Shown here in pieces: positions 1 through 64,000 of a stretch of 64,000 nucleotides of DNA. Position numbers and translations under genes: made by a program. This stretch comes from Vicinamibacterales bacterium (GTDB lineage: Bacteria; Acidobacteriota; Vicinamibacteria; Vicinamibacterales; UBA2999): contig DATFRP010000284.1 of NCBI GenBank assembly GCA_035263125.1, forward strand, positions 967 to 64,966. The letters are read 5' to 3'. The notes below the pieces were generated by a model, which saw only the letters and a list, made by a program, of their open reading frames with translations, ran no database searches and was not told the DNA's origin. Numbering within the stretch: the stretch's first letter is position 1; each line of letters begins with the position of its first letter.

Positions 1-1023
1 GTGCAGCGCCCGACGGACTCTGCCGATCGCATCGTTGTCCGGCTTCGGATGCACGCGGTTCGTGAGCAACACCACATACACCGCGCGCGCGGGGTCGATC
101 CACAACGACGTACCGGTGAACCCCGTGTGGCCGAACGCGGTCGCCGACATCCGCGTGCCGCACGATGACGTTGGCAGCATCGTGTCCCATCCGAGCGCGC
201 GCGAACTGCCGGGCACGTCGGTGCGACGACGAATGAATGTCAGGAGAGCGTCCCGGCGAAATACACCCGTGCGGTCGTCGAGTATCTGCAACAGGTGTCG
301 GGCGTAGTCGCCTACCGCGGCGGCTGTTCCGAAAAGTCCTGCCTGTGCCGCTGCCCCTCCGAGCGCCCAGGCGTTGTCATCGTCAACCTCACCGACGCGT
401 CGCCCGCGAAAATCGTCTTCGCGCGTAGGCGCGGTTCTCGACTTCCAAATCGCCGGCGGAAGGAACTGAAGATCCTGGACGATCCCCATCTGTGACTTCA
501 GCGCCTCGAACTGCACGGGAAGAGGGGAGAGTGCTTCGAGAATGAACCCGAGCAGCATGAAGCCGAGGTCGCTGTAGATCGATCGCGAACGCGGCTCGTA
601 TTCGAGCGGCGTTTCGCAGATCGCGCGCTCGAACTCGGCGCGGCCGCGGTGATCGCGATAGAGCGGCGCATGCGCCGGCAGACCGCTGCAGTGTGCGAGC
701 AGGTCACGAATCGTCACGCGATCTCGAGGCGCCCCGCGCCATGAGACGATGTGCGCCGTCACTGGATCATCGAGTCCGATCGCGCCTCGTTCGATCTGTC
801 GGAGCGCGATCGCTGTCGTCGACAGCACCTTGGTCAGCGATGCGAGATCGAAGATGGTGTCGGCCTGTGTGAGCAGCGAGTCGGAGTCGAAACTCAATGT
901 GCCGAACGCTTCCCGCCACAGCACCTGGCGTGATTGACCGACCTCGACGACGGCGGCTGGAAAGGCTCGCTCAGCAACCGCGCGCCGAAGCACCTGGCGC
1001 GCGGCCGGGAACGCGGAGACCAT
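1..1023 (-). CDS. Serine hydrolase, beta-lactamase/transpeptidase-like fold (3' end beyond window edge); possible AmiE-like MurNAc-peptide amidase
   Basis: Absent from the ORF track because it runs off the left edge. Reverse-strand translation from ATG at 1023 gives MVSAFPAARQVLRRAVAERAFPAAVVEVGQ...DTIFDLASLTKVLSTTA, which carries the S-x-x-K nucleophile motif. Later motifs are YSDLGF and AFGHTGFTGTSLWIDP, typical of class-C beta-lactamase/EstB-like serine hydrolases. The start lies 8 nt after the stop of the upstream ORF. Confidence 0.8.
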   Translation of the reverse strand, partial: MVSAFPAARQVLRRAVAERAFPAAVVEVGQSRQVLWREAFGTLSFDSDSLLTQADTIFDLASLTKVLSTTAIALRQIERGAIGLDDPVTAHIVSWRGAPRDRVTIRDLLAHCSGLPAHAPLYRDHRGRAEFERAICETPLEYEPRSRSIYSDLGFMLLGFILEALSPLPVQFEALKSQMGIVQDLQFLPPAIWKSRTAPTREDDFRGRRVGEVDDDNAWALGGAAAQAGLFGTAAAVGDYARHLLQILDDRTGVFRRDALLTFIRRRTDVPGSSRALGWDTMLPTSSCGTRMSATAFGHTGFTGTSLWIDPARAVYVVLLTNRVHPKPDNDAIGRVRRALH

Positions 1024-1031
1024 GCACGAGA

Positions 1032-2153
1032 CTACCGCGATCCGCCACCCGTGGTGGCAACTGGCCCGTTCGGTGGAAGGACGGCCGATCCCGTTACGAC
1101 TCCATCGGACGACAGCACGATGGTGGTCGTGTTGCCGGATCGCCGCCCGACTCCGTCGACCACACGAGCCGCGATCCACGAGCGCCAGTTCTGAAAATGC
1201 TCCTCGCGCGCGGAACCATCGTCGACGGGGATGTTGACCATGACGGTCAAGGACGGGTTGACGGTCTTCAGGGCAGCGTGCACACGCGTGATGAGCGCAG
1301 TGAGACGCGTCTCCCTGAAATTCGTCCACTCGGTGGGAAATTCGGACACGTAGCCGAATGGATCGATCGCTTCGACTTCATCGAGCCGCGCGCGTTCGCG
1401 AATCGGCAGTCGCGGACGCTCGTCGGCACGAAACAAATCCATCGCGTGGCGGCTGTAGTCGAAGTCGCTGCCCGGGAAGCGCAGCGTGTCGAGATAGACA
1501 CCATCGACGACATAGCGCTGCACGGTCGCCGTGACGAGCTTCGTCAGATACGACGCCGCGTCTGGATCCAACGGTGAGATGTACAGCCCGTCGATTCTCG
1601 ATTGGTTCGCTCGCGTCCACCGCGACAACTGCCCGAGATACGCCGGACCGCGAGGATCGAGGGCCATCATCGCCGACGCCAGCTCGCGCGGAATCATGAG
1701 CCATTCGGGATGTTCGTAGATCACATGCGCACGAGAGGCAGGGAATTCATCCACTCGCGCAACACGATTCACATCGAGCCACGCCTGCACGTGGAGACCG
1801 CGCTCGCGAGCTTCGCGGATGCATTCGCGCACGCCGTCGAAACCATGCGACGCGTTATCACCGTCGGTCAAGGTGATCGGAACGAAGACGGTATCGAATC
1901 CGTTCGCTCGGGCCGACGCCACACTGCGTCGGATGGCGTCGAGGGAATCGAGGGAGTCTCGCGTGATCCAGTAACCGCGAATCGGTGCGTCACCAGCCGC
2001 GCGTGTGTCGACGCGTGCAAATCCGAGGATCAGCAGCGTGATCGCAGCACCGCATACCGCGTGAACATAGCGGCGGTGATGCCACGATCGGAAGGCACGA
2101 CGCAACATTTGGGGGACATCGAAATGTACCATACTTGAGCGATCCCTATGCAT
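1032..2153 (-). CDS. Glycosyl-hydrolase-like family 10 (GHL10/YngK-type, DUF187) protein, membrane anchored
   Basis: 373-aa ORF with an N-terminal hydrophobic anchor (AAITLLILGFA). It continues GYWITRDSL, NGFDTVFV, GLHVQAWLDV, DGLYISPLDP, DGVYLDTLRFP, the pattern of GHL10 TIM-barrel proteins. The annotated start overlaps the divergent kinase start, so the Met at 2132 or 2108 may be the true start. Confidence 0.7.
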   Translation of the reverse strand: MHRDRSSMVHFDVPQMLRRAFRSWHHRRYVHAVCGAAITLLILGFARVDTRAAGDAPIRGYWITRDSLDSLDAIRRSVASARANGFDTVFVPITLTDGDNASHGFDGVRECIREARERGLHVQAWLDVNRVARVDEFPASRAHVIYEHPEWLMIPRELASAMMALDPRGPAYLGQLSRWTRANQSRIDGLYISPLDPDAASYLTKLVTATVQRYVVDGVYLDTLRFPGSDFDYSRHAMDLFRADERPRLPIRERARLDEVEAIDPFGYVSEFPTEWTNFRETRLTALITRVHAALKTVNPSLTVMVNIPVDDGSAREEHFQNWRSWIAARVVDGVGRRSGNTTTIVLSSDGVVTGSAVLPPNGPVATTGGGSR

Positions 2154-3083
2154 GTATTAGGCATCGATGCGGGAGGTACGAAGACCGTCTGTCAGTTGGC
2201 TGACGAACGAGGGGCGGTGGTTGCGGAAGCGAGGGGAGGCGGGGCGAACCTCCGCGCCGCCGGTCAAATCGAAGTGGAGCGCGTGCTTCGCCGTCTGATC
2301 GAAGATGTTCTCGCTCACCGCGAGATTCGCCCCGAGGCGATTTGCATCGGGATTGCCGGTGCCGACCGAGAACGCGATGCCGACCTCGTTCGTGATGTGA
2401 CGCGCCGTCTCGGACACGACGTCCCCACGGTCGTCGTCAACGACGCGCTCATTGCACTCGTCGCCGGCGTCGGAGAACGCGCCGGGGTCGTCATCGTTGC
2501 GGGTACGGGGTCCATTGCCTACGGCCGCGATGCCGCAGGGCGGGCCGCGCGCGCGGGCGGCTGGGGATATCTCCTGGGCGATGAAGGTGGAGGTTTCTGG
2601 ATCGGCCGGGCCGCCCTCTCGGCGGTGGTTCGTCAGTTCGACCGGCGGGGTCCGGCGACCTTGCTCACCGAGTTGGTCCTCACCCAGATGGGATTGACGA
2701 CGCCGGCGCAGGTCATCGCAGCCGTGTACGATCGCGGCCTTCCCAGGCACGTCATAGCGGGGATCGCCGATGTCGTCGAGCACGCGACCGGAGCTGGCGA
2801 CGCAGTGGCTGCGGAGATTCTCGATCGCGCGGCCGACGAGCTGACGTCAGCGGCTGCCTCGGTCGTGACGAAGCTGGAGATGCGTGGAGAAGTCTTTCAG
2901 ACTGTTCTGGCCGGAGGAATCTTCCGGGGCATTCCGTCCCTCGCTGCCAGCGTCGAGGCACGGCTGGCGGAGGTGGCGCCCAGAAGCATCGTGCGTCGAC
3001 TGGAGGTCGAGCCGGCCTACGGTGCGGTCAGGCTCGCTCTCGCGGCGACGCGCGGGCGAGTGGTCATTCCCTCTTACATCTGA
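2148..3083 (+). CDS. BadF/BadG/BcrA/BcrD-type ATPase; N-acetylglucosamine/N-acetylmuramic acid kinase (MurK/NagK-like)
   Basis: 311-aa ORF beginning MHVLGIDAGGTKT (ASKHA phosphate-1 motif). Later motifs are VIVAGTGSIAYG and GGWGYLLGDEGGGFWIG. It sits next to nagB and murQ. Confidence 0.8.
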   Translation: MHVLGIDAGGTKTVCQLADERGAVVAEARGGGANLRAAGQIEVERVLRRLIEDVLAHREIRPEAICIGIAGADRERDADLVRDVTRRLGHDVPTVVVNDALIALVAGVGERAGVVIVAGTGSIAYGRDAAGRAARAGGWGYLLGDEGGGFWIGRAALSAVVRQFDRRGPATLLTELVLTQMGLTTPAQVIAAVYDRGLPRHVIAGIADVVEHATGAGDAVAAEILDRAADELTSAAASVVTKLEMRGEVFQTVLAGGIFRGIPSLAASVEARLAEVAPRSIVRRLEVEPAYGAVRLALAATRGRVVIPSYI

Positions 3084-3090
3084 CTCGTCA

Positions 3091-3819
3091 TTGGATATCA
3101 CGATCTTCGAGACGCGTGAGCACGTGGCCCGTGCCGCAGCACAACGCGTCACCGAAGCGGTGCGTGCCCGGCCGAACCTCGTACTCGGCGTTCCCGCTGG
3201 GCACACGCCCATCCCGACGTACGACGAACTGGAACGGCTGCACCGTTCAGGCGCCGTCGATTTCTCGGTCGCATCGTGCTTCACGATCGATGAGTTCGTC
3301 GGGCTCGACCGCACCAGCAAGGGGAGCTTCTATCAGTTCCTGATCGAGCACTTGTTCTCGCGCCTGAACTTCGATCCGAGTCGAATCCGTGCACTTGATG
3401 GTGCCGCTGCGGATCTCGACGCCGAGTGTGATCGCTACGAGGCGGCCATCATCGCGGCTGGTGGCATCGACCTCCAGATCGTCGGCCTGGGTCGCAACGG
3501 TCATGTCGGTTTCAACGAGCCGGACGACACGCTGGTCGCGAACACGCATCGTGTCGTTCTCCGGGAAGAGACACGACGTGACAACGCTACCAGCTTCGAC
3601 GGCGATGCGACGCTCGTACCTCGCGAAGCGCTCTCCATGGGAATCGGGACGATTCTTCGGGCGCGGGCGATCCTGATGATCGCGACCGGAGAGGCCAAGG
3701 CGCAGCCGGTGGAGCAGATGATTCGCGGCCGCGTCACCACTCGACTGCCGGCATCGTTTCTTCAGTTGCACCCGGCGGTGGAGGTCTACATCGATCGCGC
3801 CGCCGCCGCCCGCTTATGA
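3091..3819 (+). CDS. nagB: Glucosamine-6-phosphate deaminase
   Basis: The in-frame TTG at 3091 lies 7 nt after the kinase stop. Motifs are LVLGVPAGHTP, FTIDEFVGL and IVGLGRNGHVGFNEP. The track ORF start at 2884 lies inside the kinase gene and is not used. Confidence 0.85.
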   Translation: MDITIFETREHVARAAAQRVTEAVRARPNLVLGVPAGHTPIPTYDELERLHRSGAVDFSVASCFTIDEFVGLDRTSKGSFYQFLIEHLFSRLNFDPSRIRALDGAAADLDAECDRYEAAIIAAGGIDLQIVGLGRNGHVGFNEPDDTLVANTHRVVLREETRRDNATSFDGDATLVPREALSMGIGTILRARAILMIATGEAKAQPVEQMIRGRVTTRLPASFLQLHPAVEVYIDRAAAARL

Positions 3820-4812
3820 GCGCGGTGATTTCGGCCCACCGAGAGCGGTCGTGACCGCCGAACCCTCGGCGTGCCCTTGCAGGAGACCGCGCAGCCGCGG
3901 CTCGATGTCTTCGCCGAGCGCTTCGCGCATCGAGTCGTGCGCCTTCCGCAGACGCGCCTGCGCCCGGTGGTAGGTCAGTCCCGTCTTCTGCATCACGATC
4001 GCGACCTTCACGTTCCACTGCGCCGTCTTCAGCAGCTTGTCCGCGTCTTCGTAGTCCAGTCCCGTGACGATGTTCACGATGCGACGGGCCCGATCCTTGA
4101 GCTTTTCGGATCCGGTCTGCACATCAACCATCAGGTTTCCGTAGGTCTTCCCGATGCGGACCATGGCGCCCGTCGTCAGCATGTTCAGAATCAATTTGGT
4201 CGCCGTACCCGCCTTGAGTCTCGTGGAGCCGGCGATGACTTCCGCGCCGACGCCAGGCGCAATCGTGAGGTCGACGAACGTCTGCAATTCCGTGCCGGGA
4301 TCGCACGTCACGAAGATGATTCGAGCGCCTGCCTTGCGCGCTCGGGTGAGTGCCCCTCGCACGAACTGCGTCATCCCACTGGCCGAAACGCCGACGACGA
4401 CGTCTTTCTTCGTGGGGCGCAGGCGCGTGATTGCGCGCGTGCCTTCTTCGTAGTTGTCCTCGACGCCCTCCTTCGCGCTGAAGATCGCGTCGCGGCCGCC
4501 GGCCATGATCGCCTGCACATGCTCCGGATCCGTGCTGAACGTCGGCGGCATCTCGGCCGATTCCAGGATGCCGAGTCGTCCACTGGTACCGGCGCCCACA
4601 AAAATGATCCGGCCGTCCTTGCGAAGCGCGGTGGCGATCATCTCGACACCGACCGCGATGCGCTCGCGCTCGCGTCTGACGGCATCGAGCATCTTGCGAT
4701 CTTCGTTGACCATCAGGTCCACGATGTCGTCCGCTGCCAGTTTGTCGATGCCGAGACTGACGGCGTTGATGGCTTCAGTGGGGAGGGATTGCCACTTGGA
4801 ACGAACCGGCAT
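3814..4812 (-). CDS. murQ: N-acetylmuramic acid 6-phosphate etherase
   Basis: 332-aa SIS-domain protein with GRIIFVGAGTSGRLGILESAEMPPTF, VVGVSASG and AGSTRLKAGTATKLILNMLTT. It has a C-terminal extension of about 30 aa and a 6-nt convergent overlap with nagB. Confidence 0.9.
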   Translation of the reverse strand: MPVRSKWQSLPTEAINAVSLGIDKLAADDIVDLMVNEDRKMLDAVRRERERIAVGVEMIATALRKDGRIIFVGAGTSGRLGILESAEMPPTFSTDPEHVQAIMAGGRDAIFSAKEGVEDNYEEGTRAITRLRPTKKDVVVGVSASGMTQFVRGALTRARKAGARIIFVTCDPGTELQTFVDLTIAPGVGAEVIAGSTRLKAGTATKLILNMLTTGAMVRIGKTYGNLMVDVQTGSEKLKDRARRIVNIVTGLDYEDADKLLKTAQWNVKVAIVMQKTGLTYHRAQARLRKAHDSMREALGEDIEPRLRGLLQGHAEGSAVTTALGGPKSPRS

Positions 4813-4939
4813 ACGGCTACAATTCTAGCGAGGCCTGCCTCAGACCGTCGAGCCTGTGAGCCTCGCTAGCCCTCAGCATCTCTTGGCCCCGCGTTGCGGG
4901 GCGAGCCGTCTCGACCGAGGAAGACTTGACTCATTTTTC

Positions 4940-5872
4940 ATGGATCCAGCCGGTCACGACGGCTACCCAGGTCCCTTGAGCAGCGTGTCCTCGCTCGACG
5001 CGTATCTGACACATCTCACCGTCGAGCGGAGGCTCGCGGCGAACTCTGTCGAAAGTTACGCGCGTGATTTGCAACTTCTGGCCGAGCATGCCGCCGGGAA
5101 GCACGTGTCTGTTGACACGCTCACACGTACGGAGCTCGAAGCGTTCGTTCGCGATCTGATGGCCAGCGGCCGCTCGCCTCGGTCGGTAGCGCGCGCGATC
5201 GCCTGCTACCGAGGGTTCTACCGCTTTCTGGTCGTCGACGGACGGCTGAAGGCGAGTCCCGCCGACGATCTGCGGCCCCCGCGTGCGTGGAAGGTCCTCC
5301 CGAAATACCTGCCGGTGGAGGAGGTCGATCGTTTGATCGCACAGCCTGCAGTCGAGACACCGCGTGGACTGCGCGACCGCGCGCTGATCGAGCTCTTGTA
5401 CGCAACCGGCATGCGCGTGTCGGAACTGCTGTCGCTCCGGCCGTCCGACATCAATCTCGAAGCGTCCTACCTGACATGCACAGGAAAAGGAGACAAGCAG
5501 CGGATCGTGCCGATCGGTGATGAAGCGGCAGACTGGGTCCGACAATATCTCAGGGCATCACGTCCGGTGCTGCTCGGCAAGCGCAGCAGTCCGCGACTGT
5601 TCGTCAATGCGAAGGGAGGGGGACCCGGCCTGACGCGAGTAGGCTTCTGGAAGATCTTGAAAGGGTACGCCCGACAAGCGGGGCTGAGCCGAACGATCAG
5701 CCCTCATGTACTGAGACATTCGTTTGCGACGCATCTGCTCGAACGAGGCGCCGATCTGCGCGCCATCCAGATGATGCTCGGACACGCTGATCTATCCACG
5801 ACGCAGATCTACACACACGTCCTCGAGCAGCGCATGCGCGCTGTCTACGACAGGTTCCATCCGAGAGCATGA
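4940..5872 (+). CDS. xerD: Site-specific tyrosine recombinase XerD
   Basis: Collinear with E. coli XerD: LRDRALIELLYATGMRVSEL, GKGDKQRIVPIG, SPHVLRHSFATHLLERGADLRAIQMMLGHADLSTTQIYTHV, ending HPRA. The ATG at 4940 is preferred over the GTG at 4856, which would add a non-conserved leader. Confidence 0.9.
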   Translation: MDPAGHDGYPGPLSSVSSLDAYLTHLTVERRLAANSVESYARDLQLLAEHAAGKHVSVDTLTRTELEAFVRDLMASGRSPRSVARAIACYRGFYRFLVVDGRLKASPADDLRPPRAWKVLPKYLPVEEVDRLIAQPAVETPRGLRDRALIELLYATGMRVSELLSLRPSDINLEASYLTCTGKGDKQRIVPIGDEAADWVRQYLRASRPVLLGKRSSPRLFVNAKGGGPGLTRVGFWKILKGYARQAGLSRTISPHVLRHSFATHLLERGADLRAIQMMLGHADLSTTQIYTHVLEQRMRAVYDRFHPRA

Positions 5873-7554
5873 GACCACTACGTCTGCTGGCGCTCGCGCT
5901 CGTTCTGGGAGCGGCGATCGCCTCGTTCAGTCTGCTGCCATCGTCAGCGCGATCGATGCCGGCCATGGCGGGCCACCGGGCGCCCATTCGCGGAGCGATG
6001 CACATTCACACGCGGCGTTCCGATGGAACGGGCACTGTCGATCAAGTCGCTGCGGCGGCCGCGCGAGCGGGTCTGTCGTTCGTGATCATCACTGATCACG
6101 GAAACTTGAGCCGCGAGCTCGAGCCGCCGTCGTATCGAAGCGGCGTGCTCTGCATCGAGGCCGTCGAAATCAGCACCAAAGGTGGTCACGTTGTCGCACT
6201 GGGGCTGTCGAAGTCGCCGTATCCGCTCGGAGGGGAGCCTCGCGACGTGGTCGACGACATCGCACGGCTCGGCGGCATGTCGATTGCAGCACATCCAACT
6301 TCGTCGAAGGCTGACCTGCGCTGGCGCGACTGGAGTGCTCCGATCGATGGGATCGAATGGCTCAACGGCGACAGTGAATGGCGCGACGAACGCGCGGCGT
6401 CACTCGGACGCACGCTGCTGACGTATCCGTTTCGACAGGCAGAGACGCTCGCGTCGCTGCTCGATCGGCCCGACGCGGCGTTGAGCGCATGGGACAAGTT
6501 GGCGTCCGACCATCCCGTCGTCGCAGTCGCCGCGAGCGACGCGCATGCCCGCATCGGATTCCGCTCAGAAGGCGATCCGTTCGAACCTCGGATTGCGTTG
6601 CATCTCCCGGCGTACGAGCAGGCGTTCCGTGCGTTCTCGATCTCGATACCGGGAGTCGCTCTCGGACACGATGCCGCCACAGACGCCAGGGCGGTGGTCG
6701 ATGCCATTCGACACGGCCATGTGTTCTCGTCGATAGATGGCCTCGCGAGTCCGGCCATCGTCGCATTCACCGCCGAGAGCGGGGGAGTCAGCGCTCAGGG
6801 CGGCGACACGCTGCGTGCGGGCAATCCTGCGACGTTCTCCCTCGAGAGCAACGCACCCTCTGATGCGCGCGTGCGGCTGCTTCGAAACGGCGTCCAGGTG
6901 GCTGACGTCACCGGGCCGAAGCTCATGTACGTGGGAACGGAGGCCGGTGCCTACCGCGTCGAAATCTACTTTCCTCATGCGCCCGGAGTTCCGCCCATCC
7001 CGTGGATTGTGACCAATCCGATCTACCTGAGTGCACGTGGCGCGAGACCTGTCGAGAAGGCCGATTCAGCCGCGTTCACGTCGCGCTATGACGACGGACC
7101 GGCGGATGAATGGCACGTTGAGAAGAGCGCGAACTCGGAAGGCGCCATCAACGTTGTTCGCACAATCGGGGGAACACAGCTGTCGCTTCGGTTCGGGCTC
7201 GGTGGTATGGACGGAGAGAGCCCGTTCGTCGGTTTCGTGATGCCCGCCGGCTCGATCGTCGGCGCCGATCGACTCGCGTTCAGTGCGACCGCGAATCGGC
7301 CGATGCGAATGTCGGTGCAGCTGCGGACGCCAGACGGTGCCGCAGCGAAGCGATGGCAGCGGTCGATCTATCTCGATGAGACGAAACGATCACTGGTGGT
7401 GCCGTTCGGAGAGATGACGCCGCTCGGCGCGGCGTCGGATGCGCATCCGATCGTCGAGCGCGTAAGCGATGTGCTCTTCGTGGTCGACACAGTCAACGCC
7501 GGTCCAGGATCGAACGGTCAGATCTGGCTCGACGACGTGAAGTACGGCCGCTGA
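5869..7554 (+). CDS. Secreted PHP-domain (CehA/McbA-like) metallohydrolase with C-terminal beta-sandwich-like domain
   Basis: 561 aa with a signal-like N-terminus, MRPLRLLALALVLGAAIASFSLL. PHP motifs are GAMHIHTRRSDGTG and SFVIITDHGN. The C-terminal region of about 170 aa ends QIWLDDVKYGR and resembles a carbohydrate-binding/CIA30-like fold; that is inference. The start overlaps the xerD stop (ATGA). Confidence 0.65.
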   Translation: MRPLRLLALALVLGAAIASFSLLPSSARSMPAMAGHRAPIRGAMHIHTRRSDGTGTVDQVAAAAARAGLSFVIITDHGNLSRELEPPSYRSGVLCIEAVEISTKGGHVVALGLSKSPYPLGGEPRDVVDDIARLGGMSIAAHPTSSKADLRWRDWSAPIDGIEWLNGDSEWRDERAASLGRTLLTYPFRQAETLASLLDRPDAALSAWDKLASDHPVVAVAASDAHARIGFRSEGDPFEPRIALHLPAYEQAFRAFSISIPGVALGHDAATDARAVVDAIRHGHVFSSIDGLASPAIVAFTAESGGVSAQGGDTLRAGNPATFSLESNAPSDARVRLLRNGVQVADVTGPKLMYVGTEAGAYRVEIYFPHAPGVPPIPWIVTNPIYLSARGARPVEKADSAAFTSRYDDGPADEWHVEKSANSEGAINVVRTIGGTQLSLRFGLGGMDGESPFVGFVMPAGSIVGADRLAFSATANRPMRMSVQLRTPDGAAAKRWQRSIYLDETKRSLVVPFGEMTPLGAASDAHPIVERVSDVLFVVDTVNAGPGSNGQIWLDDVKYGR

Positions 7555-7570
7555 CCTCGTCGCGTCGCGC

Positions 7571-9829
7571 CTATGTGCGAACCGTCAGCAGGAGATAGGC
7601 CGCACCTGCGCCGAAGAGAAGATTCGGCGCCCAGGCGGCAAGCAGGGGCGCGATGACACCGCCCGCTCCCATAGCCGCGAACACGCTGATCGTCGTCCAG
7701 TACATGATGGCGATTCCGATTGCCGCAGCGATGCCCGCCATCGCACCGCTTCGACCGATCGTGACCGCGAAGGGGACTGCCAACAGGGTCATGATAATCG
7801 TCACGAAGGGAAACGAGATCTTTCGCCAGAGCGCCACTTGTTGTTTGACCACATCGAGGCCACTGGCCTCGAGACGGTCGGTGTAGGCGCGCAACTGCGT
7901 ATAGCTCATGAACCTTTCATCGGGCGACTGCGTGGTGAAGTACGACGCCGACTCAAGTGTCTGGCGAGCGTTCGAGAATGGGGTGAGAAGCCCCGGCTCA
8001 CCAGTCGACTCGAATTTCCGCGTCCAGCCGTTCTGGAGAAGCCACGTCGCGTTGCCGGCAGACGTCGCCTGGGTGGCAAACGTGCGCTCTGTGAGCCGCG
8101 TGAGATCGTCACTGAACCGGTAGATCCAGAGGCCTGAGAATCGGTTCGTGCGGTAATCGAAGTAGTTGTAGTGGTAGATGGCGCCGTCCGTTCCCATGAC
8201 CCATCGTCTGTTGAGCACGTCGAACGTCTCAGGTGATCCACCTTTCATGACGTGCTTGATGGCTTCCGCGCGCCGGTTCGCTTCGCCGAGCACCGTCTGC
8301 TCGAGTCCGATGAGCGCCGCACCTGCCAGGACGGCGCCGACGAGCATCGGCACCGCAACTCGATAGAGGCTGATGCCGCACGCCTTCATGACGATGAGTT
8401 CGCTGTTCCTCGTGAGCATGGCGATCGTCACGAGCGATGCGAGCAGCACCGACAGCGGAATGATGTAGTAGAAGTACTGTGGCGTCTCGTAGGCGAGAAA
8501 CATACCCAGCATCGCCCATGTGGCGGCGCCCTTGAACACCTTTTCCGAGAGTTCCGTGAACGCCGAGATGTAGAACACGCTTGCAAGCGCGATCGCGGAC
8601 AGCGCCAGCATGCGTCCGTAGGTGACCGCCACATAGCGATCGAGGATGCTCGGCCACGGCACGGCGGCGCGCCTCAACATGCGTGGGCGGAGCAGTCGCG
8701 TCACCGCTTCGGGCATTGGAATGCGGAGGGGACGATCGCTGCCGCGATTGCGCATCCGGAACAGGACGAGCCCTGCGATCCCAAGGACGATGTTCGGTAA
8801 CCAGGCTCCCAGCCAGGGCGGGATGATATGGCCGCGAATCACCGACTGACCCAGTTCGAGCAGCAGGTAGTAGGCGACGATGATCGTGACGCCGATGACG
8901 AAGTTCGCGAGTCTGCCGTCGCGTCGATTGGTCGCGCCGAGCGCGAGTCCGATCAACCCGAAGACCAGACACGCCGCCGGAATCGAAAACTTCTTGTGGA
9001 TCTCGAAGAGTTGATTGTGCGGGTACGCGCCGTGGGCCAGCGCCTCGGCGGCGCTCGCACGCAACTCGGCGACCGACATCTCCCGAAAGCCTTTCGAGAT
9101 GCCGCCCGAGGGAAACAGTCGCTCCGGGTCGAGGCGGAGCACATACTGCTCGAACCGGAACAGATCGTTCTTGCCCGCCGCGTCGACCATGTGCCTGGCC
9201 CCATCGTGCAGCACCATCTCCACGGTCTTCTTCTCGCGGTTGATCAGAGTCTCGCCGCGTCGCGCGAGATAGATCGCCGAGCCATCGCCTGAGCGGTTGT
9301 CCGCCATGAACACGCCGTTCCATCCACCTGTCTGCGGCACGTCGCGGACGTACAGCACGATGTTCGGGAACTCGTTGTAGAAGACGCGTGGCTTGACCTC
9401 GCCTTCGGCCTGCGCCGCGGTCACGTTGAAGGTGATTTCGCGGAACGTCTGGTTCGCGTCGGGAACCGAGACGAGGAGTACGTAGGCGGTGATCGCCGCG
9501 CAGACCGCTGACATCAGCCCGACCGGCCGCATGAGGCGCAGCGGGCTGACGCCACACGCCTGCAGCGCCACGAATTCGCGATCAGCCGAGAGGCGGCCGA
9601 ACGTCACTAGCAGCCCAAGCAGCAGCGACATCGGGATGGTGACGCCGAGCGCCATCGGGACGAGAGCGACGACGAGGCGGAGGACGACCATCGTCGGTGC
9701 GCCCTTGGAGATGTAATCCTCGGCGTACTTCATCAGCTCGGGAATAATGATGAGAAACGTGAAGACGAGCAGACCGAGCCCGAACGGCATCAGAATCTGC
9801 CGAATCACGTACCGGTCGAGAATTCGCAT
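7571..9829 (-). CDS. Fused LptF-LptG lipopolysaccharide export permease (two YjgP/YjgQ modules in one ORF)
   Basis: 752-aa uninterrupted ORF. The first module starts MRILDRYVIRQILMPFGLGLLVFTF. The second starts after a basic linker with ILDRYVAVTYGRMLALSAIALASVFYISAF. Each module has the multi-TM plus periplasmic beta-jellyroll layout of LptF/LptG. Confidence 0.8.
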   Translation of the reverse strand: MRILDRYVIRQILMPFGLGLLVFTFLIIIPELMKYAEDYISKGAPTMVVLRLVVALVPMALGVTIPMSLLLGLLVTFGRLSADREFVALQACGVSPLRLMRPVGLMSAVCAAITAYVLLVSVPDANQTFREITFNVTAAQAEGEVKPRVFYNEFPNIVLYVRDVPQTGGWNGVFMADNRSGDGSAIYLARRGETLINREKKTVEMVLHDGARHMVDAAGKNDLFRFEQYVLRLDPERLFPSGGISKGFREMSVAELRASAAEALAHGAYPHNQLFEIHKKFSIPAACLVFGLIGLALGATNRRDGRLANFVIGVTIIVAYYLLLELGQSVIRGHIIPPWLGAWLPNIVLGIAGLVLFRMRNRGSDRPLRIPMPEAVTRLLRPRMLRRAAVPWPSILDRYVAVTYGRMLALSAIALASVFYISAFTELSEKVFKGAATWAMLGMFLAYETPQYFYYIIPLSVLLASLVTIAMLTRNSELIVMKACGISLYRVAVPMLVGAVLAGAALIGLEQTVLGEANRRAEAIKHVMKGGSPETFDVLNRRWVMGTDGAIYHYNYFDYRTNRFSGLWIYRFSDDLTRLTERTFATQATSAGNATWLLQNGWTRKFESTGEPGLLTPFSNARQTLESASYFTTQSPDERFMSYTQLRAYTDRLEASGLDVVKQQVALWRKISFPFVTIIMTLLAVPFAVTIGRSGAMAGIAAAIGIAIMYWTTISVFAAMGAGGVIAPLLAAWAPNLLFGAGAAYLLLTVRT

Positions 9830-9853
9830 CTCTAATGGTCTATCGGCTCAATT

Positions 9854-12058
9854 ATGACGCGCGTCGCACTCCTCTGGCACATGCATCAGCCCTTTTATCA
9901 GGACCTGGTGACGGGGGAGCACATACTCCCCTGGGTCCGCCTCCACGCCATCAAGGACTACTGGGGCATGGTGGCCCTCGTGCGAGAGTTTCCGGGCATT
10001 CGGCTCACATTCAACCTGGTTCCATCGCTACTGGTACAAGTCGAGTCGTTTGCGCGCGACGAAGCACGCGACCGGCATCTGGAGCTCGGACTGAAGCCGG
10101 CGGACCAGTTGTCGGAGGACGAGCGGGGATACTGCGTGGAGCAGTTCTTTCACGCGCATCGCCCGCGCATGATCGATCCCTATCCGCGGTACGCGGAGCT
10201 GCTGGCGCGACGAGGCACCAATGGCTCGGGGTTGAGCCCACGCTCGCAGGCGGGGCAGTTCTCGGTCGATGATCTGCGCGACCTGCAGGTCTGGCACAAG
10301 CTCGCGTGGATCGACGCCTCTTACTTCGACACCGACGATCGAATCCGGCGACTCGTCGATAAGGGACGTGGCTTCAGCGAAGACGACAAAGCGATCCTGC
10401 GAGCGGTCGAACTCGAGCTTCTCGGCAAGGTCGTGCCCGAGTACCGAGAGGCCGCGCGGCGAGGACAAGTCGAGCTCTCGACCTCTCCGTTCTACCATCC
10501 GATTCTGCCGCTGCTGTGCGACTCCGATGTCTTCCTGCGGACGCACCCGCATTCGCGCATGCCACGCGAGCCGTTCCGTCACCCGGAGGACGCGTACGAG
10601 CAATTGACTCGTGCCGTGGCGTTGCACGAACGGCTGTTCGGTCGGAAGCCGGACGGTCTGTGGCCATCGGAAGGATCCGTGTCGGACGCGATGGTACCTC
10701 TCGTCGCGCGAGCAGGATTCCGGTGGATGGCCACCGATGAAACCATCCTGGCGCGTTCGATCGGCCGCGATCTTCCACGTGATGGCTTCGGGCATCTGGA
10801 GCACCCGGAGCTGCTGTATCGGCCGTATCGGGTCGGCGGGGCCGATCTGAACGTCGCCTGCGGCTTCCGGGATCACACGTTGTCGGACTTGATCGGTTTC
10901 GAGTACGCCTCGTGGCCTGCCGATCGCGCCGCGGAGGACTTCGTCGCTCGTCTCGTCGATGACGGCGACCGCTTCCGGATGCGAACCGCTGGGGGTGAGG
11001 CGACGATCTTCGTGATCCTCGATGGTGAAAATGCCTGGGAGCATTTCGAGGGGCAGGGGCGTCCATTCCTGCGCGCATTGTATTCACGTCTGCAGTCACA
11101 CCCATCGCTGCGCACGGTCACGATGAGCGAAGCCTGCGCCGACGCGAGCGAGTCGCTGACATCCATCTTTCCGGGCTCGTGGATCAACGGCGACTTCTAC
11201 ATCTGGATCGGACACGCGGACGACCATCGCGCCTGGAGTCAGCTCGTCGACGCGCGGCGAGCCGTGGACGCACCACCACCCGGGCTCCCCGAGGCGTCTC
11301 TGGCACGCGCGCAGGAGGAGCTGCTGATCGCCGAAGGGAGCGATTGGTTCTGGTGGTACGGCGACGATCATTCCTCCGCGCACGACCTCGAGTTCGACGA
11401 TCTCTTCCGGCGTCACGTGCGAAATGTCTATCGCGCGCTCGAGACGCCCATCCCGGAAGAACTGTTCGTGACGAACATCACCACGCGCCCGATGGTGACC
11501 CGCATCCGGCGACCGACGGGCTTCATCCATCCGACGATCGACGGGGAAATCAGCAGCTACTTCGAGTGGATTGGGGCCGGCAGCGTCGAGGCCGCATCAC
11601 GTCCAGGAGCGATGCACGAGATCGACTCGCGCAGCGACGCCATCGCGCTCGTGGCCTTTGGCTTCGATCAGGAGCACCTGTTCGTCCGCGTCGAAGGGAC
11701 GCGGCCGATGCGGGACGTGCTCGTGGGCCCGTTCGGCCTGACGCTCCGATTTCTGAAACCCGCCGGCGTGCAGGTGGTGCTGCGTCGCGACGGGCGCCTG
11801 GCCGACGCGCTGATCGTCAAAAGGTCCGCAAAAGGTGATTGGGACGTCGTGACGTGCCCAGGCCTCGCTGCCGCGATCGGCCGTGTCGCGGAGGTGGCGG
11901 TCCCGCTTCAGTGCCTCGGAGTGAAGCCTCAGGACGGGGTCGCATTCTTCGTGACGCTGGCCGAGGGGACGACGGAGCGCGAGCAGCATCCGCCGCATCA
12001 ACCCATCGAACTCGAAGTTCCTGACGAGCGGTTCGGACTCCGGAACTGGAGGGTCTGA
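9854..12058 (+). CDS. Glycoside hydrolase family 57 protein (alpha-amylase/4-alpha-glucanotransferase-like with C-terminal DUF1925/1926-type region)
   Basis: 734 aa. The N-terminus LLWHMHQPFYQD...LPWVRLHAIKDYWGM is the GH57 signature. Other motifs are ELSTSPFYHPILPLL, WPSEGSVS and ILDGENAWEHF. Confidence 0.85.
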   Translation: MTRVALLWHMHQPFYQDLVTGEHILPWVRLHAIKDYWGMVALVREFPGIRLTFNLVPSLLVQVESFARDEARDRHLELGLKPADQLSEDERGYCVEQFFHAHRPRMIDPYPRYAELLARRGTNGSGLSPRSQAGQFSVDDLRDLQVWHKLAWIDASYFDTDDRIRRLVDKGRGFSEDDKAILRAVELELLGKVVPEYREAARRGQVELSTSPFYHPILPLLCDSDVFLRTHPHSRMPREPFRHPEDAYEQLTRAVALHERLFGRKPDGLWPSEGSVSDAMVPLVARAGFRWMATDETILARSIGRDLPRDGFGHLEHPELLYRPYRVGGADLNVACGFRDHTLSDLIGFEYASWPADRAAEDFVARLVDDGDRFRMRTAGGEATIFVILDGENAWEHFEGQGRPFLRALYSRLQSHPSLRTVTMSEACADASESLTSIFPGSWINGDFYIWIGHADDHRAWSQLVDARRAVDAPPPGLPEASLARAQEELLIAEGSDWFWWYGDDHSSAHDLEFDDLFRRHVRNVYRALETPIPEELFVTNITTRPMVTRIRRPTGFIHPTIDGEISSYFEWIGAGSVEAASRPGAMHEIDSRSDAIALVAFGFDQEHLFVRVEGTRPMRDVLVGPFGLTLRFLKPAGVQVVLRRDGRLADALIVKRSAKGDWDVVTCPGLAAAIGRVAEVAVPLQCLGVKPQDGVAFFVTLAEGTTEREQHPPHQPIELEVPDERFGLRNWRV

Positions 12059-12296
12059 GCGCGCTAGACGCGCGTTCCGACCCGATTTCAGGCCGATTTC
12101 GTCAACGTCGCATAAGATGCGTTATGTTAACCAATAGAACGACCCGGCCTCGGAATCCTGCCTGGGCGCTCAATTTCGCTTCCTCCAACTTCTCTGCTGC
12201 GCGCCCCGCACGTCATTCAGGCAAGTCTCCAGAACGCGGGCTTGGGGCCCGTCGTGTCGGCTTGCGGTCTCGCGTTGGGAGATTCTTCTTTGTGGG

Positions 12297-13121
12297 CTAA
12301 CGTCTGGAGGCTCGGAGCTCTCGAATGATGTTCTCGAGCGCCTCGATGATTTCGTTTGCCTCAACCTTGCTCTTGCGGAAGCTCAATCGCAGATCGAACG
12401 CCTTGGTCGTTGGCTTGAAGGTAAAGACGTACGCCTTCGGTCGGCCCGGCTTGACCTTCGCCGTCTCCTGGCGCGCCAGCTGACGCGTCGCCTGGCCCTG
12501 TCCGGCGAGTTTCTCGACCAGGGCGGTCATTTTCTTTGGATCGGCCTGTCTAACTATCTGTAAAAGCGTGGACTTAGAGGTAATGTCGGCCAGCCGACAA
12601 AGATTTCGAACTTCTTCAGGCATCGTTGCCAGCGACAGCGACTCGGTAATGGCCGTCCGTGACTTCCCCAGCTTCCGAGCCATCTCTTCGTGGGTGTGCC
12701 CGCACTTCTGGACCAGCTGCTGGAGCGCCTCGGCCTCTTCAAACGCCGTCAGGTCCTTCCGCTGAAGGTTTTCGACGAGCGCGAGCTCCATCACCTCGAC
12801 GTCGCCGACTTCCCGAATAACTACCGGTACCTCACGCAGCCCGACCTGAACGGCCGCGTGATACCGACGTTCGCCGGCGATGATCTGATAGCGCCCGAGC
12901 CGCTGCCGCACAACCAATGGCTCGATGATGCCCTTCTCCTGAACGGACGCCATCAACTCGGACAGATCGCCCATCACCTGCCGGGGCTGACCGGGATTCG
13001 GATCCAGGAGGTCGATCGCGACCATGCGTCCGACCGGCTCGCCGGCGGATGTCGCGAGCGCCTCCACGTAGTGCTGGTCGTGCCGCATTCGCAGCGTCTC
13101 AGGCAGTCCGCGCTTCGACAC
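12297..13121 (-). CDS. parB: Chromosome partitioning protein ParB
   Basis: Motifs are LLDPNPGQPR, GIIEPLVVR, IIAGERRYHAA and LVENLQRKDLTAFEEAEAL, plus the HTH HEEMARKLGKSRTAITESL. The start is uncertain: GTG 13121 (VSKRGLPETL), ATG 13088, or the track start 13166 inside parA. Confidence 0.85.
   Translation of the reverse strand: MSKRGLPETLRMRHDQHYVEALATSAGEPVGRMVAIDLLDPNPGQPRQVMGDLSELMASVQEKGIIEPLVVRQRLGRYQIIAGERRYHAAVQVGLREVPVVIREVGDVEVMELALVENLQRKDLTAFEEAEALQQLVQKCGHTHEEMARKLGKSRTAITESLSLATMPEEVRNLCRLADITSKSTLLQIVRQADPKKMTALVEKLAGQGQATRQLARQETAKVKPGRPKAYVFTFKPTTKAFDLRLSFRKSKVEANEIIEALENIIRELRASRR
12584..12599. promoter_or_regulatory. Candidate ParB-binding (parS-like) palindrome, copy inside parB
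   Basis: TGTCGGCCAGCCGACA is a 16-bp palindrome with one central mismatch. It matches 17 of 18 positions with ATGTCGGCCGGCCGACAA at 14027-14044. Function is inferred only. Confidence 0.3.
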
Positions 13122-13872
13122 GTTCGATGACCTCCTCGCACAGGCTGTAGTAATCGGTCGCGCCACTCGATTCGGGCGCGAACGTGAAGATCGATTCCTT
13201 GTAGGCCGGACTCTCCTCCAGCCGGACGCTCTTGCTGATCACCGTCCGGAAGACCTTCCCCCCGAAGACTTTCGTTATTTGTTCGCGTATATCCCGCGCC
13301 AGCGCTGTGCGCTTGTCGTGCATGGTGATGACGACGCCGAGAATGCGCAGCGCCGGGTTGGGACGCTGTCGGACTTTCTCGATCGTCTCGAGCAAGTCGT
13401 CCGTTCCTTCGAGCGCGAAGTACGACGACTGGATTGGAATCAGAAGATGAGTCGCAGCCACCAGGGCGTTCACTGTCAGCAGACCGAGCGCCGGTGGGCA
13501 GTCGATCACGATGTGCGCGTACTCCCCGGCGAGCTTGTCGATCTTGTCCTTCAATCGGAAGTGCGCATCCAGTTCCCCGACCAGGCGCGCCTCGAGCTTC
13601 GCGAGTGCGATCCGCGCCGGGGCGATCCACAGATTCTTCTGCGTCGTGGCTGGCTGGATGACGTGGGCGAGGTCGCACATCGGATCCGAGAATGCGTCAT
13701 ACGTGCTGCGTCCGATGGCGCCGAGTTCCAGAAACGAGATGCTGCTGTTCGCCTGGGGGTCGAGATCGATCAGGAGCGTTTTCCGCCCTCGCATGGCGAG
13801 CGCCGCTGCGAGGTTCACGGCAGTCGTGGTCTTGCCGACGCCCCCCTTCTGATTGGCGATGGCAACGATCAT
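13099..13872 (-). CDS. parA: Chromosome partitioning ATPase ParA/Soj
   Basis: 257 aa beginning MIVAIANQKGGVGKTTTAVNLAAALA (deviant Walker A), followed by LLIDLDPQANSS. Confidence 0.9.
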   Translation of the reverse strand: MIVAIANQKGGVGKTTTAVNLAAALAMRGRKTLLIDLDPQANSSISFLELGAIGRSTYDAFSDPMCDLAHVIQPATTQKNLWIAPARIALAKLEARLVGELDAHFRLKDKIDKLAGEYAHIVIDCPPALGLLTVNALVAATHLLIPIQSSYFALEGTDDLLETIEKVRQRPNPALRILGVVITMHDKRTALARDIREQITKVFGGKVFRTVISKSVRLEESPAYKESIFTFAPESSGATDYYSLCEEVIERVEARTA

Positions 13873-14027
13873 GTACGACCCTGCCTTACAGATACGCTGA
13901 AAGGCAGGCTCGAATCGAGCGTGCGGAGGACGTTAGCCGCTGAAACTCCGGTGTGTCTCACGGGGCGCAATCCTGTGAAGGGTGCGCCCATTGTAGGAAC
14001 GGCTGTGCAGGGTGTCAACCGTTGAGA

Positions 14028-14043
14028 TGTCGGCCGGCCGACA
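14028..14043. promoter_or_regulatory. Candidate ParB-binding (parS-like) perfect 16-bp palindrome upstream of parA
   Basis: TGTCGGCCGGCCGACA is a perfect palindrome. It lies 2 nt beyond the BFN gene stop and about 155 bp upstream of the parA start. Function is inferred only. Confidence 0.3.
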
Positions 14044-14045
14044 AT

Positions 14046-14531
14046 TTACATCTTGTACTTCCCAAGTTCCGATGGGTCAAGACTTTCGAGCCATTTCTGC
14101 AGTCGCGCGTTGTCCATCGGCTCGGAGAAGACCTCGACGCTTTTGGCGTTGTCGATGACCGTCTCCTCGACCAGAATCGGCGACCTGGTCCGCAGGGCGA
14201 GCGCGATCGCATCGCTCGGCCTCGCATCGACTGCCACACGTTCACCACGAACCGTGAGATGAATCACGGCAAAAAACGTGTTGTCACGCAGGTCGCTGAC
14301 GACGACCCGGTCGACGGAGCCATCCAGGTCCGTGATGATGTTCCTGAGCAGGTCATGCGTCATCGGTCGCGGCGTCGCTACGTTCTCGATTTGAAGGGCG
14401 ATCGCGTTGGCCTCGAAGAGCCCCACCCAGATCCGGAGGATGCGCTCCCCCAACTTGTCCTTGAGAATCACGATCGGCATGTTGGTGATGGGGTCGACCA
14501 TCAGGCCCTTGATGCTCATTTCAATCAGCAT
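14046..14531 (-). CDS. Bifunctional nuclease (BFN/DUF151) family protein
   Basis: 161 aa with MPIVILKD...RILRIWVGLFEANAIA, TPRPMTHDLL and ARPSDAIALALR, which are characteristic of DUF151. Confidence 0.8.
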   Translation of the reverse strand: MLIEMSIKGLMVDPITNMPIVILKDKLGERILRIWVGLFEANAIALQIENVATPRPMTHDLLRNIITDLDGSVDRVVVSDLRDNTFFAVIHLTVRGERVAVDARPSDAIALALRTRSPILVEETVIDNAKSVEVFSEPMDNARLQKWLESLDPSELGKYKM

Positions 14532-14567
14532 GGCTCGCTCTCCGACCGCGCCTGAAACTGGTAGCCC

Positions 14568-15920
14568 TTACACCGCCTCGCCCCAGAGGCTATGGGGCCC
14601 GGCGCGCGTGATTCGCACGTCCACAGTGTGCCCGATCCACTCGCGGGACGATCTGTCCCCCCCACTATCGGCAGGCACGGGCAGGTTCACTACCGTGTTG
14701 CCGCCCGTCCGCCCCGAGATCTCATCCGAGCGCCGACGACTCGCGGAATCCACGAGCACTCGCTGCATCGATCCGACAGTCTCTTCGTGAAGACGCGTCT
14801 GAATCTCCCGCTGAAGTGTCTGCAGGACGACAATACGCGTCGTCTTCTCCGTGGCGCTGACATCGTCGGCCATTCGGAGAGCGGCCAGTGTGTTCGGACG
14901 GGGCGAGTACTTGAACGAGAACATGCTGTGAAATCCTACGGTCTCGGCCAGTGACAACGTGTCCTCGAAGTCTCCAGTCGTCTCCCCCGGGAACCCCACG
15001 ATCACGTCCGTGGAGAGTGTAATGCCGGGAACCGCCTCACGCACGCGGTCGACGAGATCGAGATACTCCTCGCGAGTATGACGCCGCCGCATCGCTTTGA
15101 GGATCCGGGAAGAGCCTGACTGCACCGGCAGATGAAGATGCTTGCAGACCGTAGGCAGATCTCTAACGGCCTCGATGAGCCGCGGGGTGGTGTGACGGGG
15201 ATGCGGGCTTGCAAAACGAACCCGTTCAACCCCGGCCACGCCGCTCACTGCCTCGAGCAGCTCGGCGAAATCGCATCCCGGATCGTCCGGAGCCGAGTAA
15301 TGGTTCACGATCTGCCCCAGCAGTTGAATCTCCTTGCGCCCGGATTCAACCGCGTTTCGGACCTCCGCGAGGATGTCGGCCTTCGCGCGCATCCGCTCGT
15401 GCCCGCGCGTGTACGGGACCACGCAGAAGGCGCAGTGATCGTTGCACCCTTCGATGATGGTGACATACGCCTTCACGGGATCTGATCGATGGGCCATTCC
15501 CAGCGGAAACGACACGTCGTCCCAGAGACCGATATCGACCGTAGCGAACGCCGAGTGGTGCGCGCGGTCGACCAGGACCGGAAGCATCTTGAGCCGCTGC
15601 GTGCCGACGACGACATCGATGACGTGGCCGTTCGACTTCTTGACCAGTGAGGCTCCCTCCTGCTGGGCCACACATCCAGCCACGGCCACCACCGGCGCCC
15701 GTCCTGTCTCGTCACGCATGACGCGCAGTTCACCGAGGCGCGTATAGAGCTTCTCCTCGGCGTGCTCGCGAACGCTGCACGTGTTGATCACGATGACGTC
15801 CGCGTCGGCCTCGTTGCTGGTCGGCTCGTAGCCGGCTTGTTCGAGCAGACCGGCCATGCGCTCAGAGTCGTGGACGTTCATCTGACAGCCGAACGTCTCG
15901 ATGAGATATCGCTTCGCCAT
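14568..15920 (-). CDS. miaB: tRNA-2-methylthio-N6-dimethylallyladenosine synthase
   Basis: Motifs are YLIETFGCQMNVHDSE, VIVINTCSVREHAEEK, the radical-SAM CNDHCAFCVVP, and a TRAM-like C-terminus. The ATG at 15920 is preferred because it lies just after the recN stop at 15925. The track start 16010 would overlap recN. Confidence 0.9.
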   Translation of the reverse strand: MAKRYLIETFGCQMNVHDSERMAGLLEQAGYEPTSNEADADVIVINTCSVREHAEEKLYTRLGELRVMRDETGRAPVVAVAGCVAQQEGASLVKKSNGHVIDVVVGTQRLKMLPVLVDRAHHSAFATVDIGLWDDVSFPLGMAHRSDPVKAYVTIIEGCNDHCAFCVVPYTRGHERMRAKADILAEVRNAVESGRKEIQLLGQIVNHYSAPDDPGCDFAELLEAVSGVAGVERVRFASPHPRHTTPRLIEAVRDLPTVCKHLHLPVQSGSSRILKAMRRRHTREEYLDLVDRVREAVPGITLSTDVIVGFPGETTGDFEDTLSLAETVGFHSMFSFKYSPRPNTLAALRMADDVSATEKTTRIVVLQTLQREIQTRLHEETVGSMQRVLVDSASRRRSDEISGRTGGNTVVNLPVPADSGGDRSSREWIGHTVDVRITRAGPHSLWGEAV

Positions 15921-15924
15921 GGAA

Positions 15925-17634
15925 TCAGGAGCGCGCTCGGGTGCGACCGAGGGTTTCGCTTTCGCCTTTCGATTTGTGTTTGCCTTTCGCCTGTCCTCGA
16001 GACTGCTCAAGGCTGCCCGCCGCCAGCAGATCGCGAGCGCTCGCCCGCACCTGGTCGGTGACGATCGCGCCTCCGATCATGCGGCCAATCTCCTCTACGC
16101 GTCCATCGTCATCGAGCGCCCGAACCGAGGTGACGGTGCGAGTACCGCGAACTGTCTTGTCGATGTGGAAGTGGGTCGATGCGCGCGAGGCGATCTGTGG
16201 CAGATGCGTGATGCACAGCACCTGGAACCGCTCGCCGAGTCGACCGAGTCGCGATCCGACGACATCGGCGACCCGCCCGCCGATCCCGGCATCCACTTCA
16301 TCGAAGATCAACGTCTTCCCGCCCTGGAGGTCCACCGACATCGTCTTGAGGGCGAGCATGACGCGTGACAGCTCTCCGCCAGACACGATCCGAGACAGCG
16401 GACGGAGATCCTCGCCGGGGTTGGGTGACACGTAAAACTCGGCTCGATCGATGCCGCGCTCGGTCCACTCGTCGGCCGAGACCGCAGCCTCGTTGAATCG
16501 TACCTCGAAGCGGGTCTGCTCCATCGCAAGCTCGGCCAGCAGCGCTTCGAGCGGCGCGGCGAACTGCCGGGCGGCAGCGCGTCTTTTCGACGACAACGTG
16601 CGGGCAGCGTCGAGATACTCGGCCGACGCCGCGGTCAGCGCTCGCTCGAGGTCTGCGGCACTCTCGCCGGCGCCCGTCAGGAGGCCGCGCTCGTTTCGAA
16701 GCGCGCTTCCCTTCTCGAGGACGTCGTGGAGCGTTGGACCGTACTTCCGCTTCAGGCGCTCGAGCAGCGCCAGGCGGTCTTCGACGTGCTGCAAACGGGC
16801 CGGTGATGCATCGATGCCATCGGCGTAGCGCTGAAGAAACGCCGCCAGATCTTCGAGCTGCGGCTTGATCTCGTCGCGCGCCGCCAGATGCCCGGCAAAC
16901 TGCGCGTCGATCGTCGCGAGTTCGGCGACGCGTTTCCACACGCGGCCGAGACCCGCCAGAACGGCCTCGTCGCTCTCGTACAGCGTCGAGTAGCTCTCCT
17001 CGCACAATCGCTTGACGCGTTCGGCGTTTGCGAGAACGTGCTTCTCCGTCGCGAGCTCATCGTCCTCGCCGGCACGGGGCGCCGCTTTTTCGATGTCGTT
17101 CAACTGGAAGTCAATCAGGTCGAGGCGTGCAGCCTTCTCCCGGCCATCCATGCGGGCACGATCGAATTGCTCTCGTAGCGTTCGCACCGATTGCCACGCC
17201 GTGGCCACTCGCTCGACCCACGTGTCGAGGTGCGCGTAAGTGTCGACGAGCGGGAGATGCGAGAGCGGATCGAGCAGCGCCTGATGCTCGTGTTGTCCGT
17301 GCAGCTCGACGAGCCTCGACGAGAGATCGCGCAGAGCCGCCGCGGTCGCGACTGCGCCATTGATGAACGATCGGCTGCGCCCCTGACTCGTGACCTCGCG
17401 TCTCACGAGCAGCGTCCGGTCGCCATCCTGGAAGACTGCTTCTATTGTGGCCTGCGGCTCACCCGTACGAACGAGATCGGCAGAGGCACGTCCACCCAGC
17501 AGAAGCCCAACCGCCTCGACCACGATCGACTTGCCTGCACCAGTTTCTCCCGTCAAGACGTTGAAGCCGGGGCCGAACTCGACCTCGACGGACTCGATGA
17601 CCGCCAGGTTGCGGATGCGGAGGACGCGCAGCAT
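15925..17634 (-). CDS. recN: DNA repair protein RecN
   Basis: 569 aa beginning MLRVLRIRNLAVIESVEVEFGPGFNVLTGETGAGKSI. It has a long coiled-coil middle and C-terminal SGGELSRVMLAL and LIFDEVDAGIGG motifs. Confidence 0.9.
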   Translation of the reverse strand: MLRVLRIRNLAVIESVEVEFGPGFNVLTGETGAGKSIVVEAVGLLLGGRASADLVRTGEPQATIEAVFQDGDRTLLVRREVTSQGRSRSFINGAVATAAALRDLSSRLVELHGQHEHQALLDPLSHLPLVDTYAHLDTWVERVATAWQSVRTLREQFDRARMDGREKAARLDLIDFQLNDIEKAAPRAGEDDELATEKHVLANAERVKRLCEESYSTLYESDEAVLAGLGRVWKRVAELATIDAQFAGHLAARDEIKPQLEDLAAFLQRYADGIDASPARLQHVEDRLALLERLKRKYGPTLHDVLEKGSALRNERGLLTGAGESAADLERALTAASAEYLDAARTLSSKRRAAARQFAAPLEALLAELAMEQTRFEVRFNEAAVSADEWTERGIDRAEFYVSPNPGEDLRPLSRIVSGGELSRVMLALKTMSVDLQGGKTLIFDEVDAGIGGRVADVVGSRLGRLGERFQVLCITHLPQIASRASTHFHIDKTVRGTRTVTSVRALDDDGRVEEIGRMIGGAIVTDQVRASARDLLAAGSLEQSRGQAKGKHKSKGESETLGRTRARS

Positions 17635-17741
17635 GTAGGCGGAACTTCCATCCTATCATACGTTTGACAGCACTTCTGCCGCATGTTAGTCTGCTTGGTG
17701 CGCTGTCCCAGCGGCGCATCCCCCACAAACCGGAGGCGTCG

Positions 17742-18491
17742 GTGTATAGCCTTGGCTCGTCCATCCTTGCACTTCAGGTGCAGGACGTTGCCCCGCTAGC
17801 TGGGAGCGGTGGCATTCTCAAGATCATTGCGGACACTGGTCCGCTCAATCAGGCCGTCCTAGGGATTCTGGTGATCTTTTCGATCGTCTCTTGGGCGATC
17901 ATCCTGTTCAAGACGTTCTCGTACCGTAGAGTGGAAAGACAGACCGCGACGTTCCTTGAAGTGTTTCGTCGCAGTCAGAAATTTTCCGAAGTGCAAGCGA
18001 TCTGTCCGTCCCTGCCGCACAGCCCGCTCGTGGGCGTCTTTCAAGCGGGTTACGCCGAGCTCAACGCCCAGTTCAGGCTGTCGAACTCATCGTCGAGTCC
18101 GGGTGGCTCACCTGGTCGTCCAATCCTGAAGAGCCTGGAAGCGGTGGATCGCGCACTGATCCGCGCCGCCACATCGGAGGTCAACCGCCTGGAGCGGCGC
18201 CTGACGTTTCTCGCGACGACAGCTAGCGTGTCGCCGTTCATCGGACTCTTCGGAACTGTCGTCGGCATCACGATCGCCTTTCAGCGGATCGGGATGACCG
18301 GTTCGACGAATCTTGCGGTGGTGGGACCTGGAATCAGCGAGGCCTTGATCGCGACGGCCGCGGGACTCTTTGCGGCAATACCCGCGGTGGTCTTCTATAA
18401 CCACTTCGTGCATCGCGTGAAGGATTTCTCGGCGACGATGGACGATTTCTCGCTGGAGTTCCTCAACATCGCCGAGCGGAATTTCACCTAA
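17742..18491 (+). CDS. tolQ: Tol-Pal system protein TolQ (MotA/TolQ/ExbB family)
   Basis: Motifs are GILVIFSIVSWAIILFK, ATTASVSPFIGLFGTVVGI and ISEALIATAAGLFAAIPAVVFYN. The in-frame GTG at 17742 is preceded by GGAGG (17732-17736). The track TTG start at 17664 is less likely. Confidence 0.85.
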   Translation: MYSLGSSILALQVQDVAPLAGSGGILKIIADTGPLNQAVLGILVIFSIVSWAIILFKTFSYRRVERQTATFLEVFRRSQKFSEVQAICPSLPHSPLVGVFQAGYAELNAQFRLSNSSSSPGGSPGRPILKSLEAVDRALIRAATSEVNRLERRLTFLATTASVSPFIGLFGTVVGITIAFQRIGMTGSTNLAVVGPGISEALIATAAGLFAAIPAVVFYNHFVHRVKDFSATMDDFSLEFLNIAERNFT

Positions 18492-18952
18492 TGCCCAAGG
18501 TCATTGGTTCTGCACCGAATGCGGGCGGTCGTCACCAGCGCGGACGACGAGTCGGCTCGACACTGGCTGAGATCAACGTGATCCCGCTGGTCGACGTGAT
18601 GCTCGTGCTGCTGATCATCTTCATGGTGGCGGCACCGATGCTGCAGCGCGGGATCGAGATCAAGTTGCCGGTCTCGTCGAAAACGCAGGAAATTTCGAGC
18701 GAGCGCGTGTTTGTCGACGTGCCGGGCTCGTTCCGCAAGGAACGTCGCGTGTATCTCGGAAAGGAGCCGATCGGGATGACGGCCCTTGCCGAGCGCCTAC
18801 GACAGTTGATGCTCACTCGAGCCGATAAGCAGGCATACCTGCGCATCGATCGACAACTGTCGATTCAGGACCAGATCGACGTGATGCAGGAGATGAAAGC
18901 AGCGGGCGTCGTGGACGTGGGCCTCGTCCTGGATGTTCCCAATAGCCGGTGA
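18491..18952 (+). CDS. tolR: Tol-Pal system protein TolR (ExbD/TolR family)
   Basis: 153 aa with LAEINVIPLVDVMLVLLIIFMV followed by a periplasmic ExbD-like domain. The start overlaps the tolQ stop. Confidence 0.85.
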   Translation: MPKVIGSAPNAGGRHQRGRRVGSTLAEINVIPLVDVMLVLLIIFMVAAPMLQRGIEIKLPVSSKTQEISSERVFVDVPGSFRKERRVYLGKEPIGMTALAERLRQLMLTRADKQAYLRIDRQLSIQDQIDVMQEMKAAGVVDVGLVLDVPNSR

Positions 18953-19733
18953 CGCACCTGTGTCTGAAGCCGTGACCAACGTCATCGTCGCACGATCACA
19001 CGAGCCTGACGGGCTCAGCACGATGGTTGTGTGGTCGATTGCCGCGCACGCGGCCCTTGTCGCTGTCGCGCTCCTGTGGCCTGTCGGCGCGGTTGAGCCG
19101 CCGCCAACCTTCATGACCGTCAGCCTGACTGGTGCGCCCGGACCGAAAACGGAAGGGCTCAACCAGATCGGTGGCGAACAACCGATACAAGAAACGCCAC
19201 CCCAGCCTGTCAAGGAGCCTGTCAAAGAGGTGGAGGCACCTCCCGCGCCGAAAGCGCCGGCGATGACGCTGCCTGACCCGAAGGCGCGCACCCGCGCGCA
19301 AACGAAGGCCAAGGAGGCTCCATCCGATGCGATCGCGCCCAGGCCGAGTGTCGGTGAACGGCCCCGTGAAGGCACTGCTCGCGTCCGCGGTCAGGGATTC
19401 GGTACTGGACTCAGCAGTTCGGGTGGAAGCGGCGGCGGCGTGCAACTCGATGGTGTGACCGACTTCTGCTGCCCCGAGTACATCGATCAGATGCGGGTGT
19501 TCATTCAGCGCAATTGGGATCAGGGTCAGGGTGTTGCCGGGTCCACAGGAGTGAAGTTCACGATCATGCGGAACGGAATGATTCAGACGCCCCAGATCGA
19601 GAGGCCGAGCGGCTTCGATGTGCTCGACCTCGCCGCCTTGCGGGCGGTGCAACGGACCACGTTGCCTCCCCTTCCGAACGAGTTTCCGAACCCGACACTG
19701 ACGGTTCATATGAGATTCGACTACTCGCGGTGA
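18933..19733 (+). CDS. TolA-like energy transducer with TonB-type C-terminal domain
   Basis: It has an N-terminal TM (VVWSIAAHAALVAVALLW) and a Pro/Lys/Ala-rich spacer (PPQPVKEPVKEVEAPPAPKAP). The C-terminus reads YIDQMRVFIQRNW...VKFTIMRNGMIQTPQIERPSGFDVLDLAALRAV. It sits between tolR and tolB. The exact start is uncertain (18933, 18960, 18972 or 19023). Confidence 0.65.
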   Translation: MFPIAGDAPVSEAVTNVIVARSHEPDGLSTMVVWSIAAHAALVAVALLWPVGAVEPPPTFMTVSLTGAPGPKTEGLNQIGGEQPIQETPPQPVKEPVKEVEAPPAPKAPAMTLPDPKARTRAQTKAKEAPSDAIAPRPSVGERPREGTARVRGQGFGTGLSSSGGSGGGVQLDGVTDFCCPEYIDQMRVFIQRNWDQGQGVAGSTGVKFTIMRNGMIQTPQIERPSGFDVLDLAALRAVQRTTLPPLPNEFPNPTLTVHMRFDYSR

Positions 19734-19735
19734 TC

Positions 19736-21103
19736 ATGACAAAGCGACAGATGCAGTTGAGATTCAGCCTTGCGGTCGGGGTAATTGGAGTCGCCCTCCT
19801 TGCCGTCCATCTGCCCGCCGCCTCCCCGCAGGGGCAGCAACAGCCGTCCGACATCGTTTTGGTGATCAATGGCGACCCGGGCACACCGCCGCGCTATGCG
19901 GTGCCCGACTTCGTGGCCTTGACGCCCGACGCCGCTGAGGCCGCCAAAACGATCGGTCAGGTGTTATGGGACGACCTGAATTACGAAAAGGAGTTCTATC
20001 TCATCCCCCGTGACACCTATGGCAGCGTGCCCGCCGCGCGTTCGCCCGAGACCATCCCGTTTGCATCCTGGCGCGAGCTCGGTGCCGACGCGGTGGTGTT
20101 CGGCACGGTGCAGCGCACGGGCAACGATGTCCGCGTGCAGGTGCGGCTCTTCAACGTGCGCACGCGACAGTCGGTGTTCGCGAAGGAATACGGCGGCAGC
20201 GCGGCCAACCCGCGCCTCTACCCGCACACCATCGCCGACGAAATTCATCAGCAGCAGCGCGGGCTGCGGGGTGTCGCGCGCACGAAGCTGGCGTTCGTCT
20301 CCGATCGCAACCGCCAGCGGGTGGACGGCACGGTCGAGAACCGTGAAGTCAAAGAGATTTACATCGCGGACTACGATGGCGCAAACGCGAGGCGGGTCAC
20401 GACGAGCCGACAGCTGAATGCCAATCCGAACTGGGCACCCGACGGTCGCGCGCTCGCGTACACGACCTGGCGGCCCAACCCGGACGTGTTCATCTCGTTC
20501 ATCTATCAGGGTGTCATGCAGAATCCAACCAAGGGCGTCGGCACGAACTATCTGCCGGTCTTCTCACCCGACGGCAAACAGATCGCGTTCATGTCCGGTC
20601 GCAATGGCAACCCCGAGATCTACGCGATGAACGTCGACGGCTCGAATCTCCGCCGCCTCACGAATCATCCCGCTGGGGACAGCAGTCCGACCTGGTCTCC
20701 AAATGGCACGCAGATCGCGTTCACTTCGGATCGTACTGGGAAGCCTCAGATCTACGTGATGAGCTCGGTCGATGGATCGAATCTGCGTCGGATCACGGTC
20801 GACGAATCGGAAGCTGATCGCCCGACGTGGTCACCGTCGATCAACGAGATCGCCTTCGCCGCGCGCACGAGCAGCAGCGGATTCGACATCAAGGTCTACG
20901 ACCCCAACTCGGGTCAGACGCAGAAGATCACCTTTGGTGAAGGAACCAACGAGAGCCCCGCGTATGCGCCAAATGGCCGTCACCTCGCGTTTTCGTCGAC
21001 GCGAAGCGGACGCACGCAGATCTACACAGTCGGTCGAGACGGAAAGGACCTGCGGCAGATCACTCGCGATGGGAGTAATCAGACGCCGGCCTGGTCCAAT
21101 TAA
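19736..21103 (+). CDS. tolB: Tol-Pal system beta-propeller protein TolB
   Basis: The ATG at 19736 gives a signal peptide, MTKRQMQLRFSLAVGVIGVALLA. This is followed by a TolB N-domain and repeated PxWSPDG-type blades (NWAPDGRALAY, VFSPDGKQIAF, TWSPNGTQIAF, PAYAPNGRHLAF). The track start 19514 lies inside the tolA-like gene. Confidence 0.9.
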   Translation: MTKRQMQLRFSLAVGVIGVALLAVHLPAASPQGQQQPSDIVLVINGDPGTPPRYAVPDFVALTPDAAEAAKTIGQVLWDDLNYEKEFYLIPRDTYGSVPAARSPETIPFASWRELGADAVVFGTVQRTGNDVRVQVRLFNVRTRQSVFAKEYGGSAANPRLYPHTIADEIHQQQRGLRGVARTKLAFVSDRNRQRVDGTVENREVKEIYIADYDGANARRVTTSRQLNANPNWAPDGRALAYTTWRPNPDVFISFIYQGVMQNPTKGVGTNYLPVFSPDGKQIAFMSGRNGNPEIYAMNVDGSNLRRLTNHPAGDSSPTWSPNGTQIAFTSDRTGKPQIYVMSSVDGSNLRRITVDESEADRPTWSPSINEIAFAARTSSSGFDIKVYDPNSGQTQKITFGEGTNESPAYAPNGRHLAFSSTRSGRTQIYTVGRDGKDLRQITRDGSNQTPAWSN

Positions 21104-21129
21104 CAACAACGTTGCACGAGGAAGCATCT

Positions 21130-21702
21130 ATGCGAAATCAGAAAGCCGCCATCATCGTCGGACTCGTTGTGGTCGCCCTCGCGGGCGGCTGCTCGCGCAA
21201 CAAGAAGCCGGCCACTTCTCCCCAGCCAGCGCCAACACTCACGGATGCGACTGAGACGGCGCCTCCAGCACCTCCGCAGCGCGTGGAAGAGTCCGTTCCC
21301 CTGCCGCAGCCGAACCTTTCCGAGGACGCGGTTGCCAACAAGTCGATTGATGATCTGAACCGCAACTCTCCGTTGAAGCCGATCTTCTTTCCGCTCGACA
21401 GCGCCGAACTCGACGAGAGCGGTCGCGCGATTGCAAACGCCGACGCCGACGTACTGAAGAGATATGCGACGTGGGCGATTACGATTGAGGGACACTGCGA
21501 CGAGCGCGGCACCGCCGAGTACAACCTCGCCCTCGGGGAGCGGCGCGCCACCGCAGTAAAGGCCTACCTGGCGTCACTTGGCGTGTCCGGCGAGCGCATC
21601 AAGACCGTCAGCTACGGGAAGGAATTCCCCTTCGATATGGGGCACAGCGAGGACGCGTGGTCGAAGAACCGCCGAGGTCATCTCGTCATCACGTCGAAAT
21701 AG
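21130..21702 (+). CDS. pal: Peptidoglycan-associated lipoprotein Pal (OmpA family)
   Basis: The N-terminus MRNQKAAIIVGLVVVALAGGC carries a lipobox. The OmpA-like domain reads IFFPLDSAELDESGR, ITIEGHCDERGTAEYNLALGERRA and SYGKEFP. Confidence 0.9.
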   Translation: MRNQKAAIIVGLVVVALAGGCSRNKKPATSPQPAPTLTDATETAPPAPPQRVEESVPLPQPNLSEDAVANKSIDDLNRNSPLKPIFFPLDSAELDESGRAIANADADVLKRYATWAITIEGHCDERGTAEYNLALGERRATAVKAYLASLGVSGERIKTVSYGKEFPFDMGHSEDAWSKNRRGHLVITSK

Positions 21703-21746
21703 ACTAGTAAGAGAGCCGTGAGACGACGGCTGAACGAGGGCACCGC

Positions 21747-22640
21747 ATGCAGAAAACCATTACGGTATTCGCCGTCGCGCTGATACTGTCCGCGTTGGGG
21801 GCCGTGCCGGCCGGCGCGCAGAACCGCGAGCATCAGCAGATGACCGCGGAGCTGCGCATGCTTCAGGAGCAGACCCAGCAACTCGCGCTCTCGCTCGCGC
21901 AGATCGCAGACGCCATCAAGGCTCTCAACACGCGTCTTGATGCCTCCGATCAGGGTGCACAGAAACGGTTCGCCGATCAGGAGCTGCTGATCAAGAACCT
22001 GACGAGCGAACTCAGCACCATTCGCGAACGCACACAGGACACTGACACGCGGCTGCGCTCCCTGTCCGACGAGATCAGCGCGCTGCGATCGACGGTCACC
22101 TCCCTGCCGAACTTGTTGACGTCCGGAGGAGCCAGCTCACCTGGTGTTGACTCCTCCTCCGCTTCGACTGCGCCGAGTCCGGCTGGTGTTGCCGCCACAC
22201 CGACGTCATCGCCATCGACGGGGTCGTCAACGCTCGGCCTCTCCCCCTCTCGGATGCTGGAGAGCGCCCGTTCGGACTATTTCTCGGGGTCGTATGCATC
22301 GGCGATCACCGGCTTCGAAGCGCTCGTGAAAGCGTTTCCGACCAGCGAAGCTGCCGCTGAAGCCTACTACTACCTCGGAGAGACGTACTACACCCAGAAG
22401 CGGAATCAGGATGCGGTTTCCGCATATACACGCGTCATTCAGAGTTACCCCAAATCGAATTGGCTGCCCGACGCGTACTTCAAACGTGGCCGCGCACTCG
22501 AGGCGCTCGGTCAGGTCGACGAAGCTCGCGCATCGTACGAACAATTGATCAAGAACTTTGCGGGTTCGGCCCCGGCCGGCCTCGCCAGACAGCGTCTCGA
22601 CGCGTTGCGACGACAGTCTTCCACGCCAGCGAAGCCCTGA
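21747..22640 (+). CDS. cpoB: Tol-Pal system protein CpoB/YbgF (coiled coil + TPR)
   Basis: It has a signal peptide, an N-terminal coiled coil, a Ser/Pro linker and a C-terminal TPR region (YFSGSYASAITGFEALVKAFP...AYYYLGETYY...PDAYFKRGRALEALG). It is the last gene of the tol-pal cluster. Confidence 0.8.
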   Translation: MQKTITVFAVALILSALGAVPAGAQNREHQQMTAELRMLQEQTQQLALSLAQIADAIKALNTRLDASDQGAQKRFADQELLIKNLTSELSTIRERTQDTDTRLRSLSDEISALRSTVTSLPNLLTSGGASSPGVDSSSASTAPSPAGVAATPTSSPSTGSSTLGLSPSRMLESARSDYFSGSYASAITGFEALVKAFPTSEAAAEAYYYLGETYYTQKRNQDAVSAYTRVIQSYPKSNWLPDAYFKRGRALEALGQVDEARASYEQLIKNFAGSAPAGLARQRLDALRRQSSTPAKP

Positions 22641-22642
22641 AC

Positions 22643-22665
22643 TTCGTGACCTCCCCCGTCACGAA
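22643..22665 (+). terminator. Hairpin immediately after cpoB stop (possible terminator, no U-tract)
   Basis: TTCGTGAC-ctccccc-GTCACGAA is a perfect 8-bp stem starting 3 nt after the stop codon. It is followed by aaacc rather than a T-run. Confidence 0.4.
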
Positions 22666-22801
22666 AACCTGTACAGTGTGAACTGAGGAGCGGACCTTGT
22701 GGACTGTGTCCACGGCACTCGACTGGTCCGCTCGGTACGCACGTGCACGGCAGCAGCTATTGCAGCCGTAGGGGCGGTCGATCCGCCCGAAAGGACGAAC
22801 G

Positions 22802-23239
22802 ATGGGCAGCGTGAACAAAGTCATTCTGGTCGGAAACCTGGGGCGTGACGCAGAGCTTCGCTACACGCCAGGAGGAGCCGCGGTCGCCACGCTGAATCTG
22901 GCGACCACCGAGGTGTGGAACGATCGAAACAATCAGCGCCAGGAGAAGACCGAATGGCACCGAGTGGTGCTGTGGGGCAAACCGGCTGAAAGCCTGCAGG
23001 AATATCTCACCAAGGGCAAACAGATCTACGTTGAGGGCCGCCTACAGACCCGTCAGTGGGACGACAAGGACGGAAACAAGCGGTACACGACTGAAATCAA
23101 AGCCGACCGTGTAACGCTGCTCGGCGGCGGAGGCGGACGCGGGTCTGCTGGAACGGATCGCGGGAGCTCACATGCGCCTGGCGGCAACGCGGACGAACCG
23201 CCCATGGAGCCGCTCACCGACGACGATATCCCCTTCTAG
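22802..23239 (+). CDS. ssb: Single-stranded DNA-binding protein
   Basis: 145 aa with [33 protein letters not shown], a Gly-rich tail and the acidic tip DDDIPF. Confidence 0.95.
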
Positions 23240-23261
23240 CGGCCGTCGTCAGATATGAGGT

Positions 23262-23286
23262 GGAGGCAGGTGTCGAGCCTGCCTCC
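23262..23286. terminator. Bidirectional hairpin between convergent ssb and cupin genes
   Basis: GGAGGCAGG-tgtcgag-CCTGCCTCC is a perfect 9-bp GC-rich stem in the 74-nt convergent gap. There is no clear U-tract on either side. Confidence 0.45.
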
Positions 23287-23313
23287 CATCCCCATTCACG
23301 AACACTCGCCGCG

Positions 23314-23709
23314 CTAGGTACCCTGCCGCCCGTATCGATCTTCCAAGCGGACCACGTCATCGAGCTCCGGTGTCGAGACCTCGAACACATCGCAATCCTC
23401 GATCGCGGTCATACGGTGCACGGTCTTGGGCGAGACATGGATGGAATCGCCTGGGACCATCTCGCGTTCGGTGAGCTGTCCGTTGATCTCGATCTCGTAC
23501 AGCAGCCGCCCGGAGTAGAGATAGACCGTCTCATCCTTCACGTTGTGATACTGCAAGCTGAGCGCGTGGCCGGCGTTGATGTGCAGGATCTTGCCGACAT
23601 ACCGATCGGTCTTGGCCCAATGCAGTTCATAGCCCCACGGCTTTTCGACCCGTTTCACACCGCCGACTGCGCGCTGCTCCCCGTCTCCCACTGAACTCAT
23701 CGTGTTCAC
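23314..23709 (-). CDS. Cupin-domain protein (type II mannose-6-P isomerase C-terminal-like)
   Basis: 131 aa with KPWGYELHWA, LHINAGHALSLQYHNVKDETVYL and GDSIHVSPKTVHR, the two cupin motifs. The GTG start overlaps the ptsI stop (GTGA). Confidence 0.7.
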   Translation of the reverse strand: MNTMSSVGDGEQRAVGGVKRVEKPWGYELHWAKTDRYVGKILHINAGHALSLQYHNVKDETVYLYSGRLLYEIEINGQLTEREMVPGDSIHVSPKTVHRMTAIEDCDVFEVSTPELDDVVRLEDRYGRQGT

Positions 23710-25475
23710 CTCGTTGCACCGGCTGCTGGTGCAAACGTCTCCTGAAGGAATCGCTCGATGTCATCGACGGTGGCGAGCCTGCGTACATGCGCGGCGATCT
23801 TCGTCATGTCGGCGGCGCTGGTCTCCTGCACGACGTGGCGCGCGATCGGCAGCGCGCCCGGCGTCATGCTGAACTCGGTGAGCCCGCATCCGATCAGCAC
23901 ACGGAGGAGGAGCGGATCGGACGCCATCTCACCACAGAGCGAGACCGGGATGCCGTGATGCGTGGCCGCGCGACGCACGTGACGCAGCAGCTTCAGCACT
24001 GCTGGATGCAGTGGCTGATAGCGGTTGGAGACGCGATCGTCGGTGCGATCCACCGCCAGCAGATACTGAATGAGATCATTTGTGCCGATCGTGAAGAAGT
24101 CGACTTCGGGCGCGAGCAGCGAGGCGGTCAACGCTGAGGACGGCACTTCAATCATGATGCCGACCGGAAGCATCGGCGTCTCAATCCCCCGCGCCATCAG
24201 CTCCGCACGCGCCTCATCGAGCAGGGACTTCGCACTGCGCACTTCGAGCAGCGACGAGACGAACGGGAACATGATGCGCACCGGCCCATGCGCCGCCGCT
24301 CGGAGCAGGGCTCGAAGCTGCGTCTTGAAGATCGCCGGCTGTGCGAGCCCGAAGCGAATGCCACGCAGCCCGGCATGTCCGCTGCGCTCGTCGTCGGGAA
24401 ACCATCGCGCGTCGAGCGCCGCGTCGACCAGCGGCCGCGCCAGCTGGCGCTCGTCGATGTCGAATGTTCGTATCGTCACCGGCCGCGGCGACATGCGTTC
24501 GACGAGCTGCCGATACACGTGATACTGCTCGTCTTCGGCGGCCATGTCGGGCGGTCCGCCGACCAGCATGAACTCGGATCGATAGAGCCCGATGCCTTCG
24601 GCTCCCGCGTCGATCGCGGTCGCGACATCGTCGGAGCGCTCGATGTTGGCCTGCAGGACGATCCGCACGCCATCGCTCGTCTGCAACGGACCGTCTTCGC
24701 GGCTCGCGACCGACACGAACGCACGCGATCGCCGGGCCACGGCTTCAGCCTCCAGGCACGCCTCGGGGGTCGGATCGAGCGCGACATCTCCAGTCTCACC
24801 GTCCAGGATGACCGCGGCGCCGGTCGGCACCCGCCGGCTCACGTCGTGCAGACCGACGACGGCCGGAACGCCAAGCGATCGAGCGAGGATGGCGGTATGG
24901 TAGGTGCGGCTGCCGGCGTCGGTCGCAAAGCCTTGAATGCGCGTCCAGTCGAGCTGCGCCACGACCGACGGCGTGAGCTCGTCCGCGACGAGCACGCAGG
25001 GAGCATCGAGATCCTGAAGACGATCGCGCGGCTCGCCCCGCTCTTCGCGCAGGTTCATCCGAAGACGACCGGCGACGTCGTGCAGGTCGCCCTTCCGTTC
25101 GCGAAGATACGGGTCGTCGATGCCGTCGAATACCGTGCTGACTTCGTCGACCGCCCTCTGCACGGCCCACTCGGCATTCACCCGCTCGTCGCGGACGAAC
25201 GACGCCGCGCGCGCCACGATCATCGCATCGTCGAGCATGAGCAGCTGGGCGTCGAAGATCGACGCCAGGTCGGATCCCTTGATCTCGGCAAACCGGCGGC
25301 GGATCTGCTCGAGTTGATCGCGCGACCGCTGGCGGGCCCGTTCGAGCGCCGTCAACTCGCGTCCGACCCGATCGAGGGCGATGGGAAAGCGGATGACCTG
25401 CATCCGCTGAATCGCGACCAGCGCGGGCCCCACTGCGATGCCCGGCGACACACCGATACCCTTCAAACGTTCCAC
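23706..25475 (-). CDS. ptsI: Phosphoenolpyruvate-protein phosphotransferase (PTS Enzyme I)
   Basis: 589 aa with MERLKGIGVSPGIAVGPA, the phospho-His region GSRTYHTAILARSLGVPAVVG, and FFTIGTNDLIQY in the PEP-utilising C-domain. Confidence 0.9.
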   Translation of the reverse strand: MERLKGIGVSPGIAVGPALVAIQRMQVIRFPIALDRVGRELTALERARQRSRDQLEQIRRRFAEIKGSDLASIFDAQLLMLDDAMIVARAASFVRDERVNAEWAVQRAVDEVSTVFDGIDDPYLRERKGDLHDVAGRLRMNLREERGEPRDRLQDLDAPCVLVADELTPSVVAQLDWTRIQGFATDAGSRTYHTAILARSLGVPAVVGLHDVSRRVPTGAAVILDGETGDVALDPTPEACLEAEAVARRSRAFVSVASREDGPLQTSDGVRIVLQANIERSDDVATAIDAGAEGIGLYRSEFMLVGGPPDMAAEDEQYHVYRQLVERMSPRPVTIRTFDIDERQLARPLVDAALDARWFPDDERSGHAGLRGIRFGLAQPAIFKTQLRALLRAAAHGPVRIMFPFVSSLLEVRSAKSLLDEARAELMARGIETPMLPVGIMIEVPSSALTASLLAPEVDFFTIGTNDLIQYLLAVDRTDDRVSNRYQPLHPAVLKLLRHVRRAATHHGIPVSLCGEMASDPLLLRVLIGCGLTEFSMTPGALPIARHVVQETSAADMTKIAAHVRRLATVDDIERFLQETFAPAAGATR

Positions 25476-25741
25476 GATTCCTCGCCAAAGCCCGATTGAA
25501 CGAGTTGTACCAGGGCGTCCACCGCCGCCTGCTCGTCCGGCCCGATTGCCGTAAGCGTGATCACGGTACCGCGCGCGGCCGCGAGCAGCAGGATCCCCAT
25601 GATGCTCTTGCCGTCCATGACCTTGGCGCCGTGGCCGACGCGAATCTGCGACTCGAAGCGTGTCGCCAGATGCACGAATCGCGCCGCGGCGCGCGCGTGC
25701 AGGCCGAGTTGATTCACGACGGTCACCGAGCGTGTGGTCAC
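25463..25741 (-). CDS. ptsH: Phosphocarrier protein HPr
   Basis: 92 aa. VVNQLGLHARAAARF carries the His15 site and DGKSIMGILLL carries the Ser46-type site for HprK. Confidence 0.85.
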   Translation of the reverse strand: MTTRSVTVVNQLGLHARAAARFVHLATRFESQIRVGHGAKVMDGKSIMGILLLAAARGTVITLTAIGPDEQAAVDALVQLVQSGFGEESWNV

Positions 25742-26160
25742 GGCTTCACGTCTTTGTCGCCTCGCAGCAGGTCCGAGGCCACCCAGATGGCGTGACGTCC
25801 ATGCTCACGCATGTCGCGCGCCACGGCAAGCAGATCTGACTGCTTCGGCACGTTCACGAGTTTGATCAGCATCGGCAGGTTGACGCCGGTGATCACCTCG
25901 ACGCGTCCCTCCGCCAGAAACGTCATCGCCAGATTCGATGGCGTGCCGCCGAACATGTCCGTCAGGATCAACACGCCCGCGCCTTCGTCGACGCGCTCAA
26001 TCGCCTGCGCGATCTCACCACGCGCGTCCTCGGTATCCTCGTGCCAGCCGATCGAAACGGCGGCAAAGCGCGGGAGATCACCGACGATCGTTTCCGCAGC
26101 ATTCAGCAGCTCGGTCGCGAGCTGGCCGTGCGTGACCACGACGACTCCGATCATACGCAA
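25738..26160 (-). CDS. PTS EIIA component, mannose/fructose family
   Basis: 140 aa. MIGVVVVTHGQLA carries the active-site His, followed by VLILTDMFGGTPSN. No EIIB/C/D genes are nearby. Confidence 0.8.
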   Translation of the reverse strand: MRMIGVVVVTHGQLATELLNAAETIVGDLPRFAAVSIGWHEDTEDARGEIAQAIERVDEGAGVLILTDMFGGTPSNLAMTFLAEGRVEVITGVNLPMLIKLVNVPKQSDLLAVARDMREHGRHAIWVASDLLRGDKDVKP

Positions 26161-26191
26161 CCTTGCCGCTGGGTTCGTCCTGTCAAGCGGC

Positions 26192-27121
26192 TCACGAGTC
26201 CCTGTGCTTCACACGCAGGTGGACACCTTTGACACCCGCGAGCGACTTCTTCAACGCTTCGGCAATCATCACCGATCGATGCTGACCACCGGTACACCCG
26301 ATTGCCACCGTCAGGTAGGTTTTTCCTTCCCGCACGTAGTGCGGCAATGAAAACTTGAGAAACGACGTGAGCCGGTCGATGAATTCTCTCGTTGAGGCGT
26401 GACGGCGCATGTACTTCACGACCGCCGGATCGCGCCCGGTCATGCCACGCAGACTGTCGACGAAATGCGGATTCGGAAGGCACCGCACGTCGAACACCAG
26501 ATCAGCATCGAGCGGCGGCCCATGCTTGAATCCGAAGCTGACCAGATTGACGACCATCTCCGCGCGCGCGTCGTTGTCCTTCGAGACGCGGGCGAAGAGA
26601 TCCCGGAGTTCGTGAACCGTGAGATTCGTCGTGTCGACGATCACATCCGCCAGCGATCGAATCGTCTGAAGCTTCTTGCGCTCTTCGACAATCCCTTCGA
26701 CCACTGACCGGTCAGGTGCCAGTGGATGCGGCCGCCGCGTCTCGCTGAATCTGCGGACCAGTGCCGATCGGCTGGCCTCGAGGAAGATGAGGCGTGCGTC
26801 GATGCCGGGCGTCGCCTTCAGCTTTCGAAAGACGGGCGGAAAGTTCTTGAGGAACCCGCCTTCCCGGACGTCGACTACGATCGCGACGTGATCGAGCCCT
26901 GCGTCATCGCGCGTGGCCAGCTCGGCCAGCGTCGGGATGAGCTGCGTCGGCAGGTTGTCAACGCAGAAGTAGCCGAGATCTTCGAGCGCCCGGATCGCGT
27001 GAGTCTTTCCCGATCCCGACAACCCGGTGACGATGACGAATCGGTGACCGCGACGTCCGCGTCGCGGTCGCGGCCGCGCGACATGTCGCGCCACATGGCG
27101 CGCGAGCTTCGACGCCGTCAT
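26192..27121 (-). CDS. rapZ: RNase adapter protein RapZ (YvcJ/YhbJ P-loop protein)
   Basis: FVIVTGLSGSGKTHAIRALEDLGYFCVDNLP, and a C-terminal LTVAIGCTGGQHRSV motif. The N-terminal basic extension contains ARHVARHVAR. Confidence 0.85.
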   Translation of the reverse strand: MTASKLARHVARHVARPRPRRGRRGHRFVIVTGLSGSGKTHAIRALEDLGYFCVDNLPTQLIPTLAELATRDDAGLDHVAIVVDVREGGFLKNFPPVFRKLKATPGIDARLIFLEASRSALVRRFSETRRPHPLAPDRSVVEGIVEERKKLQTIRSLADVIVDTTNLTVHELRDLFARVSKDNDARAEMVVNLVSFGFKHGPPLDADLVFDVRCLPNPHFVDSLRGMTGRDPAVVKYMRRHASTREFIDRLTSFLKFSLPHYVREGKTYLTVAIGCTGGQHRSVMIAEALKKSLAGVKGVHLRVKHRDS

Positions 27122-28134
27122 TCTTGATCCCCGCCGTCTTCGTCGACATCGTCGCTGACGCGCTCTCGCAGACGTCCTTCGAGGCGCTCGGCAAGATCCC
27201 GGGCCGCGTTGAGTCCTCGCGAGCGCAGGAGCTGATTCCGCGCCGCAACTTCGACCAGGATCGCGAGATTCCGTCCGGGCGCGACCGGCATGCTGATGAG
27301 CGGAACCTTGATGCCGAACAGATCGAAGGTATTCTCGTCGAGACCGAGCCGATCGTATTCACGATCGGTGTCCCAGCGTTCCAGCCGCACCACCAGCTCG
27401 ACGCGTTTGGCCGTCCGGGTCGCCGCCACGCCGAACAGATCGCGGATGTTGATCACGCCGAGGCCGCGCACTTCCATGTGATGACGCGTCAGCTCTGGAC
27501 AGGTCCCGATCAGCATCGTCTCTCCGCGCCGTCGCATCTCGACGGTGTCATCGGCGACGAGCCGATGGCCGCGGACGATCAAATCGAGCGCGCACTCGCT
27601 CTTGCCGATCCCGCTGTCGCCGACGATGAGCACACCCAGGCCGAGGATATCCATCAACACACCGTGCATCACCTCGCGCACGGCGAGCGCGTCATCGAGG
27701 AGTGCAGCGATGCGGCTGATGGCGATTGGTGTGGCGATCGGTGTCCGCAGCACCGGCACCCGGTACGCGTCCGACGCTTCGAGCAGATCCGGCGGAGGGT
27801 CCCATCCGCCGGTGATGAGGACGCAGGGGATGTCATGCCTGAACATCGCGCCCAGCATCGCGACCCGAGCGTCGTGCTCGAGGCTCTCGAGGTATCGCAC
27901 CTCGCTCTCGCCGAAGACGAGGATACGGGCCGGTTGCAGGTATTCGTGGAATCCGACCAGCGCCAGGCCGGTCTTCTGAATGTGCGGGCTGGAGATCGGA
28001 CGATCGACACCACCGCCACCGCTGAGCAGTTCGAGCGGCAGTCCGACCGTCTCCGACCGGCGTCGAAGGAGCGCCTCGACAGTCAGCGACCGCGTCGACA
28101 TCGCAGACGCGCTCAACGCCGGCGGCTCCGACAC
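27118..28134 (-). CDS. hprK: HPr kinase/phosphorylase
   Basis: 338 aa with HGVLMDILGLGVLIVGDSGIGKSECALDLIVRGHRLVADD, the Walker A and signature region. Confidence 0.9.
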   Translation of the reverse strand: MSEPPALSASAMSTRSLTVEALLRRRSETVGLPLELLSGGGGVDRPISSPHIQKTGLALVGFHEYLQPARILVFGESEVRYLESLEHDARVAMLGAMFRHDIPCVLITGGWDPPPDLLEASDAYRVPVLRTPIATPIAISRIAALLDDALAVREVMHGVLMDILGLGVLIVGDSGIGKSECALDLIVRGHRLVADDTVEMRRRGETMLIGTCPELTRHHMEVRGLGVINIRDLFGVAATRTAKRVELVVRLERWDTDREYDRLGLDENTFDLFGIKVPLISMPVAPGRNLAILVEVAARNQLLRSRGLNAARDLAERLEGRLRERVSDDVDEDGGDQE

Positions 28135-28137
28135 AGC

Positions 28138-28698
28138 CTAGGCCTCGGGCTCGATGAGTCCGAGGTGCCCGTCCGCGCGCCGAAACAGCACGGTGACCGC
28201 ATCGGTCGCCGAGTTGCGGAACACGATCACGGCGTCACTGCCATCGCCGATTTCGGCGGCCGCGTCTTCGATCGACATCGGCTTGACCGCATACCGCCTG
28301 GCTCTGATGATCCGGCGCCTGCGGTCGTCGGTCGACCGCGCAACTGCGCCGTCGGCCGCCATGGCAGTGGCCTGGGCGGCGCGTGACGTGCTCTCGCGGC
28401 GCTTTTTCCGACCCGCCCATCGGCCCTTCAGCTTCTCGGCCTGATGCTCGATCTTGTCGGTCGCCGCCGTCAACGCGGCCTGCACATCCGAGCCGGCGCC
28501 TTCGCCATGCAGGATGTGCTCACGGCTGACGTGCACGGTGACCTCCGCGCGCACGCGTCCACGCAGCCTGGCGAGAACGACGTGCGTCGACATGACGCTG
28601 TCGTGCAGCAGCCTGATCGTGTGGGCGATGCGCCGCTCTATGAGCCTGCGCGCGGCCGGAGTAATGGGGATCTGTCGTCCAGTGATTTCGAGACGCAT
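28138..28698 (-). CDS. hpf: Ribosome hibernation promoting factor, long form
   Basis: The N-terminal RaiA/HPF fold begins MRLEITGRQIPITPAARRLIERR. A basic linker leads to the C-terminal dimerisation domain (RYAVKPMSIEDAAAEI...VIVFRN). Confidence 0.85.
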   Translation of the reverse strand: MRLEITGRQIPITPAARRLIERRIAHTIRLLHDSVMSTHVVLARLRGRVRAEVTVHVSREHILHGEGAGSDVQAALTAATDKIEHQAEKLKGRWAGRKKRRESTSRAAQATAMAADGAVARSTDDRRRRIIRARRYAVKPMSIEDAAAEIGDGSDAVIVFRNSATDAVTVLFRRADGHLGLIEPEA

Positions 28699-28743
28699 GA
28701 CAATCCGTGGCGATCCGGTCCCGCCACCTGCGGCCGATGGCCG

Positions 28744-30168
28744 CTAGTACAGAACCTTACGCTGGTTGGACGTCGGAATCTTGAGCTCTTCTCTGTACTT
28801 GGCGATCGTCCGCCGGGCCAGCTCGAGGCCCTCGCGATGCAGCATGCTGACGATCTTGGAATCGCTCAATGGCTTCTTCGGGTCCTCTTGCTCGATGATC
28901 TTGCGAATCCGCTGCTTGATCGTGACCGACGACACCGCGTCCCCGTACTGGCTGTTGATGCCGCTGTGGAAGAAGTACTTCATCTCGAACACGCCCTGCG
29001 GCGTGTGCATGTACTTGTTCGTGACGACGCGGCTCACCGTCGATTCGTGCATGCCGATGTCGTTGGCCACGTCGCGCAGCACCAGCGGCCGGAGATATTC
29101 GATGCCGTGGTCGAGAAAGTCACGCTGGAAATTGATGATGCTCGTCGCCACCTTGTGAATCGTCTTCTGCCGCTGCTCGACCGACTTGATCAGCCAGAGC
29201 GCGGATCGGAACTTGTCCTTCACATACGCGCGGGTTTCGTCGGTGTTCTCGGCGGCGTTCTTGTCGAGCAGCCGGCGGTACACCGGACTGATTCGAAGCT
29301 GCGGCAGCCCTTCTTCGTTCAGCACCGCAACGTACTGATCCTCGATCTTGACGATGTAGACGTCGGGGATCACGTACTGGGACTGCGACGGATTGTGACG
29401 ACTGCCCGGTTTCGGATCGAGGTGGCGTATCAGCTCGATGTGCTGCTTCAGATCGTCGATCGAGAGACCGAGCTTTCGCGCCAGCTCGGGCACCTGATGG
29501 TTCTGGAGCAGGCGCATGTGCTCGGTGACAATCCGCTCAGCGGGGGTGCCACCCATCCCGAGGTGTCGAAGCTGCAACAGGAGGCACTCCTGCAGATCGC
29601 GAGCGGCGACGCCGATCGGATCGAACGACTGGACCAGTGAGAGTGCCCGCTCGACATCGTTCGTGGACCAGGGGCCCATGCCGGCAATATCCTCGACCGT
29701 CGCCACGAGATAGCCGTCATCATCGAGATTGCCGATGATCGCTTCGCCGATCTCGCGCAGCACCGGTTCGTCGGTCTGCATCGAGAGCTGCCAGAGCAGG
29801 TGGCTCGACAGCGACTGCCCGGTCGACAACGTGTTCTCGATCGGCGGCAGTTCTTTGACTTCCGTCGGCGTGCGCGGCCGATAGCCGTCATCGAGGTAGT
29901 CACCGAAGAAGTACTCGTAGTCCTGATCGTCCCAGGTGTCGCCCTTCTCCTTCTCGGTCTTGTCTTCCTGCTTCTCCTGAGCCGCCTCAACCGGCTGCAA
30001 CTCCTCCGTCGGGACCTCTTCGAGCATCGGGTTCTCGACCATCTCCTGGTTCAAGAGCTCCGACAACTCGAGCGTCGACATCGGCAGCAGCTTGATCGCC
30101 TGCTGCAGCGACGGCGTCAGAATCAGCTTCTGAACGAGTTTGGTGTGAAGTTTCTGCGAAATCGCCAT
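28744..30168 (-). CDS. rpoN: RNA polymerase sigma-54 factor
   Basis: The N-terminus is MAISQKLHTKLVQKLILTPSLQQAIKLL. The C-terminus has the HTH and an RpoN box-like ARRTIAKYRE. Confidence 0.95.
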   Translation of the reverse strand: MAISQKLHTKLVQKLILTPSLQQAIKLLPMSTLELSELLNQEMVENPMLEEVPTEELQPVEAAQEKQEDKTEKEKGDTWDDQDYEYFFGDYLDDGYRPRTPTEVKELPPIENTLSTGQSLSSHLLWQLSMQTDEPVLREIGEAIIGNLDDDGYLVATVEDIAGMGPWSTNDVERALSLVQSFDPIGVAARDLQECLLLQLRHLGMGGTPAERIVTEHMRLLQNHQVPELARKLGLSIDDLKQHIELIRHLDPKPGSRHNPSQSQYVIPDVYIVKIEDQYVAVLNEEGLPQLRISPVYRRLLDKNAAENTDETRAYVKDKFRSALWLIKSVEQRQKTIHKVATSIINFQRDFLDHGIEYLRPLVLRDVANDIGMHESTVSRVVTNKYMHTPQGVFEMKYFFHSGINSQYGDAVSSVTIKQRIRKIIEQEDPKKPLSDSKIVSMLHREGLELARRTIAKYREELKIPTSNQRKVLY

Positions 30169-30198
30169 GTCTTACGGTTCGTTCAACCCTGGACCATC

Positions 30199-30924
30199 TT
30201 AGTCCAATCGAAAGTCCGTCCCCAGATAAATCCGGCGCACATCCTCATCCGCCGCCAGAGAATCCGGGGTGCCGCTCCGGAAAATCACACCGTCGTGAAC
30301 GATGTACGCCCGGTCGGTAATTCTGAGCGTCTCACGCACGTTGTGATCCGTGATCAGCACGCCGATGCCGCGCTCCTTCAGGTGGAACACGATCTTCTGA
30401 ATCTCCGTCACCGCGATCGGATCGATGCCCGCAAACGGCTCGTCGAGCAGCATGAAGCGCGGCGACATCACCAGCGCGCGCGTGATCTCGGCTCGCCTGC
30501 GCTCACCGCCCGAGAGCGTGTACGCCGGCGCAGACGCGAGCGGCGTCAGATGCAACTCGGCCAGAAGATCCGCCAGTCGCGCCTTACGGGTGGCCGCGTC
30601 GAGATCCAGCGTTTCCAGGATGCCGAGGATGTTTTGCTCGACCGTAAGGCCGCGAAAGATCGACGGCTCCTGCGGCAGATACCCGATGCCCTTGCGCGCC
30701 CGCAGATACATCGGCGCCTCGGTCACATCCTCGTCGTCGAGCACGACACGCCCCGAATCCGGGCCGGTCAGACCGACGGTCATGTAGAACGTCGTCGTCT
30801 TGCCGGCGCCGTTGGGGCCCAGCAGCCCGACGATTTCTCCCGAGCCCACTTCGATGCTGACACCCCGCACCACCGTGCGCCCGCCGTACGACTTCGTGAG
30901 TTCCTGAGTTCGCAGCGTAGACAC
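30199..30924 (-). CDS. lptB: LPS export ABC transporter ATP-binding protein LptB
   Basis: [41 protein letters not shown] aligns with E. coli LptB. Other motifs are [15 protein letters not shown] and [11 protein letters not shown]. The GTG at 30924 gives a canonical length. The track start 30978 overlaps the upstream gene. Confidence 0.9.
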
Positions 30925-30953
30925 GAGCGTGGCTGACGGGAGGCCGTCGCGCT

Positions 30954-33146
30954 TCAACGCGACGCTGAGGGCGGACACGATATGTTCCGCATCTGAGTGC
31001 GGGTCTCGTCGTTGCCGTCGACCTCGATACTATCGTTCGCTTTGGAGAAGGTCAACGTGCGACCTTTCATCTCGCGGCAGGATTGCGGTGTGGTCGCAGT
31101 TGCGGCCGTCATCGATTGTACGGTCGCGAGCACCGCGCCGGCACCGGAGATCGCGTAGCGCTCACTCTCCGCGTGATACGTCAGGCGCGACCCGAAAGCG
31201 GATTTGGTCTCCATGGTCAGTGTCACGCCTGTGACGGCTTCCAGACGTTCCATCCGATTCTCCGACGATGCCAGCACGACGTCGATTCGCTCCGCGTGGA
31301 GGTCGCCTTGTGGGCCTTTGACCTGAGCGACGTGAACCGGTTCGGCGCTCCCGCGCCGCCCTCCGGGAGGGGCGGCTGGAGAGCCTGCTCCCCTGCCCCT
31401 TGTCGGTCCTGCGAGCCCGACACTGTAGGTCACAGTGCGGGCGGCGTCGACATAACGGATCTCATCGCCGCTTCCGCTGACGCGGCCGGTCTCCAGATCG
31501 AGCGTGGATCGCACGTTTCCGTTTGCGGTCAGGTCCCCGTGCTCTCGATCGACCGTGACGGTATCACCGCTGATCGACGTCGAACCCTGGAACAGGCGTG
31601 CGTTCCCTTTGTAGACGGCTCTTCCTGTGGCAGACGTGTATTCGACTGCGTCGGCGTTGACGTTGGCGGCATTGTCCTGTTTCAGCAACCCCGGCATGTT
31701 GTTCGCCGACGAGGCGCGGCCGTCCGAGCCGCGTGAGGTTGCCGGCTTCGGGCGCAGCGTAGTCTTGACCTGAGTCCCCGAAATCTGCCTCGAATCGAGC
31801 GCGACATTGATGCGCTTGGCGTCGATCTCGATCTGGTCGATGGTCACGTGGGACACGCCGCCACCATCAGGAGCCGCGAGCGCGATCGCGTTCATCGCCG
31901 GCTGGTAGCGCGCTTCGGGAGCGCTCGCCTTCAAGTCGTCCTCTTCGAAGATCACGTTGCCGGTGAAGACCGCTTCCTTGACGGCATCCCCGTCCAGCGA
32001 CGCTGCCAACATACGCGCACGAACAACTCGCGGCGACGCGCCCTTCCGCGCCGGCTCGCGGTATTCAACGGCATCAGTGAAACGTGCGTCTGTCAGGCCG
32101 CGACCTTCCTGGCCAGACGCATCCATCGTACGCGCCGTGATACGACCCCCCGGCGACTCGCCCGACGGGGGCAGGTCCAGACGCACGTTTTCACGTCCGG
32201 TTGCGTTGACGATCGAACCATCGGTCGCAAGAAGCACGTCCAGCGACTCTGCCGCCATCGATCGCGTGGACTCGCCGTTTGAGGTCGGCGTGACCTCCGC
32301 GTGTCCGTTGAGCACCACGCGCTCGAGAGTGCGGCCGTCTTCGCTGTAGTCCATGTCGATGTCGCGCGCGCTCATGCTGCGAATGGCGGAGCCTCCGCTT
32401 ACGCGCGACTGTCCTCGCAACTCGAGATACGTGACGACGTCATTGTTCGCGTTGAGCCGCGCCGACGAATGGTCGGTGTCGATGATCTGCATGCCTCGAA
32501 CGACGTGGACGTGCATGTCGAGGGTCAACGCATGCTGCGTGCGATCGAGCACGGCGCTGCCCGACGCGAACTCTGTCGTCGGATGACCCGCATCGTCAAC
32601 GACGGTGACAGCGGCGTGCTCGGCGATCGTCAGAATGTCGTCGTTCTGATCGAACGTACCGTTCGTGCCGGATCCGCTCATGTGACCTTTCTTGAACAGC
32701 ACCGCACCGGGCACGCGAACGATCGCGTCGTCTTCACTGTGTGTCGCCTGATCGGCAGTCATCTCGAATCCGTCGCTTGCGACCAGCTTCACGTGCCCTG
32801 TCAGCTCCTTCTGTTTCTGCTTCGGTCCGGACCGCGCGTCATCTGCCGTGACGACGAACGTGCGCCCATCCGACTTCTGCACGGTGATTCGTGGCTTCGT
32901 CCACGTCGACGACCCGTCCTCGTTGAACTGCACCTTTTCGAACGACATCTGAAAGTCACGGGCGGTCAGACGATTCTGCTGCACTTTACCGCCGACCGCC
33001 TCGGCGGTTACCTTCTCATCGAGACGCTTCACCGGCGCAGGTCGGGGCGGCGTGCGGCGTGTCCCGATCGACAGATACACGACGACCGCCACGGCGATCC
33101 CGAAGATCGCCACCATCGCGCGCAAGCGTCTCTGCCAGGCGGTCAT
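30954..33146 (-). CDS. Giant LptC/LptA (OstA-like) periplasmic LPS-bridge protein: N-terminal anchor + several OstA-type beta-jellyroll repeats
   Basis: 730 aa with a single N-terminal TM ([21 protein letters not shown]). It then has repeated segments of the LptC/LptA type, for example [48 protein letters not shown] and [22 protein letters not shown]. It occupies the lptC-lptA position directly upstream of lptB-rpoN. Confidence 0.65.
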
Positions 33147-33159
33147 TGCGGTGTGTCGT

Positions 33160-33209
33160 GTCCGGCTTCAGCCGGACCTACTGACGTCTGGTCCGCCTTC
33201 AGGCGGACC
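33160..33209. repeat. Two adjacent REP-like GC hairpins (GTCCGSC-TTCA-GSCGGAC)
   Basis: The two hairpins are GTCCGGCTTCAGCCGGAC (33160-33177) and GGTCCGCCTTCAGGCGGACC (33190-33209), in the gap between recJ and the Lpt gene. A third copy in inverse orientation is TCCGGCTGAAGCCGGA at 61942-61957. Confidence 0.6.
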
Positions 33210-33256
33210 AAGGTCAGCCTAACCTAAGGTCAGGATAGCACCCGCTCGGTGATCAG

Positions 33257-34990
33257 TCAGTTCTGCGGCGCCTTGAAATCAGCGATCGACAACTGCAGAT
33301 ACCGCTCGCCGTTCCAGATGTCCTGCTCGAGGGAGAACGCGAGATCGATCGCGGTGCGGTGCTCAGTCACGAACCCTTCGCGTTCGGAGGCACGCCATGC
33401 GATGCCACGCATCACGCGGCCATCCTGGCGGAATGCCATTTTCAGATGACGCTCTTTGACCCTTCTCGGACCGTCGATGATCTCGACCGCCCCGGTCTGG
33501 AAGATCGGACGTGGATTGCCTGCGCCGAACGGTGCCAGCGTCGTGAGCTCTGAGGCGACGCGCTCGTCGATGCCGCGAAACGCAAGCGCGCCGTCGATCC
33601 ACAAACGAGGTCGTAGATCGTCAGGCTGCAATCGCGCATCGGCGAAGTCGTTGACCCGCGCACGAAGCTCACGGATGCGCGCGGACTCCATCGTCAGTCC
33701 CGCTGCCTGTTTGTGACCGCCGAATCGTGTCATCACCTCACCGCACGACTCGAGCGCTGCCAGCATGTTGAACGACGGGATGCTCCGGCAGGAACCATGC
33801 GCAACGTCTCCGTCGGTGGACATGACGATGGCCGGTCGGTGGAACGCATCCACCAGTTTCGAGGCCACGATGCCGATGACGCCCCGGTGCCAGCCTTCAC
33901 CAGCCACGACGATGACGGTACGCGACCCGACCTCGAGGTCGGTCTCGACCGCCTTTCGCGCCTCCGCCACGATGTCCGCCTCCTCCTGTTGCCGCCGGAG
34001 GTTTTCGGCATCGAGCTGTTCGGCCAGCTGACGCGCTTCGGCTGCCATGCCTTCGTCGGCCGCGAGCAGCAGACGCGCGGCGATGTCGGGCGTGCTCATC
34101 CGGCCTGCCGCGTTGACGCGAGGCGCCAGCACGAAGCCGATGTGGTAGCTGTCGATCTCCTTGCCCGTCAGCCCGCACACGTCGAGCAACGAGCGGAGTC
34201 CGACCCGGTGCGGGCCTTTCGACAACATGCCCAGACCGAGCTTCGCGATGACGCGGTTCTCGCCGGTGAGTGGAACGACGTCCGCCAGTGTGCCGATCGC
34301 CGCAACTTTGACGAACGCCGGAAGCCAGCTCACGTGTCCCGTTCGCGCGCACAAGGCGTGCACCAGTTTCAGCGCGACGCCGACGCCTGCGAGGTTCTTG
34401 TCGCCGTACTGGCAATCGTGCCGTTTCGGGTTGATGACGGCCAGCGCGCTCGGGAGCTCGATGTCCGGCTCATGGTGATCGGTGATGATCAGATCCAGCC
34501 CGAGCATGCGCGCATGTTGCGCTGCTTCCACGGCCCTGATACCGCAGTCGACCGAAATCACGACTCGCACGCCCTCCGCGTGCAATCGATCGAGCGACGC
34601 CGGCTGAAGACCGTAGCCATCCCGCAGACGTTCAGGGATGAAGTGCGTCACGTCGGCCCCGAGCATCTCGAGCGCACGCCTGAGGATGACCGTCGACGTG
34701 ATCCCGTCGACGTCGTAGTCGCCGTGAATGGCGATGCGCTCACGCTGCGCGATGGCGCGCAGGATGCGGTCGACCGCAGCCCCCATATCGGCGAGCGTGA
34801 ACGGATCGAGCAGATCGTCCAAGGTCGGTGACAGAAAACGCCTGGCGCGATCGGCGTCCGTCATGCCGCGAATGCAGAGCAGGCGGGCAGCGATCGGAGA
34901 GATCTGCAGCGCATGCGACAGATCCGTCACCGCGACGTCGTCACACGGGAATGTCTCCCAGATCAGATCAGCCTTCGGCAATGCCGACAT
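33257..34990 (-). CDS. recJ: Single-stranded-DNA-specific exonuclease RecJ
   Basis: 577 aa with DHH motifs IAIHGDYDVDGITS, VISVDCG and LIITDHHEP, plus a DHHA1 region containing GGHKQAAG. Confidence 0.9.
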   Translation of the reverse strand: MSALPKADLIWETFPCDDVAVTDLSHALQISPIAARLLCIRGMTDADRARRFLSPTLDDLLDPFTLADMGAAVDRILRAIAQRERIAIHGDYDVDGITSTVILRRALEMLGADVTHFIPERLRDGYGLQPASLDRLHAEGVRVVISVDCGIRAVEAAQHARMLGLDLIITDHHEPDIELPSALAVINPKRHDCQYGDKNLAGVGVALKLVHALCARTGHVSWLPAFVKVAAIGTLADVVPLTGENRVIAKLGLGMLSKGPHRVGLRSLLDVCGLTGKEIDSYHIGFVLAPRVNAAGRMSTPDIAARLLLAADEGMAAEARQLAEQLDAENLRRQQEEADIVAEARKAVETDLEVGSRTVIVVAGEGWHRGVIGIVASKLVDAFHRPAIVMSTDGDVAHGSCRSIPSFNMLAALESCGEVMTRFGGHKQAAGLTMESARIRELRARVNDFADARLQPDDLRPRLWIDGALAFRGIDERVASELTTLAPFGAGNPRPIFQTGAVEIIDGPRRVKERHLKMAFRQDGRVMRGIAWRASEREGFVTEHRTAIDLAFSLEQDIWNGERYLQLSIADFKAPQN

Positions 34991-35930
34991 TCCCCATGGC
35001 GCGCCACTTCTCGTAGCGCGCTCGCGATCGTGCGTCCGCGTTCATCGAGGCGACGTCGTTCAGCGTGCGATCGAGCACCGTGTCGAGGAGCGTGGCTGCC
35101 ACATCAACGTTGGTATGAGCACCGCCCCGCGGTTCGGGCACGATCTCATCGATCAATCCCAGGCGAAGCAGGTCCGGTGCCGTGAGCTTCAGCGCTTCGG
35201 CAGCCTCGACCTTCTTACCGCTGTCGCGCCACAGAATCGCCGCGCAGCCCTCGGGCGGGATGACGCTGTAAATCGCGAACTCGTGCATCAGAATCCGATC
35301 GCCGACCGCCAGACCGAGCGCGCCGCCGCTGCCGCCTTCGCCGTGGACGATCACCACGATCGGCACCTCGAGCGCCGCCATCTCACGCAGATTCAGGGCA
35401 ATGGCCTCTGAGATTCCCCGTTCCTCCGACTCGATGCCGGGATACGCGGCGGGCGTGTCGATGAACGCGATGACCGAGCGCCGGTACTTCTCCGCGAGCT
35501 TCATGGCCCGGAGCGCCTTGCGATAGCCTTCTGGCTTCGCGTAACCGAAGTTCCGGTAAATCTTCTGCTTCGTGTCGCCACCGCCCTTGTGATGCCCGAC
35601 GATGAGCACCGGCTCGTCCTTGTAGCGCGCAAACCCTGCCACCACGGCATGATCGTCGGCGAAGCGGCGATCTCCGCTGATCTCAGTGAACTCGGTGAAG
35701 AGACGGTTCACATAATCGAGCACGGTCGGCCGATTCGGATGCCTCGCCACGAGCACGCGCTGCCAGGGCGTCAGGTTCTTGTAGATCTCGCCGCGAATCG
35801 CATCGATGCGGTGGTTCAGACTGTCGATGGATCGCTGGCGTTCGGGCGTCATCGGCAGCATCGCCATCGCTTCCAGCTCTTTGAGCAACAGTGCGATCGG
35901 TTCCTCGAAGTCGAGTGTGTCAGGAGGCAT
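34968..35930 (-). CDS. accA: Acetyl-CoA carboxylase carboxyltransferase subunit alpha
   Basis: 320 aa with LDFEEPI, ARHPNRPTVLDY, NFGYAKPEGYRKALR and FIDTPAAYPGIESEERG. Confidence 0.9.
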   Translation of the reverse strand: MPPDTLDFEEPIALLLKELEAMAMLPMTPERQRSIDSLNHRIDAIRGEIYKNLTPWQRVLVARHPNRPTVLDYVNRLFTEFTEISGDRRFADDHAVVAGFARYKDEPVLIVGHHKGGGDTKQKIYRNFGYAKPEGYRKALRAMKLAEKYRRSVIAFIDTPAAYPGIESEERGISEAIALNLREMAALEVPIVVIVHGEGGSGGALGLAVGDRILMHEFAIYSVIPPEGCAAILWRDSGKKVEAAEALKLTAPDLLRLGLIDEIVPEPRGGAHTNVDVAATLLDTVLDRTLNDVASMNADARSRARYEKWRAMGNVGIAEG

Positions 35931-35942
35931 GGACAGACCAGG

Positions 35943-38900
35943 TCATCGGCCCTCGGCTTTGCCCGGGGCGTCCTGAGTGGGAGTCGACGAGCGCAGGCTG
36001 ACCGATCCAGCGCCGCAGATTCTTTCGACCTCCGAGACCAGGCTCTCGGACGGACGCACGCGGATCCCGCTGATGTCGGCGGTCACCCGAATGTGTTTCT
36101 CCTGCTCGTGAATCACGAACGCGACGCGACGGTCTCCCTTGTGATGCGCCAGCACTTCCAGCAGTTTCTCGAAGGTCGCTCGACCGTGCGGAGGCATCGA
36201 GAGACGGATGGCCACCGATTTGGCCAGACGTTCGCGCACCATCTCGATCGGCACGATTTCAGACGCCAGGATTCTCGAGGATTCGTCGTCGCGCTCAAAG
36301 CGCCCGGCGACGCACACCGTCTTCCCCGCTTCCGCCAGGTGGCCATGTTGCTTGAACGCTTCCGGGAACACCACCACCTCGATGCTCCCGTGGGCGTCGT
36401 CGAGCATGAACACGCACATGCGATCGCCTCGGCGGGTCTTGAGCGGCCGCAGTCCGGAGACGATACCGCCGATGGAGATCTCCTCAGCCACCAGTCGCCC
36501 ATTCCCGTTGCCCGACGGGAAGCCGTGGCCAGGCCGGTCATTCCCGTTGCTCGATCCCGCGGCCGGTGCAATCGAATCGTCGCCGCTGTCATCCTGCGGC
36601 GCGTCGGCCTCTTTCTTGACGACCAGATCTTTGGTGGTCTTCGATCCGTACTCGCGCAGATCGTCAGCCCATCGATCGATCGGATGGCCGCTCCAATAGA
36701 GACCGAGTGACTCTTTCTCGAAATTGAGCTGATCGATCTCCGACCAGGGCGGGACATCGGGGAGACGGACGACAGTCGGTCCCGCCTCTTCCTCTCCTCC
36801 ACCGAAGAGATCGACCTGTCCCAGATCCTTGTTCCGCTGCGTACGCGCGCCGTGCTCGAAGGCGCTTTCAATCGCCGCGAACAACTTCGCGCGAACGGCA
36901 GGCAGCGGCGCGCCAGTCGACGCTCCGGTCCCCGGGCCGATGATGGTGTCGCACGCACCCGATTTCACGAGCGCCTCGAACACGCGTTTGTTCGCGATCC
37001 GCAGATCGAGCACCTCGCACAACGCGTGCAAGGAGGGGATGCGGCCGCCGAGCAGCTCACGCGCCTGGATGATGGCGTTGATCGCGCCTTCGCCCAGTCC
37101 CTTGATGGCCGTCAGGCCGAACCGTACACCACGCCCGGGCTCGACCGTGAAGTTCAGCCGGCTCTCGGTGATGTCGGGCGGCAGCACCGGGATCCCGCGA
37201 TCGCGGCTCTCTGCCAGATACACCGCGAGCTTGTCGGTGTTCTGCGCTTCGATCGTCAGCAGAGCGGCAGCGAAGTGCCAGGGGTAGTTGGCCTTCAGAT
37301 AGGCTGTCTGGTAGGCGAGGAAGGCGTACGCGGTCGAATGCGACTTGTTGAAGCCGTACCCGGCGAAGTATTCCATCAGGTCGAAGATCTTGGTCGCCTT
37401 CTTCTCGTTGATCCCTTTGGCGAGCGCACCGTCCATGAAGTCGGCGCGCATCTTCGCCATGACCTTCGGATCCTTCTTCCCCATCGCCTTGCGCAGCATG
37501 TCGGCTTGCGCCAGCGAGAAACCGGCCAGCGCCTGCGCGATGAGCATCACCTGTTCCTGATAGGCGATGACGCCGTAGGTGTCGCCCAGGATCGGGGCCA
37601 GCTGCTGCAGGTCGTACTTGACCTCCTTCGTGCCCTGCTTGCGCGCGATGTAGTCGTCCACCATGCCGGACTTCAGCGGCCCTGGGCGATAGAGCGCGTT
37701 CAGCGCGATCAGATCGTCGAGCCGGTCCGGCCTCGCTTTGCGCAACAGCTCGCGCATGCCCGACGACTCGAACTGGAAGATGCCGTAGGCCGCGCCCTCC
37801 TGGAACACCTTGTAGGTCTTCGCGTCGTCCAGCGGCACGTTGTCGATGTCGAGGTCGATGCCTTCAGTCCGCTTGATCTCCTTCAGGGCATCGTCGATCA
37901 ATGTGAGCGTGCTGAGCCCCAGGAAGTCCATCTTCAGAAGGCCGACCCGCTCGACCTCCTTCATGTTCCACTGGGTGACGATTTCATCGCGCTGCCCTTT
38001 GTAGAGCGGCGCGTAGTCCGTGATCGGGCCGGGCGCGATGACGACGCCCGCGGCGTGCACCGACGCATGGCGCGACATGCCCTCGAGGCGCTTGCCGATC
38101 TCGATCACTTCCTTGACCTTCGGGTCCTTCGCCACCATGTCCTTGAGGACCGGATTCTCGGCGAGGGCCTTGTCCAGCGTCATGTCGAGCGCCGGCGGGA
38201 TCTGCTTGGCGATGTTGTTGACGTCGGCGTAGGGCATGTCGAGGGCGCGTCCGACGTCGCGTACCACCGCCTTGGCCTTCATCGTCCCGAAAGTGATGAT
38301 CTGGGCGACGTTCTCACGCCCGTATTTGCGTGTGACGTACTCGATCACCTCACCGCGCCGGCGTTCGCAGAAGTCCACGTCGATATCGGGCATGGACACG
38401 CGCTCGGGGTTGAGGAACCGCTCGAACAGCAGGTCGTAGTGGATCGGATCGACGTCAGTGATGCGCAGGCACCACGCAACCAGGGAGCCCGCCGCAGAAC
38501 CGCGGCCCGGCCCAACCGGGATGCCCCGCTCGCGTCCATACCGGATGAAATCCCAGACGATCAGGAAGTAGCCGGTGTAGCCCATCTCCTTGATCATCGC
38601 GATCTCATAGTCGAGACGCGTCGTGTACTCGTCGATCGTGTGCCGGAGCGAACCGGCCGCCTGCAGTTTCTGCAGGCGCGGCAGCCGCTGCGCAAATCCA
38701 TCGCGCGCGACCCGCTCGAAGTACTCATCGAGCGTCAACCCGTCAGGCACGCCAAATACCGGCAGATGGTTCGTGCCTTTCGGGATCGTGACGTTGCAAC
38801 GTTCCGCGACCAGAAGGGTGTTCTTGAGCGCGTCTTCATGCCCCCTGAAGACGCCGGCCATCTGCTCGGCCGTCTTCAGGAAGAACTGATCGCCGGTGTA

Positions 38901-39608
38901 CCGCAACCGCTTCTCGTCCTGTACCGTCTTGCCCGAACCGATGCAGAGCAGAATGTCGTGCGGCTGGTAATCGCCCTGGCGCAGGTAGTGCACGTCGTTG
39001 GTCGCAACCAATGGCAGATTCAGTTCGCGCGCGAGCGGGATGATGCCCCGATTGACCGTCTTCTGCTCTTCGATGCCCTGATACTGCATCTCGAGGAAGA
39101 AGTTGTTCGGACCCAGGATGTCGCGCAGCCGCGCCGCCGCTTCGAGTGCGGGACGCGCCTGCTCCACCTTGAGAGCGCTGGCGACTTCCCCCTTCAGGCA
39201 GCTGCTCAGGCCGATCAACCCTTTCGAGTGCTGGGCCAGCAGATCCTTGTCGATGCGAGGCCGATAGTAGAAACCCTCGGTGTAGCCGGCCGACACGAGT
39301 TTGATCAGATTCTTGTAGCCTTCGTCGGTCTCGGCCAGCAGCACGAGATGGTTGGTCTCCGTCTGTGGACCGCTCTTGTCGAACCGGCTGCCCTGTGCGA
39401 CGTAGACCTCGCATCCGAGAATCGGCTTCAGCCCGCGCTCGCGGGCGTGGTCGTGAAAGACCACCGATGAAAACATGTTGCCATGCTCGGTGACCGCCAG
39501 CCCCGGCATCTTCAGCTTGACCGCTTCGTCCAGCAGCTCGTCGATCCGGCACGCGCCGTCGAGGAGCGAGAACTCGGTGTGAAGATGAAGGTGGACGAAA
39601 TCAGTCAT
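35943..39608 (-). CDS. dnaE: DNA polymerase III subunit alpha
   Basis: 1221 aa. The PHP N-terminus is MTDFVHLHLHTEFSLLDGA, followed by the polymerase core (PDIDVDF, GLLKMDFLGL) and a C-terminal OB region. Confidence 0.95.
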   Translation of the reverse strand: MTDFVHLHLHTEFSLLDGACRIDELLDEAVKLKMPGLAVTEHGNMFSSVVFHDHARERGLKPILGCEVYVAQGSRFDKSGPQTETNHLVLLAETDEGYKNLIKLVSAGYTEGFYYRPRIDKDLLAQHSKGLIGLSSCLKGEVASALKVEQARPALEAAARLRDILGPNNFFLEMQYQGIEEQKTVNRGIIPLARELNLPLVATNDVHYLRQGDYQPHDILLCIGSGKTVQDEKRLRYTGDQFFLKTAEQMAGVFRGHEDALKNTLLVAERCNVTIPKGTNHLPVFGVPDGLTLDEYFERVARDGFAQRLPRLQKLQAAGSLRHTIDEYTTRLDYEIAMIKEMGYTGYFLIVWDFIRYGRERGIPVGPGRGSAAGSLVAWCLRITDVDPIHYDLLFERFLNPERVSMPDIDVDFCERRRGEVIEYVTRKYGRENVAQIITFGTMKAKAVVRDVGRALDMPYADVNNIAKQIPPALDMTLDKALAENPVLKDMVAKDPKVKEVIEIGKRLEGMSRHASVHAAGVVIAPGPITDYAPLYKGQRDEIVTQWNMKEVERVGLLKMDFLGLSTLTLIDDALKEIKRTEGIDLDIDNVPLDDAKTYKVFQEGAAYGIFQFESSGMRELLRKARPDRLDDLIALNALYRPGPLKSGMVDDYIARKQGTKEVKYDLQQLAPILGDTYGVIAYQEQVMLIAQALAGFSLAQADMLRKAMGKKDPKVMAKMRADFMDGALAKGINEKKATKIFDLMEYFAGYGFNKSHSTAYAFLAYQTAYLKANYPWHFAAALLTIEAQNTDKLAVYLAESRDRGIPVLPPDITESRLNFTVEPGRGVRFGLTAIKGLGEGAINAIIQARELLGGRIPSLHALCEVLDLRIANKRVFEALVKSGACDTIIGPGTGASTGAPLPAVRAKLFAAIESAFEHGARTQRNKDLGQVDLFGGGEEEAGPTVVRLPDVPPWSEIDQLNFEKESLGLYWSGHPIDRWADDLREYGSKTTKDLVVKKEADAPQDDSGDDSIAPAAGSSNGNDRPGHGFPSGNGNGRLVAEEISIGGIVSGLRPLKTRRGDRMCVFMLDDAHGSIEVVVFPEAFKQHGHLAEAGKTVCVAGRFERDDESSRILASEIVPIEMVRERLAKSVAIRLSMPPHGRATFEKLLEVLAHHKGDRRVAFVIHEQEKHIRVTADISGIRVRPSESLVSEVERICGAGSVSLRSSTPTQDAPGKAEGR

Positions 39609-39623
39609 TCACCAATGCTCGGT

Positions 39624-41189
39624 CTATTCCCATTCAATCGTTGACGGCGGCTTGGACGAGATGTCGTAGACCACACGATTGATGCCTCTGACTTCGTTCA
39701 CGATCCGAGACGAGATCGTGGCAAGCAGATCGTGCGGGAGGCGCGCCCAGTCTGCCGTCATGCCGTCGAGGCTCTCGACCGCTCGGATCGCGACGGTGTA
39801 CTCGTACGTGCGCGCATCCCCCATCACGCCGACGCTCTGCACCGGGAGCAGCACCGCAAAGCTTTGCCACAGCCGTTCGTACCAGCCAGCCTTCCGGATC
39901 TCCTCGGCGACGATGCGATCGGCGAGGCGCAGCAGCGTCAAGCGATCCGCGGTGATCTCGCCCACGACACGAACTGCGAGACCAGGCCCCGGGAAGGGCT
40001 GGCGAACCACGAACTCGCGCTCGAGTCCGAGATCCTCCCCGACCCGTCGCACTTCGTCTTTGAACAGATCGCGCAGCGGCTCCACGAGCGTGAAGTTCAT
40101 GCGCTCGGGCAGACCGCCCACGTTGTGATGGCTCTTGATGACGACAGCCGGACCGTGCACCGACGCCGACTCGATGACGTCGGGATACAACGTCCCTTGC
40201 CCGAGAAACCCGAAGCCGCCAAGCTCGTTGGCGCGCCGCTCGAACACGTCGATGAACGTCGTGCCGATGATCTTCCGCTTTTGCTCCGGGTCGGTCACGC
40301 CGGCCAGCCGTTGAAGGAAGAGGGCGCTGGCGTCGACGAAATCGAGCGGCAGGCGCAGCTTGCCGCGAAACCGCGTTTGAATCTGATTGGCTTCGTCGTA
40401 TCGCAGGAGCCCGTTGTCGACGAAGATGCAGGTGAGTCGGTCGCCGATCGCGCGATGAATCAGCATCGCGGCGACCGTCGAATCCACACCGCCCGACAGC
40501 CCGCACACGACCTTGCCCGTACCAACCTGTTCACGGATGCGCGCCGTCGCCTCCTCGATGAAGGAGGAGATCGTCCAATCCCCGACGCACCCGCACACGC
40601 CGTACGCAAACGCCCGCAGAATCTCGATCCCGTAATCGGTGTGCGCGACCTCTGGATGGAACAGCAGCGCGTAGAGCTGACGATCGGGCGCTTCCATTGC
40701 CGCGATCGGCGCGGTCGCGCTCGTGGCCGCCACCTGGAATCCAGGCGGCACGGAAGCCACGTCGTCGCCATGGCTCGCCCACACCCGGAGTTCCATCGGA
40801 ACGTCAGCGAACAAACGCGGCGCCGCGCTGTGGCCTGGCATGCCGTTTCGAGTGACCTTGACGAGGGCGTGACCGAACTCCCGATGGCCCGACCGACGCA
40901 CTTCGCCGCCGAGTATGTCGGTCATCAGTTGCATGCCGTAGCAGATGCCGAGCACCGGGCGGCCGAGATCGAAGAGTCCCGCTTCGCATCGCGGTGCCCC
41001 GTCGTCCGATACGCTGCTCGGCCCACCTGACAGGATCACGCCGACGGGGTCCTTCGCGCGAAGTACCTCAACCGGTGTGTTGAAGGGCAGGATCTCGGTG
41101 TAGATCGAAAGCTCACGGAGTCGGCGAGCGATCAGCTGTGTGTACTGGGACCCGAAGTCGAGGACGAGAATCGTTTGATGTGACACCAT
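39624..41189 (-). CDS. guaA: GMP synthase (glutamine-hydrolysing)
   Basis: 521 aa with [25 protein letters not shown], the PP-loop [10 protein letters not shown], and the C-terminus ending PPSTIEWE. Confidence 0.95.
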
Positions 41190-41195
41190 CGAAAG

Positions 41196-41245
41196 GAATC
41201 AGGATTCAGGAATCAGGATTCAGAAATCAGGAATCAGGATTCAGG
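41196..41245. repeat. Tandem heptad repeat GAWTCAG (about 7 units) carrying six GANTC sites, in guaA/bamB-like divergent intergenic region
   Basis: GAATCAG GATTCAG GAATCAG GATTCAG aAATCAG GAATCAG GATTCAG, read directly. It starts 7 nt upstream of the guaA start codon. Confidence 0.85.
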
Positions 41246-41277
41246 CATCGAGACGCGTTATTATCCCACAACATATA

Positions 41278-42462
41278 GTGGCCCGATCACTTCGAACGTA
41301 CGTCTTATTGCTATTCTCATGCTTGGGCGCCTGCCCCTACTGTGCGGTTGCGCGCGCCGAACACACGCCGATCGATCCGCCGCTCGCTGCGCTGCTTCCC
41401 TCGGAACAGGCGTGGCTCATCACGCTTCCCTTTCCACCGTCTGCGCCGGCGGCGATGGACGAGACGCGCGTTTACATACCACTCGCCGGCGAGCACTTCA
41501 TCGCGCTGAACCGGCAGACCGGCGCAACGATCTGGAGCGTCGACATCGAGAGCGAGTGGTCCCCGCTCGTGCGCGACGGCGTGGTGTACATCGCAGCCAG
41601 CGACGAACTCCACGCCCTGGACGCAGCGACGGGCAATCACAAATGGCGTGTCCCGCTGCCTCGCAGCCCGATGGCCGCTCTTGCGATGACGGAAAGCGCG
41701 ATCATCGCGCTGGTCACGCCGGACGAAGTGTTGGCGTTCCGTCCGGCAGATGGAAGCCAGCTCTGGGCTCAGTCGTTCGGCGGTACGTCTGGACCTGCGT
41801 CGATGGCCGTCGATCGCTCCCGCATTGTCGTGACCCTTGGCTCCCGGGTGTTGCGCGTCGATCACGGAAAGGGCGCCGTACGGTGGAGTCGCACATTGCC
41901 TGGCATGCTGCGATCGCCTGTCCTCGCCGGCAATCGCGTCTTTGTCGGATCGACGGACAACGAAGTTCACGCGCTCAATGCCGACAGCGGCGGCGTGGAC
42001 TGGTCGTTTCAGGTCGGAGGCGACGTGATCGGCGCCGCGACCGCCGATGACGTAGTGTTCGTCGTGTCGCTCGACAACGTGCTGCGCGCCCTCAAGCAGG
42101 GCTCCGGCAATCAAGTGTGGCTTCAGAAACTCAACATGCGACCGGCGGCGCCGCCGTATGCGCTTGGCGGCATCGTCGTCGTGCCAGGGATGTCGACGCC
42201 GCTGGCGACGTTCAACGCGAAAACGGGAAAGTTGATCGCGACGCTCGACACGACAGCGGATCTGCCCGACGTCAAGTTCCTCGCCCCGACACTCGTATCT
42301 TCCAAGCTGACCCCGTTTACCGTGTCGCTGGTCGCGATCACGCGCGACGGGCGCGCGATGGGTCATCGGTCGGTCGCGATGATGTTCCGTGATGCCGCGC
42401 TCGTGCCGCTGACGACTCTTCCAGGAAAACCGCTGACGAAGGAACGCTCGACGATCCCCTGA
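41278..42462 (+). CDS. PQQ-like beta-propeller lipoprotein, BamB-like
   Basis: 394 aa. The signal peptide has a lipobox-like LGAC. Repeated blades follow, of the type G.IWSVDIES, VYIAASDELHALDAATGNHKW, VFVGSTDNEVHALNADSGGVDW. Size and architecture fit BamB. It uses a GTG start. Confidence 0.55.
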   Translation: MARSLRTYVLLLFSCLGACPYCAVARAEHTPIDPPLAALLPSEQAWLITLPFPPSAPAAMDETRVYIPLAGEHFIALNRQTGATIWSVDIESEWSPLVRDGVVYIAASDELHALDAATGNHKWRVPLPRSPMAALAMTESAIIALVTPDEVLAFRPADGSQLWAQSFGGTSGPASMAVDRSRIVVTLGSRVLRVDHGKGAVRWSRTLPGMLRSPVLAGNRVFVGSTDNEVHALNADSGGVDWSFQVGGDVIGAATADDVVFVVSLDNVLRALKQGSGNQVWLQKLNMRPAAPPYALGGIVVVPGMSTPLATFNAKTGKLIATLDTTADLPDVKFLAPTLVSSKLTPFTVSLVAITRDGRAMGHRSVAMMFRDAALVPLTTLPGKPLTKERSTIP

Positions 42463-42472
42463 TCGGCCACGA

Positions 42473-43699
42473 TCACGAGCTGGTCAGCGCTGGCTGAAGG
42501 ACGGTCGCAAGTCGTTTGACGCCTTCTTCAATCCGATCGACCGACGGCGCCGAGAACGACAACCGAATCGTCTGGTGTCCGCTGCCGTCGACGAAGAACG
42601 CGCTCCCGATCACGAAGACGACGCCCTGATCGAGCGCGAGACGGAGCACGTCCAGATCCCTACGCCCTTCCGGCAGCGTCGCCCAGACGAAGAAGCCGCC
42701 TTTCGGCGACTCCCACGACAGCCGGTCGCCGATATGCGTGCGAATCGCGCGCTCGATCACATCACGCTTCCGTCGATACGCGGCTCGAAGCGTTGGCGCC
42801 AGCCGATCGATCACGCCGCGCCGGATCGCCTCGAACGCGATGTGTTGATCGAGCACCCCCGATGAGAGATCGGTCGATTGTTTGGCGGTGTCGAATCGAT
42901 CGACCAGAACACGCGGCGCCGCCATCCACCCGACGCGGAACCCGGGCGCCAGCGTTTTCGACACGGTGCTCAAGTACAGCACGCGCCCGTTAGTATCGTC
43001 GGCGGCGATCGGACGAGTCTCCGCCGCGCTCGCTACGTCCTCGAAGTACAGCGAGCCGTACGGATCGTCCTCGACGATCAACACGTCGCGTCGTTCGGCC
43101 CATTCGAGGAGCCGTCTCCGCTTGTCGAGCGCCAGCAGACTGCCCGTGGGATTCTGGAAGTTCGGGATGATGTACAAGAGCTTGACCGTATGACCGGCAC
43201 GGTGCTCCCGCTGCCAGACTTCGTCGAGATGATCGAGGCTGATCCCATCGGCCTCCAGCTTCACACCGACGATGTTCGCCTGCGCGTTCTTGAACGCGGC
43301 GATTCCCCCCGTAAACGTCGGCAGCTCGACCAGGACGACGTCGCCAGGGCTGATGATCACACGCGCGATGAGATCGATGCCCTGTTGCGAGCCACTGGTG
43401 ATGATGACGTTCTCGCGCACGGTCTTGATTCCGCGGGCCTCGAGCACGTCGACCAGCGTCTCCACGAGAGGCATGTGTCCACGCGTCGGTCCGTATTGCA
43501 AGGTGTCGCCGTCGTCGCCGCGCAGCAGTGAGTCGGCGATCGCGCGAAGCTCGTCCCACGGAAACAGCTCGGGGTCCGGATACCCGGGAGCAAACGACAC
43601 CATGTCGGGTGCCTGCGACACGAGGATGCCCATCTGCCGGATCGCGGAGCCGGCGAGCTGTCGTCCCGTGGCCGAAAGAAAGCGCTCGTAGTCGGTCAT
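42473..43699 (-). CDS. PLP-dependent aminotransferase, class I/II (LysN/ARO8-like)
   Basis: 408 aa with SFAPGYPDPELFP, QYGPTRGH, ITSGSQQGIDL, YIIPNFQNPTG and STVSKTLAPGFRVGW. The last motif contains the PLP-Lys region. Confidence 0.8.
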   Translation of the reverse strand: MTDYERFLSATGRQLAGSAIRQMGILVSQAPDMVSFAPGYPDPELFPWDELRAIADSLLRGDDGDTLQYGPTRGHMPLVETLVDVLEARGIKTVRENVIITSGSQQGIDLIARVIISPGDVVLVELPTFTGGIAAFKNAQANIVGVKLEADGISLDHLDEVWQREHRAGHTVKLLYIIPNFQNPTGSLLALDKRRRLLEWAERRDVLIVEDDPYGSLYFEDVASAAETRPIAADDTNGRVLYLSTVSKTLAPGFRVGWMAAPRVLVDRFDTAKQSTDLSSGVLDQHIAFEAIRRGVIDRLAPTLRAAYRRKRDVIERAIRTHIGDRLSWESPKGGFFVWATLPEGRRDLDVLRLALDQGVVFVIGSAFFVDGSGHQTIRLSFSAPSVDRIEEGVKRLATVLQPALTSS

Positions 43700-44733
43700 G
43701 ACATCTCCGCGGCGTTCACTCCCGGATCCGGTTCAGCACGGGCACGTGACCTCCCCCGGACACGAGCGCCGGCAAGCGACGTCCGGGCGTCATCACGGTA
43801 GAGCGTGACGTAGGCCGCGATAGACGAGAGACCGATGTATTGAAAGACGATGTCGCGGAGCATCCAGGCCAGCAGTTGCAGCGGCAGGACCGTGAGTCCG
43901 AAGAGCGGAATGAATGCGATCAAGCCGAGGGCCGCGGTTGCGACCAACGACGCCGACGTCGCACACAGGACGAGCGCGAGCACGACCAGGAACACGGCGG
44001 CGACCAACCGCCGTTCGCGACGGAGAAACGCAGACACGCGCGGGAACGCCGACATGATCGAGCAGTCGTCGGCGACGATCACGATCTGCATGAGCAAGTA
44101 CAGGAAGTTGACGATCGTGATCCATGCGACGAAGACCACTGTGAACGCGACGAGCAGACCAGCGCTCCAGCTCGCCGAGACGACGATGACGTAGATCGCG
44201 CCCGACGCGAGATACACGCCCATCAGCGCGAGACCGAGGCGCGCAAACCGGGGAAAGAGTGCGCGCGCCGACTCGACGAACTGATCGACGGAAAACGCCG
44301 ACGCCGTCGCGATCACGTCGGGCAGCAGCAATGGAGGCTGTTCAACCGGCCCGGCTTTACGCTCGCCCCGGACCATGATGGCGACCGCACCCCCCTTGAT
44401 CAGGAACACGAAGAGAGACGCGCCGGCAATCACGACGCCCAGCGACGCGATCCACGCGGTGAGCACCAGGGGGCGCGAGAGCAACGACGCCACGATCGTG
44501 GTGGCGACCTCACGCCAATCCTGTGACATCAGCGCGACCGGCTCCTCGCCGACGACCAGCGCGACCAGAAAGATGCCGCCCGCGAGCGGCGCCAGGATCA
44601 GGAGCTTGAACAGCGAGTCGGCAATCGCCTGAATGACCGCGACCGGCCAGTTCGCGGCCGCGACCAGGGCGCCGCGCTTCAGGGTGAGCTTGAGAGTGTT
44701 GGAGAAGGTCACCGGGCTACATGGTACGTCCAA
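43696..44733 (-). CDS. Hypothetical polytopic membrane protein
   Basis: 345-aa ORF with about 6-7 hydrophobic segments and no family recognised. Its stop overlaps the aminotransferase start (ATGA). The start is uncertain: 44733 overlaps the divergent kinase ORF, and GTG 44712 is an alternative. Confidence 0.5.
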   Translation of the reverse strand: MDVPCSPVTFSNTLKLTLKRGALVAAANWPVAVIQAIADSLFKLLILAPLAGGIFLVALVVGEEPVALMSQDWREVATTIVASLLSRPLVLTAWIASLGVVIAGASLFVFLIKGGAVAIMVRGERKAGPVEQPPLLLPDVIATASAFSVDQFVESARALFPRFARLGLALMGVYLASGAIYVIVVSASWSAGLLVAFTVVFVAWITIVNFLYLLMQIVIVADDCSIMSAFPRVSAFLRRERRLVAAVFLVVLALVLCATSASLVATAALGLIAFIPLFGLTVLPLQLLAWMLRDIVFQYIGLSSIAAYVTLYRDDARTSLAGARVRGRSRARAEPDPGVNAAEMS

Positions 44734-47700
44734 ACCACATTCCCAATCCCGACTCCCATCCAGACAACTGCAAATCTACAATTGGTTCAGTGGCCTCTTC
44801 TCTGCTGGTCCGTCCATCACCGCCTGCCCTGGCCCGCCGTACGCTGCTGTCGATTGCGCTGATCGGCATCGCCAGCGCGCTCGTGGTGTTCGTGGCCGGA
44901 TGGGCAATTGGCCGATCGGTCATCGGGGTCGACAACCAGCAGGCGCACACCCTGGTGGAACGCGAGGTGCACGACGCGTTCGACACCATGTCCCGCAAGC
45001 TGCGTGACGTGGCTGTGAACCTCGCTGATCCCGCCGCCGTGCGCGCCGCATCGGATGGTGACACCGCCGCCGCGAGCGAACTGATGACCCGCGCCAATCA
45101 GTCAGTGACTCGCATCGACCCCGACGCGACCGTCACGGTGTACGGCGCAGACAGCATGCCGCTCGCATGGGCCGGGCGTCCAACGGAGATGCCCCCCGAT
45201 CGACTCGCGGGCGGGGAAACCTGGTTCATCGCGCCCGGTGCCCGTGGCCTCCGCCTGTTCTACATCCGGCCGGTCGTCGACGGTTCCACTCGCGTGGGCA
45301 CGATCGTCGTCGAGCAGGCGCTCCCAGCTGCCGACGAATCGGAAGGTCGTCGCAGCGGCTTGCAGGCCGGCGAAGACTCGTTCCGCTTCAGCACGCCGCT
45401 CGCGCCGGTATCCGTCCAACTACCAGTCGAACGAATCGACGGACTGTCATCACAAGCGTTCGAGGTGCGAGCGCCCTCGGGAGCGCCGCTCCTGACCGCG
45501 ATGGTTTCCGACGACGATCTGACGGCGGCTCGCGAGCGATGGGCTCGTGCCACGGTCTCGCTGGCGCTGATGGTGCTGGGCTTGACCGTGATGCTCCTGA
45601 CGGGACCGCTGCTGGATTGGCGGAATCGTCAGCGCCATGCATGGCCGTACGCACTCGTCGTCGCCCTGATCGCCGTCGTCATCATGACGGCCCGACTGCT
45701 GTTCAGCGTCTCGTCACCGGCAGACTGGTCGACCGCCCTGGTGTTTTCCAACGGCTACGCGTCCTCGCTGCTCACGCCGCTCCTCAAGTCGCCATTCGAT
45801 TTTCTCCTGACGGCCGCCAGCGCCTGCGCGCTGATGGCCTTGTTGCTGGCGGCGGCCGAGGCTGCGCGCGCGCATTTCTGGCGACATCGCCGCTCGGTCT
45901 CGGGCGCACGACACCGCGTGCTGTTCCTGAGCGAACAGCTCGCTGCCGGCGCGATCGTCGCGCTGATCCTGCTGGGACATCAGGCGTTGCTGCGCGACAC
46001 GGTGAGCCACAACACGACGCTCGACCTGCTGCATTTCTCACTGCACCCCTGGAACATGCCGAGACTCGCGCTGCAACTCGGGCTGGTGCTCGCGCATGCC
46101 GCCGCCCTTGGCCTCGGCGTCCTGGTACTGCGCGCCTCGCTCGTGGGCTGGCGCGTTCCACGTCGGACGTGGAGTATGCGCGCGCTCACGCTCGCCGCGT
46201 GGACGCTGCCGCTGATCGTCTGGCAGTTGACGCGTGGCACCGCCCTCGCTCCTCAGCTCCCGCTGCTCGTCGCCCTGGTCGCAACCGTGATGCTTGCGGG
46301 GGCGGCCACGCGCCTGGGTCAACGCTATCGCCGCGGATCGCAGGCGTTTCGACTGAGTCTGCTGACGCTGCCGCTCGTGATTCCGTCCTTTGCGTTCTAT
46401 CCAACGATCGTGCAATTCGCGCGGCAAGCCAAATCCGATCTGGTGGTCAGCACGTACGCGCCCGAAGTGACGACACAGCGGCAGGAAGTCCAGGAGCAAG
46501 TGAAGTTGAGCCGCGATGAGATCGACGCGTTTCCAAACCTCGTCGATCTGGTGACCACCAAAATCAACCCGGGCGTGGAAACGTCGACCGATCGCGCGTT
46601 CAAGGTGTGGCAGACCACGGCACTCGCTCGGTACCCGATCACATCGTCAGTGGAGTTGTACGGGAGTGATGGCCGACTCGTGAGCCGGTTCGCATTCAAC
46701 CTGCCCGAGGATCTCTCGTTGCCGCCGCTGTCGGAAGAACAGTCGTGCGCCTGGGACGTCTTCGAAGAAGTGGCTCCGTTCTTTGCCGAAGAGCGCCGCG
46801 TGCTTCATGCCGGCCGAGCGTTCTGTGCCGCCGATCCCAAAGCGAAGCCGCTCGGATCGATCGTCGTGCACGCCATGCCCGACTACGAGAACCTCACATT
46901 CATCTCATCCCGCAGTCCGTACATGGAGCTGGTGAGGCCGACCGATCCGTTGCGCGGCGAAGGGCTTGCGGGCCGCGACGTCGAGTTCGCCGTCTATGGC
47001 TGGAGCCGCACCCAGTTGTATCCGCCGGCCGCGACGGCCTGGTCTCTCCCCGACGATGTATTCGAGCGCGTCGAAGCGTCGCGGACGCCGTTCTGGACGA
47101 CGCTCTATCGTGGTCGCGATGCCTACGACGTCTACCTGCTGAACGATCGCGGGGGCATCTACGCACTCGGGTATCCGTCGATTTCCGCCCTCGGACATCT
47201 GGTCAACCTCGCCGAGTTGGCTGTGCTCGCACTCTGCATGTACGTGCTGCTGCTCCTGGCAAACGCGCTGCACCGCTGGCTCGGACGCCGTCGTGTCCGC
47301 GCTCCGGCGCTGCTGCGTGAGATCCGCGCGAGCTTCTATCGCAAGCTCTTTCTCGCGTTCGTCGCCGCTGCGTTCGTTCCTGTGATCGCTCTGGTGCTGG
47401 TGACACGGAACTACGTTGCCGATCAAGTCGAACGGAGTATCGAACAGGAAGCGGTACGGACTGCGTCGACCGCTGCCCGCGTGGTCGAGGACCTGGCGTC
47501 CCGGCGTGCGGCGCAGCAAGGCGTGGGTGTCGATGACGACCTGATGGTCCTCGTCGGTCGGCTGATCGATCAGGATGTCAACATGTTCATGGGGCCGCGG
47601 CTGCATGCGACGAGCGAACGGAATCTGTTTGCATCGGGATTCCTGCCGACGCGCACGCCCTCCGAAGTGTACCGTGCGCTCGAACTCGGCAACGAGGCGT

Positions 47701-48752
47701 CGTATGTCACCCACGAACGCATCGGCGCATCGGAATACCTGGTCGCGGCAACCAGGCTCACCTTGAATCAGCTCGGCATCCTCACGGTGCCGCTGACCTC
47801 CCGGCAGCGCGAGATCGAAGAGCAGATCGACACACTCGACCGCCGCGCGCTGCTGGCGGCGCTGCTGTTCATCCTGGGCGGTGCCGGGCTTGGATACTCG
47901 ATGGCCGAGCGGATTTCGGATCCGGTGAGGCGACTCACGCGTGCGACCAGACGCATTGCACGCGGCGACCTCGATGCACGAGTCGCGGCGACATCCTCGG
48001 ACGAATTGAGACGCCTGGTCGATGACTTCAACAGCATGGCGAGCGACCTGCAGCGGCAGCGGATCGAGCTCGAACGAACCCATCGCCTCGAGGCGTGGGC
48101 AGAGATGGCCCGGCAGGTCGCACACGAAATCAAGAATCCACTGACGCCGATTCAGTTGAATGCCGAGCACCTCCGCCGCGTCCACGCCGATCGCGGCGAG
48201 CCGCTCGGTCCGGTGTTGCAGGAATGTGTGGGCACGATCCTGACGCAGGTGAAGCTCCTCCGGCAGATCGCGTCCGAGTTCTCGAGCTACGCCTCGTCGC
48301 CGACGGCAAAGCCGGCCGACGTCGACAGTGCCGCCCTGCTGCGCGAGATTGTCGAACCGTATCGTGTCGGGCTCGAGGGACGGATCCATTTCGACGTCGA
48401 CGTCCCCGCGACACTCCCCCACGTGCGTGTCGACCGCACGCTGATTGCCCGCTCGCTCACCAACATCGTCGAGAACGCGCTCCACGCGATGCCGGGATCG
48501 GGCACGCTCGGCGTCTCGGCGCGGCATGAGGATCACGTCGTGCACATCCGCGTGTCGGACACGGGCATCGGCATGGATCGCGAAGCGCTCGCGCGGGCGT
48601 TCGAACCGTACTTCTCGACCAAGGCCAGCGGCACGGGACTGGGCCTTCCGATCGCGAAACGGAACGTCGAGTTGAGTGGCGGCACGATCGCGATCGCGAG
48701 CGAGCGCGAGCGCGGCACGACGGTGGCGATCACCTTGCCCGTCGCAGGTTGA
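44721..48752 (+). CDS. Giant NtrY-like sensor histidine kinase (multi-TM and three extracytoplasmic-like regions + HAMP + HisKA + HATPase_c)
   Basis: 1343-aa ORF. The C-terminus has a HAMP domain (RRLTRATRRIARGDLDARV...DELRRLVDDFNSM), the H-box ARQVAHEIKNPLTPIQL, the N-box NIVENALHAM, and G-boxes DTGIGMD and GTGLGLPIA. The N-terminal region of about 1000 aa holds 10 or more TM segments. The start is uncertain (44721 or GTG 44790). Confidence 0.8.
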   Translation: MVRPNHIPNPDSHPDNCKSTIGSVASSLLVRPSPPALARRTLLSIALIGIASALVVFVAGWAIGRSVIGVDNQQAHTLVEREVHDAFDTMSRKLRDVAVNLADPAAVRAASDGDTAAASELMTRANQSVTRIDPDATVTVYGADSMPLAWAGRPTEMPPDRLAGGETWFIAPGARGLRLFYIRPVVDGSTRVGTIVVEQALPAADESEGRRSGLQAGEDSFRFSTPLAPVSVQLPVERIDGLSSQAFEVRAPSGAPLLTAMVSDDDLTAARERWARATVSLALMVLGLTVMLLTGPLLDWRNRQRHAWPYALVVALIAVVIMTARLLFSVSSPADWSTALVFSNGYASSLLTPLLKSPFDFLLTAASACALMALLLAAAEAARAHFWRHRRSVSGARHRVLFLSEQLAAGAIVALILLGHQALLRDTVSHNTTLDLLHFSLHPWNMPRLALQLGLVLAHAAALGLGVLVLRASLVGWRVPRRTWSMRALTLAAWTLPLIVWQLTRGTALAPQLPLLVALVATVMLAGAATRLGQRYRRGSQAFRLSLLTLPLVIPSFAFYPTIVQFARQAKSDLVVSTYAPEVTTQRQEVQEQVKLSRDEIDAFPNLVDLVTTKINPGVETSTDRAFKVWQTTALARYPITSSVELYGSDGRLVSRFAFNLPEDLSLPPLSEEQSCAWDVFEEVAPFFAEERRVLHAGRAFCAADPKAKPLGSIVVHAMPDYENLTFISSRSPYMELVRPTDPLRGEGLAGRDVEFAVYGWSRTQLYPPAATAWSLPDDVFERVEASRTPFWTTLYRGRDAYDVYLLNDRGGIYALGYPSISALGHLVNLAELAVLALCMYVLLLLANALHRWLGRRRVRAPALLREIRASFYRKLFLAFVAAAFVPVIALVLVTRNYVADQVERSIEQEAVRTASTAARVVEDLASRRAAQQGVGVDDDLMVLVGRLIDQDVNMFMGPRLHATSERNLFASGFLPTRTPSEVYRALELGNEASYVTHERIGASEYLVAATRLTLNQLGILTVPLTSRQREIEEQIDTLDRRALLAALLFILGGAGLGYSMAERISDPVRRLTRATRRIARGDLDARVAATSSDELRRLVDDFNSMASDLQRQRIELERTHRLEAWAEMARQVAHEIKNPLTPIQLNAEHLRRVHADRGEPLGPVLQECVGTILTQVKLLRQIASEFSSYASSPTAKPADVDSAALLREIVEPYRVGLEGRIHFDVDVPATLPHVRVDRTLIARSLTNIVENALHAMPGSGTLGVSARHEDHVVHIRVSDTGIGMDREALARAFEPYFSTKASGTGLGLPIAKRNVELSGGTIAIASERERGTTVAITLPVAG

Positions 48753-48757
48753 GAGCT

Positions 48758-49621
48758 CTAGATCGCCTTCGTATCCTTCGAGGGGACGTCCGTGTGCGAT
48801 TCGGACTGATCGGGCGGACGCTTGCGCAGGCGGTGCCAGGCCTGCCCGATGAAGGCGGACGCCAGGTATGTGTACGCCATCCCGAGCAGGAGCCACTGCG
48901 GTTGCGCCGCCAAAAGCGCGAGCCCGAGAGCCACAAGGAACAACACGGGATAGCTGCGCCGCGACTGGAGGTCGATGGTCTTGAAGCTGCGATATCGAAT
49001 CGTGCTGACCATCAGCAGCGCCGGCACGATGACCATCGCCAGCACTGGCAGCGCTTCGGTATTGGTCTGAAATCCCGACGGATACGCGAAGACCGTGGCG
49101 GCCGGGACCGCTGCTGCCGTCGGGCTTGGCAATCCGACGAAGTACCGTTTGTCCTGCGAGCCTGACTGGATGTTGAACCGAGCGAGCCGCACCGCAGCGG
49201 CGGCGACGAACAGGAAGCCCGCGGCCCACCCGATTCGGCCGAGCGGCTGAAGGCCCCATTGAAACGAGAGAATCGCGGGCGCCACGCCAAACGATACGAC
49301 GTCGGCCAGCGAATCGAACTCGAGACCGAAGGCGCTCGTGGTTCCTGTCATTCGCGCAATGCGTCCATCGAGCGCGTCGAGCACGAAGGCAAAGCCGATG
49401 AAGAGCGCGGCGGTCGACAGCTGCTCCGCCCGATCGGGGGCGTTCACGGCGCGCATCGAGTGCACGATGCAGGCGTAGCCGCAGAACATGTTCGCCATCG
49501 TGAAGAGGCTCGGCAGGAGATACACGCCGCGCCGGAACCGGCGAGCCCGTCCATCGAGCCGCGGCCTCAGCGGCCGGAGCAGACGGGGCCTGTGGACGAC
49601 GCCCTCCTTATCGCGATGCAT
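48758..49621 (-). CDS. pssA: CDP-diacylglycerol-serine O-phosphatidyltransferase
   Basis: The CDP-alcohol phosphotransferase motif reads DALDGRIARMTGTTSAFGLEFDSLADVVSFGVAP. The ATG at 49621 is preferred because it overlaps the psd stop by 14 nt. The track start is 49678. Confidence 0.85.
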   Translation of the reverse strand: MHRDKEGVVHRPRLLRPLRPRLDGRARRFRRGVYLLPSLFTMANMFCGYACIVHSMRAVNAPDRAEQLSTAALFIGFAFVLDALDGRIARMTGTTSAFGLEFDSLADVVSFGVAPAILSFQWGLQPLGRIGWAAGFLFVAAAAVRLARFNIQSGSQDKRYFVGLPSPTAAAVPAATVFAYPSGFQTNTEALPVLAMVIVPALLMVSTIRYRSFKTIDLQSRRSYPVLFLVALGLALLAAQPQWLLLGMAYTYLASAFIGQAWHRLRKRPPDQSESHTDVPSKDTKAI

Positions 49622-50288
49622 ACGCCGCCTCCCTGCTGGACTCGCCGAGCGTCGGGGAACGAGGCGGCAGGGTCGCAAGGACGGTCACGCCACCTATCAC
49701 CCGATCACCGGCCTGACAGTGCATCGTCGACCCTCGCGGGATGAACACATCCATACGCGACCCGAATTTCATGACGCCGAACCGTCCACCTGCCGCGACG
49801 TCGTCGCCCTCCTTGGCACGGCAGACAATGCGCCGCGCCAGGATACCGACGATCTGTCTGACCACCACCGGCTGTCCGTGATGATCTATCGTCACTTCGG
49901 TGTACTCGTTCAGGTCTCCCGCGTCGTGGCGATACGCGGGCAGAAATCGGCCTGGATGATACCGCACACGTGTGACACGCCCACTGACCGGCATCCGGTT
50001 GACGTGCACATCCATCGGAGACAGGAAGATGCTGATTTGGTGCCAGTTACCAGGCGGCACCAGTTCGCCGGTGGGATCGCCTGCGACCATCACCCGCCCA
50101 TCCGCCGGCGAGATCACGGCCGAATCGGGAGCGTCGTGGCTGCGTTCCGGGTCGCGGAAGAAAAAGAGAAGGAATCCGGTCAGTGCAGCCAGAATCCAGC
50201 CATAGACCGCTCCGGCCAGGATGCCGACGACGACCGCGGCAACGGCACCGCCGATGATGAAGGGCCAACCAGCAGGATCAATGCGCAT
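49608..50288 (-). CDS. psd: Phosphatidylserine decarboxylase (short, membrane-anchored type)
   Basis: 226 aa with N-terminal TMs, FFRDPER, VHVNRMP, and the self-cleavage-type motif MKFGSRMD. Confidence 0.85.
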   Translation of the reverse strand: MRIDPAGWPFIIGGAVAAVVVGILAGAVYGWILAALTGFLLFFFRDPERSHDAPDSAVISPADGRVMVAGDPTGELVPPGNWHQISIFLSPMDVHVNRMPVSGRVTRVRYHPGRFLPAYRHDAGDLNEYTEVTIDHHGQPVVVRQIVGILARRIVCRAKEGDDVAAGGRFGVMKFGSRMDVFIPRGSTMHCQAGDRVIGGVTVLATLPPRSPTLGESSREAAYASR

Positions 50289-50371
50289 ATGTGCGAAACC
50301 GGGTCTAATTCTCCGCGAACTGCGCTGGAAAACTAAACCCGGTTTCGGGGCGCACCGGCAATGAGCGGCGT

Positions 50372-50614
50372 TTACGACGCCTTCAAGTGAGCTTTGGCGT
50401 AATCGAGCGCCATCTGCTCCATTTGATCTTTGAGCGCGAGCTTGCGTTTCTTGAGAGTGACTTCTTCGAGCTGTTCGGAATCTGTCAGGAAGTGCCGTTC
50501 GGTGAGCTGATGCAGGCGGTCATCCAATTGATGGTGCCGTTCTGAGAGCTGGCGGTAAACCTCGTTGCTCTGCAGCAAGAGGTTTCTTACCTCCTGTGCG
50601 TCCGCTGCGTTCAT
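50372..50614 (-). CDS. DUF465 (YdcH-like) small protein
   Basis: 80 aa counted from the ATG at 50614, which is preceded by AAGGAGGG on the minus strand. LSERHHQLDDRLHQL...LKKRKLALKDQMEQM matches the DUF465 pattern. Confidence 0.65.
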   Translation of the reverse strand: MNAADAQEVRNLLLQSNEVYRQLSERHHQLDDRLHQLTERHFLTDSEQLEEVTLKKRKLALKDQMEQMALDYAKAHLKAS

Positions 50615-50730
50615 AGGCCGCACCCTCCTTTCATAAAAGGACGATGTCTCGACATCACGGTAACACACGGATGACGACCGCTCAATCCTCAAATCCCGTG
50701 AGGCCGATAACCCGAACTGCTGTAACGACT

Positions 50731-51204
50731 TCAGCCTTCGTCCCGCCAGAGGATGAGGGCATCCTCGACGGGATTCGTGTAATAGCTGGGTCGCACGGCC
50801 GCAACATAAAAACCGAGGCGTTCATACAATCGTCTTGCGCCCTCATTCGATGCGCGGACCTCGAGTGTTGCGCGCTTCGCGCCGAGGCGCCGCGCCTCAT
50901 CGAATACGCGTCGCATGAGATCAGTGCCGATCCCTTGACCACGCAGAGCGGGAAGCACGGCGACGTTGTTGATGTGGATCTCATCCAGTACGAGCCAGAA
51001 CGCGCAGAATCCTGCCACCGGGGTCGCTTGCGTGCGCACGACGAAGATATGGCAGACGGCGCGATTCTGCAGTTCCCAGGCGTACATCTCCTTCGTCCAG
51101 GGGTTCGTGAACGACTCTGCCTCGACGGCGAGCACGCCATCCAGATCCTCTTCGCCCTGAAGCGGATCGATCCAGTACGTCGCGCTATCGGGCGGCTCGG
51201 GCAT
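50731..51204 (-). CDS. rimI: Ribosomal-protein-alanine N-acetyltransferase
   Basis: 157-aa GNAT protein with INNVAVLPALRGQGIGTDLM, ATLEVRASNEGARRLYERLGF and YYTNP. It overlaps the tsaB 3' end, the usual tsaB-rimI arrangement. Confidence 0.8.
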   Translation of the reverse strand: MPEPPDSATYWIDPLQGEEDLDGVLAVEAESFTNPWTKEMYAWELQNRAVCHIFVVRTQATPVAGFCAFWLVLDEIHINNVAVLPALRGQGIGTDLMRRVFDEARRLGAKRATLEVRASNEGARRLYERLGFYVAAVRPSYYTNPVEDALILWRDEG

Positions 51205-51859
51205 CTCTCACCAGTTCGGCGTCGGTTCGGCGCACGTACAGCGGGCGGATCGCATGAGGAGGCGGAGCCTCGCCGCGACGGGCGGCCTGGGTCGCGATGA
51301 CGGCGATCGTCCCTGCCAGCAGCGGGACCACAGGATCGGCAATCGTCGCCTCACCATCGAGCGACGCCTCGATGAGCGTGCGATACGTCGACGCGCCGTC
51401 ACCGATGAAAAGAGTCGGCGCACCCGTCAGATCGGCAAGGACGTCGGCGGGACGGGCCACGATCGGCGCTCGAACGATTCGGCCGCCGTCGTAGAGTGCG
51501 GCGTAGACCTCGCCTCGCCAGGCATCGATCCAGGTCGCCACGCGACCCGCGCCGGCCCGCGCGGCGAGCGCATCGAAGCTCGACACACCGATCAGCGGTT
51601 TGCCTCCCGCAAACGCGAGTCCCTGCATCGTCGCGATCCCGATCCGCAGTCCCGTGAACGATCCAGGTCCGGTCGCCACTGCGAAGACATCGACCGAGTC
51701 GAGCGGCAGCCCGGAGGCATCGAGGAGCGTCATCAGATCTGTCGGCAGCCTCGAGGCGTGTTCGGCGGTCGCGCTCGATCGCTCCAACACAACCGTGCCG
51801 TCCCGCGAGAGGGCACAGCTGCCCGCTCGTGTCGTGGTGTCGAGGGCCAGGACGAGCAT
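51185..51859 (-). CDS. tsaB: tRNA threonylcarbamoyladenosine biosynthesis protein TsaB
   Basis: The ATG at 51859 gives MLVLALDTTTRAGSCAL and later VATGPGSFTGLRIGIATMQGLA. The track start 52003 would overlap mutS and is rejected. Confidence 0.85.
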   Translation of the reverse strand: MLVLALDTTTRAGSCALSRDGTVVLERSSATAEHASRLPTDLMTLLDASGLPLDSVDVFAVATGPGSFTGLRIGIATMQGLAFAGGKPLIGVSSFDALAARAGAGRVATWIDAWRGEVYAALYDGGRIVRAPIVARPADVLADLTGAPTLFIGDGASTYRTLIEASLDGEATIADPVVPLLAGTIAVIATQAARRGEAPPPHAIRPLYVRRTDAELVRDARAAR

Positions 51860-51908
51860 GAGCGGATGATAATAGTGCACCGAACCGTCCGGCTTCACCG
51901 CGCAACCG

Positions 51909-54563
51909 ATGTCCTCGACCTCTGCCCAGACCGCCACGCCCGCCATGCGCCAGTATCTGGACGCGAAGCGGCAGTACCGGGACGCCATCGTGTTCTTTCG
52001 CATGGGCGACTTCTACGAGATGTTCTACGAGGACGCCCTCGTGGCGGCGCGTGCGCTCGAACTGACACTGACCTCGCGCTCGAAAGACGCCGGCGGCAAC
52101 GGGATTCCGATGTGCGGCGTTCCGTTTCACGCCGCCGACGGATACCTGGCGCGGCTCGTGAAAAAGGGCTTCCGGGTTGCGATCTGCGAGCAGGTCGAGG
52201 ATCCCAAGAAAGCCAAGGGGCTGGTCCGTCGGGAGGTCGTGCGCGTCGTCTCCCCCGGCACGTTGACCGATTCGACCTACCTCGAGGCCCGCGAGCCGGC
52301 GTTTCTCATGGCGATCGCCCCCGGACCAAACGGCGACTGTGGAGTTGCGCTCGTCGATGTCTCGACCGGCGAGTTCACTGCCACCGAATATCAGGGCACG
52401 ACGGGATTGCAGGCCCTGGCCGACGAGATGTCCGTACTGCGGCCGCGCGAGGTCGTCATCCCCTCGGGGTCCGAGGTGATCGACGCGCTCGGGAAATTTA
52501 CGCGCGTCCAGATTGCGGTCACGACCGTCGATGGCTGGAGCTTCGACTCGGAGGCTGCGCGCCGGGCGTTGCTGGATCAGCTGAGAGTCCATGGGCTGGA
52601 GGCCTTTGGCCTCGAAGGTCGGCAGGCTGCGACGCGCGCGGCCGGTGGGCTCGTCGCCTATCTGCGCGATACGCAGAAGGCCGACCTCGCGCACGTGCGC
52701 TCGATCGCCTATCGCACGACGGCTGATTCGCTCATCATCGACCCGACGACGCTCAGGCACCTCGAGGTCGTCGTCGGCAGTGACGGCACGCCGCACGGAT
52801 CGCTCCTCAAGGAAATCGATCGCACCATCACGTCCATGGGTGGACGTCTGCTGCGGGCCTGGCTGCTTCGTCCGCTCTGCGCGCTCGAACGTATCCGCGA
52901 TCGCCTCGATGCCGTCGAAGAACTCGCCTACTCATCCAGCGAGCGCGGCACACTGCGCGAGACGTTGAAATCCGTCCACGATCTCGAACGACTCGTCGCA
53001 CGCGCCGCGCTTGCCACGACCGGGCCGCGCGAGCTCGTCGCGCTGCGCCAGTCGCTTTCGGCCGTTCCGCGCATCAGGCTGCTGCTGCGTGACGTGCGCG
53101 CCCCGCTGCTCGGCAGCCTCGTGTCTGAACTCGACGAGCTCGTCGACGTCCGCGAGCTCATCGAACGCACGCTCATCGATGAGCCGCCGGCGCTGGCCCG
53201 CGACGGCGGGTTCACTCGCGACGGCGTCGACGTCGAGATCGACGAGCTCAGAGCGATCAGCCGCTCGGGCAAGCAGATCATCGCCGAGATGGAGGACCGC
53301 GAACGCGCGCGCACCGGCATCGGCTCTCTCAAGGTGCGATTCAACCGCGTGTTCGGCTACTACATCGAGGTCTCGCGCTCGAACCTGCACGCGGTGCCTC
53401 CCGACTATCAGCGCAAGCAGACGATCGCCGGCGGTGAGCGCTTCACCACGCCCGCACTGAAGGACCACGAAGAGAAAGTGCTCGGCGCCGACGAGCGCAT
53501 TCTCGAGCGCGAGCTCGAGCTCTTCGAAGATCTGCGCCGGCGTGTGGCCGCCGAGGCGCCTCGAATTCAGGACACCGCTCGTGCCTTGGCCACGATCGAT
53601 GTGCTCGCCGGGCTGGCCGAAACAGCGACGCTCTCCAACTACACCAAACCGCATCTCCACGACGGCGACGAGCTCGTCGTGACAGATGGACGTCATCCGG
53701 TCGTCGAACGCTATACACCCGACGCATTCGTGCCGAACGACGCCGATCTCAACGCGACCAGTCGACAGCTCGTTGTCCTCACCGGACCGAACATGGGCGG
53801 CAAGTCGACGTACCTGCGGCAGACGGCGCTCATCCCGCTGCTCGCCCAGGTTGGCTCCTTCGTGCCGGCGCGGGATGCGAAGCTGCCGATCGTCGATCGC
53901 ATCTTCGCGCGCGTCGGCGCCTCGGACAACATCGCACGCGGGCAGTCGACGTTCATGGTGGAGATGCAGGAGACGGCGCACATTCTGCACGCTGCCACCT
54001 CTCGAAGCCTGGTCGTGCTCGACGAGATCGGCCGCGGGACATCCACGTTCGACGGCCTGAGCATCGCGTGGGCGGTGGCCGAGTACCTGGCGACCAACAC
54101 GCGCGCCCGACCGAAGACACTCTTCGCGACCCACTACCACGAGTTGACCGATCTCGCCGATGCGCACTCGGGCGTGGTCAACGCACACGTCTCAGCACGC
54201 GAGTGGAAGGACGACATCATCTTCTTGCGCAAGATCGTCAGCGGCCGCTCGGACCGCAGCTACGGCATCCAGGTCGCCCGGCTCGCCGGACTGCCCTCCG
54301 AGGTGGTGACACGCGCCCGCGAGATCCTCAGCGGCCTCGAACGCGATGAGCTCTCGCGCAGCGGACGCCCCACCTTCTCAGGCAGTGGAAGCCATGCCGA
54401 CTCGAGCCAGCTGGGACTCTTTGCGTCGCCACCCGATGACGACTCGGCGCGACGCCGTGACGCGCTGGCGGAGCGACTCCACGCGATCGACATCGACGAC
54501 ACCACCCCGCGTCAAGCGCTCGAGCTGCTGGCGGAATTGAAGAAGTTATCCGAAGAACTGTAA
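51909..54563 (+). CDS. mutS: DNA mismatch repair protein MutS
   Basis: 884 aa with TPAMRQYLDAKRQYRDAIVFFRMGDFYEMFYEDA, the Walker A LTGPNMGGKST, and STFMVEMQET. Confidence 0.95.
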   Translation: MSSTSAQTATPAMRQYLDAKRQYRDAIVFFRMGDFYEMFYEDALVAARALELTLTSRSKDAGGNGIPMCGVPFHAADGYLARLVKKGFRVAICEQVEDPKKAKGLVRREVVRVVSPGTLTDSTYLEAREPAFLMAIAPGPNGDCGVALVDVSTGEFTATEYQGTTGLQALADEMSVLRPREVVIPSGSEVIDALGKFTRVQIAVTTVDGWSFDSEAARRALLDQLRVHGLEAFGLEGRQAATRAAGGLVAYLRDTQKADLAHVRSIAYRTTADSLIIDPTTLRHLEVVVGSDGTPHGSLLKEIDRTITSMGGRLLRAWLLRPLCALERIRDRLDAVEELAYSSSERGTLRETLKSVHDLERLVARAALATTGPRELVALRQSLSAVPRIRLLLRDVRAPLLGSLVSELDELVDVRELIERTLIDEPPALARDGGFTRDGVDVEIDELRAISRSGKQIIAEMEDRERARTGIGSLKVRFNRVFGYYIEVSRSNLHAVPPDYQRKQTIAGGERFTTPALKDHEEKVLGADERILERELELFEDLRRRVAAEAPRIQDTARALATIDVLAGLAETATLSNYTKPHLHDGDELVVTDGRHPVVERYTPDAFVPNDADLNATSRQLVVLTGPNMGGKSTYLRQTALIPLLAQVGSFVPARDAKLPIVDRIFARVGASDNIARGQSTFMVEMQETAHILHAATSRSLVVLDEIGRGTSTFDGLSIAWAVAEYLATNTRARPKTLFATHYHELTDLADAHSGVVNAHVSAREWKDDIIFLRKIVSGRSDRSYGIQVARLAGLPSEVVTRAREILSGLERDELSRSGRPTFSGSGSHADSSQLGLFASPPDDDSARRRDALAERLHAIDIDDTTPRQALELLAELKKLSEEL

Positions 54564-54569
54564 TTCGAA

Positions 54570-56144
54570 ATGCGAAATGCAAAATGCAAAAAGGAAGCGC
54601 CCGCGTGGCAACGTCTTTCTTTTGCATTTTGCATTTTGAATTTCTCATTACAGATTCAGTGCTCCTCTCCTCAGTCCGTCGATCCCAATATCATCACCGT
54701 CGCCGTCCGATCGGGGCCGACGACGTTCGATCCGTTGCAGGCGGGCGATGAGATCTCCCAGCGAATCGGGCAGCTCGTGTTCAATCCGTTGATGGGCTGG
54801 GGAGACGATCTGCGCGTTCACCCCGTGCTTGCGGAACGGTACGAGAACCCCGACCCGCTCACGTATCGTTTCTATCTGCGGCACGGCGTCAGGTTCCATG
54901 ACGGCCATGAGCTCACGTCGAAGGATGTCGTCTACACGTTTTCGGGATTTCTCGATCCCGACTTCGTGTCACCGATCAAAGGCGCCTACCGGCAACTGGC
55001 GTCGGTGACCGGGGACGACGACTACACCGTGACGTTCCGGCTGAAGGAGCCGTTTGCCGCCTTTCCGATTCAGCTGGTACTGCCGCCCATCATCCCGGCC
55101 GGCGCTGGCGATCGGATGCGCGCACACCCGATCGGGACCGGTCCATACCGGTTCGTCAGGTATGAAGATGACGATCGCGTCGTTCTGTCCGCGTTCGACG
55201 GCTATTGGGAGGGCGTGCCGGGCAATCGCGGTCTCATCGTCAAGGTCATTCCGGACGACACCATGCGTGGGCTCGAGCTGCGCAAAGGGGCGACCGATGC
55301 CGTCATCAACGATCTGCCGCCGGACATCGTCTTTCAGCTGAGGAAGAGCGATCAGTTTCTGGTCGACCAATCGGCGGGACTCGACTTCTCATACCTCGGT
55401 TTCAATATGCGCGATCCCGTGGTCGGCGACGTGCGCATACGCCACGCGATCGGATACGCGATTGATCGAGACGCGATCATCCGCGACCTTCGGCGGGGAC
55501 TCGCGCGTCCGGCAAGCGGGCTCGTCCCCGATATGGCTTGGTCTTACGAGCCTGACATCCTGCGGTTCACGCACGATCCGGAACGCGCGAAGCGCTTATT
55601 GGATGAAGCGGGATATCGCGATCCGGATGGCGAAGGCCCTCTGCCGAGGCTCAGGCTCACAATGAGGACGTCGACCAATGAGGAAACACGGCTGCAGTCG
55701 ACGGTCATCCAGGAGGACCTGCGACGAGTGGGTATCGAGCTCGATCTCCGCTCCTACGAGTTCGCAACGTTCTACGCGGACATCGTGAAGGGAAACTTCC
55801 AGGTGTTCACCTTGACGTGGACCGGCGGTGCGCTCGTCGATCCAGACATCGTGCGGCGCGTGTTCCACTCGGAACAGGTCCCGCCATCGGGATTCAACCG
55901 CGGCTACTATCACAATGCGGAGGTCGACCGCCTCATCGACGCCGCCTCGCGTTCGATCGACGAGCACGAACGAAAGCGATTGTACGGTGAGGCCCAGAAG
56001 CTCATCGCCGAAGACGCACCGTACATTCCGATCTGGAATCGCAGCAACGTCATCGTCGCCCAACGCTCACTGGGCGGACTCCGCGTCGGTCCGATGGGAG
56101 ACTTTACGCGATTGAAAGACGTGCGCCGCCGTGTGGCGCACTGA
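54570..56144 (+). CDS. ABC transporter substrate-binding protein, family 5 (peptide/nickel type), orphan
   Basis: 524-aa ORF. Conserved body motifs are FDPLQAGDEISQRIGQLVFNPLM, HDGHELTSKDVVYTF, GTGPYRF and YLGFNMRD. The N-terminus is uncertain because the ATG at 54570 lies inside the hairpin arm. The in-frame TTG at 54636 is an alternative. Confidence 0.75.
   Translation: MRNAKCKKEAPAWQRLSFAFCILNFSLQIQCSSPQSVDPNIITVAVRSGPTTFDPLQAGDEISQRIGQLVFNPLMGWGDDLRVHPVLAERYENPDPLTYRFYLRHGVRFHDGHELTSKDVVYTFSGFLDPDFVSPIKGAYRQLASVTGDDDYTVTFRLKEPFAAFPIQLVLPPIIPAGAGDRMRAHPIGTGPYRFVRYEDDDRVVLSAFDGYWEGVPGNRGLIVKVIPDDTMRGLELRKGATDAVINDLPPDIVFQLRKSDQFLVDQSAGLDFSYLGFNMRDPVVGDVRIRHAIGYAIDRDAIIRDLRRGLARPASGLVPDMAWSYEPDILRFTHDPERAKRLLDEAGYRDPDGEGPLPRLRLTMRTSTNEETRLQSTVIQEDLRRVGIELDLRSYEFATFYADIVKGNFQVFTLTWTGGALVDPDIVRRVFHSEQVPPSGFNRGYYHNAEVDRLIDAASRSIDEHERKRLYGEAQKLIAEDAPYIPIWNRSNVIVAQRSLGGLRVGPMGDFTRLKDVRRRVAH
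54573..54638. repeat. AT-rich long hairpin built from heptad repeats (CRAAATG x4 and its mirror); probable mutS terminator
   Basis: AAATGCAAAATGCAAAA (54575-54591) is perfectly complementary to TTTTGCATTTTGCATTT (54620-54636), giving a 17-bp stem and a 28-nt GC-rich loop. It begins a few nt after the mutS stop. Confidence 0.7.
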
Positions 56145-56150
56145 CCGGCG

Positions 56151-56903
56151 TCAGCTTTTCAGATTCTCGAGCTCTGCTCTCGCTTCAGTGATGTACGGCG
56201 AGTCCGGATGCTTGTCGACGATCTCGCTGAACGCCTTGCGCGCTTCGATCGTGTTGCCCTTCTGCACGTAGGCGCGCGCCAGTTCCATCAGGATCGCATC
56301 GACCGGCAGATCCGACGCGTTGGCCGTCATCATGTCCTTCCACGTCGCGATCGCGGCGTCGAGCTGCCCGGCATGAGCCTGCGTGTTGGCCTTGCCGAGA
56401 CGAGCCATCCCTCCGTACAGGCTGTTGTTTCCCGCGCGACGCGCCACGTCATCGAACGCCTGGATGGCGTCCTGATCGCGACCGAGGGCGGACAGCGCGC
56501 CCGCGTAGTGATAGCGAGCGGTGATGCCTGCGGTACTGTCAGGGTAGGCGTCGGCCGCCGCCTTCAGCTTCGGCAGCGCTGCCGTGAGCTTGGCTTCCTC
56601 GGTGGCAAAGGTGCCGGTCGCACCGAGAGACGCCGCCGCCGGAACCTCACCACTCTCGCCCTGCGCGCCCGCCGGCACGACACGGGCGTTCAACGCGACC
56701 ATCGCGTCGGCAAGCAGCTCCTGCCCCCGCGATTCGGTCCGTTGCCGGTACATCTGGACTCCGATCACGCCAAGGCCGATGACGACCAGTCCGATGACCG
56801 CCGCCATGATCTGGCGCTGGCGGTTTTCAACGAACTCGCGCGCGGTCTCGATCGAGTGGACGAGCTCGTTCTCTTTCAGGTGGTGACGTTCTCTGCGTTT
56901 CAT
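56151..56903 (-). CDS. YfgM-like membrane-anchored TPR protein
   Basis: 250 aa with a short cytoplasmic N-terminus, one TM (IMAAVIGLVVIGLGVIGV), then a TPR-like periplasmic region. The architecture resembles E. coli YfgM. Confidence 0.55.
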   Translation of the reverse strand: MKRRERHHLKENELVHSIETAREFVENRQRQIMAAVIGLVVIGLGVIGVQMYRQRTESRGQELLADAMVALNARVVPAGAQGESGEVPAAASLGATGTFATEEAKLTAALPKLKAAADAYPDSTAGITARYHYAGALSALGRDQDAIQAFDDVARRAGNNSLYGGMARLGKANTQAHAGQLDAAIATWKDMMTANASDLPVDAILMELARAYVQKGNTIEARKAFSEIVDKHPDSPYITEARAELENLKS

Positions 56904-57149
56904 AATTGCTCTTGCGATTGCAACAGGCCCAAAGGACGACTGATCGCCGCCCGGGATCTCGTCATATTACCAGCCGGGCGGCAGAAGATCTAATCACCTT
57001 CAGCGGCGGCACCTGCTCCTCGGGCCAACCTTGCGCGGCTTGCCATGCTTTGTGCCGATGGGGGAATTCAGGGGCAACGGAGGCGTCTTTGTCGAAGGTG
57101 GGACGATCGATCCGATGCTGACCATGAAGGCGGAGTGAGTGACCGCCGT

Positions 57150-57287
57150 CTAGCCCTCCAGCATCAGCCACAGGAACTTCGCGAGTTTCCACACCCCGAA
57201 GAAGACAACCAACGCAAGGAACGCCACCGCAAGCGCGGCAGGAATGCTGCCGACTACGAAGTAGTGATCGTGGATGTGAATATCCAT
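57150..57287 (-). CDS. Putative 45-aa single-TM small protein
   Basis: MDIHIHDHYFVVGSIPAALAVAFLALVVFFGVWKLAKFLWLMLEG. The ATG at 57287 is preceded by AGGAG with an 11-nt spacer (plus-strand ctcct at 57299-57303). Third codon positions are mostly G/C. It is divergent from padR. Confidence 0.35.
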   Translation of the reverse strand: MDIHIHDHYFVVGSIPAALAVAFLALVVFFGVWKLAKFLWLMLEG

Positions 57288-57341
57288 GCCCACAACGACT
57301 CCTGAACGCGATACCTGGCGAAGTCTAGCAGCGCCGTTGGA

Positions 57342-57372
57342 TTGACTATATTCTGGACTCCAGAATATAGTC
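57342..57372 (+). promoter_or_regulatory. padR promoter (TTGACT-N18-TATAGT) overlapped by a perfect 29-bp palindrome (candidate PadR operator)
   Basis: The palindrome is GACTATATTCTGGA-C-TCCAGAATATAGTC at 57344-57372. The -35-like TTGACT lies at 57342-57347 and the -10-like TATAGT at 57366-57371. The padR ATG is at 57382, implying a near-leaderless transcript. Confidence 0.5.
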
Positions 57373-57381
57373 CCGTCCGTC

Positions 57382-57726
57382 ATGGAGTCTGCGGGCGCGA
57401 TCCGCGAAGCCAAGAAAGGCACCGCCGAGCTCGTCGTCCTCGCGTTTCTCGACGACGAGCCGCGGCACGGCTACGAGCTGACGCAGCTGATCGAGGCGCG
57501 ATCGGGCGGCGCATTGACGTTCAACTTTGCGTCCCTCTACGCGACGCTCTACAAACTGGAAGAGCGCAGGTGGATCCAGGGCCGCTGGGTCGAGAAGGCA
57601 GGACAGCGCCGGCGCCGTTACTACAGGATCACGCCCGAAGGCCGCGCCGTCCTCGCTGCGCAGCGCAAGGAGTGGAGCCAATTCTTCGAGCTCATTCGCG
57701 ATCTCGCCGGAGTCGAGCATGCGTGA
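57382..57726 (+). CDS. PadR family transcriptional regulator
   Basis: 114 aa with LVVLAFLDDEPRHGYELTQLIE, LYATLYKLEERRWIQGRW and RRRYYRITPEGR. Confidence 0.9.
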   Translation: MESAGAIREAKKGTAELVVLAFLDDEPRHGYELTQLIEARSGGALTFNFASLYATLYKLEERRWIQGRWVEKAGQRRRRYYRITPEGRAVLAAQRKEWSQFFELIRDLAGVEHA

Positions 57727-60421
57727 TCGCGACATGCGCGAGTGGCGGTCACTGATTCGCCAGCGTGCGGATCGCGAATGGCGCGAGCTGTCGCCCGACG
57801 TCGTCGAGGAACTTGCGTGTCATCTTGCGGAATTGCATGCCACCGCGCTGGCACGTGGTGCAAGCCAAGCCGAAGCGCGAGCCCGCGCCCTCGATGCGTT
57901 GAGCGCCGCCTCCTTCCTCGAAGTGTCGAAGCGGCCGCGTGCCCGGCACATGCCTACCGGACACGTGCACGACCTCCGGCTTGCCGTACGCCAGCTGCGC
58001 GCGTCGCCGCTCGTATCGGCCGTTGCGATCCTCTCGCTCGCGCTCGGCATCGGCGCCAACACCGCGATCTTCTCCATCGTCAACAGCCTGCTGCTGCGAC
58101 CGCTGCCCGTTGAAACACCACAGCAGCTCGTCACGCTGAGTGAAGGCAGTTGGACCAATCCCATCTGGGAACAGATTCGAGACCGCCACGAGCTCTTCGA
58201 CAACGCGTGCGCCTGGTCGGAGACGCGATTCAATCTTGCGTCCGGAGGCGAGACCGAGTTCGTCGACGGCATCTGGGCCAGCGGCAGCGTGTTCGAGACG
58301 CTTGGCGTCGACGCGATCCTGGGCCGCACCTTCACGACTGTCGACGATCGGCGCGGTGGCGGGCCCGACGGACCTGTCGCGGTGATCAGCTACGAATTCT
58401 GGCAGCGGCGGTTTGGCGGCGCGGCCGACGTTGTCGGGCGTACGCTCAAGGTCGAGCGCGTGCCCTTCACTGTGATCGGAGTGACGCCGCCGGATTTCTT
58501 TGGGCCGGAGGTTGGACGCACATTCGACGTCGCCATTCCGATCGGTACTGAACCGATCATCAAGGGTCAAGGGAGCTGGCTCGACGAGCGCTCGACCTGG
58601 TGGCTCTCGATCATGGCGAGGCTGAAGCCGGATCAGTCGCTCGATGCCGCGAACGCCGCTCTGCGCGCGGCGCAGCCGGCGATTCGCGACGCGACCGCGC
58701 CCGGCTGGAATAACTACATCACCGAGCCGTTCACGCTGGCGCCAGCGGCCACCAACAAGTCGGCGCTGCGTCGTCATTATGAGCGTCCGCTCATTGTCGT
58801 ACTCTCCATCACGGCGCTCGTCCTCTTGATTGCCTGCGCCAACATCGCGAACCTGTTGCTCGCGCGCGCCACTGCGCGCCGCCACGAATTCAGCGTGCGT
58901 CGCGCGCTCGGGGCATCACGTTGGCGCCTCGCACGGCAGTTGGTCGCTGAGAGCACGGTCCTATCGACCGCGGGTGCGGCGGCGGGCATCGTCGTGGCCC
59001 GATGGGGTTCTCAGTTTCTCGTGCGGCAGATCTCAACCACCGACCATCGCGTGTTTTTGGATCTCTCGCTCGACACGCGTGTGCTCGTCTTCACCATCGC
59101 TGTGACCATCGCGACCACGCTGCTGTTTGGCGTGGTGCCTGCGCTCCGCGTCGCCGCTTCGGAACCGATGGACGCGATCAAGGAACACGGACGCAACCTT
59201 GCGGCGCGACGTGGCGGACTGTCCGGAAGCCTCGTCGTCGCACAGGTCGCACTCTCACTCGTGCTGGTTGTTGCGGCGTCGCTGTTCACCCGCACCTTCA
59301 CCTCGCTGACGAATCTCGACGCCGGCTTCGATCGCGAGCGCGTGCTCGTCGTCAGCGTCAACGCCGAACGAGCGCAGATCGACCGGTCCGCCCGACTACC
59401 CGTCTTCGAGCGCGTACTCGAGCGCGTGCAACGACTGCCTGGCGTGGTCGAGGCTGGGCTCTCTATGATTACGCCAACCAGCGGACAAGGCTGGAACGGT
59501 GACGTCGACGTGTCGAATACGCCGCGGTTGGAGGGACGGCAAGCGCGGACGTTCAGGAATGCGATCACGCCGCGATGGTTTGCGACGCTCGGCATGCGCC
59601 TCGTCGCCGGGCGTGCATTCACCGACTCCGATCGCAAAGGCGCGCCGCCCGTGGTGATCGTCAATCAGGCATTCGTTCGACGTTTCCTCGACGGACAGGA
59701 TCCGATCGGTCACACCGTGCAAAGGAGGGTGATCTTCAATCGCAACCGACCGGACGCAGTACCGCCTCCGGCGCAGGAAATCGTTGGCGTCGTGGCTGAT
59801 GCGATCTACGACAATCTGCGCGAACAGGTCCCACCGACGATGTTCGAACCACTCGACCAGAGCGAAATGTCGGTCGTACCGCAACTGGCCCTCACGACGC
59901 GGACAGCAGGTTCACCCATGGCCGACGTCCGCAGCATCGCGTCCGCGATCCGCGATGTCAATGCGGATTTGGCAATCACGTTCCGACCGCTCGCTGACTA
60001 CGTCAACGCGAGCGTCGCGCGGGAACGGATCGTGGCGATGCTGGCAGGTTTCTTCGGCGGCCTGGCGCTCCTGATGGCAAGCCTCGGGCTCTTCGGGCTC
60101 ACCTCGTACACCGTCGAGCGGCGTCGTCCCGAGATCGGCATTCGCATGGCGCTCGGGGCCGCACCGGCAGGCGTCATCAGACTTGTGCTGTCAGGTACTG
60201 CCGGTCTGGTTGCGGTCGGGATAATCGTCGGCAGCACGTTGAGTCTCTGGGCAGCGCGATTCGTTGGAGCATTGCTCTATCAGGTCGAGGCGCGCGACCC
60301 CCTTACGCTTGTCGGTGCTGCCGCAGCGCTAGCTGCCACCGCCGCAACCGCTGCTGCCCTGCCTGCATATCGCGCCTCGCGGATCGACCCGTCAACCGTC
60401 TTGAGAGAGTCACAGGCGTAA
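57719..60421 (+). CDS. ADOP-family duplicated FtsX/MacB-type permease
   Basis: The ATG at 57719 overlaps the padR stop (ATGCGTGA). The 900-aa product has a cytoplasmic helical leader and then two MacB_PCD/FtsX modules (LRASPLVSAVAILSLALGIGANTAIFSIVNSLLLRPLP, and C-terminal EIGIRMALGAAPAGVIRLV). The track start 57527 lies inside padR. Confidence 0.85.
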   Translation: MRDRDMREWRSLIRQRADREWRELSPDVVEELACHLAELHATALARGASQAEARARALDALSAASFLEVSKRPRARHMPTGHVHDLRLAVRQLRASPLVSAVAILSLALGIGANTAIFSIVNSLLLRPLPVETPQQLVTLSEGSWTNPIWEQIRDRHELFDNACAWSETRFNLASGGETEFVDGIWASGSVFETLGVDAILGRTFTTVDDRRGGGPDGPVAVISYEFWQRRFGGAADVVGRTLKVERVPFTVIGVTPPDFFGPEVGRTFDVAIPIGTEPIIKGQGSWLDERSTWWLSIMARLKPDQSLDAANAALRAAQPAIRDATAPGWNNYITEPFTLAPAATNKSALRRHYERPLIVVLSITALVLLIACANIANLLLARATARRHEFSVRRALGASRWRLARQLVAESTVLSTAGAAAGIVVARWGSQFLVRQISTTDHRVFLDLSLDTRVLVFTIAVTIATTLLFGVVPALRVAASEPMDAIKEHGRNLAARRGGLSGSLVVAQVALSLVLVVAASLFTRTFTSLTNLDAGFDRERVLVVSVNAERAQIDRSARLPVFERVLERVQRLPGVVEAGLSMITPTSGQGWNGDVDVSNTPRLEGRQARTFRNAITPRWFATLGMRLVAGRAFTDSDRKGAPPVVIVNQAFVRRFLDGQDPIGHTVQRRVIFNRNRPDAVPPPAQEIVGVVADAIYDNLREQVPPTMFEPLDQSEMSVVPQLALTTRTAGSPMADVRSIASAIRDVNADLAITFRPLADYVNASVARERIVAMLAGFFGGLALLMASLGLFGLTSYTVERRRPEIGIRMALGAAPAGVIRLVLSGTAGLVAVGIIVGSTLSLWAARFVGALLYQVEARDPLTLVGAAAALAATAATAAALPAYRASRIDPSTVLRESQA

Positions 60422-60470
60422 CTCCCTTTCCGTTGTCTACTCTCTCCGGACCAGTCAGACTGTGGGCGGC

Positions 60471-61733
60471 ATGTCGCTGCGATTCCTGAAGCTCGTTCTC
60501 GTCAACGTGCTGGTGTTCATCGTGCTCGCGGAGGCCGTCGGCCTGTACGCCTGCTACATGGATACGGGCCATTTCCTCTACAGCACTCCACGGCACTATG
60601 ACGCGATCCCAGAGACGGCCGCGCACCGGCTCACCGGGGACTCGTTGCATCCGTACTTCGGCCCCCTGCACAAGCCTGGTTTCCGACCGCAGTCGAACAA
60701 CTTCGGCTTTACCTCGCCGTACGCGTTCCCCTACGAGAAGCGAAGCGTCGACGAGTTCGTCATCGGCATCTTCGGCGGCTCCGTCGGCGAGCAGTTCTGC
60801 CAGCTCGGTGCAGCTCGCCTCATCGAGGACCTCGGCGCCGATCGCGGGTTCAGCGGCAGACGGCTCGTGCCGCTCTGTTTCAGCCTCGAAGGCTACAAGC
60901 AGCCGCAGCAACTGCTCGTGCTCGCCTATTTCCTCTCGATCGGCCAGCGCTTCGATCTCGTGCTGAACATCGACGGACTGAACGAGGTCGCACTGGCGAC
61001 GCTCAACAACCAGAGCGGCCGCGACATCTCGATGCCGAGCCCGCTCCACATCGATCCGCTGGTCGCGCTGATCGATCAATCGACGCTGACGCCGGCGCGG
61101 ATCGAGTCGCTGGCGACGATCAATCACGACAAGGAATCGATGAACCGTCTGGCAGCGCGGATCAATGCGAATCGGAGCGCGATGGTCGATTTCGTGCTGA
61201 CACGCCTCTATTCGCGCACCAAACGCGACTACCAGATCGAGCGTGGCCGGTTCGCCAATCTGCCGGCGAACAGCGTCGACACGTCGATCGTCGAGCTGAC
61301 GCGGCCGGTGAAGTCGCGCGACGAGGCGACGCTCTACGAAGACATCGCCGCGAACTGGGCGAATGCATCGGCGAACATGAACGCGATGCTGGCAGCGCGT
61401 TCGGTGCCGTATCTCCACGTACTGCAGCCCAACCAGTACTTCGGCAGCCGGCGGTTCGGCGAGGGCGAGGCACACATCGCCATCAACGCGGCATCGCTGT
61501 TCAAGGTCCCGGTCGAGAAGGGCTATCCCGTGCTCCTCCGTCAATCGGCTCGGCTCCGTCAGAGCGAGCACTTCGTCGATGCGACCGCCCTGTTCGATCG
61601 CGAACCCGCCGCGGTCTACAAGGACGATTGCTGCCATTACAACGAGCTTGGCAATCGCCTGCTGGCGGACGCCATCGCGTCGCGCGTACGCGAGCTCGGT
61701 CTATACGGTCAGCGTCCGCAGTCGTCTCAGTAG
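60471..61733 (+). CDS. Hypothetical membrane-anchored protein with SGNH/GDSL-hydrolase-like catalytic motifs
   Basis: It has an N-terminal TM (LKLVLVNVLVFIVLAEAVGLYA) and a block-I-like motif VIGIFGGSVGEQF, with the Ser codon at 60780. A C-terminal block-V-like motif, DDCCHYNELGNRLLADAIA, provides D-x-x-H with the His codon at 61635. No family is recognised with confidence. GTG 60462 is an alternative start. Confidence 0.5.
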   Translation: MSLRFLKLVLVNVLVFIVLAEAVGLYACYMDTGHFLYSTPRHYDAIPETAAHRLTGDSLHPYFGPLHKPGFRPQSNNFGFTSPYAFPYEKRSVDEFVIGIFGGSVGEQFCQLGAARLIEDLGADRGFSGRRLVPLCFSLEGYKQPQQLLVLAYFLSIGQRFDLVLNIDGLNEVALATLNNQSGRDISMPSPLHIDPLVALIDQSTLTPARIESLATINHDKESMNRLAARINANRSAMVDFVLTRLYSRTKRDYQIERGRFANLPANSVDTSIVELTRPVKSRDEATLYEDIAANWANASANMNAMLAARSVPYLHVLQPNQYFGSRRFGEGEAHIAINAASLFKVPVEKGYPVLLRQSARLRQSEHFVDATALFDREPAAVYKDDCCHYNELGNRLLADAIASRVRELGLYGQRPQSSQ

Positions 61734-61897
61734 CGGTCGAGTCAAGCCTTGACTCCTCAGCGGCCTCGTGATGTCATGATCGCGTGCGAATCACCTGCCT
61801 TTACTCGTCGTTTCATCGCGTGACCAAGCACATTGGTTCGCGACCAGAGGTGCGCAGGTGAGCTGACGGTCCCTTAACCAAGACCGAAACTGTTCGA

Positions 61898-61939
61898 GGG
61901 CCAGCACCTGTCGCTGCAGGTGCTGGCCCTTTTTCTTTT
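61898..61939 (+). terminator. Strong rho-independent terminator 26 nt upstream of the ABC exporter start
   Basis: GGGCCAGCACCTG-tcgctg-CAGGTGCTGGCCC is a perfect 13-bp stem, followed by TTTTTCTTTT. Confidence 0.8.
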
Positions 61940-61965
61940 GATCCGGCTGAAGCCGGACGCTGCGT

Positions 61966-63798
61966 GTGACCATGACAACCGCTATTGACGACGAGCAGCG
62001 AGACTCCGGGCGCCTCGGCCGCGCCCTTGCGCTGGTGCTCGCCCGCTACGGAACGCAGATTCGTCGACGGCCGTGGCTGTCCGCAGCCGCCCTGCTGTTG
62101 CCAGCCGTCGGCGACGTGCTGACAGGCTATGCGCCGCCGCTCGTCGTGGCGCGGATCCTCGGCGCATTCGCGCGCAACGAAGCGCTCTCGCCGGCGACGC
62201 TCGTACCCTATGTCCTGACGTTTGCGAGTCTGTGGGTAGGAGGCCAGGTCGTCTGGCGTCTGGCAACCGCGGCCATCATCCGCATCGAGGTCCGAGCGAT
62301 CGAAGCGCTGTACATCGAGGCGATGGACGAACTGCTCGCCAAGGACCTGGCGTTCTTCCACGACAATTACGCTGGCTCGCTGACCAAGCGCGCGCTCGGA
62401 TATGCACGACGCTTCGAAAGCGTGTTCGACGTCCTCACCTTTCAGGTCGCGGCGACAGTGCTTCCCCTCGGCTTCGCGGGCGTCGTGTTGTGGCGCTACT
62501 CGCCGTGGCTCGTCGTCCTCCTGATCGGCATGCTCACGACAACGCTGATGATCGTTGTGCCGCTCATCCGCCGGCGGCGCCGACTCGTCGATGTGCGCGA
62601 AACCGCGTCGAATGTGCTGGCCGGACATGTCGCCGACTCGATCGCCAACGCGGAGGCCGTCCGTGCCTTCGCGCGCGAGGCCGAAGAAGCGCAGATTCAT
62701 GCGTTCAACGTCACGGACCTGGGCGCGAAGACGCAACGGTCATGGGACTACCAGAATCTGCGAATCGACATGGTGGCGGCGCCGATGCTCATCCTCACCA
62801 ACACGCTCGGCCTCATCGTGGCGCTGGTCACCAGCGCTGGCACGGGCGCGAGTCTCGAGGCGGTGTTCCTGACGTTCAGTTACTACGCCACCGCGACGCG
62901 TGTGATGTGGTCGTTCAACCAGATCTACCGCAACCTCGAGAGCTCGCTGACGGAGGCGGCGCAGTTCACCGAACTGCTGCTCGACCCGCCTGCCGTCGTC
63001 GATGCCCCCGTTGTCGACGCGTTCACACCAGCGGACTTCAGCGTCGAACTGCGACAGGTCAGCTTCCGCTACGCGCCCACGCAGCCGCTGCTCTTCGATC
63101 GCTTCTCCCTGCGGATCGGCGCGGGCGAGAAGGTCGGGCTCGTGGGCCGATCCGGCGGTGGCAAGACCACGTTGACGCGGCTGTTGATGCGATTCGCCGA
63201 TGTGGAGCGCGGCGAGATCCTCGTTGGTGGACAGGCCATCGATCGGGTACCGCAAGCTTCATTGCGCGACGCGATCGCCTACGTGCCACAGGACCCGTCG
63301 ATGTTCCACCGTAGCGTCGCCGACAACATCCGTGTCGGCCGGCCGAGTGCAACCGACGCCGACGTGCGGCGCGCCGCGCAGCTGGCACACGCGGCCGAGT
63401 TCATCGAGGCGCTCCCCGCCGGGTACGAGACGCTCGTTGGTGAGCGCGGCGTGAAACTGTCAGGCGGCCAGCGTCAGCGTGTGGCGATTGCACGAGCGAT
63501 CCTGAGGAACGCACCGATGCTGATCCTCGACGAAGCCACCAGCTCGCTCGACTCGGAGAGCGAGGCGCTCATTCAGGACGCGTTGTGGGAGCTCCTCTCC
63601 GGACGCACGGCTATCGTAATCGCGCATCGCCTATCGACGGTGCGGCGGATGGATCGACTCGTGGTGCTCGATCGGGGTGAGATCGTCGAAGAGGGCACGC
63701 ACGAGACGCTGGTGGCGAGCGACGGCATCTACGCGTCGCTCTGGGCGCACCAGTCAGGCGGATTCCTCGCGCTCGATCCCGAAGGGACGACAGTGTGA
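61966..63798 (+). CDS. ABC exporter, fused transmembrane + ATP-binding protein (MsbA/type I exporter-like)
   Basis: 610 aa with a six-TM N-terminal half. The nucleotide-binding half has [26 protein letters not shown] and [11 protein letters not shown]. Confidence 0.9.
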
Positions 63799-63842
63799 GG
63801 CTGCTTGGCCGGCAGCCGTTGGATCTTCTCGTGAGCGCGAGG

Positions 63843-64000
63843 TCAGAGTCTCAGGGAGGCGATCATCAGGGCGGCCCATCCCGCCAGGAACGCCAATCCA
63901 CCGAGCGGCGTCACCGCACCGAGCACGGTGACGCCGCTGAGCGCCAGCGCATAGAGGCTGCCCGAAAACAGCACAATGCCGGCGGTGAACAGCCACCCTG
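63843..64000 (-). CDS. DUF423 (YgdD-like) membrane protein, 5' part beyond window edge
   Basis: Reverse-strand translation gives [51 protein letters not shown]. This closely parallels the E. coli YgdD C-terminus ([13 protein letters not shown]...TPVGGVSFLAGWALML). It is absent from the track because it runs off the edge. Confidence 0.75.

Follow-up and report, generated by a model that had tools for sequence, protein, structure and literature searches.

What serves as the centromere of a bacterial chromosome that carries parA and parB side by side, with no canonical parS recognizable next to them? Chromosomal parS sites are generally viewed as being among the most conserved bacterial cis-elements, and genome annotation, the mapping of origin domains and ParB-based DNA labelling all presuppose the canonical sequence. 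The question is raised here by 64,000 nucleotides of the core chromosome of a Vicinamibacterales (Acidobacteriota) MAG, a stretch referred to below, at its full length, as the window. Its parAB locus contains two copies of a 16-bp palindrome among the following features:

12297..13121, minus strand: parB, 274 aa from GTG 13121 or 263 aa from ATG 13088
12584-12599, no strand assigned: intragenic copy of the palindrome, TGTCGGCCAGCCGACA, inside parB (minus strand), with its flanks A-TGTCGGCCAGCCGACA-A at 12583-12600
13099..13872, minus strand: parA, encoding a Soj-type deviant Walker A ATPase of 257 aa (AAA_31 6e-51, 173 bits in Pfam; also CbiA and MipZ)
13990..14018, minus strand: predicted sigma-70-type promoter of parAB (TTGACA, 17 nt, TACAAT; 11/12 matches)
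14028-14043, no strand assigned: intergenic perfect 16-bp palindrome TGTCGGCCGGCCGACA, candidate parS, with its flanks A-TGTCGGCCGGCCGACA-A at 14027-14044
14046..14531, minus strand: BFN-domain gene (BFN_dom 1e-39), whose stop codon adjoins the intergenic palindrome

A gap of 2 nt separates the intergenic copy from the BFN stop that precedes it, and one of 155 nt from the parA start at 13872; the predicted parAB promoter follows immediately downstream, with its -35 element 9 nt away. The intragenic copy reads TGT CGG CTG GCC GAC A on the coding strand (Cys-Arg-Leu-Ala-Asp) and falls in the codons L-C-R-L-A-D-I-T, directly after the HTH; both of its 7-bp half-sites are intact, and its only mismatch is in the central dinucleotide, where it is forced by the Leu codon. 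Allowing up to 1 mismatch, the 64 kb contain exactly these two matches, and two copies in the window are not explained by chance (expectation 0.01 copies, as the mean of dinucleotide-preserving shuffles, of which 0/100 reach two). Apart from these, only TGTCGGCCGGCCGAGT at 63333 comes close, with one of its half-sites broken and 2 mismatches in all, which is at chance level. The A/T flanks of the palindrome are themselves symmetric, extending the symmetry to about 20 bp, and in the intergenic copies the dyad symmetry runs through the centre. In the absence of binding data, we infer that the recognized unit would be two inverted 7-bp half-sites, TGTCGGC, separated by a free central dinucleotide and usually A/T-flanked; for scanning genomes, the palindrome takes the pattern form TGTCGGCNNGCCGACA.

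A sequence-only reading of this stretch had described a perfect core within 14027-14044, about 155 bp upstream of parA and 2 nt past the BFN stop, and a copy with one central mismatch at 12583-12600, inside parB in the CRLADIT codons after the HTH, and all of this held. The same is true of its identification of parA, parB and the BFN gene (borne out by Pfam and TIGR00180 profile matches), of its statement that the window has no further copy (at up to 1 mismatch) and of the absence of canonical parS near parAB (scanned with up to 3 mismatches). Its description of the two copies as bracketing parAB failed in part: one copy is inside parB, so the sites do not truly bracket the genes.

In the window, canonical parS with up to 3 mismatches occurs only at 30374 and 55861, not near parAB and at chance level. 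A scan of the window and 45 loci (818 kb) for canonical parS and NBS gave no convincing site, although canonical sites or a second canonical ParB elsewhere in the genomes are not excluded; it returned only two 2-mismatch matches, distant from parAB and at chance level, with no canonical parS at 2 or fewer mismatches near parAB and no NBS at 2 or fewer mismatches anywhere in the 818 kb. Like canonical parS (TGTTNCACGTGAAACA), the palindrome is a 16-bp inverted repeat with one to few copies at parAB and an identical outer TGT/ACA, whereas only 8/16 bases match between the two, the inner TTCA of each half-site being replaced by CGGC and the central pair being free. Of the criteria for a ParABS centromere, two-fold symmetry over about 16 bp and one to few copies at or near parAB are therefore met in this lineage, and the match to the consensus is not. 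In the literature searched, the palindrome sequence appears in no paper, and nothing relevant was found on Acidobacteria parS or non-canonical parS.

The parB product matches ParB_N (2.8e-28, 98 bits) and HTH_ParB (8.1e-16, 58 bits) in Pfam as well as TIGR00180 (5e-45; 153.6 bits, cutoff 58.45), and among solved structures it is closest to Spo0J of Thermus, ParB of Caulobacter and Spo0J of B. subtilis (E about 1e-35). Its architecture is that of canonical ParB/Spo0J: GERR and ENLQR, the motifs of the CTP pocket, are present in ParB_N, the HTH contains G-K-S-R, a C-terminal domain follows, and the partner is a Soj-type ParA. Of the criteria for a chromosomal ParB, ParB_N, HTH_ParB and an adjacent Soj-type ParA are met, and the full canonical set of contact residues is not. 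This set, in Caulobacter numbering, consists of Q162, G170, K171, S172, R173, N178, G201 and R204 (PMC7383237), of which Q162, N178 and R204 show conservation across about 1,800 orthologues of ParB and 400 of Noc (PMC7383237). Here, G170-K-S-R173 is kept and four positions differ from canonical ParB (Q162H, N178E, G201K and R204L), the alignment at Lys201 and Leu204 crossing a one-residue gap. His162, Glu178, Lys201 and Leu204 are invariant or nearly so in the clade and common to a large subfamily. R173 hydrogen-bonds G1 of parS (PMC7383237), and both R173 and the TGT of the site are retained in the system described here. Position 6 of NBS is C, the paired G being read by R201 of Noc (PMC7383237); position 6 of the palindrome is likewise C, and residue 201 of this ParB is Lys. 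Because the contact residues have changed throughout the clade, a new cognate site is called for, and no alternative conserved palindrome was seen at parAB. We regard the protein as a full chromosomal-type ParB CTPase with altered DNA contacts and as the presumed reader of the palindrome, its CTP-dependent loading and its binding being inferred.

The copy inside parB is constrained as DNA. Its sequence is identical in 37/42 related parB genes, and the codon entropies of the five site codons are 0.28, 0.17, 0, 0.53 and 0 bits (permutation p ~1e-4). Within each amino acid class, the site codon has the lowest entropy of all columns (Arg 1/17, Leu 1/18, Ala 1/12, Asp 1/5); the site Cys is the sole conserved Cys column in the ParB alignment and has no class columns for comparison. 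Three of the five positions use minority codons (TGT 20%, CGG 22%, GCC 33%), and their joint probability of 0.0036 rules out codon bias as the cause of the conservation. Synonymous sites within this copy are under selection, which acts at the level of the nucleotide and not the protein. The half-sites are kept even in ParBs that are only 41-51% identical, including those of Thermoanaerobaculia, with CAG, CAT, CGT or CGC as centres, giving in distant ParBs the consensus TGTCGGC-NN-GCCGACA, which reads Cys-Arg-(CNN)-Ala-Asp in codons. For the variable residue the codon is always CNN because position 7 of the half-site requires C, and in Thermoanaerobaculia and a lineage with the motif CRHADI the varied centres make the in-gene palindrome perfect. 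The intragenic copy is the ancient and most widespread copy of the palindrome. One relative, L171, has one half-site mismatch in its parB copy, without any other copy.

The relatives were examined over 711 kb around the parAB loci of 42 related genomes, not over whole genomes. Relative to the parB start, all copies of the core GTCGGCNNGCCGAC in these fall within the interval from -972 to +1811, with the exception of one at +7258 that has a displaced lptFG gene downstream of it. One or more intact sites are kept in 40/42 genomes, the remaining two being represented by contigs without the upstream region. Save for the one outlier, and as far as these loci go, the motif is tied to parAB in at least two Acidobacteriota classes. 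A perfect intergenic copy is present at the equivalent place in the close relatives L001-L005, L009, L010, L013 and L016. Where such copies are found depends on the lineage: one clade has them upstream of parA and another downstream of parB, and there are two in each of L022, L058 and L127 and three in L106. The only copy is the one inside parB in Thermoanaerobaculia and about 19 Vicinamibacterales genomes. Gain and loss of intergenic copies amounts to the turnover typical of parS. Intragenic decay tends to be accompanied by an intergenic copy, as compensation would predict, without reaching significance (Fisher p = 0.15). In an Acidoferrales relative whose ParB belongs to the same subtype, the 10 kb on either side contain no TGTCGGC-type site; a lone 14-bp palindrome inside parB, TGATTCCGGAATCA, was rejected as a candidate, having no second copy and being compatible with chance.

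Among the neighbouring genes, the start of parB is overlapped by the 3' end of parA, BFN-parA-parB synteny is kept in all related loci and the order miaB-BFN-parA-parB is conserved from Vicinamibacterales to Thermoanaerobaculia. Membership of the BFN gene in the partition system is not shown, and we treat it as context only. Both promoter hexamers are conserved in most relatives with an upstream copy of the palindrome. A plasmid origin of the locus was rejected, the best PLSDB identity being 38% or less and the neighbours being core housekeeping genes. On proximity to oriC the window says little: it has no DnaA box at up to 1 mismatch, dnaA is not among the about 30 ORFs annotated in it (a partial annotation), and the GC skew around parAB is uninformative. 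A XerC/D-like gene is located 7 kb from the palindrome.

One of the closest known counterparts is Noc with its site NBS (TATTTCCCGGGAAATA), a natural switch in which a ParB-family HTH reads another 16-bp palindrome via few contacts (PMC7383237). The acidobacterial system resembles it in the C at position 6 and in the long basic side chain at 201, which is Arg in Noc and Lys in the present ParB. In contrast to Noc/NBS, residue 173 is Arg and position 1 is G, as for parS, positions 3-5 (CGG) are new, and the protein, which is no paralogue from Firmicutes, has ParA as its partner in a parAB locus. The criteria for Noc/NBS (TATTTCCCGGGAAATA; Gln173, Lys179, Lys184 and Arg201; no ParA partner) are not met, given Arg173 and the adjacent ParA, and the NCBIfam Noc model scores 153.7 bits (cutoff 315). 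KorB of RK2 plasmids is also a ParB-family CTPase acting on a non-parS palindrome, OB (TTTAGCSGCTAAA), in transcription as well as partition. It differs from the present protein, whose KorB-domain score of 21.3 bits is below the cutoff of 22.3, whose PDB matches to KorB (6e-15) are weaker than those to ParB (1e-35), and which is encoded on the core chromosome, its closest plasmid homologues being 38% identical or less. As for the position within the gene, one B. subtilis parS is reported to lie inside spo0J (Lin and Grossman 1998), likewise a centromere site within the gene of its own binding protein. Going by a Spo0J protein sequence, the B. subtilis site translates as VPRET and falls in the linker preceding the C-terminal domain. 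The acidobacterial site, in contrast, encodes C-R-x-A-D in the DNA-binding domain after the HTH, and since the two in-gene sites occupy different positions of ParB their origins are independent; conservation of the acidobacterial site extends across classes, to ParBs with as little as 41-51% identity.

Taken together, the palindrome is likely a non-canonical parS, the ParB loading site of a divergent chromosomal ParABS system, although there are no binding data; as part of the same likely reading, this system would operate in Vicinamibacteria, Thermoanaerobaculia and other, related Acidobacteriota. What is established is the motif with its conservation and its association with parAB (one outlier in 711 kb), the selection on synonymous sites and the change in contact residues. 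ParB binding, CTP-dependent loading and segregation by the resulting complex are inferred by homology to Caulobacter and Bacillus ParB, and nothing shows that ParB, rather than another protein, reads the palindrome. In the proposed model, a ParB dimer would dock its two HTH domains on the half-sites, binding of the site would lead to CTP-dependent closure of the N-terminal gate, and the ParB clamp would then slide onto flanking DNA, forming over the parAB locus a partition complex acted on by ParA and probably SMC. One site would be fixed in the Cys-Arg-(CNN)-Ala-Asp codons of parB, with other perfect copies coming and going in the flanking spacers. Transcription of parAB may also be tuned by ParB loading at the upstream copy, because this copy lies right next to the parAB promoter. 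The sequence-only reading had inferred ParB loading sites of this lineage, with the outer TGT/ACA kept and the inner half-site changed, and every computational test run supports this, binding remaining an inference. The comparison of HTH specificity residues with Spo0J and Noc that it had proposed shows R173 kept and Q162, N178, G201 and R204 changed, and the REP-like spread that it had named as refuting was not seen in the 711 kb of relatives' loci, with one outlier.

Three other explanations deserve consideration. It is unlikely that the ParB-bound palindrome serves mainly, as with KorB, to control parAB and genes nearby, lptFG among them, whether as an operator or as a point from which silencing nucleates, with segregation proceeding via unseen sites. 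In favour of this, the upstream copy is 9-31 nt from a conserved, near-consensus parAB promoter, the palindrome in the other clade precedes an extended -10 element of lptFG by about 27 nt, there is the weak, sub-threshold KorB-domain match, and the window has no sign of oriC. However, the spacing from palindrome to promoter is not conserved (its range of 9-31 nt rules out an operator of fixed geometry), and no partition feature of ParB is missing from the protein, which also has a Soj-type ParA next to it. Moreover, the most conserved copy is in parB, downstream of any parAB promoter, and is the sole copy in many genomes; in these it is not an operator of the parAB promoter, because the site then lies inside parB. 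Chromosomal parS is commonly located at parAB, where a single site can suffice (PMC7333895), and centromere and operator or silencing roles are not mutually exclusive. Less likely still is that the palindrome is the operator of another dimeric transcription factor for parAB and flanking genes, ParB reading some other sequence. Dyad-symmetric 16-bp sites beside promoters are typical of operators, the intergenic copies tend to sit just upstream of parA or lptFG promoters, and no binding evidence connects the palindrome with ParB. However, there is no need for an operator to persist in the 3' half of parB in two classes when this demands minority codons; the palindrome is essentially confined to parAB instead of being spread over a regulon, its placement with respect to promoters varies, and the clade-wide changes in the ParB contacts call for a new site for which parAB offers no other conserved palindrome.

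A structural or selfish repeat without a centromere role (a REP-like element, RNA hairpin or terminator, restriction palindrome or Xer/dif site) is very unlikely. The palindrome is GC-rich and able to form a hairpin, the same 16-mer occurs within a clearly repetitive element in about 22 low-GC metagenomic loci, one relative (L174) has an extra copy within a longer inverted repeat between convergent genes, and there is the XerC/D-like gene 7 kb away. Yet there are only two copies in 64 kb, only one copy in the 711 kb of relatives is more than about 2 kb from parB, and the intragenic copy is under synonymous constraint. REP-like dispersal is rejected for this lineage, as copies are found only at parAB, bar one, in those loci (not whole genomes); the low-GC loci, which have a different context without parAB, represent a separate repeat family. 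Self-complementarity of the loop centre, which a hairpin does not require, is seen in the intergenic copies, and the dyad symmetry through the centre together with the symmetric flanks indicates a protein site, not a hairpin. An intrinsic terminator is ruled out, with no T-run after the palindrome on either strand and no call by the terminator scan, and Rfam has no match in the window. Finally, dif sites are 28 bp long, have a 6-8 bp spacer and occur singly, which does not fit several 16-mers.

Under the preferred reading of the palindrome as a non-canonical parS, a bolder version can be formulated, which we favour only by a narrow margin: in much of the Acidobacteriota, at least in Vicinamibacteria and Thermoanaerobaculia, the near-universal centromere would have been replaced by TGTCGGC-NN-GCCGACA via remodelled ParB residues, with the primary centromere within the stretch of parB that encodes the DNA-binding domain. 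One piece of DNA would then encode the reader and contain its site, the two having stayed linked while whole bacterial classes diverged. If true, this would account for failed consensus parS searches beside parAB in these abundant soil bacteria and would represent a second natural case, beside Noc, of ParB-family specificity evolution, involving residues thought to be fixed (Q162, N178, R204). Re-specification of parS would then be natural and phylum-scale, a binding site and its binding protein would be constrained within the same codons, and an orthogonal ParB/parS pair would be ready for multicolour locus tagging. The exact 16-mer is also found in 120 metagenomic stretches, 49 of which adjoin parA, parB or BFN homologues.

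The 16-bp palindrome at the parAB locus is a real and strongly conserved cis-element, found in the window in the following setting.

4856-5872 and 5869-7554: XerC/D-type tyrosine recombinase gene, then PHP-domain gene, a few kb from parAB
7571-9829: lptFG, a single 752-aa gene with two LptF_LptG matches (fused LptF-LptG permease)
12297-13121, minus strand: parB
12583-12600: intragenic copy, A-TGTCGGCCAGCCGACA-A, within parB codons L-C-R-L-A-D-I-T, directly after the HTH
13099-13872, minus strand: parA
13990-14018, minus strand: predicted near-consensus sigma-70 promoter of parAB (TTGACA, 17 nt, TACAAT), 9 nt from the palindrome
14027-14044: intergenic copy, A-TGTCGGCCGGCCGACA-A, 2 nt past the BFN stop and 155 nt ahead of parA
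14046-14531, minus strand: BFN-domain gene

The two copies are the only matches with at most one mismatch in the whole 64 kb; the chance expectation is 0.01 on average, and two were never reached in dinucleotide-preserving shuffles. A sequence-only reading had reported the two copies (at 14027-14044 and 12583-12600), no further copy in the window and no canonical parS (TGTTNCACGTGAAACA) near parAB, and all three claims held, the second at up to one mismatch and the third at up to two. An Rfam search of the window gave no match. A two-mismatch copy with one half-site broken (TGTCGGCCGGCCGAGT, 63333-63348) lies inside a long-ORF region and is at chance level.

The intragenic copy, which reads TGT CGG CTG GCC GAC A on the coding strand, is under selection as DNA. 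Across 42 distinct parB genes, the entropies of its five codons are 0.28, 0.17, 0, 0.53 and 0 bits, the lowest of their amino-acid class for Arg (1/17), Leu (1/18), Ala (1/12) and Asp (1/5); this ranking leaves out Cys, which has no other conserved column for comparison. The low entropy of the site codons has a permutation p of ~1e-4, and no other five-codon run comes close to RLADI in constraint. Codon bias was ruled out as the cause by the usage in the window's genes (TGT 20% of Cys, CGG 22% of Arg and GCC 33% of Ala), under which the five codons have a joint probability of 0.0036. The single mismatch, located in the central dinucleotide, is imposed by the protein, because a perfect palindrome would require CCG (Pro) for CTG (Leu).

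The motif is also linked to parAB. Across 42 related loci spanning 711 kb, the core GTCGGCNNGCCGAC is found only within -972 to +1811 of the parB start, apart from one copy at +7258 in the related locus L028. In L028, lptFG does not directly follow parB as it does in related loci but lies ~6 kb away, and the site is found just upstream of it. No convincing canonical parS or Noc-binding site (NBS) was found in the 818 kb of window and related loci. An exact-match 16-mer scan of JGI metagenomes returned at least 120 stretches, and 49 of 120 adjoin homologues of the window's parA, parB or BFN, ~22 represent an unrelated low-GC repeat element and the remainder occur in scattered, mostly coding, contexts. 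In the low-GC loci (~22 contigs, 40-48% GC: L048, L050, L064, L068, L071, L073, L079, L097, L099, L101, L111, L112, L131, L133, L136, L142, L146, L149, L151, L155, L163, L165), the identical 16-mer is part of a different, clearly repetitive element composed of CCCTGTCGGCC-type units, a GGTAAACACTACATCGGCC flank and an A/T run, and no parAB genes were found near these copies. This element resembles, and could be, a dispersed repeat from some unrelated organism with low GC.

The window is chromosomal. A plasmid origin was ruled out by its annotated genes, which are core housekeeping genes (encoding or including an XerC/D-like recombinase, fused lptFG, GH57, parBA, BFN, miaB, recN, tolQ with neighbouring tol-pal genes, PTS, rapZ, hprK, hpf, rpoN, lptB/A/C, recJ, accA and guaA) and by the nearest plasmid-borne homologues being at most 38% identical. 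The window ParB is 99% identical to that of a Vicinamibacterales MAG (DASWZV010000141.1), and 43 related loci (ParB identity 49-99%) were recovered from GTDB species genomes, almost all labelled Vicinamibacterales, Vicinamibacteria or Acidobacteriota. The order miaB-BFN-parA-parB-lptFG is common to all loci compared, from Vicinamibacterales to Thermoanaerobaculia (window 14046-16010; L166, L169, L171, L176, L178, L184), which argues for a vertically inherited chromosomal system. As there is no dnaA among the annotated ORFs and no DnaA box with at most one mismatch, the origin is not visible in the window. The fused lptFG adjoins parB in many relatives, a recombinase gene (4582-5514) does so in the distant relative L171, and the BFN ‘bifunctional nuclease’ gene is a constant neighbour of parAB, an adjacency that remains unexplained.

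Both half-sites are kept in the same codons by ParBs only 41-51% identical to that of the window.

Sites inside parB of distant loci (peptide, site)
L170: CRQADI, TGTCGGCAGGCCGACA
L173: CRRADI, TGTCGGCGTGCCGACA
L172, L174/175, L184-186: CRHADI, TGTCGGCATGCCGACA, perfect palindrome
L176/177, L178-183: CRRADI, TGTCGGCGCGCCGACA, perfect palindrome

The L176/177 ParB has close homologues labelled Thermoanaerobaculia, and in L178 no copy other than the intragenic TGTCGGCGCGCCGACA lies within 10 kb. The residue that varies is L, R, H or Q in every case, all encoded by CNN codons, which satisfies the C required at half-site position 7. L169 lacks an intragenic site and carries TGTCGGCGCGCCGACA between BFN and parA instead, and in four further loci (L067, L089, L095, L130; ParB 44-47% identical) a perfect CCGG-centred copy adjoins parAB. 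Half-sites are thus kept with differing centres, from which we infer, from sequence alone and without binding data, that the recognised unit is TGTCGGC-NN-GCCGACA with a free centre. Among 83 distinct sites, the outer T is conserved in 94%, the next base is A/T in 83% and the following base is A in 60%, despite backgrounds of 60-70% GC. The rule is not phylum-wide without exception, since one Acidoferrales relative shares the ParB subtype and yet lacks any TGTCGGC-type site within 10 kb on either side. Its parB (L166 10506-10519; also L167, L168) contains a single perfect palindrome of 14 bp, TGATTCCGGAATCA, located 8 codons upstream of the position homologous to the site; no second copy was found in 20 kb, so it may be a chance occurrence or a different site.

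The window ParB has ParB_N and HTH_ParB domains, matches TIGR00180 and contains GERR and ENLQR, the motifs of the CTP pocket. Among solved structures, it matches Thermus Spo0J, Caulobacter ParB and B. subtilis Spo0J best (E ~1e-35). Its C-terminal segment appears, by sequence resemblance, to be the usual strand-strand-helix dimerisation domain. The probable start is GTG at 13121, overlapping the parA 3' end (13089-13121), and adds the N-terminal peptide SKRGLPETLR, conserved as KRGLP..MRHD down to ~45% identical ParBs. This peptide resembles the N-terminal motif by which canonical ParB activates ParA, and on that resemblance alone we regard the two as counterparts. In the arginine patch GERRxR, His takes the place of the third arginine (IIAGERRYHAA, ~12860-12890), and relatives have Gln or Arg there; a His at this position is unusual among chromosomal ParBs and could influence CTP handling or bridging. 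The sequence-only reading had suggested comparing the HTH specificity residues with Spo0J and Noc, and several contact residues were found to be changed.

ParB residues at Caulobacter positions (HMMER alignment; chain index 10 below the paper's numbering)
162: canonical Gln, window His
170-173: canonical Gly-Lys-Ser-Arg, window unchanged
178: canonical Asn, window Glu
179: canonical Thr, window Ser
201: canonical Gly, window Lys
204: canonical Arg, window Leu

Q162, G170, K171, S172, N178 and R204 contact parS and are conserved in ~1,800 ParB and 400 Noc orthologues, R173 hydrogen-bonds guanine 1 of parS, and Noc R201 reads guanine -6 of NBS (Jalal et al., PMC7383237). Here, G1 of the site and R173 are both retained; C occupies site position 6 as it does in NBS, with a long basic residue (Lys) at 201; and positions 3-5 are new, alongside replaced ‘invariant’ residues. 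Residue and site changes appear to form a coherent pattern, an inference that awaits any binding data. His, Glu, Lys and Leu at 162, 178, 201 and 204 are (nearly) invariant in the clade and mark a large subfamily with motifs T-H-x, I-T-E and S-K-S in place of the canonical T-Q-E, (A/V)-N and G-H-x-R; most of the 150 best representatives from a search of 1.84 billion proteins belong to this subfamily.

Intergenic copies turn over. Close relatives have a perfect copy 1-3 nt past the BFN stop and a variable 9-31 nt upstream of the TTGACA-17-TACAAT promoter, which is conserved in most relatives with this copy; in another Vicinamibacterales clade, the copy is found downstream of parB, ahead of lptFG, and is sometimes duplicated. 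In L022 (11200-11400), a ~117 bp tandem duplication in the parB-lptFG spacer has one GGTCGGCCGGCCGACA site per unit. In L174 (8880-8960), lptFG and an aminotransferase gene converge on a longer inverted repeat with an extra site, CGTCGGCATGCCGACA, at its centre; this site may also function as a hairpin. The intragenic copy is the sole copy in some genomes and is broken in others by synonymous changes (GCC to GCA or GCG, TGT to TGC). All eight genomes with a broken intragenic copy and coverage have an intergenic one, an association that is suggestive and not significant (Fisher p = 0.15). Of 42 genomes, 40 retain one or more intact sites, and the contigs of the other two end before the upstream spacer.

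The simplest account, and in our view the likely one, is that the palindrome is a non-canonical parS, the centromere of a divergent ParABS system; ParB binding is inferred, in the absence of binding data. The loading-site idea of the sequence-only reading is thus favoured. A ParB-bound operator that is not a centromere is an unlikely alternative, although not exclusive with a parS: the adjoining promoter speaks for this reading, and genomes that have the intragenic copy alone weaken it. Less plausible still is an operator of another factor, which is hard to square with the deep in-gene conservation and exclusive parAB linkage. Least plausible is a structural or selfish repeat, a reading in conflict with copy number, location and synonymous constraint.

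Under the parS reading, ParB dimers would dock on the two half-sites of the palindrome, close into CTP clamps and spread along the parAB locus, giving a complex for ParA, and probably SMC, to act on. The number of sites at parAB, one to a few, agrees with the range of known parS systems, and a single parS occurs in Xanthomonas (PMC7333895). Neither the palindrome sequence nor a divergent acidobacterial parS was mentioned in the literature searched (Livny et al. 2007 not covered). The palindrome is of interest because a conserved non-canonical parS would break the assumed universality of chromosomal parS. B. subtilis spo0J also carries a parS, at VPRET in the linker, and is a precedent for a centromere within the gene of its own binding protein, whereas the site described here lies just after the HTH, so the B. 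subtilis and acidobacterial in-gene sites arose independently.
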